DNA of 64,000 nucleotides from an uncultured Solirubrobacterales bacterium (GCA_963740685.1 CAVUGA010000017.1:4627-68626); one strand, 5' to 3'; shown: positions 1 through 64,000, counted from the stretch's first letter. Numbers and translations are program-made. The notes: generated from the sequence alone by a model not told the origin.

Positions 1-2
1 CC

Positions 3-617
3 GACGCCGCGCGTCCGGTCGCGCGCACACACCGCGACCGCCTCGGCGGCACGGCGGGAAACGAGATCCTCACCGCGGCGATCGGCGCGATCCTCACGAT
101 CCTGCTGATCGCGGAGGGCATCACGATCCTCCGGATGGGCGGGCTGCTCAGCGTCCACATGTTCATCGGGCTTGTGCTGGTGCCGCCCGTCCTGCTCAAG
201 CTCGGCAGCACCGGCTATCGCTTTGCCCGCTACTACACGAAAGCCAGGCCCTACTGCGAGAAGGGCCCGCCCGCTCTGCCGATGCGGCTGCTGGCCCCGG
301 TCCTGGTCGCGATGACGATCGGGGTGCTCGCGACCGGGATCTGGCTGCTCTTGCTCGGCCACAAGTCCGACCAGGTGCTCCTCCTGCACAAGGCCACCTT
401 CATCGTCTGGGGCGCTGTCTTCGGGATCCACTTCCTCGTCTACGCGCCGCGAATGCTCCGCTCCCTCGGGAGCGACTGGAGCGTCGCGAGGCGTCGTTCG
501 GTGCCCGGCTCCGGGCTCCGCGGCATGCTGGTCGCCGCCTCGCTGGGCGCCGGCGTGGCGCTCGCCATCTCGCTGATCAGCTCGATCAGCGGCTACCACG
601 GCGGCGGCGCCGGCTGA
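3..617 (+). CDS. integral membrane protein (5' end outside window)
   Basis: Frame of ORF 135..617 stays open back to the window edge. Several hydrophobic helices: ILTAAIGAILTILLIAEG, FIGLVLVPPVLL, LLAPVLVAMTIGVLATGIWLLLLG, FIVWGAVFGIHFLVYA, MLVAASLGAGVALAISLI. Confidence 0.5.
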   Translation, partial: DAARPVARTHRDRLGGTAGNEILTAAIGAILTILLIAEGITILRMGGLLSVHMFIGLVLVPPVLLKLGSTGYRFARYYTKARPYCEKGPPALPMRLLAPVLVAMTIGVLATGIWLLLLGHKSDQVLLLHKATFIVWGAVFGIHFLVYAPRMLRSLGSDWSVARRRSVPGSGLRGMLVAASLGAGVALAISLISSISGYHGGGAG

Positions 618-671
618 GATCCACGCTCACCCCGTTGCGGTATTCAACCGTTTGGTTAAATACCGGCGCGG

Positions 672-986
672 ATGACGCAAGCCCAGCTCGACAGGACCTT
701 CGCCGCCCTCGCCGACCCGACCCGGCGGGCGATCCTGAAGCGGCTTGCCTCGGGCGACGCGACGGTGAGCGAGCTGGCTGAGCCCTTCCCCGTCAGCGTC
801 CAGGCGGTCTCCAAGCATCTCAAGGTCCTCGAGGGCGCCGGACTGATCACCCGCGGGCGCAGCGGACAGCTCCGCCCCTCGCGAATCGACGGCGCGGCCC
901 TGAGGGAGGCCGCCGAATGGATCGACGGATACAGCAGCTTCTGGGAGCGAGGATTCGAGCGCATGGGGCGGCGTCTCGGTGGCTGA
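672..986 (+). CDS. ArsR/SmtB family transcriptional regulator
   Basis: Winged-HTH signature ADPTRRAILKRLASGDATVSELAEPFPVSVQAVSKHLKVLEGAGLI. Stop overlaps the GTG start of the next gene. Confidence 0.9.
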   Translation: MTQAQLDRTFAALADPTRRAILKRLASGDATVSELAEPFPVSVQAVSKHLKVLEGAGLITRGRSGQLRPSRIDGAALREAAEWIDGYSSFWERGFERMGRRLGG

Positions 987-1446
987 CAAGCCGGACATCG
1001 ACATGATTTGGACCTTCGACGCCGCGCGCAACGAGGTCTGGCGCGAGTGGACCGAGCCCGAGCGCTTCGCCGACTGGTACGGCGGCCCCGAGTACAAGAT
1101 CGCCCTCGACGAGATCACCATGGACGTCCGCGAGGGCGGCAAGTGGACCGCCGTGATGCGCGGCCCCTAGGACCACGTGATCCACTGGAACGGGGAGTAC
1201 ATCGAGGTGAGCGAGCCGGAGAAGCTCGCTTTCACCGTCTCCGATCAGCCCGGCGAGGACGTCTATGACCTCTGCACCGTCGAGCTCACCGACCTCGGCG
1301 GCACGCGCACCGAGATGCGCTTCACCCAGTCAGGCGGCCACATGCCGGCCGAGGCATACCGCCGCGCCCAGGAGGGCTGGTCCGGCTTCTTCGAGCGGAT
1401 CGCCGAACGACTTGCGGATGCAAACCAAACAGGAGGGAACCAATGA
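979..1446 (+). pseudogene. SRPBCC / Aha1-like domain protein interrupted by in-frame TAG (1168..1170)
   Basis: ORFs 979..1170 and 1177..1446 share one frame and read through as a single AHSA1/SRPBCC-type sequence (..GGKWTAVMRGP*DHVIHWNGEYIEVSEPEKLAFTV..). Confidence 0.75.
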
Positions 1447-2021
1447 GTGGGAGGATCGTCGTCACCGAGTTCATGACCATCGACGGGGTCATCCAGGACC
1501 CCGGCGGCAGCGGCGAGTACGAGCGCGGCGGCTGGAGCTTCGAGTACAACCGCGGCGACGAGGGCGACAAGTTCAAGTTCGACGAGCTGACGGCCGCCGA
1601 CTCCCAGCTGCTCGGCCGGATCACCTACGAGGGCTTCGCCGCGGCCTGGCCGACGATGAAGGACGACGTCGGCTTCGCGGACAGGATGAACTCGATGCGC
1701 AAATACGTGGTCTCAACCACGATCAAGGATCCGGAGTGGGAGAACACGACCGTGATCTCCGAGAACGTCCCGGAGGAGGTCGCCAAGCTGAAGGATCAGC
1801 ACGAGGGCGACATCCTGATCGCCGGCAGCGCGAAGCTGATCGAGACGCTGATCGAGAACGACCTGGTCGACGAGTGGCGGCTGATGGTCTTTCCGACCAT
1901 CCTCGGCGAGGGCAAGCGGCTCTTCCCCGCTGGAGGGATCGACCGCCGCAAGCTCAAGCTGACCGACGACAAGGCCCTCGGGCCGGACGGGATCCGGCTG
2001 CTCACATACGAGAAGGCCTAG
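1443..2021 (+). CDS. dihydrofolate reductase family protein (RibD C-terminal domain-like)
   Basis: VVTEFMTIDGVIQDPGG..GGWSFEY..GRITYEGFAAAWP..ILIAGSAKL. GGAGGG Shine-Dalgarno before ATG 1443. Confidence 0.85.
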   Translation: MSGRIVVTEFMTIDGVIQDPGGSGEYERGGWSFEYNRGDEGDKFKFDELTAADSQLLGRITYEGFAAAWPTMKDDVGFADRMNSMRKYVVSTTIKDPEWENTTVISENVPEEVAKLKDQHEGDILIAGSAKLIETLIENDLVDEWRLMVFPTILGEGKRLFPAGGIDRRKLKLTDDKALGPDGIRLLTYEKA

Positions 2022-2476
2022 AGCTTGACCTCGACGCGATGGTCGTGCTCGTCCAGCACGTACACCGCCTCCGCCGTCCCCTGGAAGAGGCGGTGACGTG
2101 CCGGCGGGCTGACGTCCTCCTCGCTGTAGGCGCTTCCGCCATGACCGACTGAGCGACGCGAGAAGACCTCGATCCCTTCGGCCGCCTCGTGGGCTGGCAC
2201 CTCGTGTGCGACCCCCGAGACGTAGACGCCCCGGCCCGTGTTGATCGGCACGGTCGAGTCGAAGATGACGATCCCGACCTCCCGCCGGTCGCGCAGGTTC
2301 ACCGAGTGCGTTGCATCCGGTTCCGAGATCCAGAAGTACTCACGGTAGTCGCGGTGAGCGAAATAGACGGGCGTGGCCCACGGCTGGCCGCTCAGGTCAG
2401 CGGTGGCCACCACCATGTAGAGGTTGCGGTCGACGATCTCCCTCGCGGCCTGAGCCTCCTCTGCTTCCGCAGCCAT
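2018..2476 (-). CDS. pyridoxamine 5'-phosphate oxidase family protein
   Basis: PNPOx-like split-barrel sequence (LYMVVATADLSGQPWATPVYF..EYFWISEPDATHSVNL). Convergent 4-nt overlap with previous gene. Confidence 0.75.
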   Translation of the reverse strand: MAAEAEEAQAAREIVDRNLYMVVATADLSGQPWATPVYFAHRDYREYFWISEPDATHSVNLRDRREVGIVIFDSTVPINTGRGVYVSGVAHEVPAHEAAEGIEVFSRRSVGHGGSAYSEEDVSPPARHRLFQGTAEAVYVLDEHDHRVEVKL

Positions 2477-2530
2477 GGCGGCAGTTTCGCCGAGCGGACG
2501 CCTTCGCGCAACCGCGACAGGCTGTTGCGT

Positions 2531-3352
2531 TCACACCTCGACGGGCGCATCCGGCTGGTGGCCCCAGTGGCTCCAGGAGCCGTAGTAGACGGCCACGTCC
2601 GGATAGCCCAGCTCATGATTGAGGACGAAGGCGACCTGGCTCGCGCGGTTTCCGATCGTGCAGTACGTGATCACCTTCTTGTCCGGCGTCACCCCCGCCT
2701 CTTCGTAGACGGCGCGTAGCCGCTCTCGGTCGGTCGGGGTGCCGGCCTCGTCGGTCAGCACGGACACCGGCACGTGGACCGCCCCGGGAACGTGTCCCGC
2801 GCGGCCCACATCCTCGGTGGCGCCAGACGGCCAGAACCGCTCGCCGCTGAACTCCTCCGGCGAGCGAACGTCGAGAATCACCGTGTCGGGGTCGCCGATC
2901 GCCTCCTGCACCTCGGCCATCGATGCGAGCAGGCCGACGTGCCCGCCCTCGCTCACATAGGAGGTGGGGTCCGGCTCCGGAACCTCGGCGCTCCATTCGC
3001 GGCCGTCGCCCTCCCACTGCTCGCGCGGGCTGTCCATCACCCGCATCCGCTCGTGGCCGTGGCGATCCATCAGCCAGTACCCAAGCAGCGGCGCGTAGCC
3101 GTAGAAGACGATGGTCGTGTCGGGTGTCAATCCACTCCTGGCGAGCACGGCCTCGAACTCGGCCTTGTCGATCGGAGTGAAGTCCGGGTGGCGCAGATCC
3201 TTATAGGCATCCCAGAGAATCGCGCCCGGGATGTGGCCCTCGTCGTAGGCCGCGCTGCTCACATCCACCTCGACCACCCGCACATCCTGGTCGTCCAGAT
3301 GTGCCGCGACCCAATCGGCATCGACCAGGACCGAGCTCTCCATGCGCCGCAT
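2531..3352 (-). CDS. thiosulfate/3-mercaptopyruvate sulfurtransferase (tandem rhodanese domains)
   Basis: Two rhodanese domains. Active-site loop YCTIGNRAS (CxxGxR). Start may be the second ATG (MESSVL). Confidence 0.85.
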   Translation of the reverse strand: MRRMESSVLVDADWVAAHLDDQDVRVVEVDVSSAAYDEGHIPGAILWDAYKDLRHPDFTPIDKAEFEAVLARSGLTPDTTIVFYGYAPLLGYWLMDRHGHERMRVMDSPREQWEGDGREWSAEVPEPDPTSYVSEGGHVGLLASMAEVQEAIGDPDTVILDVRSPEEFSGERFWPSGATEDVGRAGHVPGAVHVPVSVLTDEAGTPTDRERLRAVYEEAGVTPDKKVITYCTIGNRASQVAFVLNHELGYPDVAVYYGSWSHWGHQPDAPVEV

Positions 3353-3424
3353 TATCTCGGTCCGGGCTTAGAACCGTGAAATAGGCTCCCTCTCATCCAG
3401 GTTCGGCACCTCAACTGCGGAACG

Positions 3425-4225
3425 ATGTGCCCGAGGGGGGCGCGCCTTCTCGCCGGCCAAGGCGGCCTGCTCGAGAGGACCGAGGTCGTCGCCCACTGCC
3501 TGCTGGTCGAGGCCGGAGGCGACCTCGTGCTGGTCGACACCGGGTTCGGGCTCGGCGACTGCTCGAACCCAAGGCGCCTCGGCCAGCCCTTCCGCGCCCT
3601 GGTAGCCCCGATCTGCGATGAGTCCGAGTCGGCGATCAGGCAGATCGAGGCACTCGGGCACGACCCTGCCGACGTACGCCACATCATCACCACCCACCTC
3701 GACGTCGATCACGCCGGAGGCCTCGGCGACTTCCCCGAGGCGCAGGTGCACGTCTTCGGAGCGGAGCTGGCGGCCGCGAAGTCGCCGCCCCTGATGGAGC
3801 GCGCCCGCTACGTCGAGGCGCAGTGGGCGCACGGCCCGATCTGGGTCGAGCACGGCGCCGGCGGCGACAGCTGGTTCGGCTTCGAGAGCATCCGCCTGCT
3901 CCCGGATCTCGACGCCGAGATCGCGATGATCCCTCTCCCCGGGCACACGGCCGGGCACTGCGGCGTCGCCGTCAACACCTCCGACGGCTGGCTCCTGCAC
4001 TGTGGCGATGCCTTCTTCTTCCACGGCGAGATCGAGACGCCGGGTCGCTGCCCCCCGGGCCTGCGCCTCTTCGAGACGATCAACCAGCACGACGGCAAGG
4101 CGCGCCACCGAAACCTGGAGCGCCTACGAGAGCTCCGGCGAGTTCACGGCGACGAGGTCACGCTGGTCTGCTCGCACGACCAGCAGATGCTCGAGGCCGC
4201 GCAGCGGATGCCGGCGGCCGCCTGA
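3425..4225 (+). CDS. MBL-fold metallo-hydrolase
   Basis: HxHxDH motif (ITTHLDVDHAGG), later PLPGHTAGH and CGD. Confidence 0.8.
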   Translation: MCPRGARLLAGQGGLLERTEVVAHCLLVEAGGDLVLVDTGFGLGDCSNPRRLGQPFRALVAPICDESESAIRQIEALGHDPADVRHIITTHLDVDHAGGLGDFPEAQVHVFGAELAAAKSPPLMERARYVEAQWAHGPIWVEHGAGGDSWFGFESIRLLPDLDAEIAMIPLPGHTAGHCGVAVNTSDGWLLHCGDAFFFHGEIETPGRCPPGLRLFETINQHDGKARHRNLERLRELRRVHGDEVTLVCSHDQQMLEAAQRMPAAA

Positions 4226-4285
4226 TCGATTAGTTATCTCCCCTCCCTCGGTCTAGTGGGAAAAGAGGGACAGAAGGAGGTCGAG

Positions 4286-4855
4286 ATGGGCAAGCTGGTG
4301 GTTACGGAATTCATTTCGGTCGACGGGGTCTTCGAGGATCCGGGCGGCGCCGAGGACTACGAGCATGGCGGCTGGACCTTCGAGTACGACCGCGGCGATG
4401 AGGGCAACAAGTTCAAGATGGACGAGCTGATGGATGCGGAGGTCCAGCTGCTCGGCCGGGCCACTTACGAGGGCTTCGCCGACGCCTGGCCCTCCCGCGA
4501 GGGCTCCTTCGCCGACAAGCTCAACAGCGACCCGAAGTACGTGGTCTCGACCACGCTGAAGGATCCGGAGTGGCAGAACACGACGGTGATCTCCGAGAAC
4601 GTCGCGAACGAGATCTCCGGGCTGAAGGAGCGGACGAACGGCACGATCCTGGTCGCCGGCAGCGCCAAGCTGGTCGCAACCCTGCTCGAGAACGACCTCG
4701 TCGACGAGCTGAGGCTGATGGTCTTCCCGACCGTCCTCGGGAGCGGCAGGCGCCTCTTCCCGGACGGGATCGATCGCCTCAAGCTGGCGCTGACGGAGAC
4801 GCGGACGGTCGGCCCGGACGGCGTCCTCGTGCAGACCTACGAGCGGACCAGGTGA
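4286..4855 (+). CDS. dihydrofolate reductase family protein (paralogue of 1443..2021)
   Basis: MGKLVVTEFISVDGVFEDPGG..GGWTFEY. AAGGAGG 6 nt before ATG 4286. The track ORF starts at GTG 4256. Confidence 0.85.
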   Translation: MGKLVVTEFISVDGVFEDPGGAEDYEHGGWTFEYDRGDEGNKFKMDELMDAEVQLLGRATYEGFADAWPSREGSFADKLNSDPKYVVSTTLKDPEWQNTTVISENVANEISGLKERTNGTILVAGSAKLVATLLENDLVDELRLMVFPTVLGSGRRLFPDGIDRLKLALTETRTVGPDGVLVQTYERTR

Positions 4856-4868
4856 GGAGGGACAGGCG

Positions 4869-5311
4869 ATGGACCAGCCCACGGCGGAGAACGCACTGAA
4901 GGAGCTCGAGCCCCTGGTCGGAGAGTGGTCGCTGGAGGCGATACCTCCGGGCGGCCCTCCCTGGCCGGGCTCCGGCAGCGCCGAATTCGAGTGGATGGAG
5001 GGCGCGCCGTTCCTGATCGAGCGCTCCGCCGCGCCGGATCCGGCACCGGATGGCGTCAGCGTGATCGGCTGCGACGCCGCCAACGGCACCTACTTCCAGC
5101 TCTACTCCGATGAGCGCGGCGTTTGCCGGGTATATGAGATGAGCATCGGCGACGGCGAGTGGAAGCTGTGGCGCGAGGGCGAGCCCTTCGCCCAGCGCTT
5201 CACCGGCCGCTTCAGCGACGACGCAACCGGATCGAGGGCCGCTGGGAGGCTGCGAAGGTCGGGACGAGCTGGGAAACGGACTTCGAACTGAACTTCACGC
5301 GGGTCCGCTAG
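4869..5311 (+). pseudogene. DUF1579-like (lipocalin-like) protein with apparent 1-nt frameshift near 5220..5225
   Basis: Frame 0 reads ..RFTGRFSDD, then turns into Arg/Gly junk. The -1 frame continues NRIEGRWEAAKVGTSWETDFELNFTRVR-stop (TAG 5309..5311), the expected family C-terminus. Confidence 0.6.
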
Positions 5312-5437
5312 GAAGCGCAAGGACGCAGCGCATGTACTAAGTTTTCGTGAGCGAGACGCCTGGGGAGTGCGGATCGCGGTAACGGGAACTGCGATCGGCG
5401 GCGAGCAGCCGCCGGGGAGAGAAAGAGGTACTCACAC

Positions 5438-6649
5438 ATGCGTCTTCGCCACCTGACCATCGCCGGGGCGGTCGTCGCCTCGTCGCTCGCTCTGACGCTA
5501 GTCGCCACGGGCGGCGCCTCGGGCGCTTCACTGCCCAACACGAAGGTGATTCCGGGCGCGTGTGCGCTCGATCTGCGCGCCAACCACTCGCACTGCGACC
5601 TCAACCTGATCGCGACGCTCAAGGGCGAGGCCAAGGCCGCTGCGGCGCCGACCGCGGGCTACGGCCCGGCCGACCTGAAGAGCGCCTACGGGCTGCCGTC
5701 GAGCGGCGGCGCCGGCCAAACGGTCGCGATCGTCGACGCCTTCGGCGACAACACCGCCGAGGCCGACCTCGCGACCTACCGCTCCAACCACGGCCTGCCG
5801 GCGTGCACCACCGCCAACGGCTGCTTCAAGAAGGTCAACCAGAACGGGGTCCAGGGCAGCTACCCGACCAACGACCAGGGCTGGGCGCTCGAGACGCAGC
5901 TCGACCTCGAGATGGTCTCGGCCACCTGCCCCGGCTGCAAGATCCTGCTGGTCGAGGCGACCTCCAACGTCAATGCCAACCTGTACGCGGCGGAGGACAC
6001 CGCGGCCAGGCTGGGCGCCACCGAGATCTCCAACAGCTACGGCGGCGGGGAGGCGAGCTCCGAGACGACGGACGACGCCCACTTCAACCACCCGGGGGCG
6101 GCGATCACAGTCTCCTCCGGCGACAGCGGGTTCGGCGTCGAGTACCCGGCGGCCTCGCGGTACGTGACCTCGGTCGGCGGCACCTCGCTCAGCCACGCAT
6201 CGAATGCGCGCGGCTGGACCGAGACCGCCTGGAACGGCTCGGGGAGCGGCTGCTCGGCATATGAGCCGAAGCCCGCCTGGCAGACCGACTCCGGCTGCGC
6301 CAGGCGCACGGTCGCGGACGTCTCCGCGGTCGCAGACCCGAACACCGGCGTCGCCGTCTACGACAGCAACTGCAACATCGTGGGCCAGATCCTCGGCCAG
6401 TGCTTCAAGGGCTGGGGCGTGGTCGGCGGGACAAGCGCCTCGGCGCCGATCGTCGCCGGCGTATACGGCCTGGCCGGCAACGGCTCGAGCGTGAACTACG
6501 GCTCGTTCCCCTACAGCCACACCGCGTCGCTGTTCGACGTGACGTCGGGGAACAACGGCAGCTGCAGCTCGGCGTACCTCTGCACCTCCGGTGCGGGCTA
6601 CGACGGGCCGACGGGCCTCGGGACCCCGAACGGGACCGGCGCCTTCTAG
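5438..6649 (+). CDS. secreted S53 (sedolisin-type) serine peptidase
   Basis: Signal peptide. GQTVAIVDAFG, WALETQLDLE (Glu/Asp) and GGTSASAP (Ser nucleophile) motifs. Confidence 0.8.
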   Translation: MRLRHLTIAGAVVASSLALTLVATGGASGASLPNTKVIPGACALDLRANHSHCDLNLIATLKGEAKAAAAPTAGYGPADLKSAYGLPSSGGAGQTVAIVDAFGDNTAEADLATYRSNHGLPACTTANGCFKKVNQNGVQGSYPTNDQGWALETQLDLEMVSATCPGCKILLVEATSNVNANLYAAEDTAARLGATEISNSYGGGEASSETTDDAHFNHPGAAITVSSGDSGFGVEYPAASRYVTSVGGTSLSHASNARGWTETAWNGSGSGCSAYEPKPAWQTDSGCARRTVADVSAVADPNTGVAVYDSNCNIVGQILGQCFKGWGVVGGTSASAPIVAGVYGLAGNGSSVNYGSFPYSHTASLFDVTSGNNGSCSSAYLCTSGAGYDGPTGLGTPNGTGAF

Positions 6650-6675
6650 CCGCGCCCGGCAGAAGTTCGACACGC

Positions 6676-6710
6676 GAAGAGGCCCCCGTCAGGGGGCCTC
6701 TTCGTTTGTG
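6676..6710 (+). terminator. intrinsic terminator between convergent genes
   Basis: Perfect 12-bp GC-rich stem GAAGAGGCCCCC / GGGGGCCTCTTC with loop GTCA, followed by GTTTGTG. Confidence 0.7.
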
Positions 6711-6729
6711 CGGGGAGAGAGGCTGAAAC

Positions 6730-8298
6730 CTAGGCGGCTGCCGGCTGCGCCATCCCCTCAGTCTCCTGCCGGGACTCCGTCTCCACCGGCTCGCGCTCGA
6801 TGTCGCGCTCACGAACCAGCCAGAGCACCACGACCGCTCCCGCGATGCAGAGCAGGCCGCCGAGCGTCAGCACGTCGTTGAAGCCGGCGAGGAATCCCTC
6901 CCGGGCCGCGTGCGCGACCGGCGCCTGGGCCTGCGCCGGCACCGAGTGGAGCGCCTGGGGCAGGCTTCCCGACGAGGCCGCCTCGACCAGCTGCCGCGGG
7001 TGATCGCCCCCGGCCGTGGCCGTGCCGGCGGTGAGCTCCCTCACCTTGTTCGCGCCCTGGGCGACGAAGACCGCGCCCCAGACCGCGATGCCGACCGAGA
7101 CGCCGACCTGGCGGAAGGTGTCCATGATGCCGGCCGCCATGCCGCTGCGCTCCTTCGGCACCACGCTGATTGCAACGTCGCCGATCACCGGGTTGAGCAG
7201 ACCGACGCCAACACCCAGAACCAGGAAGCCGCCGAGCAGCGCGGTCCACTCGTCGCTCGCGTTCAGACCGGACATCAGCATCAGCCCCGTGCCGGTGATG
7301 GCGAGCCCCGAGCTCATCAGGACCCGAGCGGGCACCCGGGACAGCAGCAGGCCCGCGACCGGTGCGACGAAGAAGCTGACCATGGTGATCGGCAGGTACC
7401 GCAGCCCAGCCTGCAGTGGCGAGTAGCCGAGGTAGTTCTGGAAATACAGCGTGAAGTACAGGAAGAGCGCGAACGCCGATGCCGAGACCGCGAAGGCCGC
7501 CACCTGGACTCCCGTGAACGAGGGCCGCTTGAACAGACCGAGTGGCAGCATCGGCTCCCGGACCCGGCTCTCGATCGCCACGAAGGCGGCGAGGAGGACA
7601 CCGGAGCCGGCGAACAGGGACACGATCAGCGTGCTCCCCCATCCCTCATCGTTCCCGCGCACCAGCGCGAACACGAGCAGGAAGAGCCCCACGCTGAAAC
7701 TGGCCACGCCGGGCCAGTCGACCCGAGTCGCGTTCGGGTCGCGGCTCTCGCGGATCTTCAGATAGGTGAGAGCGATCCCGGCGATGCCGATCGGAACGTT
7801 GAGGAAGAAGATCGACTGCCAGCCGATCCCGTCCGTGAGCGCGCCGCCCACGAGCGGTCCGATCGCAACGGCCACTCCGATCGTGGCGCCGTAGATGCCC
7901 ATCGCCGTGCCGCGCTCACGGCCGGCTGGGAACTCCTGCGCCACCAGCGCCAGCGAGGTCGCGAACATGACGGCGCCACCGATTCCCTGGATTGCGCGAG
8001 CGATGTTTAGGAAGGTCGGATCGGGCGAGAATCCGCAGAGCAGCGAGGCCAGGGAGAAGATCCCGAGCCCTGCCGCGAAGACTCGCCGCCTGCCGAGCCT
8101 GTCGGCGAGCGAGCCGGCCGTCAGGACCAGCGCGGCCAGCGTGAGTGCGTATGCGTCGACCACCCACTGGAGATCGGTGAAGCTGGCGCCCAGGTCGTTC
8201 CGTATGGACGGCAGCGCCACGTTCACCACAGTGATGTCAAGCAGCAACATGAAGGTCGCCACCGAGACGGTCATCAGGGTCCACCATTTACGAGCCAT
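6730..8298 (-). CDS. MFS transporter, DHA2 (EmrB/QacA, 14-TMS) family
   Basis: LLDITVVNVALPSI, GSLADRLGRRRVF, 14 hydrophobic segments. Confidence 0.9.
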   Translation of the reverse strand: MARKWWTLMTVSVATFMLLLDITVVNVALPSIRNDLGASFTDLQWVVDAYALTLAALVLTAGSLADRLGRRRVFAAGLGIFSLASLLCGFSPDPTFLNIARAIQGIGGAVMFATSLALVAQEFPAGRERGTAMGIYGATIGVAVAIGPLVGGALTDGIGWQSIFFLNVPIGIAGIALTYLKIRESRDPNATRVDWPGVASFSVGLFLLVFALVRGNDEGWGSTLIVSLFAGSGVLLAAFVAIESRVREPMLPLGLFKRPSFTGVQVAAFAVSASAFALFLYFTLYFQNYLGYSPLQAGLRYLPITMVSFFVAPVAGLLLSRVPARVLMSSGLAITGTGLMLMSGLNASDEWTALLGGFLVLGVGVGLLNPVIGDVAISVVPKERSGMAAGIMDTFRQVGVSVGIAVWGAVFVAQGANKVRELTAGTATAGGDHPRQLVEAASSGSLPQALHSVPAQAQAPVAHAAREGFLAGFNDVLTLGGLLCIAGAVVVLWLVRERDIEREPVETESRQETEGMAQPAAA

Positions 8299-8380
8299 GT
8301 CAGCCTCCTGCGACCGTCACACCGGCCGCGTTGCGTTCGTCAGTGCTATGACGGACCCGACTGAGAGGACGTGACAAAAA

Positions 8381-9274
8381 GTGAGCAACGACACACTTCT
8401 GGCCCAGGAGTTCGAAGAGCACCGGCCCCACCTGCAGGCGGTCGCCTACCGGATGCTCGGCTCGACCGGCGAGGCGGATGACGCGGTCCAGGAGGCGTGG
8501 CTTCGCCTCAGCCGAACCGATTCCGATCAGGTCGAGAACCTCCGCGCCTGGCTGACGACCGTCGTCGGCCGGGTCAGCCTCGACATGCTGCGCGCCCGCA
8601 AGGCGCGGCGGGAGGAGCTCGACGGGCCCGATCACATCGAGCCGATCGTCAGCGAGGTCAGCGAAGAGCAGCCGGCCGAGGAGGCCGAGCTGGCTGACTC
8701 CGTCGGACTGGCGATGCTGGTCGTGCTGGAGAACCTCTCCCCCGCCGAGCGCGTCGCGTTCGTACTCCACGACATGTTCGGAGTGCCTTTCAGCGAGATC
8801 GCGGAGATCACCGGGCGCAGCGCGGACGCCGCCCGGCAACTAGCGAGCCGCGCCCGTCGCACGGTTCGGGGCTCGGTGCCGCCGCCCGACCCCGACCTCG
8901 CCGCCCAGCGTCGTGTGGTTGAAGCCTTCCTGGCGGCCTCACGCGCCGGCGACTTCGAGGCGCTCCTGGACGTCCTGGATCCGAACGTGGTGTCGCGCGT
9001 TCACACAGTCGAAGGCGACCGGCGATGGGCACCGCCGGCCATGGGCGCCGAGACCGTCGCCAGGCGAGCACTGGCGCGCGGCCGGCCATTCGCTCCGTAC
9101 GGGCGCCCAGCCATCGTCAATGGCCAGATGGGCGTCGTCGCGGAGATCGAGGGCAGGCGGTTCGCGGTGGTGGCGATGACGATCAGCGATGGCCGAATCG
9201 CAACCGTCGACGTCTTCCTCGATCCGTTCAGCCCGCCGGAGCCGTCAGCTGAGGCCAATCCCCCCGGCGACTGA
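8381..9274 (+). CDS. ECF sigma factor with C-terminal SnoaL-like extension (SigJ/ECF41-like)
   Basis: Region 2 (DDAVQEAWLRL) and region 4 (ERVAFVLHDMFGVPFSEIAEITGRSADAARQLASRAR), plus a roughly 100-aa C-terminal domain. Confidence 0.85.
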   Translation: MSNDTLLAQEFEEHRPHLQAVAYRMLGSTGEADDAVQEAWLRLSRTDSDQVENLRAWLTTVVGRVSLDMLRARKARREELDGPDHIEPIVSEVSEEQPAEEAELADSVGLAMLVVLENLSPAERVAFVLHDMFGVPFSEIAEITGRSADAARQLASRARRTVRGSVPPPDPDLAAQRRVVEAFLAASRAGDFEALLDVLDPNVVSRVHTVEGDRRWAPPAMGAETVARRALARGRPFAPYGRPAIVNGQMGVVAEIEGRRFAVVAMTISDGRIATVDVFLDPFSPPEPSAEANPPGD

Positions 9275-9369
9275 CGCCGTATTTCGAAGTGTGGCTGCCA
9301 GCCCTGCCCTCTGATCCCTCACCCTGGCGGGGCTGGCGGCCGCCTTCGTTGCCGTAGCGTCTTGCTGGC

Positions 9370-9642
9370 GTGACCGAAGACAATTTCCGCGGGGCACGCT
9401 GGTACGCGGTGCGACCGGCGGCGAACCGCAAGCCCGCCACCTATCGCTGCCCGCTCTGCGGGAGCATGCTCCCCGCCCTCAGCGAGCACATGCTGGTCAC
9501 GCCCGAAGGAGACAGCTCTCGCCGCCGCCACGCACACTCCGCCTGCGTGATGGCAGCCCGCAGACAGGGCCGGCTTCCGCTTCGCGAGGAGGTCGAATCG
9601 ACGCCCCCCGGCCTGCTTTCCCGCCTGTTCCGCCGCGGGTAG
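9370..9642 (+). CDS. conserved small protein, putative zinc-binding (CxxC ... HxHxxC)
   Basis: RWYAVRPAANRKPATYRCPLCGSMLPALSEHMLVTPEGDSSRRRHAHSAC. High GC3. Confidence 0.55.
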   Translation: MTEDNFRGARWYAVRPAANRKPATYRCPLCGSMLPALSEHMLVTPEGDSSRRRHAHSACVMAARRQGRLPLREEVESTPPGLLSRLFRRG

Positions 9643-9652
9643 GCTCAGGCAG

Positions 9653-10069
9653 ATGGCCCTGAAGAAGATCGGGCTGGTCACCGCATCGGCGCTCTGCTCC
9701 ATCAATCTGTGGACGGGGGCGCCGCTGTTCGCGGTCTGGGTGGGTTCAAAGATCCAGGGCAACCTGAACAACCTGAGTATGACCGCCGTCTTCTCGGTGA
9801 TCGTGGTCCTGGCGGCGATGGTCTTCCTGCTCGCCTGGGCGCTGACCTGGCTGAACGCCAGGTATGACGACCTCACCGGAAGGCACCCGGAGGCTCGCCA
9901 CACCTCGCCTTGGTTGCGCAGCATGCGCGACGAACGGGAGCATGACGTTCGCGAGAAGTACGGGATCAGCCCCGTCGAGCGCATGGTCGTGATCTGCGCG
10001 GTCGCCGGCGTGCTCGCGTTCGAGCTCTGGTTCTTCTTCTTCGCCGGCTCCTCGCTCCCCAATGGCTGA
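9653..10069 (+). CDS. membrane protein (2 TM helices)
   Basis: Hydrophobic helices LCSINLWTGAPLFAVWVG and VFSVIVVLAAMVFLLAWALTWL, plus a C-terminal helix. Overlaps next gene by 8 nt. Confidence 0.55.
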   Translation: MALKKIGLVTASALCSINLWTGAPLFAVWVGSKIQGNLNNLSMTAVFSVIVVLAAMVFLLAWALTWLNARYDDLTGRHPEARHTSPWLRSMRDEREHDVREKYGISPVERMVVICAVAGVLAFELWFFFFAGSSLPNG

Positions 10070-10685
10070 GCGAATCGCCGTTCCTCCGCGGCGAGCCCGG
10101 GAAGCTGAGCTGCCGCAGCTCGCCAGGATGCTCGCGCGCGCGTTCCTCGAAGACCCCGTCGCCGTCTGGTCGTGCCGGCCGGATCGTCTGCGGCCCCGCG
10201 TGCTGGAGCGGGTGTTCGCGATGCGCCTGCGAGACCTGCACGCCCACGGAGAGACCTGGACCACCGACGATCTGCAGAGCGTCGCCGTCTGGGCCCCGCC
10301 CGACCGGTGGCACACGACCCCGCGACAGGACCTGGCCTACGCCTCCACCCTCCTTCACCCGCGGCTCCTTCTTCGCATGCCGATGGTGGTCCGGGGCCTG
10401 CTTGGGATCGAGGGACTCCACCCGGAGGAGCCGCCCCACTGGTACCTGGCGATTCTCGGCACCGACCCGGCGGCCCAGGGACGTGGCCTCGGCTCGGCGA
10501 TGATGCGGCCGGTGCTGGAGGAGTGCGACCGGGACGGCGTCGGCGCCTACCTGGAGTCATCGAAGGAGCAGAACCTGGACTTCTACGCGCGGCACGGCTT
10601 CCGTGTCACGGCCGAGAGAGGCCTGCCGCGCGGCCCCCGCCTCTGGCCGATGTGGCGAAGGCCGCGCGGAAATCAATGCGTATAG
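10062..10685 (+). CDS. GNAT family N-acetyltransferase
   Basis: Acetyl-CoA motif LAILGTDPAAQGRGLGSAMMRPVLEECDRDGVGAYLESS..NLDFYARHGF. Confidence 0.8.
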   Translation: MAERIAVPPRRAREAELPQLARMLARAFLEDPVAVWSCRPDRLRPRVLERVFAMRLRDLHAHGETWTTDDLQSVAVWAPPDRWHTTPRQDLAYASTLLHPRLLLRMPMVVRGLLGIEGLHPEEPPHWYLAILGTDPAAQGRGLGSAMMRPVLEECDRDGVGAYLESSKEQNLDFYARHGFRVTAERGLPRGPRLWPMWRRPRGNQCV

Positions 10686-11447
10686 CTGATCAGATCCTCT
10701 CGCTCGGACTCTCCTGAGACCGACACCGCGACTACAGGCCCGACCCCCTTTGCGTAGAGCTTGTACTCGGACACGGTCGGCTCGATCGGACTCGTGTCGT
10801 CGATCAGGATCGCATCCGTGAAATGCCCGGCCGGCGCCTCGACCTGCTGGTCCAGCGCCAGCACCCTGGCGCGGTCCTCCGCGTGACCCTTGTAGTACTC
10901 CTCGCGATAGGTCAGCCCGACCGACGGGTGGGCGGGCATCGCAATGCCGGCGTCGGCGCCGCTCCTCCCGGCCTCGAAGGAGCCGCTCGTGTCCTTCTTG
11001 CCGTTCTCGATCGACGCGGTGTCCTCGCCGAAGTACCAGATGTTGCCCTCCTTGTCCTGGGCGTACCAGTCGTCCGTGATCTCGGTCGGCTTCCCGTTCG
11101 TGTAGACGACGTCGTGGACCACCCTTGCGGTGACGCCGTCGGCGATCGCCTTGGTCCTGTTCTCGGCCGTGATCGTCTCGGTCAGATTCTCGCCCTGCGG
11201 GTTGGTCACCCGGACGTGCCACTGCGCGCCGACGGGCATCGGCCAGTAGGGATTGTCGATCTGGGTGCTGAAGTCCGCCGGATTCAGGTTGGACGGCTCA
11301 CTCGTCTGCGGGAGGGTGTTGGTGCCGGACTGGGCGGCCGCCTGGGTCGTATCGCCCCCTGACGAAACCGCACCCGGCGAGCGCGAGGAGCAGGACGGTG
11401 ATGCTCGCCGCTGCGGCTCCCCCGCACATGATCGCTCGGGCGTTCAT
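10673..11447 (-). pseudogene. lipoprotein whose signal peptide/lipobox is out of frame with the mature domain (G5 run, 11355..11359)
   Basis: ATG at 11447 encodes MNARAIMCGGAAAASITVLLLALAGCGFVR. The conserved body (GDTTQAAAQSG...PYWPMPVGAQW...) continues in the +1 frame with no ATG/GTG/TTG before Met at 11239. Confidence 0.6.
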
Positions 11448-11510
11448 CTAGTTCTCCATTCGGTCGTTTGGTGATTGCGCGACCGGTTCTACGGACGCCG
11501 AATGAACCGA

Positions 11511-11577
11511 CCGTGAAAAGACACCCGGGGTCAGGTCTTGCAATCCAACATGTCGCAATGCAAGACCTGACCCCGGG
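11511..11577 (-). terminator. intrinsic terminator of the TCS/ABC operon; stem contains the kinase stop codon
   Basis: 19-bp perfect inverted repeat (11524..11542 / 11559..11577), 16-nt loop, followed on the minus strand by CTTTTC. Confidence 0.6.
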
Positions 11578-12937
11578 GGAGACCCCGGGGGAGGTTGATC
11601 CAGACGTCCGCGCCGCTGTCGTCGCGGTTCGCGGCGTGAGCGCTGCCTCGGTGGGCGTGTGCGATCGCGTCGACGATCGCCAGGCCGAGCCCTATGCCGT
11701 CCCCGCCGCGAGCCGGATCTGCGCGGCTGAAGCGCTCGAAGGCGCGGGCGAGGTACTCGGGTGGGAAGCCAGGGCCGCGATCGGAGACATGGATCTCGAG
11801 GCCGTCGTCGGCCACGGCGGTGCTCAGCGTGATCTCCCCCGCCCCATGCTCGATCGCATTCTCGATCAGGTTGGTGAGCGCCTGCTCCAGCCGGACCGGA
11901 TCGGCGTCGACGACCAAGCCGTCGGCCGGCTCCACGGTGAGCGAGCGGCCCGACTCGACCAGGCGCGAGGCGAACCGCTCCCGCACATCGCCGAGCAGAT
12001 CGGCGACGCGCACCCGGCGAAGGTGAAGCGCCAGCTTGCCCTGCTGCGAGCGGGCCAGGACGAGCAGGTCCTCGGCCAGCGCGCTGAGGCGGTCGACCTC
12101 GACGATCGCCGAGGCGATGGCCGCACGCATCTCATCGGGGGTCTTCGCGTACCGCAGCGCCAATTCGAGCTCGGTCTTGTGCAGGGCCAGGGGCGTTCGA
12201 AGCTCATGGCTCGCGTCGTCGACGAAGGTGCGCTCGCGCTCCAGGGCGGCCTCGAGCCGCCCGAGCATTCCGTTCAGCGTCTCACCGAGGCGGCGGAGCT
12301 CATCGTGGGCCTCCGGGAGTGGCAGGCGCTGGTCGGGCTCGGCCGCCGAGATCTCCGCGGCGCGCCGGCGCATCGTCTCGACCGGCCGCAGCGCCGTGCC
12401 CGAGACCGCGTATCCGGCCAGGGACGCGAGCAGGAGGGCAACGGGCCCACCGATCAGGAGGATCGTCGTCAGGTTCCGAAGCGACTCGTTCCGGTCGTCC
12501 AGCGAGGCGGCGACCACCACAACGAAGGTCCTGCCGCGCCCCTGGGCGGGCCTCGCAAGCAGCCTCGCCTGGCCGGTGATGCTGCGGACGTGCGGGCGCG
12601 TGACGAGGAAGGACACCTGGGCGGCGCGCGCCGCCTCGGCGGGCGAGAGCTGCGGGTGATTCGCCAGCTGGTCGGTGGTGGCGTAGATGGCGCCGCCGGA
12701 CGTCAGAACCTGGGCGAAGCTCTCCTCCCGGCCGAGCAGGTTCGTGGACTTGCTGAGGTCCTTCCGCGCAACGAGCGACGCGATGTCGTCTCCGTGCGAG
12801 CGAAGGCTCTGGTCGATCTGCTCGCTGAGCTCCGTCTTGAAGCGCGAGTAGACGAAGACACCGAGTGCGGTCAGCAGGATGGCCATCACGATCGTGAAGG
12901 CGAGGGTCACCCTGAGCCTGATCGGAATGCGACTCAC
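11531..12937 (-). CDS. sensor histidine kinase (HAMP-HisKA-HATPase)
   Basis: H-box FVDDASHELRTPL, N-box NLIENAIEH, G-boxes DRGPGF / GLGLAIV. Two TM helices. Confidence 0.9.
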   Translation of the reverse strand: MSRIPIRLRVTLAFTIVMAILLTALGVFVYSRFKTELSEQIDQSLRSHGDDIASLVARKDLSKSTNLLGREESFAQVLTSGGAIYATTDQLANHPQLSPAEAARAAQVSFLVTRPHVRSITGQARLLARPAQGRGRTFVVVVAASLDDRNESLRNLTTILLIGGPVALLLASLAGYAVSGTALRPVETMRRRAAEISAAEPDQRLPLPEAHDELRRLGETLNGMLGRLEAALERERTFVDDASHELRTPLALHKTELELALRYAKTPDEMRAAIASAIVEVDRLSALAEDLLVLARSQQGKLALHLRRVRVADLLGDVRERFASRLVESGRSLTVEPADGLVVDADPVRLEQALTNLIENAIEHGAGEITLSTAVADDGLEIHVSDRGPGFPPEYLARAFERFSRADPARGGDGIGLGLAIVDAIAHAHRGSAHAANRDDSGADVWINLPRGLPRGQVLHCDMLDCKT

Positions 12938-13617
12938 GCCGATCCGCCGTCCTCGCGCAGCCGGTAGCCAGCGCCGCGCACGGTCTTGATCGACTCGACT
13001 CCGAACGGCTTGTCGATCTTGCGACGCAGAAGCCGCACGTAGGAGTCGACGATGTTCGAGCGATTCTCGTACTCGTAGTCCCAGGCGTGCTCGAGCAGCT
13101 GAAAGCGGGAGAGAACCTCGCCCGGGCGCCGCATGAAGACCTCGAGGACGGCGAACTCCTTCGCCGAGAGCTCGATCTCCTCATCCCCTCGCCAGACCTG
13201 GCGCATGGCGGGGTCCAGGCGAAGGTCGCCGACCCGGAGCTCGGGCGAGCGCTGCCCGTTGCCCCGCCTGGCGAGGGCTCTCAGGCGCGCCAGCAGCTCG
13301 GCGTAGGAGAAGGGCTTGACGAGGTAGTCGTCGGCTCCGGCGTCGAGCCCCGCCACCCGGTCAGGCACGCCGTCCCGCGCAGTCAGCATCAGGATCGGGG
13401 AGACGACCCCGTCGTCGCGCAGGCGGCGGCAGACCTCGAAACCGTCGATGCCGGGGAGCATCAGATCCAGGACGATCGCGTCGTACTCCGTGGATCCCGC
13501 CATCCAGAGCGCGTCCTCCCCCTCCCCGGCCAGGTCGGCGGCGATCCCCTCCTGTCGCAGTCCCCTGCGGATCAGGCCGGCCATCTTGGACTCGTCCTCG
13601 ACGATCAGCACGCGCAT
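12934..13617 (-). CDS. OmpR-family response regulator
   Basis: Receiver domain (MRVLIVEDE..DLMLPGIDG) plus winged-helix (TVRGAGYRL). 4-nt overlap with the kinase. Confidence 0.92.
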   Translation of the reverse strand: MRVLIVEDESKMAGLIRRGLRQEGIAADLAGEGEDALWMAGSTEYDAIVLDLMLPGIDGFEVCRRLRDDGVVSPILMLTARDGVPDRVAGLDAGADDYLVKPFSYAELLARLRALARRGNGQRSPELRVGDLRLDPAMRQVWRGDEEIELSAKEFAVLEVFMRRPGEVLSRFQLLEHAWDYEYENRSNIVDSYVRLLRRKIDKPFGVESIKTVRGAGYRLREDGGSA

Positions 13618-13681
13618 TTGAGCTCACCGAGATTGTCCCGCGAAGATGAACGCGGGATGAAAGTGCGCCGCTGAGGTCCGG

Positions 13682-14500
13682 CTAGCTCTCCGCCACGTCT
13701 CGGCGCAGGAAGACGAGCGCGGCCGCCGCGAGCGCCGGGAGCCCGTAGAGGGTGCAGACCCAGAGAGAGCGCAGGATCGGGTCCCAGTCGGCGGGGGTGC
13801 GAAGCAGGCCCTGCCAGGCGTTGAACTGGGTGCTGAGCAGATAGGGATGCAGGCCGCTGAGCCCCGGCAGGATGCCCACCAGCTGGACCAGGAGCGAGAA
13901 CATCAGGGTCCCGACGATCGCGGCGCCGCTGTTGCGGAAAACGGTCGAGAGCAGCAGCCCGATGCAGGCGATCGCCAGGATGGGGAGCAGGTAGACCAGC
14001 AGGCTGGCGCCGACCAGCTCGAGGCCCTTCGGCGCCGAGACGACCGTCCCCGAGAGCGTCGTCACCGGGTTGAAGCCGGAGGCGAGGATCCCGGCGCCCA
14101 GCGCCACGGCTCCGGCGATCGCGATCGCGAGGACGGCATAGGTTGCCGCCGCCAGCGCCTTGCCGGCGAAGATCTGGTGGCGCTCGACGGAGCGGGTCAG
14201 GATCATCTTCAGGGTCGCGTTGCGGTCCTCCGAGGCGACGATGTCGCCCGCGACCAGCGCCGTGATCAGCGGGAACAGCCAGATCGAGCCGAACAGCAGG
14301 AGAACGAGGGGGACCGCCAACCCCGTGTCGTGGACGTACTTGCCGAAGGCGACGTCGTTCGGGTGCCCGCCGCCGGTCACGAGGGCGATCACGAAGATGA
14401 TCGGGACCGCGGCCGCGGCCCCAAGGCCGAGGTAGGTCCGCTTCTGCGCACGGAGCTTTCGCAGCTCCCAGCGGTAGACGGTCAGCACACCGGGCCTCAT
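13682..14500 (-). CDS. ABC-2 type transporter permease
   Basis: Six hydrophobic segments. 4-nt overlap with the upstream ATPase gene. Confidence 0.8.
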   Translation of the reverse strand: MRPGVLTVYRWELRKLRAQKRTYLGLGAAAAVPIIFVIALVTGGGHPNDVAFGKYVHDTGLAVPLVLLLFGSIWLFPLITALVAGDIVASEDRNATLKMILTRSVERHQIFAGKALAAATYAVLAIAIAGAVALGAGILASGFNPVTTLSGTVVSAPKGLELVGASLLVYLLPILAIACIGLLLSTVFRNSGAAIVGTLMFSLLVQLVGILPGLSGLHPYLLSTQFNAWQGLLRTPADWDPILRSLWVCTLYGLPALAAAALVFLRRDVAES

Positions 14501-15456
14501 GCCAGCTCCTCGATCAGCTGCTTCGTGTGCGCCGCCCGGTGGGCGCCATCGCCCTCCGTGAGCTGGAAGAAGAGGTCCTCGAGCGTGGCCTGCTGCGGAG
14601 TCAGCTCAACCGTCGGCGCACCCGATTCGGCAAGGGCGACCGAGAGGGCCGCGACGGCGTCCTCGCCTTCTGCCTTGAACACGAGTCCGCCATCGGATGT
14701 CGCAAGCTCCTCGATCCCCGGCTGGGCCGCGCAGACGCTCCTGGCCCTCGCATCGTCGGTGGTCCGCAGCCGGTAGCTGACTCCGGCCTTGCTGCGAAGC
14801 TCGGCAAGGGACCCCTCGTAGGCCACCTTCCCGCTGCGGATGATCGCGACGCGGTTGCATAGCTCCTCCACCTCGTTCATCTGATGGCTGGAGAGCAACA
14901 CCGTGATCCCGCGCTCGCCGAGATCGCGGATCAGCATCCGCATGTCTCGCATCCCCGCCGGATCAAGCCCGGTGGCCGGCTCGTCCAGCAGCAGCAGGCG
15001 AGGGCTGCGAAGCAGCGCCGATGCAATGCCCAGGCGCTGCCTCATGCCGTGCGAATAGCCCTTGACCTTGTCCTTCGCGCGGTCTCGGAGCTCCACGATC
15101 TCCAAGACCTCATTAATCGCCGCCCTGCCCTCCCCGCCGTCGAGCGCCGCACAGAGCTTCAAGTTGTCCAGCCCACTCAGGTATGGGTAGAACATCGGCG
15201 CCTCGACGAAGCCCGCCACCCCGTCCAGCGCCGCGACGCTGATCTGCGGATCACGGCCAAATAGCCGCACGGATCCCGCGGTCGGCCGGATCAGTCCCAG
15301 CATCATCCGCAGCGAGGTCGTCTTGCCGGCTCCGTTCGGCCCCAAATAGCCGAACACGTCCCCAGGGTTGACGGTCAGGTCGACGTCATCGACCGCGGTG
15401 ATCTCCCCGTAGCGCTTGACGAGCCCCCGGACCTCAATCGGCGGAGACTCCGCCAT
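14497..15456 (-). CDS. ABC transporter ATP-binding protein
   Basis: Walker A GPNGAGKTT, signature YSHGMRQRL, Walker B LLLLDEP. Confidence 0.9.
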   Translation of the reverse strand: MAESPPIEVRGLVKRYGEITAVDDVDLTVNPGDVFGYLGPNGAGKTTSLRMMLGLIRPTAGSVRLFGRDPQISVAALDGVAGFVEAPMFYPYLSGLDNLKLCAALDGGEGRAAINEVLEIVELRDRAKDKVKGYSHGMRQRLGIASALLRSPRLLLLDEPATGLDPAGMRDMRMLIRDLGERGITVLLSSHQMNEVEELCNRVAIIRSGKVAYEGSLAELRSKAGVSYRLRTTDDARARSVCAAQPGIEELATSDGGLVFKAEGEDAVAALSVALAESGAPTVELTPQQATLEDLFFQLTEGDGAHRAAHTKQLIEELA

Positions 15457-15459
15457 CGA

Positions 15460-16674
15460 CTACAGGTCTTGCGCGGCGGCCAGCACCGTGGCCGGCGGAG
15501 CCGAGGCGAGAACCGTGTAATGCACGCCGTTGCGCTGGAACGTCACCATAGTCCCGAGGGCGGTGTCGAGCTCCTGGCCCTGGGCTCCGTTCACGGACAC
15601 CTGCGGAAGGCTGAGCTGACCGTGATCGCCGCCGCTTGATGCAGACGAGCCGTGAGACGCATCGGCCGGCTGCTCGATCACCGCGAGCCCGCCAAGGCCC
15701 TTCCCATAGGTGATCAGCGCTCCGCCGTCCTTTCCGCTCTGGATGAGCCGGACCTCATTCTGCGGAAGGCCCGCGAGCGTGTCGGGGGCGCTGACAGGGA
15801 AGGAGGTCTGCTGCTGAACTGCCTGCAGGCCGGTGACCGGATTCGCATCGCCCGTCCCGTTGTCGCGGTGGGCGGGCGGGCTGACGTCGGTGACCTGGGC
15901 ATCGGGCGGCGGAGTGACGTTGAAGACCGAAGATGCAACGTCGCCGTAGGAGATGTCTGTGACCTTCAGCTCGAGCACCGGCGAGCTGTCGCCCTTCGCG
16001 TAGACGGCGACGCGCAGGGGCGTGCCGTGGGTCGCGTCCCAGGCGAGCTCGGCGCCGCCGAGAAGCCCGGCGTTGCTCTTGGGCTCGACGCGGACGGTGT
16101 AGGCCGGCTGGCCTGCGATATCGGTCGGCTCGGCTCCACCTACCGCGGCGTGCTCCGCGAGCCTCGCGATTCCCTTCTTGACCTGATCGAGCGAAGGCGG
16201 CTGCTCCTTAGCCGAGCTTGCCCCGTCGGCGCCGCCATGATCGGCGGGGAGGGTTCCCTTGTACACCGTGTTGGATCCGGAGTCGTAGACGAACCAGCTG
16301 TGTCCGTCCGAGAGCACCTGGCTGTCGCTCGTGGCGCCCTCGGCATTCGAGTCCGCCTGGAGCTCGAGGCGGAACTGCCCATCGGAGGTGGCCCATAGCC
16401 GTCCGGAAGCGCCTGTCAGAAGCGGATCCGCTCCCTGCACGCTGGAGCCGGCGATCAGATCGTTTGTGAAGTGGATGCGCGCGGTGATTCCCTGGACGGC
16501 GGGAGCCGTGAGGGCATCGTGCACTGCCACCGGCAGGGGCTCCGCCGGGGGCTTCGGCCCGCCGCCGCTCGCGGCCATGGCAATCGCCGTGGCACCGGCC
16601 CCTACCGCGACAGTCGCCGCGCAGAGGGCCAGCAGCCGGCGGGTGGAGATGCGACGGAGATACTTCATCGCCAC
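15460..16674 (-). CDS. exported LolA/RseB-like (lipoprotein-carrier fold) protein
   Basis: Signal peptide. GRLWATSDGQFRLELQ..SWFVYDSGSNTVYKG pattern typical of LolA-like/DUF2092 proteins. ATG at 16668 is an alternative start. Confidence 0.6.
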   Translation of the reverse strand: MAMKYLRRISTRRLLALCAATVAVGAGATAIAMAASGGGPKPPAEPLPVAVHDALTAPAVQGITARIHFTNDLIAGSSVQGADPLLTGASGRLWATSDGQFRLELQADSNAEGATSDSQVLSDGHSWFVYDSGSNTVYKGTLPADHGGADGASSAKEQPPSLDQVKKGIARLAEHAAVGGAEPTDIAGQPAYTVRVEPKSNAGLLGGAELAWDATHGTPLRVAVYAKGDSSPVLELKVTDISYGDVASSVFNVTPPPDAQVTDVSPPAHRDNGTGDANPVTGLQAVQQQTSFPVSAPDTLAGLPQNEVRLIQSGKDGGALITYGKGLGGLAVIEQPADASHGSSASSGGDHGQLSLPQVSVNGAQGQELDTALGTMVTFQRNGVHYTVLASAPPATVLAAAQDL

Positions 16675-16710
16675 AAAGGCTACGCCTCGTCCCTAAGGAA
16701 CATTCGAGAT

Positions 16711-16878
16711 TCAGTGCTCATGATGCGCAAGCCAGGCCGCCCAGCCGAACAACGCCAACGCTCCGAAGGTCAAGATCGCGCTCGCTGGGACGGCGCCATG
16801 GAGCATCGAGCTGAAGGCGAGCAACGCGCAGACGAATCCCCCCCAAGCGCTCGTGCCCCAGATAGGTCGGAGATTCAT
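16711..16878 (-). CDS. small membrane protein, 55 aa (below the ORF-track cut-off)
   Basis: MNLRPIWGTSAWGGFVCALLAFSSMLHGAVPASAILTFGALALFGWAAWLAHHEH has two hydrophobic helices. AAGGA 6 nt upstream of the ATG. Confidence 0.35.
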   Translation of the reverse strand: MNLRPIWGTSAWGGFVCALLAFSSMLHGAVPASAILTFGALALFGWAAWLAHHEH

Positions 16879-16980
16879 GATCGTCCTTATCCCGTCTCCT
16901 CCAACTTGACGCAGGTTCGCGTGAGCAGGTAAACGCCACGTGAAAGCTTGTTAAGTGAGCCGCGCAGCTAGCCTGCGCCG

Positions 16981-17634
16981 GTGGCCGACATCACGACGAT
17001 CGCCGAGCTCGGGACCGCCGGGGGCACCCTGATCCTGGCGATTGCGACGTTCGGCGCGGTGCGGTCGGCGAACCGGGCCGCGCGGGTAGCCGAGCGCTCG
17101 CTGCAGCTCGGCCTACGCCCCCTTGTGGTGCAGTCGCGGCCCGAGGACCCTCCGGAGCCCGCGATCTTCGGATCCGGAAAGACGCTGATGCCCGGCAACG
17201 GCCTGGCGTCCATCGAGCGGGCGGGGGACACCATCTACATGGCGATCCCGCTGCGCAACGTCGGCGCCGGCATGGCGGTCCTGCACGGCTGGCACATCGT
17301 CGAGGGATGGGCACGTGAGCGCGGCGAGACGCATCCCGAGCTCCAGGACTTCAGGCAGCAGCTTCGCGACCTCTACATCCCGCCCTCGGACACCGGCTTC
17401 TGGCAGGCGAGGATCGCCCAAGCGGACGATCCCTACCGTGCGCCGGTCGAGGCGGTCCTCGACGGCGAGGCGGAGGGGGTCGGGATCTTCCTCCTCTACG
17501 GAGATCACGAGGGCGGTCAGCGGACGATCAGCCGCTTCGGGCTGCGGCCCCACGAGGAGGAGGGCCGCTGGATCTGCTCGGTGACCCGACATTGGAACCT
17601 CGAGGGCCCCGACCCTCGGGCCGACGCGCGCTAG
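16981..17634 (+). CDS. hypothetical protein with N-terminal TM helix
   Basis: Long ORF with coding-like composition. No family recognised. Confidence 0.5.
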   Translation: MADITTIAELGTAGGTLILAIATFGAVRSANRAARVAERSLQLGLRPLVVQSRPEDPPEPAIFGSGKTLMPGNGLASIERAGDTIYMAIPLRNVGAGMAVLHGWHIVEGWARERGETHPELQDFRQQLRDLYIPPSDTGFWQARIAQADDPYRAPVEAVLDGEAEGVGIFLLYGDHEGGQRTISRFGLRPHEEEGRWICSVTRHWNLEGPDPRADAR

Positions 17635-18473
17635 GCAAAGCGCTTGACGAAATCGAGCGCGGTCTGCGCGACCTCCTGCCAGCCGGAGTCGATCGTCAGC
17701 GAGTGGCCGCGGTTCGGGATCGCCTTGATCTCGGTCACCGCCGGGTTCCGCTTCTGGCGCTTGTAGGAGGCATTCGCGATCGCCCATGGGACCGTGTGGT
17801 CCTTCTCGCCGTCGATGATCAGCAGCGGGCCGCGGTCGGGATTCTTCGTGTCCACCTTCGCCTCGGTCCACGGGTTCAGGTTGGCGTTCGCCATCTGGTT
17901 CAAGGCGAGCGCCGACGCCGCCACGTGGTATTGGTCGTAGAGCCGCCTCGCCTCGTCATCCGACTCGATTGCGTTCGTCCAGCCGTATCTGAACTGATCG
18001 AAGGTGAGGGTCACCGCGCGGCCGCGATTGAGCGGATTCTTCAGGACCGGCGCCGAGACCTTGAGCGTGGAGACGGGCAGCGGCAGGACGCCGCGGAACG
18101 GGCCTGGATCGATGGCAACCGTTGCGGCGGACAGGCCACGGCCGGCGATTATCTGCGCCAGCAACCCACCGGTGGAGTGCCCCATCAGGACGGGCTTCTT
18201 CTCGAGTGCCTCGATCACCTCGGTCGTGTGGTCGGCGACCTGCCCCAGAGCCTTCTTCGCGAAGACGTCGGGGTTGGCTCTCGCCTGCTCGACGGTCTCG
18301 GGATCGTCCGGCCAGTCCGGGGTGAGCGGCGCGTAGCCGGCCTTCTTGAAGAACTCGGCCCAGTTGGCCCAGCTGCTCGGCAGCAGCCAGAGGCCGTGGA
18401 TGAAGACGACCGGCGTCGTTCCCGACCTGTTGGCCGCCTCGACTTCCGCGCTCTCGCGCTCCGAAATGGGCAT
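17631..18473 (-). CDS. alpha/beta hydrolase
   Basis: VVFIHGLW, nucleophile elbow MGHSTGG, C-terminal NRGHSL. Confidence 0.8.
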   Translation of the reverse strand: MPISERESAEVEAANRSGTTPVVFIHGLWLLPSSWANWAEFFKKAGYAPLTPDWPDDPETVEQARANPDVFAKKALGQVADHTTEVIEALEKKPVLMGHSTGGLLAQIIAGRGLSAATVAIDPGPFRGVLPLPVSTLKVSAPVLKNPLNRGRAVTLTFDQFRYGWTNAIESDDEARRLYDQYHVAASALALNQMANANLNPWTEAKVDTKNPDRGPLLIIDGEKDHTVPWAIANASYKRQKRNPAVTEIKAIPNRGHSLTIDSGWQEVAQTALDFVKRFA

Positions 18474-18504
18474 GCGGCGCGGGAGCCTACTCCCTCACCT
18501 GGAA

Positions 18505-18866
18505 TGGAGCCGGTCGGTTTCGAACCGACGTCCTCGGGATTCGGCGATCGGCTTCTACAGGCATAGCCGGCGCTTCGTTCTCGCCCCACGACGTCCGCAG
18601 CCGGCGGGAGATGACGTGGGGCCAAGTCCCTTAGATGTTCCCGGACGGTCGGGACGGGCCGACCGGGTGAGCCCGATTCTGATGCCGGTGATCCCACCCC
18701 TCGGGCTCGGGTGGGCCGACACACGCTGCTTAGGTTCTAGCTAAGCGGCGAGAGCGAACTCATGGTCCGCACGTATTGGTTGGTCCAGGTGTTTAACGAG
18801 GCCTCCTGGAACCTCGGCCTGCAACCTGATCGCACAAAGGCCCAAGTCGAATCCAATTTCGGCCCC
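18505..18866 (-). ncRNA. ssrA: tmRNA (transfer-messenger RNA)
   Basis: 5' GGGGCCGAAAUUGGAUUCGAC pairs with 3' ..CGGCUCCA, giving an acceptor stem with G3:U70. T-arm GUCGGUUCGAAACCGAC. Tag ORF GCG GAC CAU GAG UUC GCU CUC GCC GCU UAG encodes ADHEFALAA-stop. Confidence 0.9.
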
Positions 18867-18918
18867 GTGCTATGTCGAGCGGCAATGGTAGCCGCGAACG
18901 GCCTTTGAGCAGCAGGGC

Positions 18919-19392
18919 CTACCCGTGCTTCCGGAGTGACTTTGGCAGCCTGACCGTGCCGCCGTTCGTAGCCGTCACCGGCTGGCCATCAGGCCCGGTG
19001 AGCGAAATCGAGATGGCGATCTTCAGCTTGCCCAGCTTCTTGAGGAGCTTTTGGCCACGCTTCGCGAGGGTGATGGTGATGGACTGGGGGACGCCCGGGG
19101 AGACGTAGATCGTGGCTGACGCCAGGGCCGATGCCTTCTTCGCGCCGTGACCCGTGATCGAGCCGGAGCCGGTGCAGACGAACATGCCGTCGGGGCAGCT
19201 GCCCAGCACCCCGGCCACCACCGCGAGGCCGCCATAGGCGTTGTTAACCACGCGCGGCTTCCCGGTCACAGTCAGTTGCGCGGGGGGGTCCGCCCCGAAC
19301 GAGGTCGCCGCGCCGACGCTGGCCACGCAGATCGATGCGAGGAGCGACACCAGAAACGTGGATCCCAATCGCTTGACGAGACGAGGCATCAC
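18919..19392 (-). CDS. secreted hypothetical protein
   Basis: Signal peptide (LVSLLASICVASVGAATSFGA). Short basic C-terminus (LPKSLRKHG). Confidence 0.6.
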   Translation of the reverse strand: MMPRLVKRLGSTFLVSLLASICVASVGAATSFGADPPAQLTVTGKPRVVNNAYGGLAVVAGVLGSCPDGMFVCTGSGSITGHGAKKASALASATIYVSPGVPQSITITLAKRGQKLLKKLGKLKIAISISLTGPDGQPVTATNGGTVRLPKSLRKHG

Positions 19393-19438
19393 CTATGACA
19401 TACGTACGAGCTGGCCAAGGAGATTGCGGACATGTCCT

Positions 19439-20440
19439 TCAGGGACAGTGGGCAGTCACGTAACAGCGCAGCGGAGGCTCCTTCGGGACGTGGGGATAGG
19501 TGGCGACGGTGGCGCCGACCTCAGCGACAGAGGAGGCCTCGTCGGTGGCGAAGGTGACGGGGTTCACGCCGGGCATCAGCAGCTGCCGGCACAGCCCGGT
19601 GTCGATCAGGCGCGAGGGGTCCGCGGGCCCAGGGTGGGTGAGCGCGTCGATCGCGATCGCGTAGGCGACCGGGTCATAGGTGCCGATCGCGAGGTGGTCG
19701 CTCACGTCGAGGGGGCAGATCTGCTGGATCGCGACGTTCCTGATCTCGCCGCCGCCTCCGTGCAGCGAGCTGCCCTGCCCGGTGACGTTCGGGAAGACGA
19801 CCTCGTCCAACCGCGTGTAAGCGACCGTGTAGGAGATCCCGGGGAAGGTCTCCTGGGAGGAGTTGAGCGCCTGGATGAAATCGGCCTTGTCGCGCTGCTG
19901 CCAGAACGCCGGTGCGCAGCCGGGGATGCAGACCGGGTCCGCATCGAGGGTCCCATGGTTGCTCGGCGAGAGGCCGATCTCGTCGTCGACCATCGTCCGC
20001 GTGTCCGGCCAGAACCGGAACGCCCAGCGCGGCGCCATGCCGCCCTGGCTGTGGCCGATGATCGAGATCCTCCGGCCGGCGCGCGCGTGCATCGTCCGGA
20101 TCGCGTTGACCACGTACTCCCCCGCGACCTGGATGTCGCCCATGCCGTTCCCCGGCAGGGCGACGACGCACCAGGGAATGCCGAGCTTGGTCAGCGCCGG
20201 CTCCCAGTTCCAGGAGAAATCCGACTTTGGGCTGTAGGCGGTTCCGGGGACGAGCAGGACCGGACCCCGGTTGCCTGCGGCGAGGTTGCCCCTGCAGGTC
20301 AGCGCGGCATCGAGGTCGGCCTGGGGGACGCTCAGCGCCGGACCGGGCCGGTCGGGCGGCGCGTAGGTGGTCGCCTGGGCCGTCGCGGGCAGGAGAAGCG
20401 CCGCGCCGATCGCCACCAGGGTTGTCAGCGTCCTCTTCAT
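19439..20440 (-). CDS. secreted lipase, Candida antarctica lipase B-like alpha/beta hydrolase
   Basis: Signal peptide. LTCRGN..PVLLVPGT..WNWEPALTKLGIPWC, nucleophile GHSQGG, SNHGT. Collinear with the CALB sequence as I recall it. Confidence 0.8.
   Translation of the reverse strand: MKRTLTTLVAIGAALLLPATAQATTYAPPDRPGPALSVPQADLDAALTCRGNLAAGNRGPVLLVPGTAYSPKSDFSWNWEPALTKLGIPWCVVALPGNGMGDIQVAGEYVVNAIRTMHARAGRRISIIGHSQGGMAPRWAFRFWPDTRTMVDDEIGLSPSNHGTLDADPVCIPGCAPAFWQQRDKADFIQALNSSQETFPGISYTVAYTRLDEVVFPNVTGQGSSLHGGGGEIRNVAIQQICPLDVSDHLAIGTYDPVAYAIAIDALTHPGPADPSRLIDTGLCRQLLMPGVNPVTFATDEASSVAEVGATVATYPHVPKEPPLRCYVTAHCP
20043..20137. repeat. 95-nt block nearly identical (1 mismatch) to 21085..21179
   Basis: Read directly. 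The block encodes DIQVAGEYVVNAIRTMHARAGRRISIIGHSQGG in both lipase genes. Flanking sequence is clearly more diverged. Confidence 0.8.
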
Positions 20441-20462
20441 CTCGCCCCCCTTGGCGTCGGTA

Positions 20463-21533
20463 CTAGTGCCTCTTCTTCTGCTTCGGGCAGCTCGCCGTGA
20501 CGTAGCAGGCGAGCGGCGGCTCGGCCGAGATCTGCGGAGCGGTGGCGGTGTTGAACGCCAGGTCCGCTGCGGCGGAGGCGAGATCGGCCGGGTAGGTGAC
20601 CGGATTGATCCCCGGCATCAGCGGCTGGGTGCAGACGCTCGAGGGGATCCGGGACGGATCGGCGGGACCTGGATGATCGAGGGCGTCGATCGCCAGGGCA
20701 TACGCGACGTTGTCCTGCGTGCCGATCGCCAGGTGCTCGGAGGGGTCCAGCGGGCAGATCTGCTGGATCGCCTCGTTGGTGATCTCACCGCCGCCCCCGT
20801 GGAGCGACGAGCTCCCTGAGTCATCGGAGTTCGGCGTCACGATCTCGTCGAAATGGCTGTAGATCTCGGTATAGGAGATCCCCGGGAACGTCTCCTGGTG
20901 GGAGTTGAGTGCCTTGATGAAGTCCGAGACGTCGCGCTGCTGCCAGTCGGCGGCAGCGCAGCTGAAGGTGCAGAGGGGATCCGCCCCGGTCGTCCCGTGA
21001 TTGCTCGGAGCGAAGCCGATCTGGTCGTCCACCATCGAGCGCGTGTCGGGCCAGAAGCGCAGGGGCCAGCGGGGCAGCATTCCTCCCTGGCTGTGGCCGA
21101 TGATCGAGATCCTCCGCCCGGCGCGCGCGTGCATCGTCCGGATCGCGTTGACCACGTACTCCCCCGCGACCTGGATGTCCCCGAGGGCGTTGCCGGGCAG
21201 CGTCACCGCGCACCACGGGATGCCCAGCTTGTTGAGTGCCGGCTCCCAGTTCCAGGAGAAGTTCGAGTGCGGGTTGCTGCCGGTGCCCGGGACCAGCAGG
21301 ACGGGGGCGCGGCCGGCGCTCGCAAGGTTGCCGGTGCACTCGAGGCTGGCGTCGAGCTTGTCCTGGGGAACGCTCAGCGCGGGCCCGGGCTGGTCGACCG
21401 GCGCGTAGGTGATCGCCGCCGCGGAGGCAGGCACGAGCAGCGATGCCGCCGCGATCGCGCCGACGAGCCCTCTGCCCAGGAGCCCTCTCCTCACGCACGC
21501 GACAGTACCAAGTCTTAGGTATCGCTGAGACAC
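20463..21533 (-). CDS. secreted CALB-like lipase (tandem paralogue)
   Basis: Same motif set as 19439..20440. A GTG at 21494 (MRRGLLGRGLVGAIAAASLLVPASAAA) gives a more typical signal peptide. Ends CPKQKKRH. Confidence 0.8.
   Translation of the reverse strand: MSQRYLRLGTVACVRRGLLGRGLVGAIAAASLLVPASAAAITYAPVDQPGPALSVPQDKLDASLECTGNLASAGRAPVLLVPGTGSNPHSNFSWNWEPALNKLGIPWCAVTLPGNALGDIQVAGEYVVNAIRTMHARAGRRISIIGHSQGGMLPRWPLRFWPDTRSMVDDQIGFAPSNHGTTGADPLCTFSCAAADWQQRDVSDFIKALNSHQETFPGISYTEIYSHFDEIVTPNSDDSGSSSLHGGGGEITNEAIQQICPLDPSEHLAIGTQDNVAYALAIDALDHPGPADPSRIPSSVCTQPLMPGINPVTYPADLASAAADLAFNTATAPQISAEPPLACYVTASCPKQKKRH
21085..21179. repeat. 95-nt block, partner of 20043..20137
   Basis: See partner entry. 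Confidence 0.8.
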
Positions 21534-21604
21534 CTCCCCCGCCCTGTCTCGCCGCTCTGTGCCTTAGGCCCGGTGAAGCCGCGGCGCTAGATTGGATCGA
21601 GACC

Positions 21605-22435
21605 ATGGAAGCGCACGAGCATTCCGTCGAGCCGATCCATCCGGGCTCCGGCCGTGGCGAGGGGCTGCTGAAGCGGATCGGGAGCGCCCTCGCCGCCGTC
21701 GGCCTGGTGATCGCCAAGCTGGGCGCGAAGGCGAAGCTGCTGCTGGTGGCGCTGCCGAAGCTGAAGCTGTTCTCCACCTCAGCGTCGATGCTCGTCTCGA
21801 TCGCCGCCTATCAGCTGATCTTCGGCTGGCTCTTCTCGATCGGCTTCGTGCTCCTCCTGCTCCTACATGAGCTCGGGCACGTGTTCCAGCTCCGCCGCGA
21901 GGGGATCAAGGCATCGGCGCCGATGTTCATCCCCTTCATGGGCGCGGTGATCTCAGCGAGGTCGATGGGCGACGATGCCGCGGCGGAGGCCCGCGTCGGG
22001 CTCGCCGGCCCGATCCTCGGATCGATTGCAACCCTGGTCCCGCTCGGCATCTGGCTCGCAACAGGCAGCGACTTCTGGCGCGCCCTCGCCTTCATCGGCT
22101 TCTTCCTCAACCTCTTCAACCTGGTCCCGGTCCTGCCGCTCGACGGCGGGCGGGCGATGGCCGCGCTGTCTCCCTGGGTCTGGCTGGTCGGCTTCGCCGG
22201 GCTGGTGGCGATGGCCTTCGTGTTCCCGAGCCCGATCCTGCTGATCATCCTCCTGCTCGGCGGCATGGAGACCTGGCGCCGCTGGAAGACGCGCAACACG
22301 CCCGAGGGGCGCGCATACCACCGCATCCCGACGCGCACACGCGTCCTGGTGGCGGCCACCTACCTGGCTCTGATCGCCGCCCTGGCGCTCGGAACGTCGG
22401 TGACGCACCTGCCGCGCGGCTTCTCGGACGTCTAG
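21605..22435 (+). CDS. M50-like (site-2 protease family) membrane metalloprotease
   Basis: HELGH in a TM helix, later NLFNLVPVLPLDGG. Polytopic. ATG 21605 chosen; the track ORF begins upstream at 21443. Confidence 0.7.
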   Translation: MEAHEHSVEPIHPGSGRGEGLLKRIGSALAAVGLVIAKLGAKAKLLLVALPKLKLFSTSASMLVSIAAYQLIFGWLFSIGFVLLLLLHELGHVFQLRREGIKASAPMFIPFMGAVISARSMGDDAAAEARVGLAGPILGSIATLVPLGIWLATGSDFWRALAFIGFFLNLFNLVPVLPLDGGRAMAALSPWVWLVGFAGLVAMAFVFPSPILLIILLLGGMETWRRWKTRNTPEGRAYHRIPTRTRVLVAATYLALIAALALGTSVTHLPRGFSDV

Positions 22436-25098
22436 AGGCTCAGCTTCGGCTTGACGTCGCGCAGGAACTGGCGCGGCATTCCGGGGACGTCAGCGAGGTC
22501 GTCGAGTGACTTGAAGCCCTGCTGGCGCTCGCGGTAGGTGATCACGCGAGTCGCCTGGGTCACCGAGAAGCCGACGTCGCGCAAATCCTCGAACGTCGCC
22601 TGATTGAGGTTCGTCCGGTCGCCGACGTCGACCTTGGGCTGGGTTTCGGGCCTCGCCGTCTCCTCTTGCTTCTCAGGCTCCTCCTTGGAGGCCCGCTCCT
22701 GCTCCTCGGGCTTCTCCTCCGCTTCATCCTCACCCTCGCGGCCGGGTCCGACGCCCAGAATGGCTCCGACGGTGCGGCCCAGGATGCCGCCCCGGTCCTC
22801 CTCCTCCTCGCCCTCGGTCCTCGTCTCCTCCCGATCGGCCTCGGGGGCTTCAACCGACTCAGAGGGCTTCGGCGCCGTGGCGGGCTCAGAGCTGCGCATC
22901 GAGACCACCCAGTCCTCCTGTTCGGTGTCGGCCGGCTTCGGGGGCTCCGGGGCGCGCGGCCGTTGGCTGGGTGGCGCCGGCGGCGGTGTTGGCGGCAGCG
23001 GCGGCGGCGGCTCGGACGGCTTGGCCGGCGAGGTGCCGAGCTCCTCAGCCGCCCGGATACTGGCCGCGGCGGCGCTCTCGGCGGCGCGCGCCTTGCGCTC
23101 CGCCTCCACGGCGCGAGCCTCTGCGGCGCTCACGCGCTCCAGGACCTCCCGAAGCCTGGCTTCGCGCTCATCCTCCTCCAGCTTGAGCTGGGCGAGACGC
23201 TCGGCGTCGGCCGCTCGCCGCTCCGCCTCCTTGGCCCTCAGCTCGATCTCCTGAAGCCGCCTGTAGGCGTCCTCCATCGCTCGCTCGCGCTGCTCGCGCT
23301 CGGCCTGGAGCCGGCGCTCGGCCTCCTCGACGGCGCCGGACAGGCGGCTGGTCTCGCCGCCCAGCCTCCCCTCGAGCTCCGCCCGGGCGCGCTGCTCCGC
23401 GTCCTGCCTCAGCCGGGACGTCTCCGCTCCAAAGTGCTCCTCGGCCTCAGAGCGGACCCGCTCCTCCGCCTCGCGTCGTGCCTGCTCGGCCGCCTGCGCG
23501 ACCCGGGTATCGGCGTCGCGGCGGGCCTGCTCGATGGCCTGACGAGTTCGCTCCTCGACCTCCTGCCGGACCCGCTCCGACTCCTCCCGTGCGCGCTGCT
23601 CGCTCTCGCGGCGGATGCGCTCGGCCTCCTCCCGGAGCATCGCCTCGGCCTCCTCGCGGGCCTCTTCGCGGGCCTGCCGCCTGGCCTGGTCGGCGGCCAT
23701 CTTGATCAGCTGCTCGGTCTCGTCCTCGGCACTCTGCGCCCGCTGCTCGGCGGGAGCGGCCGGCTCCGCGAGTGGCTCCGCGAGTGGCGGAGATGAAGTG
23801 GGTTCGCGCTCGGGAGGAGCGTCGTACGGCCGGGGCGGCGTCACGTCAGGGGGCAGCGCGGAGCCAGCCTCGACGGGCTCCTCGGGCTTCTCCTCGCCCT
23901 CTCGAGCGAGGCGATCGATCTCCTCCTGCAGCGATCCGCCCCCGGCAGGCGGGGACAGCTCGACCGGCTGCTCGGACTCGGGCGGACTGGGCGGCTCGGG
24001 AGACGCGGGCGGCTCGGGTGCGGATGCCGCCAGCTCCGCGCCTGACGCGTCGGGGACCGGGGTCCCGGTGGCCTCCTCCTCCTCCTCGGAGGAGGTTCGG
24101 CCAAAGCCGGCGGGAGCGCTCTCGGGCTCGGGCGCGATCGGCGTCAGCGCCGTGTCATCCGGCGCCTTGCGCTCCGGGCCACCACCGGGCGGCACCCACT
24201 GAGAGGGGGCAGGGGTGCTGGGCTCCTCGACCTTCTCCTCGTCTTCCCCCTCCTCCTCGGGCTTCTCGGGCTTCTTCGGCTCCTCGGCCTTCTCCGGCTC
24301 CTCGGGCTCCTTCGACTCCTTCTGCTTCTCGTCCTTGAGCCCGGCCGGCACCTCCTCGAGATCCTTTGCTCCCTCGTCCTCTCCCTTCGCCTCGGCCGCC
24401 GCTGAAGCGCCCTCCCCCAGACCAAGGGCAGCGGCAAGCATCGTCGACTTCTCAGTCTCGGCCTCTGCGTCCGCCTTGACCTCGGCGGCCTCCTCCTTGG
24501 GCACGGGCGGAGCCTCCCCCTTGCGCTCCGCCTTCCGGCGTGCGCGATCCTCCTTGCGCTTCTGGCGCTCCTCGCGCCGGCGCTTTCGCTCCTCCTCCCA
24601 GGCGCGGCGATCCTTGTCCTCGGCGCGACGCTTCTCCTCGGCGACTCGCTGTCGCTTTGCCTTCCGCTCGCTGCGCCGATCCTTGCGGCTCGGCTTGCCC
24701 TTCGTGTCCGGCTTGGCCTCGGCGTCAGGCTTGGACTCCGCGTCCGGCTTGGCCTTGGCATCCGGCTTGGCCTTGGCCTCCGGCTCGGCCTTGGCCTCCG
24801 GCTCGGCCTTGGCCTTGGCGGCGGCCTTCGGCGCCGGCGTCTCGGTGACCCTGCCCTCGGCCTTGGCCTTCTTCTTTGCGCGGCGCGCGTCGCGGCGCGA
24901 CACCCGCGCCCCGGATTCGCTCTCCTTGCGACGCCTGCGACTGATCAGCAAGAAGAGAATCAGGAGCAGGATCACGGCGCCGACGATGGCGTACGCCTCG
25001 GCTGGGTGGTCCTGAAAGAAGTCGGAGACCTTGTTGGTATCGATTGCAGCAAGCATCGACGTGCACAATCGTTGCACGGGACTTTCGTTCTCGTGCAT
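22432..25098 (-). CDS. membrane-anchored, highly charged repeat protein with C-terminal ComEA-type helix-hairpin-helix domain
   Basis: N-terminal TM helix (AIVGAVILLLILFLLI), KAEPEA/KAKPDA repeats, long Arg/Glu/Ala-rich region, Pro-rich and acidic segments. C-terminus NLNQATFEDLRDVGFSVTQATRVITYRERQQGFKSLDDLADVPGM. Confidence 0.75.
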   Translation of the reverse strand: MHENESPVQRLCTSMLAAIDTNKVSDFFQDHPAEAYAIVGAVILLLILFLLISRRRRKESESGARVSRRDARRAKKKAKAEGRVTETPAPKAAAKAKAEPEAKAEPEAKAKPDAKAKPDAESKPDAEAKPDTKGKPSRKDRRSERKAKRQRVAEEKRRAEDKDRRAWEEERKRRREERQKRKEDRARRKAERKGEAPPVPKEEAAEVKADAEAETEKSTMLAAALGLGEGASAAAEAKGEDEGAKDLEEVPAGLKDEKQKESKEPEEPEKAEEPKKPEKPEEEGEDEEKVEEPSTPAPSQWVPPGGGPERKAPDDTALTPIAPEPESAPAGFGRTSSEEEEEATGTPVPDASGAELAASAPEPPASPEPPSPPESEQPVELSPPAGGGSLQEEIDRLAREGEEKPEEPVEAGSALPPDVTPPRPYDAPPEREPTSSPPLAEPLAEPAAPAEQRAQSAEDETEQLIKMAADQARRQAREEAREEAEAMLREEAERIRRESEQRAREESERVRQEVEERTRQAIEQARRDADTRVAQAAEQARREAEERVRSEAEEHFGAETSRLRQDAEQRARAELEGRLGGETSRLSGAVEEAERRLQAEREQRERAMEDAYRRLQEIELRAKEAERRAADAERLAQLKLEEDEREARLREVLERVSAAEARAVEAERKARAAESAAAASIRAAEELGTSPAKPSEPPPPLPPTPPPAPPSQRPRAPEPPKPADTEQEDWVVSMRSSEPATAPKPSESVEAPEADREETRTEGEEEEDRGGILGRTVGAILGVGPGREGEDEAEEKPEEQERASKEEPEKQEETARPETQPKVDVGDRTNLNQATFEDLRDVGFSVTQATRVITYRERQQGFKSLDDLADVPGMPRQFLRDVKPKLSL
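24694..24828 (-). repeat. imperfect 18-nt tandem repeats encoding (K-A-E/K-P-E/D-A)n
   Basis: ggcttggccttggc(a/c)tcc-type units on the plus strand. Protein residues about 91-135. Confidence 0.7.
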
Positions 25099-25131
25099 TG
25101 ACCTTTGCCCTGCTATCGGGCGAAAGCTTGC

Positions 25132-25614
25132 TTAGCTCAAACGCTGCTTGAAATCTCGCTCGACCTCGCGCCGCAGATCACGGTCCGCGATCTCGCGCCG
25201 CCGGTCCCTGCCCTCCTTGCCCTTCGCCAGGGCGAGCTCGACCTTGGCCCTCGGGCCCTTGAAATAGATGCGGGTCGGGACCAGCGTCAGCCCGCGTTCG
25301 GCGGTCTTGCCGATCAACCGCTCGATCTCTCGGCGGTGGAGCAGAAGCTTGCGGGGCCGATCGGGATCGTGGTTCTGGTCCGAGGCCGGGAGGTACGGAG
25401 GGATGTGTGCGCCTCGCATCCAGACCTCACCCTTCTCCACCACCGCGTAGGCCTCGTTGAGCTGGGCCTTGCCATCGCGGAGCGATTTGACCTCGCTGCC
25501 GCGCAGCTCGACCCCCGCCTCCATCTTCTCCAGCACCTGGAACTTGTGCCGGGCGCGGCGGTTGGTGGCGACATCCCCGCTCACCGGGGTTCTGGGGCTC
25601 TTCGGCTTGGCCAT
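25132..25614 (-). CDS. smpB: SsrA-binding protein
   Basis: NRRARHKFQVLEKMEAGVELRGSEVKSLR..LLLHRREI..GLTLVP. ATG overlaps the rnr stop (TGATG). Confidence 0.92.
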   Translation of the reverse strand: MAKPKSPRTPVSGDVATNRRARHKFQVLEKMEAGVELRGSEVKSLRDGKAQLNEAYAVVEKGEVWMRGAHIPPYLPASDQNHDPDRPRKLLLHRREIERLIGKTAERGLTLVPTRIYFKGPRAKVELALAKGKEGRDRRREIADRDLRREVERDFKQRLS

Positions 25615-27332
25615 CAGCCTTTTGAGGGAAGAAGGTCCACCCGCCCCCGGGGCGCCTCGACCCGGTCGACAGTGATCGTGGCCGGGTCGCCGATCCTGAT
25701 CGCCGGCCCCCCGCGTGCACCCAGCAGCCTGGTCTCGGTCGCGTCGAGCTCGTAGCGCTCCCGCCCGCCGATCCGGCGGGCTGGGAGAAATCCCTCGTAG
25801 ACGTCGGCGAGCGCTCCGCCGAAGCGGACGAAGCAGCCGGCGCCCACCACCCCGGAGACCTCTCCCTCGAAACGGGTGTCGGGTCCTCGCTCGAACAGCT
25901 CCCGCTGGAGCAGGAACGAAGCGCAGACCGAATCGGCATCGCGCTCTGTCCGGGTCGCGTCGCGCTCGCGCTCCGAGCAATGAGCGCCCAGCTCGGCCAG
26001 GCCCTCGGCGCGGGGCGCCTCCTCCCCCGCTCCGATCGCCGAGAGGAGGGCGCGGTGGGCGATCAGGTCCGGGTACCTGCGGATCGGCGAGGTGAAGTGC
26101 GCATAGGCGGAGCTCCCCAGGCCGGCATGGCCGAGGTTGCGGTCCGTGTAGTGAGCCGGCTTCAGCGAGCGAAGCACAAGCGATGTATACGCCTCGCGGC
26201 CATGGCCGCGGCGCTTGGCCTCGCGCGCCACCAGGCGGCTCGTCTCCCCGGCGAGCTCACCGGCCTGGTGGGGGGAGATCCGGTCGGGCAGCGGAGGCGT
26301 CGGCAGGTCGAGTGCCGCGAGCTGCTCGATCAGCCGGCGGATGCGATCTGGGTCCGGCTGCTCGTGCACTCGATAGAGGGTTGGGACGCGACGGCGCTCG
26401 AGCAGCTCGGCGACCCGCTCGTTGGTGAGGATCATCAGGTGCTCGATCAACTCATGCGCCTCGGTCTGGGGCACCGAGTGAGCGCCCGTCACCTGGCCGT
26501 CCTCGAAGCGGAACTCGGGCTCGAAGCTCTCCACCTCGAGGGAGGACCGAGGGCGCCTTCCGGCGAGTGCCGCAGCCGCCTCCCTGGCGAGCTTGAGGGG
26601 CCCGGCGATCACCGCCGGCGGCTTGGCCCGTCCGGCGAAGATCTCATCGAGCTGCTCGTAGCTCAACCGGACGTCCGAGCGGATCACGCTGCGGTGGAAG
26701 CGGGCCGAGAGGGGCTCGCCTGCGTCCGAGAGCTCGATCTCCGAGGTGACCGCGAGCCGATCCTGCTCGGGGGCGAGGCTGCAGGCATGGCTCGAGAGCG
26801 CGTGCGGCAACATCGGCGCGACCAGGCCCGGGACGTAGGTCGAGTTCGCTCGCCGGTGCGCCTCCTTCTCCACGGTGCTTCCGGGACGGACGTGAGCGCC
26901 GACGTCCGCGATGTGTATCCAGAGGCGCACCCCCCTGTCGGTCCTCGAGGCCGAGACTGCGTCGTCGAAATCGTGGGCACTCGCGGGGTCCACGGTGAAG
27001 GTGGGGAGATCTCGGAGATCCCGGCGGTCGACGTTCATCGCCGCGGCGGCCGCCGGGGCCTCCGCCGCCTCCTCCTCGACCCGCTTTGAGAAGCCGGTCC
27101 TGACCTGCCTGTCCTCGAGCATCGCCTCGATCACATCCGACGCCCGGCTGGGATCGCCGAGCTGGCGGACGACACGCGCGCGGCCGCGGCCCTGACCGAG
27201 CTCCACCAGAGCCATCCGGCCGGGGTTCGCTGCCCGGCGCCCGCCGCCGAGCTCAATCTGCTCGCCGCGTTCGAACAGCAGCTCGCCGACCAGGAACCGG
27301 CCGCGCTTTGAGACGAGGACTACGCGCTTCAG
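25614..27332 (-). CDS. rnr: ribonuclease R (RNB family 3'-5' exoribonuclease)
   Basis: RNB motifs FTVDPASAHDFDDAVS, HIADV, HAGLGSSAYAHFTSPIRRYPDLIAHR. C-terminal S1-like domain. The conserved N-terminus extends upstream of ATG 27215. Proposed CTG start at 27332 (see finding). Confidence 0.8.
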   Translation of the reverse strand: MKRVVLVSKRGRFLVGELLFERGEQIELGGGRRAANPGRMALVELGQGRGRARVVRQLGDPSRASDVIEAMLEDRQVRTGFSKRVEEEAAEAPAAAAAMNVDRRDLRDLPTFTVDPASAHDFDDAVSASRTDRGVRLWIHIADVGAHVRPGSTVEKEAHRRANSTYVPGLVAPMLPHALSSHACSLAPEQDRLAVTSEIELSDAGEPLSARFHRSVIRSDVRLSYEQLDEIFAGRAKPPAVIAGPLKLAREAAAALAGRRPRSSLEVESFEPEFRFEDGQVTGAHSVPQTEAHELIEHLMILTNERVAELLERRRVPTLYRVHEQPDPDRIRRLIEQLAALDLPTPPLPDRISPHQAGELAGETSRLVAREAKRRGHGREAYTSLVLRSLKPAHYTDRNLGHAGLGSSAYAHFTSPIRRYPDLIAHRALLSAIGAGEEAPRAEGLAELGAHCSERERDATRTERDADSVCASFLLQRELFERGPDTRFEGEVSGVVGAGCFVRFGGALADVYEGFLPARRIGGRERYELDATETRLLGARGGPAIRIGDPATITVDRVEAPRGRVDLLPSKG

Positions 27333-28495
27333 AATTGCTGGCCCAGCACCTGAAGTGCGCGCTGCAGCCCCTCATCCGGCTTGGTCGAGGGAACGTCCTT
27401 CGCCTTCACCTGGGGGGTGATCCCGGTGCCGTTGATCGATGTCCCATTGCGGGTCAGATACTCCCCCACCGTCAGATCGAGCGCGCCGTCGTTCTTCAAC
27501 GGGATCACCTCCTGGAAGGTGCCCTTGCCGAAGGAGGTGGTGCCGACGACCTTCGCGATCCCGGCCTGCTCCAGGGCGGCGGTCACGATCTCGGAGGCGG
27601 AGGCGGTGTCGCCGTTGATCAGCACGACCATGGGGTGGCGAGGCAGGGGGTCACCGGTCGCGTCGAAGGTCCGGGTGTGCTGGGTGCGCCCATGGGTGGA
27701 GACGATCTCACCATTCGGGACGAAGATGCTCGATACCAGCACGGCCTCCGTCAGCAGGCCGCCGCCGTTCCCCCGCAGGTCGAGCACCAGGCCCTGGGCC
27801 CCCTGCGCATAGAGATTCTCGACCTCCTTGCGCAGCTCCGCGTGGGCGCCGGGGAAGAACCCGGCGAGGCGCACGTAGCCCACCTTGACGCCGTGGACCT
27901 GCTCGATTCGGCCGGTGACCTGCGGGATGCTCACCTCGCGCCGGGTGAGCGTGACGTCGCGGCTGCTGCCGTTCTTGCTCGCGATCGTGAGCGTCACCTT
28001 GGTCCCCTCGGGCCCCCTGATCCGGCCGGTGACCGCGTCCGCGTCCTGGCCTGCGATCGACTTCCCGTTGACGGCCGTGATCACGTCGCCCGGCACGAGC
28101 CCGGCGTCCCGCGCGGGGGTGTGCTTGTAGACCGTCGCGACGCGCAGCCCGCGGTCGACCTCGTTCACACCGACGCCGATGCCGGAGAGGTGCGAGCCCT
28201 GCTTGAACTGAGCGTAGTCGGATGGGGTGAAGTAGTGGGAGAAGCGGTCGTGGTAGCGCTTCTTGATGTGGTCGATGATCGACCCGATCGACGCGTTCTC
28301 GAGGTCCCCATTGTCGACCGTGTGGAAGTAGTCGTCGTGGATGACGTCGATCGCCTGGGCCGTCGCGTCCTGGCTCTTGTTGCCGAAGACGTCGTTGACC
28401 CCGTTACGGATCACGTCCACCTGCCCGCCGGCGACGATCCCGACGACGAAGGCGATCGCGACCACAGCCGCGATTGCAAGTGTGCGCCGGGTCAA
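27329..28495 (-). CDS. ctpA: S41 carboxy-terminal processing peptidase with PDZ domain
   Basis: PDZ region (GIGVGV..GDVITAVNG). Catalytic NGDTASASEI and TSFGKGT. A TTG at 28495 overlaps the ftsX stop (TTGA) and gives an MTRRTLAIAAVV membrane anchor. Confidence 0.85.
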   Translation of the reverse strand: MTRRTLAIAAVVAIAFVVGIVAGGQVDVIRNGVNDVFGNKSQDATAQAIDVIHDDYFHTVDNGDLENASIGSIIDHIKKRYHDRFSHYFTPSDYAQFKQGSHLSGIGVGVNEVDRGLRVATVYKHTPARDAGLVPGDVITAVNGKSIAGQDADAVTGRIRGPEGTKVTLTIASKNGSSRDVTLTRREVSIPQVTGRIEQVHGVKVGYVRLAGFFPGAHAELRKEVENLYAQGAQGLVLDLRGNGGGLLTEAVLVSSIFVPNGEIVSTHGRTQHTRTFDATGDPLPRHPMVVLINGDTASASEIVTAALEQAGIAKVVGTTSFGKGTFQEVIPLKNDGALDLTVGEYLTRNGTSINGTGITPQVKAKDVPSTKPDEGLQRALQVLGQQF

Positions 28496-29451
28496 ATGCG
28501 GAGGAAGCGACGCAGCGTCAGGCCGCTGCCCATCGCCGAAACGCCCATGGCCACGCACAGCAGGACGAGCGCGAGGTTGGCGAAGCCGATCGTGTGCCCC
28601 GAATTGATCAAGTTGAAGTTGTTGGCCAGCGGATCCACGATCACCTGCTTACCGACGAACAGGAAGCCTATTGCGATCCCTGCGCCGACCAGGCCGCAGA
28701 CGAGCCCTTCCACCATGAAGGGCCAGCGGATGAACCAGTTGGTGGCTCCGACCAGGCGCATCACCTCGACCTCGCGCCGGCGCGCGTAGATGGAGAGCCG
28801 GATCGTGTTGGCGACGAGGAGCAGCGAGGCGACCAGCAGCAGCGCCGCTACCACGCCGAGCACCCAGCGGATCGCGGTGGTGGCGCCGCTGATCTTGCTG
28901 GCGTCGTCGCGCGAGTCGCCGATGTCGCTGATCAGCGGGCTGATCGGCGCCGGGGTCCCGTTGGGCCCGGGCGGGGTGATGGCAGCCCGAACACTCGGCA
29001 GGTTGGAGAGGTCATCCGGCGCGACGCTGAACGACGCGGGCAGTGGATTGTGCGAGCCCGGCAGCTGGGCCGTGATGTCCTGGCGGTTCTCCTGCTTGAG
29101 GCGCGAGCTGAGGATCTGGATCGCCTGGTCCTTGGAGACGAACTGGACCGACTTCACGTGCGGGATGGCCTCGAGCCTGGCCTGCAGGGCCTGGACCTGA
29201 TTCGCGGGAGCCTGCTCTCCGGCCCCACCGGACACCGGTGCTCCGGTGCTGTTCACGTCGTTGAGGAAGACGCGCAGGCCGACCTGATCGCGCACCTCGT
29301 TGGTCTTGCCGTTGGTCGTCTGCAGCACAGGGATCAGCACGCCGAGGAGCAGCACGGTGATGCAGACCGTGACGATCGCCGCCAGGCTGGGGGCCGCGCT
29401 GCGGCGCAGCGCGCGCATCCCTTCGCCGATGAAGAAGAAGACTCGCCCCAT
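28492..29451 (-). CDS. ftsX: cell-division ABC transporter permease-like protein FtsX
   Basis: Typical FtsX N-terminus (GEGMRALRRSAAPSLAAIVTV), extracytoplasmic domain and 3 C-terminal TM helices. Confidence 0.9.
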   Translation of the reverse strand: MGRVFFFIGEGMRALRRSAAPSLAAIVTVCITVLLLGVLIPVLQTTNGKTNEVRDQVGLRVFLNDVNSTGAPVSGGAGEQAPANQVQALQARLEAIPHVKSVQFVSKDQAIQILSSRLKQENRQDITAQLPGSHNPLPASFSVAPDDLSNLPSVRAAITPPGPNGTPAPISPLISDIGDSRDDASKISGATTAIRWVLGVVAALLLVASLLLVANTIRLSIYARRREVEVMRLVGATNWFIRWPFMVEGLVCGLVGAGIAIGFLFVGKQVIVDPLANNFNLINSGHTIGFANLALVLLCVAMGVSAMGSGLTLRRFLRI

Positions 29452-29460
29452 GGAAGCCGC

Positions 29461-30312
29461 CTAGTAGCGGGTCTCCTCGTCCTCGACGCCCATCTCCTCG
29501 CGAAGCCGGAGCGCGAACTCGCGAGTCGACTCGTCGTCGGCGGTGTAGGTGCCGGCGGCCTGGTCGCGGATCACATGGCCGTCCTGGAGAGCGATCACTC
29601 GGCGGCGCATCTTGTCGACCATCTCCCGGTCATGGGTGACGACGACGACGGTGGTGCCGGTGCGGTTGATCCGGTAGAGCACCTGCATGATCCCGATGGA
29701 CGTGTTGGGATCGAGGTTTCCGGTCGGCTCATCCGCCAGGAGCAGCGGCGGGTGGTTGACGAACGCGCGGGCGACGGAGAGGCGCTGCTGCTCGCCGCCC
29801 GAGAGCTGATCGGGGAAGTTCTTGACCTTGTCGGCGAGACCGACGAGCCGGAGCGCGTCCGGCACCTTGCGGCGGATCTCCGAGCGGGAGGCCCCGATCA
29901 CCTGAAGGGCGTAGGCGACGTTGTCGTAGACGTTGCGGCTCGGCAGAAGCTTGTAGTCCTGGAAGACGGTGCCGATCCGGCGCCGCAGCTGGGGCACCTT
30001 CTTGTCCGGGAGTGACGCGATGTCCCGGCCGGCGATCAGCACCTCGCCCTCGGTCGGCTGAAGCTCGCGGATCAGCGTCTTGATCAGAGTCGTCTTGCCG
30101 CAGCCGGTCGGCCCGACCAGGAAGACGAACTCGCCTCGGTCGACTCGCAGGCTGACGTGCTCGAGCCCGACATGGCCGCCCGGGTAGACCTTGGTGACCC
30201 TCCGCATCTCGACGATCGGCGGGCGGGCCCGCTGCTCGGTGAGATGCTCGGGCCGGCGCGCGGCCTTCGTCGGCCGTTCGCGAAGGAGTTCGGATGTCTG
30301 TCGTCTTGCCAT
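29461..30312 (-). CDS. ftsE: cell-division ATP-binding protein FtsE
   Basis: Walker [30 protein letters not shown]. Start is either ATG 30312 or the internal ATG 30207 (MRRVTKVY). Confidence 0.9.
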
Positions 30313-30530
30313 AGCCGAAGCGTGGTCTCGGGAAGCCGCCCTGCGAGGCAACCCCCCGAACGAGGCACAGGGTAGGGAACCCTCTAAAGCGCAGCGCAAG
30401 TTCCCGTTCGCACTGCAACACCGCGCCCCGCCCTGAGTCGCGCACGCCCTGACCGGGCCGTTTAGCGCCACCTGGGCGCGGGCACGAATAGCCCAAGCGC
30501 AATAGGAAATCGATCCGAGCGAGGGCCGCA

Positions 30531-30897
30531 ATGAAGGTGACGACGCAACCAGCCGACCAAGACCGTTTCCGAGGCTCTGAGCGGGGCCGAGAGACAGGCG
30601 CGCGAGACGATCAGCGATGCCCGCAAGGAGGCTCGCCGCCGGCTGATCCGCGCCAGGGTCGCTGCCGCGCGAGCCAGGGCCGGTACGCGTGCGAAGACGT
30701 CCGGCGCTTCGAAGAAGGCTGTCGGCGCGGCGGGAGCGGCCGGGCTGGCCGCCGGCTACTTCCTCGACCCGGACTCCGGCACCCGACGTCGCCACATGGC
30801 CCGCGACCGCGCCCTGGCGCTGATCCGGCGCGGTGGAGAGGCGTCTGCCGGCGACGGCCAGACCGTGGACGAGCCTGCAGAGCCAGACCGTCAGTAG
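30531..30897 (+). pseudogene. small Ala/Arg-rich protein (YFLDPDSGTRRR motif) with start codon out of frame
   Basis: High-GC3 frame from about 30541 to TAG 30895..30897 has no ATG/GTG/TTG until near its end. ATG 30531, with GAGGG upstream, lies in the -1 frame relative to it. Confidence 0.4.
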
Positions 30898-30910
30898 GTG
30901 ATGTAGCGAC

Positions 30911-30943
30911 GGCGGGACCGCGTGGCGTCTACGCGGCCCCGCC
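30911..30943 (+). terminator. GC-rich hairpin after the small gene (no U-tract)
   Basis: 13-bp stem with one mismatch (GGCGGGACCGCGT / ACGCGGCCCCGCC), 7-nt loop. Confidence 0.35.
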
Positions 30944-31218
30944 AGTCGCCCTCTCGCACTCCGGTGGCGTCCGATGACACCGGAGATACGACTTCGCCCC
31001 GATTATCCCCCGGATTGCGGCGCGCCGCCTCGTCGAAACGCCTGGGCGGCAGAGAAGTGGGTCGGCTGTCGGGGCTGGGCGAGTTCATCGGGTTCGGCTG
31101 AAATTCCGCCGGCCCGCGTCGCCCCCAACGACTTGTTCCTGCGCAAATTGCGGGGAAGGGCGAGTCGAAAACTCGGCCTCGCCTCTACCCGGTTCTTCTA
31201 AAAGTGCTTCAGCCCGAC

Positions 31219-31467
31219 TAGAATAGCGGAGCCTTTCGGAGGAGCGAGATGCATCGACGTTCTGGCGTCGGCCGCGACTCCACGACGAGCTTGGAGGCAC
31301 GCCCTGCATGGGGGCAGGGTCGGGTTTCCTCGGCAAGCAAGGACCGGCACAACCGAGGATGTCTTTCGTGAACAGCAGCATCTGACTCCGAGCGACTTCG
31401 GAACTACAAGTCTCCCTGCCCCATGGGAGCTGCGCACCACAAGGGGATGGCGCGTTGAGGCGAGCCG
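31219..31467 (+). promoter_or_regulatory. candidate promoter (-10 TAGAAT 31219..31224) and structured 5' leader of the STAS gene
   Basis: Region of lower GC with no convincing ORF. Mutually exclusive pairings: local hairpins at 31302..31319 and 31412..31429, versus long-range 31307..31319 with 31414..31425. Inner hairpins lie at 31328..31358 and 31388..31402. Confidence 0.3.
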
Positions 31468-31896
31468 GTGGAGCGGCCTAGCGGGGCCGCTCCACCCCGC
31501 CCTCCCGGGGGGAACCGCGAGGGCGGGGCTGCCAACGGCCAGCTCCTGACCGTGCACGTCGAGGCGGCCGGGCCGGACGCATCCGTGGTTTCGCTCGCGG
31601 GCGAACTGGACCTGAGCACCATCCCGACGATCGAGGGCCGGCTCTTCGAACAGCTCCGGTCCCATCCCGGCGTGGTCGTTGACCTCACCCGGCTGAGCTT
31701 CATTGACTCGTCGGGGATCGGGCTGCTGATCAAGGCGTTCCGCACGGTCAATGGAACAGGGCAACTGCACACCGTGATCGCTCCGGGCTCTCAGGTCGAG
31801 CGGGTGTTCCGGTTGGCGGGGATCGATCGAGCGCTGCCGTTGTTCCTCGAGCGATCGCAGGCCCTTGGCTCCCTGAACGGAGCCGCGGGCGACTAG
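31468..31896 (+). CDS. STAS-domain anti-sigma-factor antagonist (SpoIIAA-like)
   Basis: VVSLAGELDLSTIP..VVVDLTRLSFIDSSGIGLLIKA. The track start GTG 31468 sits inside an 11-bp hairpin. In-frame GTG 31552 is an alternative. Confidence 0.8.
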   Translation: MERPSGAAPPRPPGGNREGGAANGQLLTVHVEAAGPDASVVSLAGELDLSTIPTIEGRLFEQLRSHPGVVVDLTRLSFIDSSGIGLLIKAFRTVNGTGQLHTVIAPGSQVERVFRLAGIDRALPLFLERSQALGSLNGAAGD

Positions 31897-32414
31897 TCCG
31901 GCTGGTTCCCGTCGACCACCGAAGAGGGCGCGCTCTCGCCGGCCGGAGTCGTATCGCTCTCTTCCTCAGCGACCGGCTCAAGCAGGAAAAGCTCGACGGC
32001 CAGATCCGGGTCGACGTTGATCGAGCTCATGTACGCGATCACCTTGCGACCCGTCGCCTCCTCGATCACGCGCCGGAAGTCATCCTCCATCGCCTGCTGG
32101 AAGCTGCGTCGCATCTGGTAGACGGACTCGACCTGTCCGGTATCGAGAAGCGTCCGCTCCACCCTGGTGAAGCCACCCCTCAAGATGGACACGACCATGT
32201 CGCCCACCAGGTGGGTCTTGGCCTTGGTCGGCCCCTTCCCGTAGTAGCGGGAATGAAGCTGGACCAGGCCGGTCGAGATCTGCGCAAGGGTCTCGCCCCT
32301 CGCCGATCCAGGCGGTGCTCCATGCGGGGAAACGGCAAACCTCCAGACAATTGGTTGCCGCCCCTCTTCGTAATAAGCGATTAGCGCGAAGGGAAGAGTT
32401 GCGGGAAAACCCAA
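31893..32414 (-). CDS. DUF2294-family protein (start unresolved)
   Basis: LAQISTGLVQLHSRYYGKGPTKAKTHLVGDMVVSILRGGFTRVERTLL..VYQMRRSF. Sequence between TTG 32414 and about 32300 has non-coding-like codon usage. ATG 32323 is out of frame (G4 run at 32296..32299). Confidence 0.6.
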   Translation of the reverse strand: MGFPATLPFALIAYYEEGRQPIVWRFAVSPHGAPPGSARGETLAQISTGLVQLHSRYYGKGPTKAKTHLVGDMVVSILRGGFTRVERTLLDTGQVESVYQMRRSFQQAMEDDFRRVIEEATGRKVIAYMSSINVDPDLAVELFLLEPVAEEESDTTPAGESAPSSVVDGNQPD

Positions 32415-32567
32415 CGAGCGCGGGGCATCCTAGTGAGTCGAGGTCGGTGACAGCGATGCCACGCCGCCACGACCGAGCGTACTCCTATTCCTCTACCGCA
32501 TCAGGATCCGCCGGAAAAGGGTATTCTCGAAGAGCCGCCGGCGGCGCAAGGCGACGCTTGGCGGTGA

Positions 32568-33089
32568 ATGAGAGAGCGGTCGGACGACCAGCCTGCACCC
32601 CGACGGCTGGCCGGACGATTGCCCGGTTGTCGGCGGAATCCGTTCGGCGAAGAAGAGGTGTTTGCCGTTATCGACCGGCGCAGAGACCCAGGTTCGACAG
32701 ATGCGAGCGGCCCCGAAGACCCCGGGAGACCGGGTGATGAGCGCGAGCCGCCGACCTCGAAGGAGGTCCACGACGAGATCGCCCGGGAGATCCTCCGCAT
32801 CCACAAGGAGTCATACGGGAACGGCGCGGGTGCGGCACAGGCCATCGTCACCGAAGGATGGGTGATGGTGATCCTCGACGATCTGGAGCTGCTGCCGAAC
32901 GAGAAGTTCCTGCTAGAGAACGGAGACGCCGGCACGGTGATGCAGGTGCGAAGCCAGTACCAGCAGGCGATTCAGGCGACCTTCTCGGCCGCCATCGAGC
33001 GGGCAACCGGGCGCTCCGTCATCGGATTCGCCAGCACCACGAGCCTCGACGAACCGCGCTTCGCCGCGGAGATCTTCAAGCTGGAGTAG
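32568..33089 (+). CDS. DUF2294-family protein, divergent paralogue (start unresolved)
   Basis: EIAREILRIHKESYGNGAGAAQAIVTEGWVMVILDDLELLPNEKFL..VMQVRSQYQ. The first roughly 55 codons look non-coding. ATG 32737 with a GGGAGA SD is in another frame. Confidence 0.6.
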   Translation: MRERSDDQPAPRRLAGRLPGCRRNPFGEEEVFAVIDRRRDPGSTDASGPEDPGRPGDEREPPTSKEVHDEIAREILRIHKESYGNGAGAAQAIVTEGWVMVILDDLELLPNEKFLLENGDAGTVMQVRSQYQQAIQATFSAAIERATGRSVIGFASTTSLDEPRFAAEIFKLE

Positions 33090-33100
33090 CGGCAGGCTAG

Positions 33101-34120
33101 CTAGGAAAGAGGCCCGCCCTGGATGGGCGGGTGCTGCACGATCGGCTTCTTCAGCAGCGCCTCGCGGGCCAGGTCGGCGATGCCGCTGGCGGTGAGGCCG
33201 AAGTGCTCCATGCAGGCCTCGGCGGTTCCGGAGACCCCGAACTCGTCCTGCATGCCCAGCGCGAAGACCGGGACCGGATGCTGCTCCGCGGCCACCTGCC
33301 GGATCGCGTCGCCGAGGCCGCCGACGACGCGGTGCTCCTCGGCGGTGACGGCCAAGCCGGTCTTCGCGAGGGAACGCAGCACGCTCTGCGAGTCGATCGG
33401 CTTGATGATCGAGACGTTGACCACCTCGGCCTCCACCCCGTCCTCCCGCTCGAGGGTATCGGCCGCCTCCAAACCACGCCAGACCATGTGGCCGCAGACG
33501 AAGATCGAGATGTCCTTGCCCTCCCGCAGCACGTCGACGCCGGCGCCGAGCGTGTCGGGGATCTCGTTGTAGACCATCGGCGTCTTGGGCCGCCCGAAGC
33601 GCATGTAGAGCGGGCCGTCGAAGCGCTCGTAGGACTCGATCACCGCCGCGTAGGCCTGGTTGTAGTCGGCGGGAACGATCACCTGCATCCTGGGCATCGC
33701 CCGCATCAGCGCGAGGTCCTCGATCATCTGGTGCGAGGCGCCGTCCTCGCCAAGGGAGACGCCGCCATGCGAGGCGCCGATCCGGACCTTGAGGCCGTTG
33801 TGTGCGATGCCGAGGCGCACCTGGTCATAGGAGCGGGAGGTCGCGAAGATCGCGAAGGTCGATGCGTACGGAACCTTGCCCGATGCGGCGAGGCCGCACG
33901 AGATCGACATCATGTTCGCCTCGGCCGCGCCGATGTTGAAGAACCGCTCGGGGAACTGCTTACCGAACTTCATCGACTGAGTGGAGACCGCCAGGTCGGC
34001 GTCGAGGGCGACGACCTCCGGGTAGCTCTCCCCGAGCGCGACCAGGGCATCGCCATATGCCTGCCGGGTCGCGATCGATTCCGTCTGGGGCTCCGCGGCC
34101 TCGATCAGCTCGCTCGTCAT
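33101..34120 (-). CDS. transketolase, C-terminal (pyrimidine-binding) subunit
   Basis: FFNIGAAEANMMSISCGLA.., HGGVSLGEDGASHQ. 4-nt overlap with the N-terminal subunit gene. Confidence 0.9.
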   Translation of the reverse strand: MTSELIEAAEPQTESIATRQAYGDALVALGESYPEVVALDADLAVSTQSMKFGKQFPERFFNIGAAEANMMSISCGLAASGKVPYASTFAIFATSRSYDQVRLGIAHNGLKVRIGASHGGVSLGEDGASHQMIEDLALMRAMPRMQVIVPADYNQAYAAVIESYERFDGPLYMRFGRPKTPMVYNEIPDTLGAGVDVLREGKDISIFVCGHMVWRGLEAADTLEREDGVEAEVVNVSIIKPIDSQSVLRSLAKTGLAVTAEEHRVVGGLGDAIRQVAAEQHPVPVFALGMQDEFGVSGTAEACMEHFGLTASGIADLAREALLKKPIVQHPPIQGGPLS

Positions 34121-35037
34121 CGGCCTTCACCCCGAAGAGCCTTGTCCTGCTGACCGAGCGTGGCTTCGAGCTCCTCCATCGCCTGTTCGGCCTGCTCGGG
34201 CGTCGGCGGCTTGCCGTGGAAGCCGAAGCGATCCTCCATGAAGGAGACGCCGCGGCCCTTCTTGGTCTGGCAGACGATCGCCGAGGGGCGGTCCAGGGTG
34301 CGGCTCCGCTCCAGCGATTCGACGATCGCGCCCATGTCGTGACCGTCGATCTCGATGGCATCCCAGCCGAAGGCCTCGAACTTGGCGCGGACGTCGCCGG
34401 TGTCCATGACCTCCTCGGTGGTGCCGTCGGTCTGCAGGTGGTTGTAGTCGACGATCGCGGTCAGATTGGGCAGGCCGAAATGCGCCGCGGACATGGCGCC
34501 CTCCCAGCTCTCGCCTTCCTGGCAGTCGCCATCGGACATCACCGTGAAGACCTGGGCGGTGTCGTCGAGGCCGTCGAGGCGGAGGGCCAGGCAGATGCCG
34601 ACGCTCATCGAGAGACCCTGGCCGAGGGAGCCGGTGGAGACCTCGATCCCCGGCGTCCGGGTCATGTCCGGGTGGCCCTGGAGGTGCGAGCCGATCTGGC
34701 GGAGCCCCATCAGGTCATCGGCGGGGAAGTAGCCGTGCTCGGCGAGTGCGGCGTACTGGATCGGGGCCGCGTGGCCCTTGGAGAGGACGAAGCGGTCGCG
34801 CTCCGGCCACTTCGGGTTGGAGGGATCGTGGCGGAGCACCCGGTAGTAGAGGGCGGCGACGATGTCCGCCGCCGAGAGTGAGCTGTCGAGGTGCCCCGAC
34901 TTGGCGACGGCGAGCATGCGCACGCAGTGGATCCGCAGGACGGTGGCGTAGCGCTCCAGCTCGGCGACCGAAGGCTTGCCTCCCGCCTTGCTGGGCGGCT
35001 CGGGCGTGGGATCTGGGACGGGCTTCAGGTGCGCCAT
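34117..35037 (-). CDS. transketolase, N-terminal (TPP-binding) subunit
   Basis: SGHLDSSLSAADI..DRFVLSKGHAAP..GSLGQGLS..VMSDGDCQEGESWE. ATG 35037; the track ORF extends further upstream. Confidence 0.9.
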   Translation of the reverse strand: MAHLKPVPDPTPEPPSKAGGKPSVAELERYATVLRIHCVRMLAVAKSGHLDSSLSAADIVAALYYRVLRHDPSNPKWPERDRFVLSKGHAAPIQYAALAEHGYFPADDLMGLRQIGSHLQGHPDMTRTPGIEVSTGSLGQGLSMSVGICLALRLDGLDDTAQVFTVMSDGDCQEGESWEGAMSAAHFGLPNLTAIVDYNHLQTDGTTEEVMDTGDVRAKFEAFGWDAIEIDGHDMGAIVESLERSRTLDRPSAIVCQTKKGRGVSFMEDRFGFHGKPPTPEQAEQAMEELEATLGQQDKALRGEGR

Positions 35038-35185
35038 CGGCGGCTCAGCTTGCGCCTGGTCGTACGGAATGGCCTTGGGCTGCGGCTTGCTCAAGACCGG
35101 GCGGCGAGGGTAGCAGCGGGCGGCACCGGTGGGGACCCTAGATTGCCGGGCCGACGGAACCTGCGAGACACATAGCCTCTCGTCC

Positions 35186-35884
35186 ATGAAGCTCGGAGCG
35201 ATCGCGCTGGCGGCAGGGCTCGTGCTGGCGGGCTGCGGCGGGTCGGGCGGCGAGGATCGTGCGACAAGCGCCGCGGCGACAACCGCAACCAGTCCCGGGG
35301 CCCAGGGCGCCAGGGCGCAAGGCAAGCTTCCGGCGGGAGCGGTCGGACCTGTGGACACCTCCGAGGAGGCCATCGAGGGTCCCGCCGCCACGGAAGCGAG
35401 TCCCGAGGCCCCGGCGAATGGACCGAGCGCGACGGGAGAGCTGGCGGGTCCCGACAGCGCCGCCGTTGCTGCGGCGGTGCGGGATTACGTCGCCGCGCTC
35501 GACCGCCACCAGGCGGCGCGGGTCTGCGCGCTGATCGTCAGGGGCGGAGCCGATCTGGGCGACCTGCCGAGGCGGCGCGGGGGCTGCCGCTCCTCGTTGC
35601 GCGCCTCGATCGGCGTTCGCCCGGCTGGCGGCGGGCCGGCCTGGCTGCGTACGAAGGTGGTCGAGGTGAAGCCGGAGGCGCTTGGCGACGACCGGGCCAG
35701 GGCCACGACGACCGTCACCCACAGCTTCGCGGACCGCGCCTACGTCTCCGTCGAGGACGACGTGATCTACCTGGAGAGGGTGGGCGGCCGCTGGCTGCTC
35801 GCGAAGCCCAGCGCGACTCTCTACCGAGCGGTCGGCTACGCCCAGCCCCCGCTGCGGGCGTTCGCGCCTCCCGCCGGCTGGTGA
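35186..35884 (+). CDS. lipoprotein, function unknown
   Basis: MKLGAIALAAGLVLAGCGG lipobox, low-complexity linker, then a roughly 130-aa domain. Confidence 0.6.
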   Translation: MKLGAIALAAGLVLAGCGGSGGEDRATSAAATTATSPGAQGARAQGKLPAGAVGPVDTSEEAIEGPAATEASPEAPANGPSATGELAGPDSAAVAAAVRDYVAALDRHQAARVCALIVRGGADLGDLPRRRGGCRSSLRASIGVRPAGGGPAWLRTKVVEVKPEALGDDRARATTTVTHSFADRAYVSVEDDVIYLERVGGRWLLAKPSATLYRAVGYAQPPLRAFAPPAGW

Positions 35885-35908
35885 CACCCGGTCGCGGACC
35901 GACGATCG

Positions 35909-37393
35909 CTAGAAGCGGTGGTTGCCCCCGCCGCGCGGGCCGCGCTCGCGCAGGCGCTTCGGATGCTTGCGGCTCACTCCGACGATGGAGGCCTTCGGGT
36001 CGCTCGCGCTCGGGTGGAGGACGGTCACGTAGGCGAGCGAGCCGGTCAGCGCGTCCGACCAGAGCACGCCGGCCGCTCGCTTCAACGTGAACAGGACGCG
36101 GCCCGCGCCGTGCCGGTGGCGACCGCGGACCATCAGCCTGCTGCGCCGGGCATCGCTCCGTACATAGGCGAATGAGTGGCCCTGGACGGCTGGATCGAAG
36201 AGAAGCAGCCTGCGCGAGCGGACCAGCGTCCGGTGCTTGTGGGTGCCCATCATCCACTGAACCACTCGGCTGCCCCGCGGCGTCGCGATCGCATAGAGCA
36301 GCACCCTTCCGTCGACGGCGGGCGGGCTGAGCTGGGAGGCGCCACCCTCGCTCGCCAGCAGAAATGGCGGCGCCGGTGACGCGGGGTTGGCGATGTAGCG
36401 GATGTAGATCCCGTCGCCCCCGCCGGCCGGAGCCCTGTAGGCGAGCCATGAGTCCGAGACCGCGATCGCATCGGCGCCGGGGGCGGCAACCTTCGCGATC
36501 GGCCTGAGCGTGTTTCGGTCCAGAAGGAGCACGGAGTTGTCGCCAACCGTGGCCACGAAGCGCCCTCCGATCGCAGGGTGCTTGCCGAGCAGAGCCACCT
36601 CCGGACCGCCGCGACTGATCACCGCCGGGCCGCCGAGCCTCTGGAAGAGGAGGGCATCGGCCGTGGCCGCCGGGTCGGTGGCGCTCGGGACGTTGGTGCC
36701 GGCGGCTCCGGCGCTGCCGGGGGCGACGATCAGCGCGACCGCGGAGACCAGCAGGGCGGCGGCGTCGCCGCGACGCAGTCCCAGGTAGACGCCGTCCCGC
36801 TCGCACATCAGCTCGGTCGCGCGGATGCCCGTCGCGCTGCCCGCCAGCGGGGCGAGAACGACGATCGGGATCGCCCGCCCGATCCCGAAGGCGGCACCCA
36901 GCAGCAGTCCGAGCGCGGGGTCGCCGATCGCCAGGCTGACGCCCGCCAGGGCCCAGACGCCGAAGGAGAGGACGAAGGTGGTGAACCCGACCCCGAGCAG
37001 GACTCCATACAGGGCCGCAGCAACCGGCATCGGCATCACCCGCCGCCAATGCTCTGGGAGCTGGCGGCGGATCTGCGGCACGATCCTGGTTCCCCGGACC
37101 TCCAGCGCGGCGGCCAGCAGGGCGATCGCGGCCGCCACGACGTATGCCGCCCGGCCACCGGCACCGTGGAGGAGCTGTCCGAGCCAGGCGAGCGAGCCGA
37201 AGGTGAGCAGGCCTCCGGCGATCGCGCCCGGCAGGAAGGTCGCGCAGGCGGCCGCCGTGATGCGCCAGCCCCCGGTGTGGCCCGTGGGCCCGATCGTGTC
37301 GATCGCCGAGAGCCCGCAGGGGGAGAAGGTCCCGGTTGCGCCGATCAGCAGAGCCGCTGCGGCGAGCGCGATCTCCACAGCGCCGCTGATCAT
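35909..37393 (-). CDS. MauF/DsbD_2-like polytopic membrane domain fused to an extracytoplasmic beta-propeller-like domain
   Basis: TM1 with FSPCGLS, about 6 TM helices. C-terminal roughly 255 aa have TolB/propeller-like repeats (VLLLD, WLAYR, VLLYA, FAYVR, LAYVT). Basic tail. ATG overlaps the upstream stop (TGATG). Confidence 0.6.
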   Translation of the reverse strand: MISGAVEIALAAAALLIGATGTFSPCGLSAIDTIGPTGHTGGWRITAAACATFLPGAIAGGLLTFGSLAWLGQLLHGAGGRAAYVVAAAIALLAAALEVRGTRIVPQIRRQLPEHWRRVMPMPVAAALYGVLLGVGFTTFVLSFGVWALAGVSLAIGDPALGLLLGAAFGIGRAIPIVVLAPLAGSATGIRATELMCERDGVYLGLRRGDAAALLVSAVALIVAPGSAGAAGTNVPSATDPAATADALLFQRLGGPAVISRGGPEVALLGKHPAIGGRFVATVGDNSVLLLDRNTLRPIAKVAAPGADAIAVSDSWLAYRAPAGGGDGIYIRYIANPASPAPPFLLASEGGASQLSPPAVDGRVLLYAIATPRGSRVVQWMMGTHKHRTLVRSRRLLLFDPAVQGHSFAYVRSDARRSRLMVRGRHRHGAGRVLFTLKRAAGVLWSDALTGSLAYVTVLHPSASDPKASIVGVSRKHPKRLRERGPRGGGNHRF

Positions 37394-37968
37394 CAGCAGG
37401 GGACCTTGGTGTCGTAGTACTGGACGCAGAACACCTTGCGGCCCCGGTAGCAGTAGCCGGTGAGCGCGGCGTCGCCGTTGATCCGCGTGTTGTGGTGCGC
37501 GCAGCAGTCACGAAGCTGCCGCACCTTGCCGCCGCAACAGCGGTACCACGAGCCGTCGTTGTGGGGCTTGAAGCCGTAGATGTCCCCGGCGCGATCGCAG
37601 AGCCGGGTGCGGGGGGCCGGCGGCAGGGGCCGGCCCTCGGCGTCGCGCAGGAGCTCTCCGCCGCCATCAACCGGTTGCCCGGCGTCGTTGACGGGCCGGC
37701 CGATGTCGTCGATCGCCTGCCCGTCGCTCGCCCGCAGGGGAAAGCCGCGCGAGTCGATGCGGGGCAGCCCGGTCGGGTGCGGGCAGGAGCCGGTCGTGAA
37801 GGTATGGCCGCAGAAGTGGAAGGCCTCGGAGTCGCCGGGCTCGATCAGCGTGCCGACGGTCCGGGCCGCGGTGAGGGCGACCAGCGCCCCTCCCACCCGC
37901 GCGAGGAAGCCGCGCCGCGAGGTGTCCCGCGCCAGCGAATCCGTGATCCGGTCGAGGTGCTCAGGCAC
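37393..37968 (-). CDS. Tat-exported Cys-rich protein resembling methylamine dehydrogenase light chain (MauA-like)
   Basis: Twin-arginine signal SRRGFLARVGGALVALTAA, 10 Cys, GSWYRCC..LRDCC..VFC blocks. GTG 37968 overlaps the upstream stop by 8 nt. Confidence 0.65.
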   Translation of the reverse strand: MPEHLDRITDSLARDTSRRGFLARVGGALVALTAARTVGTLIEPGDSEAFHFCGHTFTTGSCPHPTGLPRIDSRGFPLRASDGQAIDDIGRPVNDAGQPVDGGGELLRDAEGRPLPPAPRTRLCDRAGDIYGFKPHNDGSWYRCCGGKVRQLRDCCAHHNTRINGDAALTGYCYRGRKVFCVQYYDTKVPC

Positions 37969-38830
37969 GACGGCGCTCGGCCGTGGCCAGGACGCTCTCG
38001 AGCTGGGCCAGGTTGTTGAACGTCCCCTTCGCCAGGACGGTGCCCCGGTCGTCCAGCGCGATCGCATAGGGGCTCCCGGGAATCCCGAGGTCGCGCCACA
38101 GCCCCGCGTCCGCCACCTCGTCGAAGACGCCGACCGCGACATCCGGATCGTTGCCGACGTTCTCGATCGCAGGCGACAGCGTCTGGCAGAGGCGGCAGCC
38201 CTCGGAGCTGAAGACGGCGAGCCCCAGCCTCTCGGTGCTCGCTGCGAGCCGCGCGGCGAGGGCGTCGGAGCGCGAACCGACCTCGGGGCCCTCACCGGCG
38301 ATCTCCAGAGCCCCCTGCGTCCCGAGCCGGAGCCGCAGCATGCCGACCTCGCGGGCGAGCGCCAGCACCGCAACGGCCAGCCCGGCGCACGCGAGCAGGG
38401 CCACGCCGACGGCGATCCCGAGCCAGGCCTCCGTGCCGAGCGCGATCTCCTCGACCAGCGGGATCAGCGCAAAGCCCGCTGCCAGCCCGAGGTTGCGAAG
38501 CACACCGAGCCAGGAGACCTTGGAGCGGGGCCCGAAGCAGGCGCACGGGCTCCCGGCGCGCCCGCGGAGGATCGCCCCGGTGGTGAGGGCGCCGAACAGC
38601 AGCATCAGCCCGGCGGCGGCGTAGGCCGCTGTGTCGGAGCCGAGCACGACCGCAACGGCGAGGGCCAGCTCGATTGCGATCATCCCCGCCCAGGCGAGGG
38701 GCCTGACAGGCCCACCGGCGAAGCCGAAGCTGTCCATCGAGGCGATGCTGGCGCGCGGCGAGGCGAGCTTCGCGAGCGCGGCGCCCGCCAGCACGATGCC
38801 AAGCCCGACCCGGAGAGCTGTCTCCACCAT
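37961..38830 (-). CDS. MauE/DoxX-type membrane protein fused to a MauD/TlpA-like thioredoxin domain
   Basis: 4-5 TM helices with the SPCACFG motif. C-terminal domain with SEGCRLCQ (CxxC) and a thioredoxin-like tail. Confidence 0.75.
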   Translation of the reverse strand: MVETALRVGLGIVLAGAALAKLASPRASIASMDSFGFAGGPVRPLAWAGMIAIELALAVAVVLGSDTAAYAAAGLMLLFGALTTGAILRGRAGSPCACFGPRSKVSWLGVLRNLGLAAGFALIPLVEEIALGTEAWLGIAVGVALLACAGLAVAVLALAREVGMLRLRLGTQGALEIAGEGPEVGSRSDALAARLAASTERLGLAVFSSEGCRLCQTLSPAIENVGNDPDVAVGVFDEVADAGLWRDLGIPGSPYAIALDDRGTVLAKGTFNNLAQLESVLATAERRRA

Positions 38831-38876
38831 CCCTGCGGCCGCAACCTAGCACCAGACCGGGCGGTTGCAACTCAGG

Positions 38877-40013
38877 TCACGCCTGGGCGCGCGCCTTGGA
38901 CCTGACCCGCTTGATGCAGCGCCGCCGCTTCTTCTTCTTGCGGATGCGCTTGCACTTCTTCATCGCCTTTCTCGAGTTGAATGACCTGGTGGTCACCCCC
39001 GGCGGAGTGGAGCCCAGCGGCGGAGCGGAGCCCAGCGGCAGCCCGCCGCCGCCGAAGATCCCCTCGGCGGGCAGGCCGTAGGTGGACTCGAGACTGGAGA
39101 CGTCCGACTCGATCAGCGAGCGCATGGTCGGGCCCGCCACCCGCGTGTAGACGCCGGGGAATCCCGCCTCGGCGCAGCCCTCACCCCAGCCCGTGATCCC
39201 GACCAGCCGGTAGCCACCGCCCTCGAGCGGGGCCTCGAGGGGGCCGCCGCTGTCTCCGGAGCAGGTGTCCACCCCGCCGCTCGGGAACCCGGCGCAGACC
39301 ATGGTGGCCGAGTCGAAGTCGCTCCCGTAGTCGCCGCTGCAGGTCGAGTCCGCGATCACGGCCACCGTCGCCACCCGGAGCGTGTCCACCGTGTCGGCGA
39401 GCGGAGATTCGCTGGTCGTGCCCCAGCCGCTGACGTCGACCGGGCTGTCCGCATCCCAGAGCGCGCCCTCGTCCGTGCCGGCGATCTTGATCGGGGTCTG
39501 GCTCGACGCCGACGACAGGACGAGGTATGCGACGTCGAATCTGGGCACGCCGTCGCCCTGGAAGTTGCCGTTGTAGTTAGCCCGGAGCTTCACTGCCTGC
39601 ACGCCGACCTCCGCCCCCTGGCTGGTATCGGACAGGGTTGTGCGCCCGAGGACCACGTCGAGATCGTTCGCATCGAGCTGGACGGTCTTGTCACCGCCCG
39701 GGTCGTTGAGCACGCAGAGGGCATTCGTCGCGCAATCCGGGTCCCCGTCGGCAATGCAGTGGCCGGCCGTGACGACGATCCGCGACGTGAGCAGCGATCC
39801 TCCGCAGAACTGGCGCTGATGGGCGTTACCCGACAGTTTTGACGGAGAGATGACGACCGCCGCCTGCCATGGGTACTGCGAGATCGATGTCGTCGACCCG
39901 CCGACGATCTTCGGCTGAACCGACCCTCCCTTCTGGGCGTTCGCCGTGGCGGACCCCAGCAGCGTCAGAGCCGCGAGCGCGCAGAGCGGGACGAGTCGAA
40001 ACCGCCTCCCCAT
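38877..40013 (-). CDS. secreted trypsin-like S1 serine protease with polybasic C-terminal tail
   Basis: Signal peptide, IVGG, TAGHC, GDSGGPL. Tail KKCKRIRKKKKRRRCIKRVRSKARAQA. Confidence 0.85.
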   Translation of the reverse strand: MGRRFRLVPLCALAALTLLGSATANAQKGGSVQPKIVGGSTTSISQYPWQAAVVISPSKLSGNAHQRQFCGGSLLTSRIVVTAGHCIADGDPDCATNALCVLNDPGGDKTVQLDANDLDVVLGRTTLSDTSQGAEVGVQAVKLRANYNGNFQGDGVPRFDVAYLVLSSASSQTPIKIAGTDEGALWDADSPVDVSGWGTTSESPLADTVDTLRVATVAVIADSTCSGDYGSDFDSATMVCAGFPSGGVDTCSGDSGGPLEAPLEGGGYRLVGITGWGEGCAEAGFPGVYTRVAGPTMRSLIESDVSSLESTYGLPAEGIFGGGGLPLGSAPPLGSTPPGVTTRSFNSRKAMKKCKRIRKKKKRRRCIKRVRSKARAQA

Positions 40014-40055
40014 CGCGCGAATTCAAGCGAGTTGAGCTGAAAAATGCGTAAGGGG

Positions 40056-41084
40056 CTACCCGATTGCGACCATGCGCTCGATCGGGAGCGTGGCGCGCTC
40101 GGCGATCTCGGGCGGGACCTTGACCTCGTAGCGGCCCTCGCGCAGCGAGTCGCGGACCTTCGGCAGCGTGATCATCTTCATGTACTTGCAGAAGGCCATC
40201 CGGTTCGCCTCGACCAGCTTCGCCTGGGGCGCCGCCTGTTGGAGCGGGTAGAGCATCCCGTTCTCCGTGGCGACGATGTACTCGCCGTCGGGGTGCTGCT
40301 CCATGTACTTGAGCATCCCCCCCGTGGAGAGCATCTGGACGCCTTCCGCGTCGATGTCGCCCGAGGCGACGTACTCCATCGCCTGCGTCGCGCAGCCACA
40401 CTCGGGGTGGATCAGGAACTCCGCGTTCGGGTGCTCGTCGCGGACGGTCTTGATGTCGGCCGGGCGGATGCCGGCGTGCACATGGCACTCGCCGTCCCAG
40501 ACGTGGAAGCGGGCGCGGCGCTTCGGGTCCTCCTTGATCCCGGTCTCGCGCTCGACGAAGGCGCCCAGCCACATGTCGGGGCCGAAGAGGATCTCCGTGT
40601 CGGGGCCATGCTCGCGGAGGATGTGCTCGACGACCTGCACGGCGTTGCCGGAGGTGCAGCAGTAGTCGGTCTCGGCCTTCACCTCGGCGGACGTGTTCAC
40701 GTACATCACCACGACCGCGCCGGGGTGCTCGGCCTTCCAGCCGCGGAGCTGGTCGGCGTTGATCGACTCCGACAGGGAGCAGCCGGCGCCGAGGTCGGCG
40801 ATCAGCACCGTCTTGTCGGGGCAGAGGACCGAGGCGGTCTCGGCCATGAAGTGGACACCGCAGAACTCGATCACCTCCGCGTCGGCCTTGGCGGCCTCGC
40901 GCGAGAGGCCAAGCGAGTCTCCGACGAAGTCCGCGACGTCCTGAAGCTCGGGCAGCTGGTAGTTGTGGGCGAGGATGACCGCGTCGCGCTCGGCGGCGAG
41001 GGCGCGGACCTCCTCGCTCAGGGTCGCGATCTCCTGATCGCTCAGCTTGGCGGGAAGCTCGTTGACGGTAGGTAGCTCAAGCAA
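40056..41084 (-). CDS. nadA: quinolinate synthase
   Basis: ILAHNYQ..FVGDSL..CGVHFMAETA..MYVNTSAEVKA..CTSGNAV..PECG. Confidence 0.92.
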   Translation of the reverse strand: MLELPTVNELPAKLSDQEIATLSEEVRALAAERDAVILAHNYQLPELQDVADFVGDSLGLSREAAKADAEVIEFCGVHFMAETASVLCPDKTVLIADLGAGCSLSESINADQLRGWKAEHPGAVVVMYVNTSAEVKAETDYCCTSGNAVQVVEHILREHGPDTEILFGPDMWLGAFVERETGIKEDPKRRARFHVWDGECHVHAGIRPADIKTVRDEHPNAEFLIHPECGCATQAMEYVASGDIDAEGVQMLSTGGMLKYMEQHPDGEYIVATENGMLYPLQQAAPQAKLVEANRMAFCKYMKMITLPKVRDSLREGRYEVKVPPEIAERATLPIERMVAIG

Positions 41085-41169
41085 TGGAAGCCAGCCTTCC
41101 TGTGGACCTTATGTTCGCCGCCCCGGTCCCGTACATGCGAGACCTCGAGGTAGGCGAATGAACTGACCA

Positions 41170-41192
41170 AAGGTTAGCGCGCGCCTAACCTT
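41170..41192. promoter_or_regulatory. 8-bp inverted repeat AAGGTTAG-N7-CTAACCTT in the nadA/fpg divergent region
   Basis: Read directly. Ends 6 nt before the fpg ATG. Confidence 0.25.
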
Positions 41193-41198
41193 GGCCCC

Positions 41199-42068
41199 AT
41201 GCCTGAGCTGCCCGAGGTCGAGATCACGGCGCGCCGCCTCAGCAGCGCGCTCGCGGGAGCGGAGGTCGAGTCGGCGCTCGCCACCGGAGTGGCGACCCTG
41301 AAGACATTCGAGCCGAGCCTCGACGCGCTGACCGGCGCGCAGATCGAGGGCGTGCGGCGGATCGGCAAGATGCTGGCGGTCGACCTCAATCCAGCGGGCG
41401 GGGACGGGGCCGGACCGCTCACCCTGCTGATCCACCTGATGTCCGCAGGGCGTCTCCAGCTCTTCGACAAGCGGGCCTCGCTGAAGGACAGGCGCTCGCG
41501 CGTGCTGGTCCGGATCGCGGACGGCCGCGAGCTCCGCCTTCGTGAGTTCGGCACCAAGCAGGCGGCCTGGGCCAAGCTTCTCCGCCGCGGCGAGGTCGCC
41601 GACGACGAGATGGTCGCCACGCTCGGGCCCGACGCCTGGCCGGCTCCGCCGCTCGATCGATTCCGGGACGCGATCGACCAGCCGCGACACCTACATCCAC
41701 TTCTCCGCCACCAGCGAGACGTCGCCGGCATCGGGCGTTCCTGGGTCGACGAGATCCTCTGGGAAGCACGGCTCTCGCCCTTCAAGAAGGGGTCGGAGCT
41801 GCGCGGCGAGGAAGTCAAAGCCCTCCACGACGGCCTGCACGTCCTCGGCGACGCGATCGACCACTACGAGGAGGTGATCGGCGAGCAGATCCCGGACAAG
41901 ATGCCGATGCCCCTCCAGGTCCACCGCCGCGAGGGAGAGCCCTGCCCTCGCTGCGGCACGACGATCGAGGCAGTGTTCTTCGCGGAGCATCAGATGAACT
42001 ACTGCCCGGAGGAGCAGACCGGCGGCCGGGTGCTCAAGGACCGGCGTCTGTCGCGGCTGCTGAAGTAG
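41199..42068 (+). CDS. Fpg/Nei family DNA glycosylase
   Basis: MPELPEVE N-terminus, H2TH region, C-terminal zinc finger CPRCGT..YCPEEQ. Confidence 0.9.
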   Translation: MPELPEVEITARRLSSALAGAEVESALATGVATLKTFEPSLDALTGAQIEGVRRIGKMLAVDLNPAGGDGAGPLTLLIHLMSAGRLQLFDKRASLKDRRSRVLVRIADGRELRLREFGTKQAAWAKLLRRGEVADDEMVATLGPDAWPAPPLDRFRDAIDQPRHLHPLLRHQRDVAGIGRSWVDEILWEARLSPFKKGSELRGEEVKALHDGLHVLGDAIDHYEEVIGEQIPDKMPMPLQVHRREGEPCPRCGTTIEAVFFAEHQMNYCPEEQTGGRVLKDRRLSRLLK

Positions 42069-42584
42069 TCAGCGCCCCGTGACCTGGCGCACCAGGCCGC
42101 GGCCGATCCTGAGCGGGTGCCCGACCAGCGTCTGGAGGCGGCCGGTGAGGCTGAGCGGGTCGCGGGCGATGCCGAGCTGGCGGAGGACGGTGTTCTGATC
42201 GAAGTAGATGCGCTCGCAGGTCAGCTTGTCGCCGTCGAACAGGAACATCGCCAGGACCGGGAGCTCGTATTCCCTCCCGGTCGGAGGGAGGTTCCGGAGT
42301 GGACCATCGTGGGTCCCCCGGATGACCGCCTCGACCAGGACGGCGTCGTCCGCGTGGTGCAGGGCGAGCAGCTCGTTGCGCTGATCCGGGAACGCCGTGC
42401 GGCTCTCCTTGAAGTAACCGGCGACCTCCTCGGGGCCGTCGTAGACATCGCCCGTGGCGATCAGCTCATAGCGCGGGTGATCGAACGTCTCGAGGGTGAC
42501 GTCGAACTCGTGCCGGTTCTCGGAGTCCATGTGCTCCCGGACGAGCTCCTCGCGCTTCTTCCTGAGCAGGGGGTTGGGCGCCAT
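42069..42584 (-). CDS. SnoaL-like ester cyclase family protein
   Basis: NTF2/SnoaL-like. About 60% identical by eye to the next gene. Confidence 0.65.
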   Translation of the reverse strand: MAPNPLLRKKREELVREHMDSENRHEFDVTLETFDHPRYELIATGDVYDGPEEVAGYFKESRTAFPDQRNELLALHHADDAVLVEAVIRGTHDGPLRNLPPTGREYELPVLAMFLFDGDKLTCERIYFDQNTVLRQLGIARDPLSLTGRLQTLVGHPLRIGRGLVRQVTGR

Positions 42585-42589
42585 GGTCG

Positions 42590-43105
42590 CTACCTGCCGG
42601 TCACCCGCCGGACAATCGCGCGGGAGATCGTCAGCGGGTGGCTCGCGGCCGTCTCGAGGCGGCCGGTGAGGGTGGCGGGATCGCGGGCGATGCCGAGCTG
42701 CTGGAGCAAGGTGGCCGTGTCGAAGTAGACGCGCTCACAGACCAGCGCGTCCCCCTCGAAGACGAAGATGGCGATGAACTGCTGCTCGAAGCGGCGGCCG
42801 GTCGGCGGCAGGCCGCGCAGGGGCCCGGCGTGGGTGCCGCGCGAGACCGCCTCCATCAGCACGGCATCGTCGGCGCTGTGCAGGGCGACGATCTCTATCT
42901 CCTGGTCCGGGAACGCCCGGCTGAGCTCCTCCCAGTGGGCCCGCACCTCCTCCGCGCCGTCGTAGACCTCGTCGGTGGCGACGTACTCGTAGCGTGGGTG
43001 CTGGAAGGTCGCCAGCGCCGCGTCGTAGTCGGCCGCGTTCTCGGCCTCGACGTGCCTGCGGACGAGCTCCTCACGCCTGGTCGCAACGGTCTCGAGGATG
43101 GCCAT
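42590..43105 (-). CDS. SnoaL-like ester cyclase family protein (tandem paralogue)
   Basis: Collinear with 42069..42584 (..RGTHxGPLRxLPPTGRxxExxxxAxFxFxGDxLxCERxYFD..). Confidence 0.65.
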   Translation of the reverse strand: MAILETVATRREELVRRHVEAENAADYDAALATFQHPRYEYVATDEVYDGAEEVRAHWEELSRAFPDQEIEIVALHSADDAVLMEAVSRGTHAGPLRGLPPTGRRFEQQFIAIFVFEGDALVCERVYFDTATLLQQLGIARDPATLTGRLETAASHPLTISRAIVRRVTGR

Positions 43106-43114
43106 CGGCCGACT

Positions 43115-43957
43115 CTATATCTCCAGCGTCATGCTCAGATCGAGAGCGGGAGCGGAGTGCGTGAGGGCCCCGACCGAGACGTAGTCGACCCCGGTCCCGG
43201 CGATCTGGGCGACGTTCTCGAGCGTGATCCCGCCCGAGGCCTCCAGCTCGAGGCCGCCGTCAGACCCGCGCGCCTCGGCGACCGCCCCCTGCAGCTCCGC
43301 CGGGCTCATGTTGTCGAGCAGGAGCCGGTCGGCGCCCGCCTCGACGCCCTGGCGCACCTCGTCGAGGTCGCGACACTCGACCTCGATCGGCAACTTCGGC
43401 TGCGACTCGCGGGCACGTCGCACCGCCTCCCCCACCCCGCCGGCCAGGGCCGCGTGGTTCTCCTTGATCAGGATCGCGTCGTAGAGGCCCATTCTGTGGT
43501 TGGTGCCGCCGCCGGCAGCCACCGCGGCCTTCTCGAGCGCACGCAGGCCCGGCGTGGTCTTGCGGGTGTCGAGGATCCGGGCGCCCGAGCCCTCGATCTC
43601 CCTGACGAACCTCGCCGTCAGGGTCGCCACGCCCGAGAGGTGGCAGAGCAGGTTGAGCGCTGTTCGCTCGGCGGCGAGGAGACCACGGGCAGGGCCGGCG
43701 ACGCGCGCGACCGCAGCCGGCACCTCCTCGCGCCACTCCCCCTCGGCGGCGACCGCCTCCAGCTCCCCGGCACCTGCCTGGCGGAAGACCTCGGCCGAGA
43801 CATCCGATCCGAACAGCACGCCTGGGGCCTTCTGGGTGATGGTCGCCTCAGCGGTCGCATCCTCGGGGACCATGGCCTGGGCGGTGACGTCGCCCTCGCC
43901 CAGGTCCTCGAGCAGGGCCCTGGCGACGAGCTCGCGCGTCTCGGCATTCATCTCCAT
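43115..43957 (-). CDS. nadC: nicotinate-nucleotide pyrophosphorylase (carboxylating)
   Basis: ALLEDLGEGDVT..ERTALN..ILDTRKTTPGLR..GGGTNHRMGL..ILIKENH. Confidence 0.9.
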   Translation of the reverse strand: MEMNAETRELVARALLEDLGEGDVTAQAMVPEDATAEATITQKAPGVLFGSDVSAEVFRQAGAGELEAVAAEGEWREEVPAAVARVAGPARGLLAAERTALNLLCHLSGVATLTARFVREIEGSGARILDTRKTTPGLRALEKAAVAAGGGTNHRMGLYDAILIKENHAALAGGVGEAVRRARESQPKLPIEVECRDLDEVRQGVEAGADRLLLDNMSPAELQGAVAEARGSDGGLELEASGGITLENVAQIAGTGVDYVSVGALTHSAPALDLSMTLEI

Positions 43958-44007
43958 CTGCAGAGCACGATCTCACGTAACGACGGTGTGAGACGTTTTA
44001 CGGGCGA

Positions 44008-44508
44008 ATGCCAGATGAATCCCTTCCACCATTCCAGGCGCTGATGGACGAGCACGGATCCGATGTGCTCGGATTCCTGGTCGCCTCCGTCGGTCCCCAT
44101 GACGCCGAGGACTGCTTCCAGGAGACCTTCATAGCGGCGCTCCGCGCCTATCCGCGCCTCGAGCACGCCAGCAATCTCCGCTCGTGGCTGCTCACGATCG
44201 CGCATCGCAAGGCGATCGATCACCATCGCGCTCGGGGGCGCCGGGCCGTCCCGGCCGGCAGCTCGGAGGAGGTCGCGGGCGGCAAAGCCAGCACGAACAG
44301 CCGGCCCGACGAAGCGGTTGCCGGCGGCGACCCCGAGCTCTGGACGGCCGTCAGCGGCCTCCCCCCCAAGCAGCGCAGCGCGGTCGTGCTGCGCTTCGCA
44401 ACCGACATGTCCTACGCCGGCATCGCCAAAGCACTCGACTGCTCGCAGGACGCCGCCCGGCGCAGCGTCCACGAGGGACTTCAGAAGCTGAGAGGTGAAT
44501 TCGCATGA
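44008..44508 (+). CDS. ECF-type RNA polymerase sigma factor
   Basis: Region 2 (DAEDCFQETFIAALRAY..SWLLTIAHRKAID) and region 4 (LPPKQRSAVVLRFATDMSYAGIAKALDCSQDAARRSVHEGLQKL). Confidence 0.85.
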   Translation: MPDESLPPFQALMDEHGSDVLGFLVASVGPHDAEDCFQETFIAALRAYPRLEHASNLRSWLLTIAHRKAIDHHRARGRRAVPAGSSEEVAGGKASTNSRPDEAVAGGDPELWTAVSGLPPKQRSAVVLRFATDMSYAGIAKALDCSQDAARRSVHEGLQKLRGEFA

Positions 44509-45137
44509 ACCCGCTGTCCGACAAGCAACTCGAGAAGATGCTCCGCAGCGACCCGCCCGCCGGCGACCTCGACCGCGCCGTCCAGGGCGTCCTCGCCCAG
44601 GCTGAGCGCGATGGACTGATTGACGTGGCCTACGCGCCCGTCGACTCCCCGTTCGGCAGGCTTATCGTCGCTCGAACCGATCGGGGCGTCGTCAGGCTGG
44701 CGCTGCCCAAGCACCGCGGGGCCGAGCAGGACGAGGACGAGGTGCTCGAGGACCTGGCGAGGTTCGTCTCGCCGCGGGTGCTCGAGTCCCCGAGCCGGCT
44801 CGATGAGGAGCGGCGCGAGCTCGATCAGTACTTCGAGGGCAAGCGCGACCATTTCGAGGTGCCCGTCGACTGGGCGCTGACGCCTTCGGGCTTCCGCAAT
44901 CGCGCGCTGCACGCCGTTGCGCGGATTCCCTATGGCGAGACCCGGACCTACGGCGAGATCGCCAAGGCCGCCGGGAACCCGCGCGCCTTCCGAGCGGCCG
45001 GCACCGCATGTGGCCGCAACGCCATCCCCCTGATCGTGCCCTGCCACCGAGTCCTTCAGGCGAGCGGTGGGGTGGGCAACTACGGCGGCGGCCCCGAGAT
45101 GAAGCGGGCGCTGCTGGACCTCGAGGGCGCCCTCTAA
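44505..45137 (+). CDS. ogt: methylated-DNA-protein-cysteine methyltransferase
   Basis: IPYGETRTYGEIA..NPRAFRAAGTACGRNAIPLIVPCHRV (PCHR active site). ATGA overlap with the sigma gene. Confidence 0.88.
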   Translation: MNPLSDKQLEKMLRSDPPAGDLDRAVQGVLAQAERDGLIDVAYAPVDSPFGRLIVARTDRGVVRLALPKHRGAEQDEDEVLEDLARFVSPRVLESPSRLDEERRELDQYFEGKRDHFEVPVDWALTPSGFRNRALHAVARIPYGETRTYGEIAKAAGNPRAFRAAGTACGRNAIPLIVPCHRVLQASGGVGNYGGGPEMKRALLDLEGAL

Positions 45138-45138
45138 G

Positions 45139-45833
45139 TCAACGGAAGGCGTCTGCGTGCGCCTCCGCCCACTGCTCGAAGCTGCGCGGCGCCCGGCCGG
45201 TGATCTCCTTGACGGTCGAATGGACCGTGGTCTCGTCGACCGCCCCGTCGACGAAGAAGTCGAAGAACGCGTCGACGTACTCCTTCGGCATCTGACCCTC
45301 CATCTCCGCGAGCGCTTCCTCATCGGTCTGCGCCTCGAAGCTCAGGTCCCGCTCGGCGTACTTGGCGAGGATCGCCACCTGCTCGGCCGGCCGCAGGGCC
45401 TCGGGGCCGCTGAGGCGATAGGTCTGGCCCTCATGGTCGGAGGTGGTCAGCGCCCGGGCGGCGACGGCGCCCACGTCGTCCGGATCGATCGTCGAGATCG
45501 CGACGTCGCCGAACGGCCCGCGAATCACGTCCGCCTTCTCGAGCTGAGGAAGCCAGCGAAAGGCGTTGGACATGAAGCTGTTGGGCTGCAGGAAGGTCCA
45601 CGGCAGGCCGGATTCGCGCACGGCTCGCTCCGAGAGGATGTGGTATCTGGCCACGGCGTTGCCGAGGTCGCCGGTCGGCGCGGCGCTGCTGGAGAGCAGG
45701 ACCACGCGCTCGACCCCGGCGTCGCGCATCAGCTCGAGTGATCTCTCTATCCGCTCGCCTCGGTGCCGACCTCCAGCAGGCCGTTGAGGACCCCGCCACC
45801 GGCGTTCCCCGTGGCACCGGTGACCAGGATCAC
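45139..45833 (-). pseudogene. NmrA-like NAD(P)H-binding protein remnant (internal deletion, stop and frame change)
   Basis: GTG 45833 encodes VILVTGATGNAGGGVLNGLLEVGTEASG followed by TAG (45747..45749). The C-terminal roughly 195 aa (LELMRDAGVERVVLLSS...) resume in another frame only a few codons later. About 50 residues expected between these blocks are missing. Confidence 0.6.
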
Positions 45834-47073
45834 GCCGGGAACACCGCCATCGTCGCTGTGAAGCCGTGCAGGAAGTTGCGACCGCCAACCGGCCCGATCT
45901 CTCCGGCGCAGAAGAAGCCGGCGGTCGGAGCGCCGAGGGAGTCCTCGACCGCGGCGGCGTCGTGGTCGGGCAGATCGAACATGTGGGAGCCGCGGCCGTT
46001 GCAGGTGAACAGAAGCGCCCCGGCCGCGCCGTCCGCGCCGAGCGCCTCGGCTTGGGCGCGCAGGGCCTCGCGAAGGTCCTCGTCGGCGGAGGCGGCGTCG
46101 CGGACGTGGAGCCGCACCGTCTGGCCGACCCGGACCGCCTCCCCGATCGCGATCGCACCGGACTCGCGGTCGGCCCCGATGATGGGCCTCACCAGGAAGT
46201 CGCCGCGCTCGTACTCGGGACGGTTCTCGTCGATCACGAGGCCGATCAGCATGCCGGAGGCCGCAAGCTCACGCTCGTGCTCCGGGAGCGCGGCGACCAC
46301 CTCGCCCAGCCGCTCCATTGCCGGCTTTCCGGCGAGCTGCCCGATCACGTTCGCCGCGGCTCCCGTGATCGTCATCTCGGGACCGACGGGGCCGGCGCCC
46401 TGGGAGACGCAGGGCAGCACCTGAGCTCCCTGCAGCCGCACGGCGACCGCGCCGTCGGCGTGGACCTCGCCGTCTCGCAGCAGGACGGCGCCGCCCGCAA
46501 ACGAGGCGCTGGCGAGCCCGCCCAGCACCGGCACGTGGGGCCGCGAGCGCTCGAGCGCCGCGAGCAGCTCCTCCGGGGGGAAGCTGAACGGGTCGCAGAG
46601 CGCCAGCAGCGACTCGTCGGCGACCGGCTCGTCGCCGGCCGAAGCGCCGGCAGGGGTCAGACCCCCTGGGGTCTGACCCCTGGGGGCTCGCTGAGCGACT
46701 CGGGCAGCCCCAGCAGGCGGAATCCCTCGGCGTCGCGCTCGGCGGTCAGGTGCATCGTCTCGAGCTCGGCGCCGGGCAGGGACGCTCCCCAGACGACGAT
46801 CCCGGGGGTCTCCTCGAGCTCGCGTCCGGCGGCCAGGGTGCCGCCCGCGCCGCAGCCGATCAGGACCCTCGGCTGGAGACGCTCATGGACCTCGGAGAGA
46901 AGCCACTTCGCCATGCCGAGGTGCTGGCCCGACGCGAAGACCACGGCCAGGTCGCAGGGCGGGTCGAGGCCCGCGCGAGCGCGATCGGCGGCCTCGGCGG
47001 CTGCCTCAACGGTGTCGAAGCTCTCCGACGCGCCGACCGAGCTGCGAACGGTGGAGGTCTTCGCAGAGCCCAC
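45830..47073 (-). pseudogene. FIST N+C domain sensor protein split by a frameshift at 46650..46690
   Basis: ORF 46657..47073 is the FIST_N part and ORF 45830..46534 the FIST_C part. The FIST_C frame is open upstream through PAGASAGDEPVADESLLALCDPFSFPPEELL to the junction. Confidence 0.7.
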
Positions 47074-47074
47074 G

Positions 47075-48194
47075 CTAGGAGCCCGAATGGGCGGCGGCGT
47101 AGTTCAGGTACTCGCGAACGAATCCGTCTATGTCCCCGTCGAGCACTCGCTGGGTGTCCCCCACCTCGAAGTTGGTGCGATGGTCCTTGACGCGCTGGTC
47201 GGGGTGCAGGAAATAGCTGCGGATCTGCGACCCCCACTCCGCCGACTTCTGCTCCCCGCGCTCCTTGGCGAGCTCCTCGGCCTGCTCCAGCTCCTTGCGC
47301 TCGAGCAGCCGGGACCGCAGGATCTGCATCGCCGTCGCCCTGTTCTGGATCTGCGAGCGCTCGTTCTGGGACTGGGCGACGATCCCCGTCGGGACGTGAG
47401 TGACTCGGACGGCCGAGTCGGTCTTGTTGACGTGCTGGCCGCCGGCGCCAGAGGCGCGGTACGTGTCCACACGGATGTCCGCGTCATCGATCTCCACGTC
47501 GACGTCGCCCTCGACCAGCGGCGCCACGTCGACCTGGGCGAAGCTCGTGTGCCTGCGGGCGGACGAGTCGAAGGGTGAGATCCGGATCAGCCGGTGGACT
47601 CCTCGCTCCGCCGCGAACAGGCCGTAGGCGTTCTCGCCACGCACGACGAAGGTCGAGGACTTGAGGCCGGCCTCCTCCCCGGGGGACGCCTCTTTCATCT
47701 CGACCTTGAAGCGACGCCGCTCCGCCCAGCGCAGGTACATGCGCAGCAGCATCTCCGCCCAGTCCTGGGAGTCGGTGCCACCCGCACCGGCGTTGACCGT
47801 GACCACCGCGTCACCGGCGTCGAAGCGCCCGGAGAAGAGTCGCTCCTCCTCGAGCTCGGCCAGTCGCCGCTCGACCGATTCGAGCTGCCCCGTGAGCTCC
47901 CTCGCCATCTCCTCGTCCTCGACGGCGAGCTCCGCCAGCTCGCCGAGATCGCCGACGTCCCGGCTCAGGGAGCGGAAGCCCTCGAGCCGCCGCTGAGCCC
48001 GCGCATGCTGTGCCGAGATCTCGGCGGCCTTGGCCTGGTCGTCCCAGAACCCGGGCCGCTGCATCTCCCCCTCCAGCCGATCGATCTCCTCACTCAGCGC
48101 CTCTGGGTCAAAGGTAATCCGAGAGCAGCTTCAGCTGCCCCCGTATCTCTGCGAGGCGCGCGGAGATTCCCTCCCTTGGAAGCGTTTCGGCCAT
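47075..48194 (-). CDS. prfB: peptide chain release factor 2, with programmed +1 frameshift: join(48194..48111, 48109..47075)
   Basis: Frame 0 encodes MAETLPREGISARLAEIRGQLKLLSDYL followed by TGA. The +1 frame continues DPEALSEEIDRLEGEMQRPGFWDD. SPF and GGQ motifs are present. Confidence 0.92.
48107..48113 (-). promoter_or_regulatory. prfB: prfB +1 frameshift site CTT TGA C
   Basis: Canonical slippery CUU followed by UGA C in frame 0. Confidence 0.9.
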
Positions 48195-48264
48195 AAGTCT
48201 GCGGGTTTCCCCGTACAGGGTATTCCGGAGCGTCCTCTACCGTGTGGCCCGGAAGGGAGGCCTC

Positions 48265-49521
48265 ATGGAGAACGGAATCTCCAAGCGGAAACGGCAACCA
48301 TTGAGCTGGGTGCTTCGGAAATTCGCGCATGGGCTGCCGCCGCTTCCCACGATCGGCGGCCGCGCTCTCGCGACCCGCGTCGCGGGCGTGATGCTCGTCG
48401 GCGGGGCCATCCTGATCGCCATCACCGTCGCCCTCCCTCCCGCCGCGCAGGGCTCCGACCTGCTGATCCTCGGCTACGGCGCCGTGGCCGCGGTCTGCGG
48501 CGCGCTGATGCTCAGCAGGCGGCGGGTCAGCGAGCCCGCCCTCGGCCTGGCGGCGGCCCTGGGCACCGCCCTGATCACGCTGGCAACTCTCGAGGGCGGC
48601 CACATGACGGGCACCGAGGACAACGAGGTCCTCTTCCTCTGGGTCTCGCTGTTCTCGTTCTGGTTCCTCGATCTTCGACACGCCCTGCTCCAGCTCGGCC
48701 TGATCGGCGCGGGGGACGCGATCCTGCTGATCGACCAGCATCCGACCTTCGCGGACGGCGTCACCCGCTGGCTCGTCCTCGTCGCGACGCTGCTGGTCAC
48801 CGGGTTGCTGATGGCCTGGATCCGCCGGTCGCTGGAGCGCGAGCGGGAGGAGACCGCCCACCTGGCGGTCGTCGCCGAGCGGATGCGGATCGCGCGCGAC
48901 CTGCATGACGCCGCGGGTCACGGCGTCACCGCCGTCTCGCTCCAGGCCGCCACCGGCATTCGCGCCATCGACGACGGCGCCGACGTCGAGGAGGCACGGG
49001 CGGTGCTCGAGGAGATCAAGCGAACCTCTCGGATCGCGCTCGAGGACATGCGCAAGCTGCTCGGACTGCTCCGCCCGGCAGGCGCCGCGCAGCCGGAGCG
49101 CGACCGGGTCAGCCTCTCCCACCTGGACGAGATGATCGACGAGTGTCGCGCCGCCGGGCTCACGGTGACCGTGGAGACGTCGGGCGACCGCCTGGACCTG
49201 CCGCCGATCCTCGACCAGGCCGCCTACCGGATCATCCAGGAGGCGCTCACCAACGTCCTCAAGCACGCGGGTCCCGGGGCGTCGGCGACGGTGGGGCTGA
49301 GCTTCGACCCGACGAGCGTCGAGCTCGAGGTGACCGACGACGGGCCGGGGACCGTCGGCAGCGTGGCAATGGGAACCCGTCGCGGACTGATCGGGATGCG
49401 CGAGCGGGTGGAGCTCTTCGGGGGCCGCTTCTCAGCGGGACCGATGGAGGGTGGCGGGTTCCGCGTGTTTGCCCGGCTGCCCATCGGCAACCCGCTCGAG
49501 AACGTCGCCCAGCGGAGCTGA
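48265..49521 (+). CDS. sensor histidine kinase, HisKA_3 (NarL/DesK-type)
   Basis: Five TM helices, ERMRIARDLHDAAGHGVTAV H-box, HATPase_c (LTNVLKHA..DDGPG..GLIGMRERV). GGGAGG before ATG 48265. No response regulator gene adjacent. Confidence 0.85.
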   Translation: MENGISKRKRQPLSWVLRKFAHGLPPLPTIGGRALATRVAGVMLVGGAILIAITVALPPAAQGSDLLILGYGAVAAVCGALMLSRRRVSEPALGLAAALGTALITLATLEGGHMTGTEDNEVLFLWVSLFSFWFLDLRHALLQLGLIGAGDAILLIDQHPTFADGVTRWLVLVATLLVTGLLMAWIRRSLEREREETAHLAVVAERMRIARDLHDAAGHGVTAVSLQAATGIRAIDDGADVEEARAVLEEIKRTSRIALEDMRKLLGLLRPAGAAQPERDRVSLSHLDEMIDECRAAGLTVTVETSGDRLDLPPILDQAAYRIIQEALTNVLKHAGPGASATVGLSFDPTSVELEVTDDGPGTVGSVAMGTRRGLIGMRERVELFGGRFSAGPMEGGGFRVFARLPIGNPLENVAQRS

Positions 49522-49530
49522 GCGCGGTCC

Positions 49531-50439
49531 CTAGCTCGGGACCGTCGCGCTGACCACCCAGGTCGAAGCCGGGCCGAAGACGCCGTCGGGGCCGTCGTAG
49601 TCGACGAGCACCTCGCGGATCTCCCCCTCGAGCTTCGGGCGGATCTTCTCGGCGTCGTCGCCGTTGAGCCTGATCACCTCGGCCGCAGGGCCCAGCGACA
49701 TGTTGAAGCGGACTGCCTGGTCGACGTCGTTGCCCAGCTTGATCGGCAGATCGCAGCGGGTGAACGTCGGCTGTTCGAAGCCCGCGATCTGCAGCTGCTC
49801 GCTGACCGTATCCGCGTTCTGCATCGAGAACGGGCCTGGGCCGCAGGTCGGTTCGTCAGTCTCCTCCGGCTCGTCCAGGTACTGGTCGACGACCTGCTCG
49901 GCGCGGTGGACCCACGGGTTGTCGATCTTGTTCCGCCAGACGACGGCGCAGAGGCGTCCCCCGGGGTTGAGCGCGCTGCGGATGTTGCGCCAGGCCTGCA
50001 CCGGGTTCGCAAAGAACATGACCCCCATGCGTGAGAAGACATAGTCGAAGGTCCCCGGCAGCTCCATGACCTGGACGTCGCCGGCGAGGAACTCGACGTT
50101 CTGCACTCCCGCCTCCTTCGCCTCCATGATCGACGCCTCGATGAAAGGCTGAGAGACGTCGACGCCCACCGCCTGGGCCTCGGAGCCGATCAGCGCGGCC
50201 AGCTGCTGGGTGGTGTCGCCAAAGCCGCAGCCGACGTCGAGGACCCGATCCCCCGGCTTCGGCGGATGGAGGCGCATGGCGGCGTCTCCATGCAGCTTCA
50301 GGCTGTCGACGATCAGCTCGCGGAACTCGACGAAGCGGTCGTAGAGCACCCCACTCCAGGCCTCGGTTGCCTCCTCGTTCTCGGGCGCTACCGCCGTCGC
50401 CGGGACCGTTCCGTCGCTCCCTACAGTGGCCTTCTCCAC
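49531..50439 (-). CDS. class I SAM-dependent methyltransferase
   Basis: Motif I VLDVGCGFGDTT, followed by post-I and II regions. Confidence 0.85.
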   Translation of the reverse strand: MEKATVGSDGTVPATAVAPENEEATEAWSGVLYDRFVEFRELIVDSLKLHGDAAMRLHPPKPGDRVLDVGCGFGDTTQQLAALIGSEAQAVGVDVSQPFIEASIMEAKEAGVQNVEFLAGDVQVMELPGTFDYVFSRMGVMFFANPVQAWRNIRSALNPGGRLCAVVWRNKIDNPWVHRAEQVVDQYLDEPEETDEPTCGPGPFSMQNADTVSEQLQIAGFEQPTFTRCDLPIKLGNDVDQAVRFNMSLGPAAEVIRLNGDDAEKIRPKLEGEIREVLVDYDGPDGVFGPASTWVVSATVPS

Positions 50440-50482
50440 GGGCCCATAGTACGCGGAGCTGTGCGGGTGTTACACATGCGGG

Positions 50483-51298
50483 GTGACCCCGTTCGCCGTT
50501 GCAGCGCTGATCGTCGCCCTGGCGGCAGTAACCCCGTACCGGGCGGCTGTCCACATCTCGGGGAAGATCGGGGCGCGGCCCGCGGCGAGCCGTGGGGAGA
50601 CTCGGGCGCAGGGCTACGTCGCCTCGCGGTTCCGGAACGCCGGGCTCGCGGTCTCCGTCGACAAGTTCGCCGTCCCCGGCAGGGGGACCTCGCGAAACGT
50701 GGTCGGCGAGCTCGACGGCCCGGGCACCTGCCTGCAGATCGTGATGGGCCATGTGGACAGCGGCCCCGACGGGCCGGGCGCCAACGACAACGCGTCGGGA
50801 ATCGGCGTGCTGGTCGCCCTCGCGGCGAGGCTCAAGTCGCTCGATCCGCCCTGTGACGTCTGGCTCGCCTCGACCGGGGCGGAGGAGCGGGGGTTCACGC
50901 ATGCCGCAGACCACGTCGGTGCGGCGGCGCTGGTGGACCGGGTTCGGCGTCTCGGGCGAGCGGACGACCTGCGCTTCGCCTATGACAACGACGAGGTCGG
51001 CCGCCTCGGTCGCTTCTGGCTGCGATCGCCTGTGCCGGGACCGCGAGGAAGGGTCGAGGGTGTGATCCTGGCCGCGGCTCGGCAGGCCGGGGTCACCATC
51101 CGCTGGGTCCGAGATGAGGGGACGGGAAACTCCGACGAGCGGGAGTTCAACCTTGCCGGACTTGGCGCCGCGGTACTCGAGGGTTGGCACGCGAATGAGC
51201 GCTGCCGGGAGCTGGCCTGCGACAGGCCCGGCCGTCTGCGGAAGCGCTCGCTCAACCGGGCGCTTCGAGTGGCCGAGGAGGTCCTGAAGGGCGGCTAG
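50483..51298 (+). CDS. M28 family metallopeptidase
   Basis: MGHVDS, GANDNASGIGVL, GAEERG motifs (Zn ligands and catalytic Glu-Glu position). Confidence 0.7.
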   Translation: MTPFAVAALIVALAAVTPYRAAVHISGKIGARPAASRGETRAQGYVASRFRNAGLAVSVDKFAVPGRGTSRNVVGELDGPGTCLQIVMGHVDSGPDGPGANDNASGIGVLVALAARLKSLDPPCDVWLASTGAEERGFTHAADHVGAAALVDRVRRLGRADDLRFAYDNDEVGRLGRFWLRSPVPGPRGRVEGVILAAARQAGVTIRWVRDEGTGNSDEREFNLAGLGAAVLEGWHANERCRELACDRPGRLRKRSLNRALRVAEEVLKGG

Positions 51299-51723
51299 AC
51301 GCCGCCGAGGCGGAATTCCTCCTCGAACTCCGCGAAGAAGGGCTCGCCGATCTCGCTCGCGCTGTCCGGCCCGCTGCCGAAGAGGCGCTCGAAGAACTCG
51401 GCCGTGCGCAGTGCGGGCCTCACTTCCCAGCGCGTCCGGGCAGGCCCCTCCGCGGCCATCTGGTGCGGAGTCCCGGCCGGGACCTCGAAGCTCTCTCCCG
51501 CCTCATAGAGACGCTCCTCGCCGTCGATGATCGTCCTCATGGAGCCGTCCAGGACCTCGAAGCGCTCGACCTGATTCGGATGCAGGTGCGCGGGCGGCAT
51601 CCCGGCCTCGCCGGTGTAGCGCGCCTCCATCTCCAGCAGCTCGCCGTCGGTCTCGTCCCCCGTCTGGATCAGACGCAGGCGCATCCCGCCGAAGCCCTCG
51701 ATCTCCTGGCCGGGGTGAGGCAT
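51295..51723 (-). CDS. cupin domain protein
   Basis: Cupin motifs PPAHLHPNQVERFEV..G and FEVPAGTPHQ. Confidence 0.7.
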   Translation of the reverse strand: MPHPGQEIEGFGGMRLRLIQTGDETDGELLEMEARYTGEAGMPPAHLHPNQVERFEVLDGSMRTIIDGEERLYEAGESFEVPAGTPHQMAAEGPARTRWEVRPALRTAEFFERLFGSGPDSASEIGEPFFAEFEEEFRLGGV

Positions 51724-51812
51724 CAGCTATTCACGGCTTCGCCATCAGGCTGGGGCGATGACCACCGCAAGTCGCTCCGGGCTACGCCCTCCGCTCCGAA
51801 ATAGGGCGGTGG

Positions 51813-54653
<2,841 letters not shown>

Positions 54654-54678
54654 TGGCGCTTAGGTTAGCTGGCGCGTA

Positions 54679-55026
54679 CTACGCGGTCTCGCCCCTCAAC
54701 CGCTGCATCATCTTGCGGGTCCTCTGGCGCTTCCGGCGCTTGTCCCGGTGCTTCTTCACCTGGCGGCGGATGTCCTCGGCCATCTCGTGGATCGAGTGGA
54801 GCATGTCCGGCGAGGCTTCCTTGGCACGAAGCGTGACACCCTTCAGGCCCAGCGTGGCCTCGGCGACCATCCGGTCCGCGATCCGAGGGTTCTTCTCCTC
54901 GCAGAGCTCGACCTCGAGGGTGGCCAGCTCGGAGACCTGCTTGCCAACCCGCTGAAACCGCTGGATCACCGCCTCGCGGAGCTCATCGGTCACCTCAACG
55001 TTCTTGCCCCGGACCTCGATCCTCAT
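54679..55026 (-). CDS. hpf: ribosome hibernation promoting factor, short form
   Basis: S30AE/RaiA fold sequence (MRIEVRGKNVEVTDELREAV..LEVEL..ATLGLKGVTLRAKE) plus a basic tail. Confidence 0.9.
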   Translation of the reverse strand: MRIEVRGKNVEVTDELREAVIQRFQRVGKQVSELATLEVELCEEKNPRIADRMVAEATLGLKGVTLRAKEASPDMLHSIHEMAEDIRRQVKKHRDKRRKRQRTRKMMQRLRGETA

Positions 55027-55096
55027 CGTCGGCCTCCTTCCGTTGGGTTGGCGCTCGGATGCTACGCCCGGCGCCCTCCCTAGGCAAGCGATGCCG

Positions 55097-56140
55097 TCAG
55101 CGGTGCTTGTTGTGCTTGTGCGCCTGCTTCTGGTGCGGCACCCGCTTGAAGACCTTCCGCACCCGAGGCTCGGCCGAGACCAACGGCACCATCGACTGAT
55201 TGCCGCCGATGATGCCCCCGGAGGCCTTCAGGAAGAGGGTCGTCTGCGCCTCGTCAAGCCCCGTCGCATAGGGGTGTGAGCAGACATCGGGCGGGAAGCG
55301 GGAGACCCTGGCCGCTCCGGCCTTCCCCTTGCCCCCGTGGGCGACCGCGTCGACGAACGCCGCGAAGGTGACCGAGTCGACGGCGGTGCCGATATGTGAG
55401 GTGGTGCGGCCCGGGCAGACGCCCTGGATGAGGATGTTGCTGGCTCCATCGAGAGCCGAGGTCGGGTGCTTGCCGCCCTGCGGCTGGACCGTCTCGTCGG
55501 TCAGCGAGCGAACCGTCGTGTAGGAGACGTTGCCGGGGGTCTCATCCGGCTGCGAGTTGATGGCGCGCAGCAGGTGGGAGCCCTTGCCCTGCTGCCAGTC
55601 CGCGGGCGGGCACGGCGCGCTTGCGGAGCAACTTCCCTGACCCAGGCTGGTGCCGTGCTGTGTTCCGGCGGCGGCGACCACGTCGCTCACCTTCTTGCGC
55701 AGATCGGGCCAATACGTGAGCGCGAACCGCGGCAGGAGGCCCCCCTGGCTGATGCCGATCGCGGCGACCTTGCGGTGAGCCAGGGCGAACTCCTTCCGCA
55801 GCCCGTAGACCAGGTACTGGACCGAGATCTGGATGTCCGCCGTGGTGAAGTCCGGGAAGTTGACGTAACAGACCGGATGGCCGTAGGCCTCGAAGGCGCC
55901 CTGGCCGATCAGATAGCCCTGGTCTCCCGTGGCTCCGGTCCCGGTCACGAACATCACCGGGGTCGCCGACGCGTTGGTCGGGTCGATCGGGCACTTGAAG
56001 GCCGCCTCGAGCTCACTCTGCGGGACAGTCAGACGCGGACCGCTCGCCATCGCCGAGGCAGGACCAACGGTGAATAGGCCCAAGGCGGCTACACAGGCCG
56101 TGAGCGCGAGCTTCCCTGCCGTGCGCATTTCCCGAACCAT
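55097..56140 (-). CDS. secreted CALB-like lipase (third paralogue) with basic C-terminal tail
   Basis: Signal peptide MRTAGKLALTACVAALGLFTVGPASA. FKCPID..PVMFVTGTG, GISQGG, GTQHGT. Tail RVRKVFKRVPHQKQAHKHNKHR. ATG at 56140. Confidence 0.75.
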   Translation of the reverse strand: MVREMRTAGKLALTACVAALGLFTVGPASAMASGPRLTVPQSELEAAFKCPIDPTNASATPVMFVTGTGATGDQGYLIGQGAFEAYGHPVCYVNFPDFTTADIQISVQYLVYGLRKEFALAHRKVAAIGISQGGLLPRFALTYWPDLRKKVSDVVAAAGTQHGTSLGQGSCSASAPCPPADWQQGKGSHLLRAINSQPDETPGNVSYTTVRSLTDETVQPQGGKHPTSALDGASNILIQGVCPGRTTSHIGTAVDSVTFAAFVDAVAHGGKGKAGAARVSRFPPDVCSHPYATGLDEAQTTLFLKASGGIIGGNQSMVPLVSAEPRVRKVFKRVPHQKQAHKHNKHR

Positions 56141-56145
56141 AGTGC

Positions 56146-56763
56146 TCAGAGAGCGTGTGCAAGCGTCAGAGCGACGATGCGCCCGGTACCCGCCTCGCGC
56201 AGCGCATGGGCGCAAGCCGAGAGCGTGGCGCCGGTCGTCCAGACGTCGTCCACCAGCAGCGCCTCCCGCGGGCACGCCATGGCCGCCCAGACGCTGGGTG
56301 GATCGGCGAGGCGATCCGACCGCCTCCGTCCGACCTGGCGGCGGCCCCTCCTCCGCCTCAGACAGGCGCAGAGCGGCAGATGGGAGCGCCGCGCGACCGC
56401 GATCGCGATCTCCTCGGCCGGATCGAAGCCTCGCCACCTCCACCTCCACGGGCCCGCCGGCACCGGCACCACCGCATCGACGACCTCGCGTGGCGGCAGC
56501 GCTCGCAGCATGGCGGCCGCTGCCACGTCCGCCAGTGCCAGCCTGCGCGCGTACTTGAGGCTGTGCACGACCGAGCGCGCGACCCCCTCGAAGGGCGAGG
56601 CGGCCACCGCGAGATCGACACCGGGCGGCCCCTGCTCGATGCCCCTGGGCGCCGCCGCGAGGTCAGCCGCGCAGTCCCGGCAGAGAATCGTCCCCGGCGC
56701 GTTGGTGCGAGCGCAGGCCGCGCACAGCGGTGGAGCCACCAGGGAGACGATCCGCTCTATCAA
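56146..56763 (-). CDS. comF: ComF family phosphoribosyltransferase-like protein
   Basis: N-terminal CxxC..CxxC zinc motif (CAACAR..CRDCA). C-terminal PRTase loop LLVDDVWTTGATL. Confidence 0.8.
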   Translation of the reverse strand: MIERIVSLVAPPLCAACARTNAPGTILCRDCAADLAAAPRGIEQGPPGVDLAVAASPFEGVARSVVHSLKYARRLALADVAAAAMLRALPPREVVDAVVPVPAGPWRWRWRGFDPAEEIAIAVARRSHLPLCACLRRRRGRRQVGRRRSDRLADPPSVWAAMACPREALLVDDVWTTGATLSACAHALREAGTGRIVALTLAHAL

Positions 56764-56876
56764 TGGCGCGGGGATCGGACAACCGTCCGGGCTGGTTGGT
56801 GACTAGAGGCGCGCCGGCTGCCAAGGAAGTACCGTCAGACGACAACACAGGGGAAGAGCGAACGAGGGGAGAAGAA

Positions 56877-57323
56877 ATGGGACGTTTCGACATCACCCCC
56901 GAGACGGCCGAGGAGTGGCGCGGGAAGTACCGGTCCTCGGTCGAGCCTCACGTGGATCGTGAGGTCCTCGCCGTCGGAGCCTTCCGCCCGACCGGTGCCG
57001 GGACCAAGATGGCGATCAGCAAGCTCCAGGTCGGGGCGCTGGCCTACGGGGCCGCTCACAAGCTGGGCAAGAGCAAGGCCGGCGGACTACCCGGACAGTT
57101 CCTGCTCGCCGTAACTCCCGACAAGCTCTTTGCCTTCAAGTACAAGCCGGGACGAAGCGGGGTCAAGATCAAGGAGGAGTCCGCGTCCTGGGACCGCACC
57201 GGCATCAAGGTCGGGACCGATGAGCGTCAGACGACGACGCGGCTGACGCTCGAGTTTGCGGATGGCGAGAAGATCGTCTGCGACCAGGAGGGACTCGGGG
57301 ACAACCCCTGGCCGACGACGTGA
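56877..57323 (+). CDS. hypothetical protein
   Basis: ATG 56877 preceded by AGGGGAGAAGAA. Coding-like composition. No family recognised. Confidence 0.5.
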   Translation: MGRFDITPETAEEWRGKYRSSVEPHVDREVLAVGAFRPTGAGTKMAISKLQVGALAYGAAHKLGKSKAGGLPGQFLLAVTPDKLFAFKYKPGRSGVKIKEESASWDRTGIKVGTDERQTTTRLTLEFADGEKIVCDQEGLGDNPWPTT

Positions 57324-57344
57324 TCCGCGAGCTGCAGTCCTGAC

Positions 57345-58388
57345 TCAGCCGAGAGGCCGGTCAGCCTCGACGCCGTAGAGGCCGCCCACGACCAGCGCCC
57401 CAGCCGGGACCTCCGCGCCGGGCAACACGACGCAATCGCGCAGCATCGCCCCGGGGCCGAGGTGACATCCGTCGCCGACCACCACGGGGCCATGTAGGTT
57501 GGTCCCAGCGCCGACCTGGCAGCCCGGCCCGATCAGAACTGGGGGCTTGACCTTGACCCCGTCGAGATCGGAGCCCTCTCCGGCGTAGACGCCCGCGGCG
57601 ACCTCAGCCGCCGGCGGATCGACGCCGACCGCGCCCGAGAGCGCGTCGAGGTTGCCCTGCACGAACTCGCCGACCGAGCCGACGTCGTTCCAATAGGCGT
57701 CGATCTCGTGCGAGTAGAACGGGATGTCGCCGTCGAGCAGGGCCGGGAAGACGTCCATCGCCCAGTCGACGAAGCCGGATGGCTGGTCGTCGTCCCCCGC
57801 CGGGCTCTTCTGGTCAGGCGGGGGGAAGTGGTCGAAGATCTCCGAGCGGAACATGTAGATGCCGCAGTTGGCCAGGTCCGAGAGCGCCTCCGCCGGCTCG
57901 GGCTTCTCCTGGAACCCCTGGATGCGCCCCTCGTCGTCCGTGATCGCGACACCGAACTGCGTGGTGTCCTCCACCCGCTTGGTGGCGAGGGTCGCGATCG
58001 CTCCCCGCTCGACGTTGGCCTCGTGGGTTTCTCGCATCGCGCTCAGGTCGATGCCGGTGAGGGCGTCACCGGAGATGATCAGGAAGGAATCCGTCTCCCC
58101 AAGGAAGTCCCGGACCTTTCCCACGCCGCCGGCGGTCCCGAGCGGTTCCGGCTCCTCGCTGTATTCGATCCGCAGGCCGAAGCCGGAGCCGTCTCCGAGA
58201 ACCTCGCGGATCTGCTCGGGCAGGTAGGAGAGGTTGGCGACGACGTCCTCGAAGCCGTGCCGCGCGAGCAAATCGGCGATCCAGGCGACGATCGGCCTGT
58301 TCAGCACGGGGGCGACCGGCTTCGGCATCACGGAGGTGAGCGGCCGCAGCCGCGTGCCCAGCCCCGCCGCCAGGATCATCGCCCTCAT
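57345..58388 (-). CDS. NDP-sugar pyrophosphorylase (mannose-1-P guanylyl/glucose-1-P nucleotidyltransferase type) with left-handed beta-helix C-domain
   Basis: MILAAGLGTRLRPLT..PKP N-terminus. Hexapeptide-repeat C-terminus. Confidence 0.85.
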   Translation of the reverse strand: MRAMILAAGLGTRLRPLTSVMPKPVAPVLNRPIVAWIADLLARHGFEDVVANLSYLPEQIREVLGDGSGFGLRIEYSEEPEPLGTAGGVGKVRDFLGETDSFLIISGDALTGIDLSAMRETHEANVERGAIATLATKRVEDTTQFGVAITDDEGRIQGFQEKPEPAEALSDLANCGIYMFRSEIFDHFPPPDQKSPAGDDDQPSGFVDWAMDVFPALLDGDIPFYSHEIDAYWNDVGSVGEFVQGNLDALSGAVGVDPPAAEVAAGVYAGEGSDLDGVKVKPPVLIGPGCQVGAGTNLHGPVVVGDGCHLGPGAMLRDCVVLPGAEVPAGALVVGGLYGVEADRPLG

Positions 58389-58425
58389 GAGGGCGACAGG
58401 TTCTCAGACTGCGCTCACCGTCGCC

Positions 58426-59823
58426 TCACCGGTGCTTCTTCTTGTGGCGCTTGTGCTTCTTGCACTTCTTGTGCTTCTTGTGCTTCTTGTGCTTCTTCGA
58501 GGAGAAGGCGCGATGCTTCTTGTGCTTGTGCCTCTTGCACTTCTTGTGCTTCTTGGCGACCCGCGCGGAGGGGCAGCAGGAGGGCGGGCTCGCCGGACTG
58601 CCCGCAGGGCCCGTACAGGCCGCGGCGGCTGAGGCTGGGCTCGAACCGACGATCCTGTCCACAGCGGCGCCGTTCGTGACGTAGAGGTTGCAGCTCCCGT
58701 CCTCGCCGAACGACTGGGGGCCGCTGAGGGCACCGGGCGCGCTCTCGGCACGATCGCCAGTGGCGAACGGAATGCCGAGCTGAATCGAACGGAGCTCGCC
58801 TTGACAGAAGTCCACGTAGAGGTAGCGCCCCGCCAGCTCGGGGATCTGGTTCCCCCGATAGATGTAGCCGCCCATTATCGCGCAGCCGAAGGCCCCATCG
58901 CCTCCCGGATCACTGTGCGGATAGGCGAAGACGGGCAGCGTCGTACCGCCGGTGGAACACAGATCGGAGGTCCCCTGGTCGAAGAAGCCCTCGCAGCTCG
59001 GCCAGCCGAAGTTGGCTCCCCGGCCCAGCCCGCTGGACGCCGAAGCGAGGTCGATCTCCTCCCAGGTCCCCTCGCCGACGTCCCCGACGATCAGGTCGCC
59101 GGTTGCATGGTCGAAGGAGAACCGCCATGGGTTGCGGAAGCCCAGGGCCCAGATCTCGTGGCGGGCTGAGCCGGATGTCGCGAACGGGTTGCTCGGCGGG
59201 ATCGAGTACGCGCCGGGGGCGCTCCCATGCGGGTCGATGCGCAGCATCTTGCCGTTGAGGAGGGTGGGATCGGGAGCCGTCACGCCGCCAGTGCCGCCGT
59301 CACCGGTGGAGATGTAGAGAAGGCCGTCCTTGCCGAACTGAAGCTGTCCGCCGTTGTGGTTGGCCGCGCCCGCGTCGGGCCGCGAGATCGTCAGGACCGG
59401 CCGGCGGCTTCCAACGCTCGCCACGTCGGGATTCGAGCTGACATGGAACCCATCGACATGCCCCAGCCCATCGGCTCCGTCCGCCGCCGCGGTCCCGGTG
59501 TAGAAGACGTAGAAGAGGCCGTTGCTCGCGTAGTTGGGGTCGAAGGCCATCGAGAGCAGGCCGCGCTCGCCCTCCTCGGTGGTCCGGTCGTGGATGTCGA
59601 GGAACTGGCTGGTGACGCCGTCGTGGACAACCTGGACGTAGCCGGCGCGCTCGACGACGAACAGCCGCGGGTCGCCCGGCGGCGCCGTCACGTAGATCGG
59701 GTTGTTGAAGTTCCCGATCGGCTGCAGGCTCACCGCATCGGCGCGGGCGGCGGCCGCCGCCAGCAGCACGAGCAGGCACCCCACCAGCAGGGCGATTCGC
59801 ATCCGCATGCTCATCCACCCCAT
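58426..59823 (-). CDS. secreted PQQ-dependent sugar (glucose/sorbosone) dehydrogenase-like beta-propeller with extreme Lys/His tail
   Basis: Signal peptide. RLFVVERAGYV, ERGLLSMAFDP, NHNGGQLQFGKDGLLYISTGDGG. The last roughly 50 aa are KKHKK-type. Confidence 0.85.
   Translation of the reverse strand: MGWMSMRMRIALLVGCLLVLLAAAAARADAVSLQPIGNFNNPIYVTAPPGDPRLFVVERAGYVQVVHDGVTSQFLDIHDRTTEEGERGLLSMAFDPNYASNGLFYVFYTGTAAADGADGLGHVDGFHVSSNPDVASVGSRRPVLTISRPDAGAANHNGGQLQFGKDGLLYISTGDGGTGGVTAPDPTLLNGKMLRIDPHGSAPGAYSIPPSNPFATSGSARHEIWALGFRNPWRFSFDHATGDLIVGDVGEGTWEEIDLASASSGLGRGANFGWPSCEGFFDQGTSDLCSTGGTTLPVFAYPHSDPGGDGAFGCAIMGGYIYRGNQIPELAGRYLYVDFCQGELRSIQLGIPFATGDRAESAPGALSGPQSFGEDGSCNLYVTNGAAVDRIVGSSPASAAAACTGPAGSPASPPSCCPSARVAKKHKKCKRHKHKKHRAFSSKKHKKHKKHKKCKKHKRHKKKHR
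58429..58590 (-). repeat. low-complexity AAG/CAC/AAA codon repeats (cttcttgtg units on the plus strand)
   Basis: Read directly. Encodes KKHKKCKRHKHKKHRAFSSKKHKKHKKHKKCKKHKRHKKKHR. Confidence 0.8.
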
Positions 59824-59863
59824 GATCCCGCCTCCAGCGGCGCCTATGGGCCGCTGGACAAGC

Positions 59864-61345
<1,482 letters not shown>

Positions 61346-61404
61346 GCGGTTGTTGGTCTCCTGGGTCGAAGTTTTGACGAGGGCCGAGGTTACGTTATGC
61401 GCCC

Positions 61405-61815
61405 ATGGAGGACGGAATACGAGTCGCGGAGGGTACGGTCATACCGCTCGACGAGATCGAGCTGCGCGCCAGCCGCTCCTCGGGACCGGGCGGCCAGCAC
61501 GCCAACGTGACCGCCTCGCGGATCGAGGCGGTGTTCGACGTGGAGGCCTCCCAAGCGCTGAGCGGGCAACAGCGGGCCCTGCTGCGTCGAAAGCTCGGCG
61601 ACCGCGTCACGGCCGTCGCACAGGACGCCCGCAGCCAGGCGCGAAACCGCGAGCTGGCCCTGGAGCGCCTTCGGGAGAAGCTCGTCGAAGGACTGCGGCG
61701 GCCGAAGCCGCGGCGACCTACGAAACCCTCACGCGCGGCCCGCGAGCGCCGGTTGCAGCAGAAGCGGCAACGATCGGAGCGGAAGGCGCAACGCAGGCCG
61801 CCGCGCGAGGACTAG
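61405..61815 (+). CDS. arfB: alternative ribosome-rescue factor ArfB (peptidyl-tRNA hydrolase, RF-1 domain)
   Basis: [20 protein letters not shown] motif, about 136 aa, Arg/Lys-rich C-terminal tail. Confidence 0.88.
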
Positions 61816-62807
61816 GGCCGTCCCATCTCCTTCTTGAAGCCCTCGAGCACCTCGACCGCCTGCGGGTCGACGCCGCGCGCGTTGGCGAGCTCGATCGCGA
61901 GCAGGTCGCCGAGCATGACCGTATGCAGGACGCGCTCCGTGCGGGTCTCGCCCTCGGTCTCGAGGTTGATGACCCCCGCGGCGTATGGCTCGATCGCCTT
62001 CGCGGTGAGCTCGAAGCGCCTGCGCTCGCGCGGGTGCTGATCGCGGTCCTCCAGGAAGATCGCGGAGAAGCCCCCTTCCGACCCGGACCAGCCCTCGATC
62101 TCGTTGTGGTCGGCCTCCGGCAGAGCTGCGGAATAGGCCGGCATCTTGGCGTTCTCGTTGATCTGGCATTTCCAGCGGTAGGCGACCGACGCGGTGAGAT
62201 CGCTGCCGTGGATGACGGGGATCGCATCGCCGATCTGGCCGGCCAGATCCCTGGCACGCGACTCCGCCGCCTCGAATGCATCGCCCAGGTGCGAGGCCGC
62301 GGCGTCGATCTCCGTGTGCAGCCGGGGCCCGGCCAGCGAGAGCGCCGCCAGCTCGGCGGCGACGCAGAACATGTATCCGACCGCGGCCCGCGGCTGGAGG
62401 CCTGCGGGAAGGCCGATCACGGGGACGTCGTCGGCTCGGGCTGCCTCGGCGAGCTCTCCGCCCGTCGTGGCAACCAGCCGCCGGGCGCCGAGCGCCTCGG
62501 CCGCGGCGTAACAGGCCAGGGTCTCCTCGGTGTCGCCCGAGTAGCTCGAGCAGAGCACTGCCGAGCCCGCCGGAGCCCACGCCGGCAGCTCGTAGCCGCG
62601 CGCCACAAGCATCGGCTTGGTGAGCCTGTCCGAGAGCGCCGCGACCGCGAGATCACCTCCGATGGCGGAGCCGCCCATGCCGCAGACGAACGCCATCGGC
62701 GCCTCCATCGTGGCTGCGCGGGCGGTCTCGATCCGCCAGAGCGCGTCGCGCAGGTGGTCCGGCATCGCTTTGACCGCATCCAGCATGTCGCCGCCGATCA
62801 CCGCCAT
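61812..62807 (-). CDS. bifunctional phosphoglucose/phosphomannose isomerase (SIS domain)
   Basis: VCGMGGSAIGGD, SYSGDTEET, RWKCQINENAK, EADHNE. ATG 62807 overlaps the upstream stop. Confidence 0.8.
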   Translation of the reverse strand: MAVIGGDMLDAVKAMPDHLRDALWRIETARAATMEAPMAFVCGMGGSAIGGDLAVAALSDRLTKPMLVARGYELPAWAPAGSAVLCSSYSGDTEETLACYAAAEALGARRLVATTGGELAEAARADDVPVIGLPAGLQPRAAVGYMFCVAAELAALSLAGPRLHTEIDAAASHLGDAFEAAESRARDLAGQIGDAIPVIHGSDLTASVAYRWKCQINENAKMPAYSAALPEADHNEIEGWSGSEGGFSAIFLEDRDQHPRERRRFELTAKAIEPYAAGVINLETEGETRTERVLHTVMLGDLLAIELANARGVDPQAVEVLEGFKKEMGRP

Positions 62808-63769
62808 CAGACCCGGTCCCCCTCTCCCACCACCGCTCCGTTCAACTCTCCCTCCACGGTGACGCCGGCGCTGAGGATGCTGTTGGCGACCCTGGCACCC
62901 TCCTCGACCACGCAGCCTCCCAGCAACACGGACCGCTCGATCACCGCGTCCGCGCCGATCGTGCAGTTCGGCCCGATCACGCACGGGGCGCGCAGCTCCG
63001 CATCCGGTGAGACCTCGCTGCCCTCACCCACGATCGCTGCGCCGTCGAGTCCGGCGCCGACCACGGTCTCGACCCGGCGCTCGAGAATGTCCCAATTTGC
63101 TTCCAGGTAGCGGTCCGGCGTCCCGATGTCGATCCAATATCCCTCCAGGCGAATCCCGTAGAGGCCCTCGCCGACCATCCGCGGGAAGACCTCGCGCTCG
63201 ATCGAGACCGCCATGTCGGGCGGGATCAGGTCGAGCACCGAGCGCTCCAGCAGGTAGGCCCCGGCGTTGATCTCGTCCGTGTCGATCTGGTCCGGCTCCG
63301 GCTTCTCGAGGAACTCGATCACCTCGCCGTCGTCGCGACGGTGGACCAGGCCGTAGCCCGTCGGGTCGGGCACCGGGTAGAGGGCGATGGTCGCCCCCGC
63401 CCCGGTTCTCCTGTGCTGCTCGATCAGCGCCGTCAGGTCCAGGTCGCAGAGGATGTCGCCGTTCAGGACCAGGAACCGTTCGGCGAGCATTTCCTCGGCG
63501 AACCGGATCGCACCGGCCGTGCCGCGGGCGTCCGGCTCCTCGGCGTATCGGATCTCGACTCCGGGCTCCAGCGCGGCCAGCGCATTTCTGATTCCTTCGG
63601 CGAGGAAGCCGCAGGAGATGATCACGTCGTCTACGCCGTGGCGAGCCAGCCAGTCGATCACGTAGGCGACGTGAGGCCGGCCGGCCAGGGGCAGCACAGG
63701 CTTGGGGACCGTGTAGGTGAGGGGCCGCAGGCGGGTTCCCTCGCCGCCGGCCAGGATCAGCGCCTGCAC
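62807..63769 (-). CDS. NDP-sugar pyrophosphorylase (mannose-1-phosphate guanylyltransferase-like)
   Basis: MQALILAGGEGTRLRPLTYTVPKP. C-terminal hexapeptide repeats. Confidence 0.85.
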   Translation of the reverse strand: MQALILAGGEGTRLRPLTYTVPKPVLPLAGRPHVAYVIDWLARHGVDDVIISCGFLAEGIRNALAALEPGVEIRYAEEPDARGTAGAIRFAEEMLAERFLVLNGDILCDLDLTALIEQHRRTGAGATIALYPVPDPTGYGLVHRRDDGEVIEFLEKPEPDQIDTDEINAGAYLLERSVLDLIPPDMAVSIEREVFPRMVGEGLYGIRLEGYWIDIGTPDRYLEANWDILERRVETVVGAGLDGAAIVGEGSEVSPDAELRAPCVIGPNCTIGADAVIERSVLLGGCVVEEGARVANSILSAGVTVEGELNGAVVGEGDRV

Positions 63770-63770
63770 G

Positions 63771-64000
63771 TCAACGCTCCGCCACCGCCGAGCGATCCGC
63801 GGCGCTCGGCCGCCCGATGCCCTCGTAGGTGATTCCGGCCGCGGTGAGGGCCGCCTCGTCGAGGTAGTTGCGGCCGTCGATCAGGAGCGGGGTCTTCATT
63901 CTCCTAGCGACCTCGGCCCAGTCGAGTCCGGCGAACTCCGGCCATTCGGTGACCAGGACGGCAGCCTCGGCTCCATCGAGCGCGTCGAGCGCGCTGTGGG
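63771..64000 (-). CDS. UDP-glucose/GDP-mannose dehydrogenase family protein, C-terminal end (5' part outside window)
   Basis: ..ALDGAEAAVLVTEWPEFAGLDWAEVARRMKTPLLIDGRNYLDEAALTAAGITYEGIGR, then stop at 63771..63773. Confidence 0.75.
   Translation of the reverse strand, partial: HSALDALDGAEAAVLVTEWPEFAGLDWAEVARRMKTPLLIDGRNYLDEAALTAAGITYEGIGRPSAADRSAVAER

Follow-up and report, generated by a model that had tools for sequence, protein, structure and literature searches.

The definition of MauE, MauD and MauF has so far been confined to a helper role for methylamine dehydrogenase. In a 2026 preprint, MauE is presented as a DsbB-like disulfide-forming enzyme and proposed as a generalist disulfide-forming protein, with MauE proteins that possess CXC-F-G and a conserved lysine and glutamate complementing E. 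coli dsbB; MauA is present in only 10% of the species with MauE, thioredoxin fusions account for 8.2% of MauE entries, and one earlier study cited there suggests that MauE may act as a reductase (10.64898/2026.03.05.709764). In Streptomyces, candidate RiPP-like clusters harbour mauE (together with mauD) beside precursors with at least eight cysteines and without other mau genes (decRiPPter, PMC7794033).

The 64-kb window considered here, which is the whole stretch of DNA that was analysed, derives from an uncultured Solirubrobacterales bacterium and contains three genes that, as an earlier note on this DNA had proposed, recombine homologues of MauE, MauD and MauF around a cysteine-rich protein with predicted export; all three homologies were found. 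We read the trio, with a probability of roughly 0.6, as one operon for a self-contained, client-dedicated oxidative-folding module of the Mau type at the outer face of the membrane and not as a methylamine system.

All three open reading frames are located on the minus strand, with gene 2 extending from 37393 to 37968 and gene 3 from 35909 to 37393 (Table 1). The overlaps of 8 nt and 1 nt described for them are borne out by the open reading frames and by the junction sequences, GTGCCTGA and TGATG, respectively, and suggest that the three genes are translationally coupled. Scans of the locus for promoters and terminators and against Rfam found nothing. Two apparent fusions of MauE with gene 2 in the representative library (P0243 and P0258) may have arisen artefactually from the 8-nt overlap.

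Table 1. Position of the three genes and of their domains and motifs in the window (feature, coordinates, strand, assignment).
Gene 1	37961..38830	(-)	289 aa; MauE-type DsbB-like membrane domain, TM anchor and MauD-like thioredoxin domain
Gene 1, P95-C96-A97-C98-F99-G100	38531..38548	(-)	MauE domain, active-site loop (CXC-F-G)
Gene 1, C212-R-L-C215	38186..38197	(-)	CxxC motif in the MauD-like domain of thioredoxin type
Gene 2 leader, residues 1-49	37822..37968	(-)	Long twin-arginine (Tat) signal
Gene 2 mature part, residues 50-191 and stop	37393..37821	(-)	10-Cys family without annotation
Gene 3 N-terminal domain, residues 1-232	36698..37393	(-)	MauF-like polytopic membrane domain
Gene 3 C-terminal domain, residues 233-494 and stop	35909..36697	(-)	Cys-free repeat-built beta domain

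The description of gene 1 as a MauE-type protein (SPCACFG) fused to a MauD/TlpA-like thioredoxin (CRLC) holds. In the hmmscan search suggested for it, residues 4-122 match the Pfam MauE profile at 3.7e-17, and BLASTP aligns the protein with Paracoccus MauE at 7e-7 and its C-terminal half with Paracoccus MauD at 3e-14, with CRLC aligned to CPVC of the latter. As gene 1 reaches 39 bits with the NCBIfam MauD model TIGR02661, far under the equivalog cut-off of 188, its thioredoxin domain is considered a homologue of MauD, but not an equivalog. Hydropathy indicates four transmembrane segments plus one anchor, and the hallmarks of DsbB-like MauE proteins, with every residue described for these as essential or conserved, are all found, namely four transmembrane helices, a CXC-(F-G) loop that connects TM3 with TM4, a lysine in TM1 (K21) and a glutamate in TM2 (E54). 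These two residues, C96-A-C98-F-G as well as C212 and C215 are at least 95% conserved among 79 homologues. On these sequence features, a putative disulfide-forming activity can be assigned to the MauE domain.

Gene 2 encodes, as had been noted, a 191-aa protein with a twin-arginine signal and exactly 10 cysteines. Its leader, TSRRGFLARVGG, shows the elements of a Tat substrate (S/T-R-R-x-F-L-K-type motif, h-region and AxA-type site) in the form of TSRRGFLAR, followed by the h-region VGGALVALTAA and a likely S-E-A cleavage site, so that export is predicted; R18 is invariant, with R-K found in a few divergent members. Across 162 homologues, conservation reaches at least 95% for all 10 cysteines (C53, C62, C124, C144, C145, C155, C156, C173, C181 and C191) and likewise for F52-C-G-H55, W141, D154, N164-G-D166 and Y172. 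This conservation, combined with the Tat leader, makes gene 2 a plausible client of the module. Vicinal CC pairs occur among the cysteines, CxxC and Fe-S-type spacings do not, and the middle region of the mature part is rich in beta-hairpins. None of 2431 homologues carries a Pfam domain or a functional name. Confidence is low for the AF2 models in this analysis (pLDDT 61 and 54), and Foldseek with the gene 2 model returned no match at E <= 0.001. A Rieske-like C-x-H...C-x-H metal site was considered and rejected as H64 varies in divergent members, and matches between the middle region and very large proteins of eukaryotes (P0307 and P0359) were discarded because they reflect low-complexity repeats, such as those of DUF3659 and Plectin.

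Gene 3 had been labelled MauF/DsbD_2-like, of which the first part stands and the second does not. Residues 7-218 match a MauF alignment in hhalign with 98.5% probability (E 2.7e-15); this alignment wrongly held a cytochrome-c-like protein from locus L088, but the homology is independently supported by pairwise BLASTP against Paracoccus MauF (3e-8, 31% over 175 aa). In addition, tblastn with MauF matches 72 related loci, the best at 9e-18. As judged by these alignments, residues 7-218 are a true MauF homologue. MauF itself is without a Pfam family, and no DsbD/DsbD_2 or CcdA profile of Pfam matches gene 3 even at E <= 10. The MauF-like domain, which is missing from approximately 10% of the divergent loci, contains F-S-P-C-G-L-S with a conserved S-P-C26-G motif; C26 is conserved in the divergent homologue, whereas C50 and C197 are not.

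The S-P-C-G motif of the MauF-like domain of gene 3, which we take to resemble the membrane-embedded cysteine motifs of CcdA and DsbD, invites the alternative that the module is reductive, with the MauE and MauF-like domains carrying reducing equivalents outward as in DsbD/CcdA and the thioredoxin domain keeping some of the gene 2 cysteines reduced for a metal or cofactor, or isomerizing disulfides. Export by Tat, a route often used for cofactor proteins, and the invariant F-C-G-H55 of gene 2 would be in line with this alternative, as would a possible reductase role of MauE, raised in a report cited in 10.64898/2026.03.05.709764. However, next to the missing DsbD_2 and CcdA matches, the MauF-like domain has one universally conserved cysteine where CcdA/DsbD needs two, the vicinal CC pairs of gene 2 without CxxC or Fe-S-type spacing are typical of disulfide-rich proteins, its H64 is not conserved in divergent members, and dsbB, whose function is that of an oxidase, can be complemented by MauE proteins that share the CXC-F-G site. 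A reductive direction is thus considered very unlikely.

The C-terminal domain of gene 3 is probably a beta-propeller of five to six blades, with the blade number uncertain. It is all-beta in secondary structure and built from internal repeats of approximately 45 aa (residues 345-395 versus 390-435, 95.9% probability, E 5.5e-9), and the top Foldseek matches are propellers (such as NirN, YncE and BamB) at E of approximately 0.03 with a model of pLDDT below 50; no Pfam PD40 or other propeller or repeat profile matches the domain. The earlier label of propeller-like is consequently kept as a suggestion from the repeats and from weak Foldseek matches of a low-confidence model. Five metagenomic loci encode the propeller separately, as a protein of its own that starts with a signal peptide (for example L110:8612-9415, matched to the L084 homologue at E 2e-23), which argues for a location of the domain outside the cell. 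The idea that the propeller replaces MauB as catalytic partner found no support, with hhalign against a 5-sequence MauB alignment giving a probability of 0.7%; no similarity to MauB was found.

With respect to gene 2, kinship to the light chain of methylamine dehydrogenase had been proposed, but the protein resembles MauA in its Tat leader only, while its mature part has no detectable similarity. The leaders match in hhalign at 96% probability (E 3e-9); this match consists mostly of the RR core and h-region, with the segment preceding RR being weak (53% probability), and is therefore not counted as proof of common ancestry. For the mature part, a MauA alignment of 20 sequences was compared with gene 2 alignments of 24, 86 and 162 sequences, both including and omitting the 66-135 insert, and the local scores of 15-19 were no better than those of column-shuffled controls (13-14 ± 3), the observed score being reached by 7 of 150, 10 of 120, 17 of 80 and 14 of 80 shuffles. 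The blocks FxxCGH, CPxPTG, SW..C and RDCC claimed as common to gene 2 and the light chains are accordingly not significant; the best local alignment differs from the one originally proposed, and FxxCGH is not a MauA motif, MauA carrying YWRHC. No Pfam or NCBIfam profile matches gene 2, Me-amine-dh_L (PF02975) included, phmmer and profile searches of the PDB with three alignments found no similarity, whether to MADH/AADH light chains or to other entries, and no such light chain is among the top 50 Foldseek matches to the PDB shown for the AF2 model. MauA is distinguished by PF02975, two TTQ tryptophans and 12 cysteines, whereas gene 2 has one universal tryptophan and 10 cysteines. The single invariant tryptophan makes TTQ impossible, and the analysis does not support a quinone cofactor for the quinone-type protein that had been envisaged.

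These data bear on the alternative that gene 2 encodes a far-diverged small subunit of a MauA-type quinoprotein, for example with a Cys-Trp quinone on W141, which with the membrane-anchored gene 3 propeller as heavy-chain analogue would form a new extracytoplasmic dehydrogenase. Gene 2 occupies the mauA position right after mauE/mauD, possesses a MauA-like long Tat leader, shows invariant W141 followed by CC and D154-C-C that resemble S-W and R-D-C-C of MauA, and has a probable beta-propeller as partner, MADH likewise containing a propeller. Against this stand the shuffle-level scores of the mature domain, the failure of profile and structure searches to recover a light chain, the exclusion of TTQ, a propeller unrelated to MauB and the genes in the vicinity. 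The lack of MauB, MauG and amicyanin remarked on for the window was confirmed by tblastn, which likewise found no MauJ, MauM or MauN in it, and extends to 164 related loci, where the suggested survey of homologue neighbourhoods found none of the three canonical genes and no MauA; the searches for MauG and amicyanin covered the window and the ±8-10 kb flanks of the related loci. Specifically, MauA gave 0 matches in 165 loci, MauB (PF06433, a 7-bladed propeller) 0 across the window and every related locus, and MauG was found in none of 165 loci, while CxxCH occurs just once in the window's open reading frames of 100 aa or longer (28652-29011). No electron acceptor (amicyanin, cytochrome) is encoded nearby and no flavoprotein, radical-SAM or other family recurs in the flanks of 26 divergent-clade loci. 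Cumulatively, a dehydrogenase of this type appears quite unlikely.

The order of the trio is kept in 81 of 81 loci of the genome set, where the locus is part of a conserved core-genome backbone (NadA, Fpg, transketolase), and in nearly all loci of a divergent metagenomic clade, where the identity of gene 2 is 45-62% and the flanks consist of unrelated genes. Gene 1 precedes gene 2 in 81/81 and 78/81 loci, and the propeller adjoins gene 2 in all 48 divergent-clade loci with enough downstream sequence; a further recurring partner gene was not found in this clade, no other family occurring in more than 5 of 26 loci. The operon is conserved across soil Solirubrobacterales, and in this abundant soil lineage at least 527 species-level genomes combine homologues of MauE, MauD and MauF with a predicted client other than MauA. 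In the representative library, many matches are frameshifted translations.

The S1 protease gene upstream, separated by 46 nt as measured and not by 47 nt, had been regarded as a potential member of the cluster. It adjoins the trio in only 48 of the 81 genome-set loci and is essentially missing from the divergent clade, and was rejected as an operon member in favour of an optional neighbour. The protein belongs to the Trypsin family by Pfam and its translation contains many cysteines; in trypsin-fold proteases the cysteines probably form disulfides. Such a neighbour would need a disulfide-forming system too, and together with the core-genome location and the proposed generalist role of MauE this is compatible with gene 1 being a housekeeping DsbB/DsbA equivalent, with gene 2 as one of many clients and genes 2 and 3 as co-transcribed passengers with an unrelated envelope function. 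We regard this alternative as doubtful, as the trio with its start/stop overlaps stays intact where the backbone is entirely different and gene 1 is never found without gene 2 in 162 loci, although this count is partly circular with the loci having been found through gene 2. Canonical MauE and MauD are likewise encoded beside their specific client.

Oxidative maturation of an exported cysteine-rich protein, one of the options raised in the earlier note, is thus the best-supported reading and fits the assignment of MauE as DsbB-like (10.64898/2026.03.05.709764). In such a dedicated module, the MauE domain of gene 1 would form a disulfide de novo at the C-A-C loop and hand the electrons to quinone, while the fifth transmembrane helix would position the thioredoxin domain with its CRLC motif outside. 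Upon Tat export of gene 2, the thioredoxin domain would oxidize its ten cysteines to form up to five disulfides. Gene 3 would contribute a MauF-like membrane domain joined to an extracytoplasmic propeller, whose most likely task would be to bind or scaffold gene 2 while it folds or thereafter.

The finding that MauE, MauD and MauF homologues travel with a different client in at least 527 genomes argues for a portable module that matures a specific disulfide-rich Tat protein. The MauF-propeller fusion is the first structural hint at the role of MauF and leads to the testable idea that MauF is a membrane docking or assembly platform beside the client. Two protein families without annotation, the 10-Cys protein and the propeller partner, are defined, and gene 1 as a natural MauE-thioredoxin fusion provides a test case for the newly proposed MauE oxidative-folding pathway. 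More speculatively, and with little expectation on our side, gene 2 and the propeller might constitute a hitherto unrecognized redox enzyme or receptor outside the cytoplasm of soil Thermoleophilia, with gene 2 matured like MauA to carry a protein-derived cross-link or quinone at W141/C144-C145/D154 and MauF as the assembly platform; if MauF were such a platform for the small subunit, it would gain a role in classical MADH biogenesis.

Among the known systems, fusions of VKOR with thioredoxin domains (VKOR/DsbA, DsbB/DsbA) follow the same logic of a quinone-linked membrane disulfide generator that is fused to, or paired with, an extracytoplasmic thioredoxin-fold carrier, an analogy also made in the preprint (10.64898/2026.03.05.709764), whereas the trio uses the MauE family and is operon-linked to one specific cysteine-rich protein. 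The decRiPPter clusters of Streptomyces (PMC7794033) similarly have actinomycetotal MauE/MauD beside a cysteine-rich predicted substrate but, compared by description, are accessory with predicted, typically short RiPP precursors, while the trio combines a 191-aa Tat client, a core-genome locus and a MauF-propeller. Like TolB/PD40- and YVTN-type periplasmic beta-propellers, the gene 3 domain is predicted to be extracytoplasmic and its repeats of approximately 45 aa show the blade-like motif P-x-[VL]-x-G-x-x-[LF]-A-[YF], in contrast to its lack of a Pfam PD40 match and an AF2 confidence below 50. With the DsbB-like MauE of the preprint, gene 1 shares the four-helix domain, CXC-F-G, the Lys/Glu pair and the thioredoxin-fold fusion; MauF is not described there, nor is a propeller partner or a dedicated Tat client as proposed for the trio (10.64898/2026.03.05.709764). 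From the canonical mau cluster (mauFBEDACJGMN, Paracoccus, Methylobacterium), the trio differs by the absence of MauA, MauB, MauG, amicyanin, MauJ, MauM and MauN (window and 164 related loci), the fusion of MauE with MauD and of MauF with a non-MauB propeller, a client mature domain unrelated to MauA by every test run and a host lineage in the Thermoleophilia (Actinomycetota) instead of the Proteobacteria. Common to both are homologues of MauE, MauD and MauF and, as in canonical mauE-mauD-mauA, the encoding of MauE and MauD directly upstream of a cysteine-rich protein of approximately 180-190 aa with a long Tat leader.

The three overlapping minus-strand genes proposed in the earlier note are present, and the best-supported reading of this trio is that of an oxidative-folding module dedicated to one client. 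Disulfides would be made by the MauE domain of gene 1 and passed by the fused MauD-like domain to the Tat-exported 10-Cys protein encoded by gene 2, which would in turn be bound or scaffolded by the propeller, usually tethered by the MauF-like membrane domain of gene 3. The genes are tightly coupled, with an 8-nt overlap between the end of gene 1 and the GTG start of gene 2 and a 1-nt overlap between the TGA of gene 2 and the ATG of gene 3 (junctions ...CGTCGTGCCTGA... and ...CCCTGCTGATGATC...). The nearest relatives of the window, whose G+C content is ~69%, are MAGs carrying the label Solirubrobacterales or Thermoleophilia, in which gene 2 is up to 97% identical.

Features of the trio and its flanks (positions in the window)
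Feature	Position	Strand	Basis or remark
Gene 1, MauE-MauD fusion	37961-38830	-	
Gene 2, Tat-leader 10-Cys protein	37393-37968	-	
Gene 2, leader	37822-37968	-	
Gene 2, hairpin region	37555-37770	-	
Gene 3, MauF-like and propeller-like domains	35909-37393	-	
Secreted S1/trypsin-family protease	38877-40013	-	Pfam Trypsin 1.4e-39
Lipoprotein-like ORF, convergent on gene 3	35129-35884	+	start MKLGAIALAAGLVLAGCGG from internal Met
Putative split transketolase genes (N- and C-terminal halves)	33101-34120 and 34117-~35040	-	translations and homologue Pfam labels

In the genome set of related loci, genes 1, 2 and 3 are all present in constant order (81/81), within a syntenic neighbourhood of NadA, Fpg, the split transketolase and the convergent lipoprotein-like ORF. 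Among complete Thermoleophilia genomes, OY970203.1 has the trio, at locus L066. The S1 protease gene, located 46 nt upstream of gene 1 and previously regarded as a possible operon member, separates NadA from gene 1 in just 48 of these 81 loci and is therefore a variable insertion outside the operon; its C-terminal tail is unusual in being very basic and Cys-containing (...KKCKRIRKKKKRRRCIKRVRSKARAQA). The convergent ORF, without a family match, accompanies the trio in 75/81 genome-set loci versus only one (L159) of 81 metagenomic loci, and thus looks like backbone synteny rather than a partner. The putative transketolase halves overlap by 4 nt and have homologues in L001 labelled Transketolase_N and Transket_pyr (Pfam); the mechanical ORF of the N-terminal half, extending to 35391, is probably an over-extension.

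Decisive for what the unit is are the metagenomic loci of a divergent clade (gene 2 45-62% identical), found through the homologous protein P0245 and its locus L084 and a metagenome scan. Here the backbone genes are absent, while gene 2 has gene 1 upstream in 78/81 loci and a homologue of gene 3 downstream; any further gene family is found in at most 5 of the 26 long loci. Where there is room for a downstream gene (48 loci), it encodes the MauF-propeller fusion in 43 and a propeller only in five (L110, L098, L102, L106, L117). These five loci are of very high G+C, and the 267 aa protein, a natural 'split' of gene 3, has an N-terminal signal peptide and no MauF-like domain; that of L110 (8612-9415) and the L084 homologue share 30% identity over 245 aa (E 2e-23). 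As it is kept in the absence of the backbone genes, with 5/48 third genes being propeller-only, the constant core is the MauE-thioredoxin fusion, the 10-Cys Tat protein and the propeller, which is predicted to act outside the cytoplasm, with the MauF domain as a common but optional addition. A rival reading, that of a general Dsb system travelling with passenger genes, is unlikely.

Gene 1 (289 aa) matches Pfam MauE at residues 4-122 (3.7e-17) and NCBIfam MauD (TIGR02661; 4.9e-10), the latter with only 39 bits versus an equivalog cut-off of 188. Compared with the canonical Paracoccus mau cluster used as reference (L083; MauF, B, E, D, A, amicyanin, J, G, M, N), it is 33% identical to MauE (E 7e-7), and its residues 146-281, membrane anchor and CxxC included, are 29% identical to MauD over 166 aa (E 3e-14). 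According to a 2026 preprint (10.64898/2026.03.05.709764), E. coli dsbB can be complemented by MauE proteins, whose active site in the TM3-TM4 loop consists of CXC and a following Phe-Gly, and which share a conserved Lys on TM1 and Glu on TM2. At least 95% conserved among 79 gene 1 homologues are K21, E54, P95-C96-A97-C98-F99-G100, C212 and C215, so that gene 1 has every sequence feature given for MauE in that preprint. Hydropathy indicates four MauE helices and a fifth helix, through which the thioredoxin domain would be placed on the outer side, where the CXC loop also lies. Electrons would flow in the oxidative direction; a reductive or isomerase pathway is very unlikely. In two representative homologues, P0243 (453 aa) and P0258 (429 aa), the MauE domain and the 10-Cys protein seem to be joined in one polypeptide. 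This may be genuine, or the 8-nt overlap may have led to an artefact of frameshift or gene calling; frameshifted translations are numerous elsewhere in the same library.

Gene 2 encodes 191 aa with a twin-arginine leader (TSRRGFLAR) and 10 Cys, and belongs to a family (2431 matches; relatives in 527 species-level genomes) without Pfam domain or functional name. Across 162 sequences, conservation reaches at least 95% for the ten Cys, F52-C-G-H55, T58-T59, W141, R143, D154, R162, N164-G-D166 and Y172. The best-modelled part, residues ~67-138 (pLDDT 78-92), is a series of short beta-hairpins repeating D-G-x-P-[VI]-D-x-x-G, with no structural match; its sequence 'hits' were only low-complexity repeats in large eukaryotic proteins.

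The proposed kinship of gene 2 with MauA light chains is not supported, as every test of the mature domain was negative: no PF02975 match, no light chain of MADH or AADH from sequence and profile searches of the PDB, no Foldseek match of the model (pLDDT 61) to such chains among the top 50 listed or to any structure at E <= 0.001, and only the leader aligning to a 20-sequence MauA alignment in hhalign (96% probability). Local scores of mature gene 2 against MauA were 15-19 versus 13-14 +/- 3 for column-shuffle nulls, and were attained by 7/150, 10/120, 17/80 and 14/80 shuffles. The top-scoring local alignment pairs DGSWYRCCGGKV with IDGxxCxCxGG and differs from that of the earlier note; S-W and R-D-C-C occur in both proteins, and a colinear by-eye Cys alignment is without statistical support. 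A cryptic quinoprotein is quite unlikely, and a Trp-Trp quinone (TTQ) is excluded because just a single Trp is universally conserved. Most of the leader match comes from the RR core and the h-region. In both leaders the segment before the twin arginines is unusually long (~15-20 residues), with a faint resemblance in its acidic/Leu/Ala pattern (53% probability alone); it could be a common element by which the Mau helpers recognise both proteins.

Gene 3 (494 aa) is recognised by no Pfam or NCBIfam family, which leaves its former DsbD_2 label unsupported; MauF itself is assigned to no Pfam family. Residues 18-183 are 31% identical to Paracoccus MauF (E 3e-8), and hhalign of a 79-sequence gene 3 alignment with a MauF alignment covers residues 7-218 (98.5% probability, E 2.7e-15), with S-P-C-G, P-Q-x-R-x-Q-[LV]-P, L-Y-G-x-x-L-G and G-R-x-x-P in common. 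MauF matches by tblastn were found in 72 related loci (best E 9e-18). The C-terminal domain (~260 residues) is plausibly propeller-like, since it consists of ~45-aa repeats (345-395 versus 390-435: 95.9% probability, E 5.5e-9), is all-beta in the AF2 prediction (pLDDT below 50) and has weak propeller matches only (Hsv2, NirN, YncE and BamB among them; Foldseek E ~0.03). It has no similarity to MauB, so that the idea of a MauB substitute finds no support. The absence of MauB, MauG and amicyanin from the window was confirmed, as Paracoccus MauA, MauB, amicyanin, MauJ, MauG, MauM and MauN gave no tblastn match at E <= 0.01 in the window and 83 Thermoleophilia loci, nor any at E <= 1e-4 in 81 metagenomic loci.

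Earlier work has described MauE-thioredoxin fusions (8.2% of InterPro MauE entries) and MauE as an analogue of DsbB, and MauA is present in only ~10% of MauE-bearing species (10.64898/2026.03.05.709764). Not previously described are a MauE/MauD/MauF set with a presumed non-MauA client, the MauF-propeller fusion and two protein families lacking annotation, that of the 10-Cys protein and that of its propeller partner. The trio is mainly of value as a way into MauF function and as a test system, provided by nature, for the MauE pathway. Classical proteobacterial mauB-E-D-A clusters are themselves variable, L088 having a cytochrome-c-like gene (2721-3587) at the usual mauF place. The genes listed for the flank of L089 include none with a CCP_MauG or cupredoxin Pfam match and no candidate mauF upstream of mauB. 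MauF thus seems facultative in classical clusters too, lacking in L089 and probably L088, and is apparently not universal even for MADH. Precedents for the proposed folding module are the mauE-mauD-mauA order in every canonical mau cluster fetched and the Streptomyces mauE/mauD clusters, which adjoin precursors with at least 8 Cys (PMC7794033).
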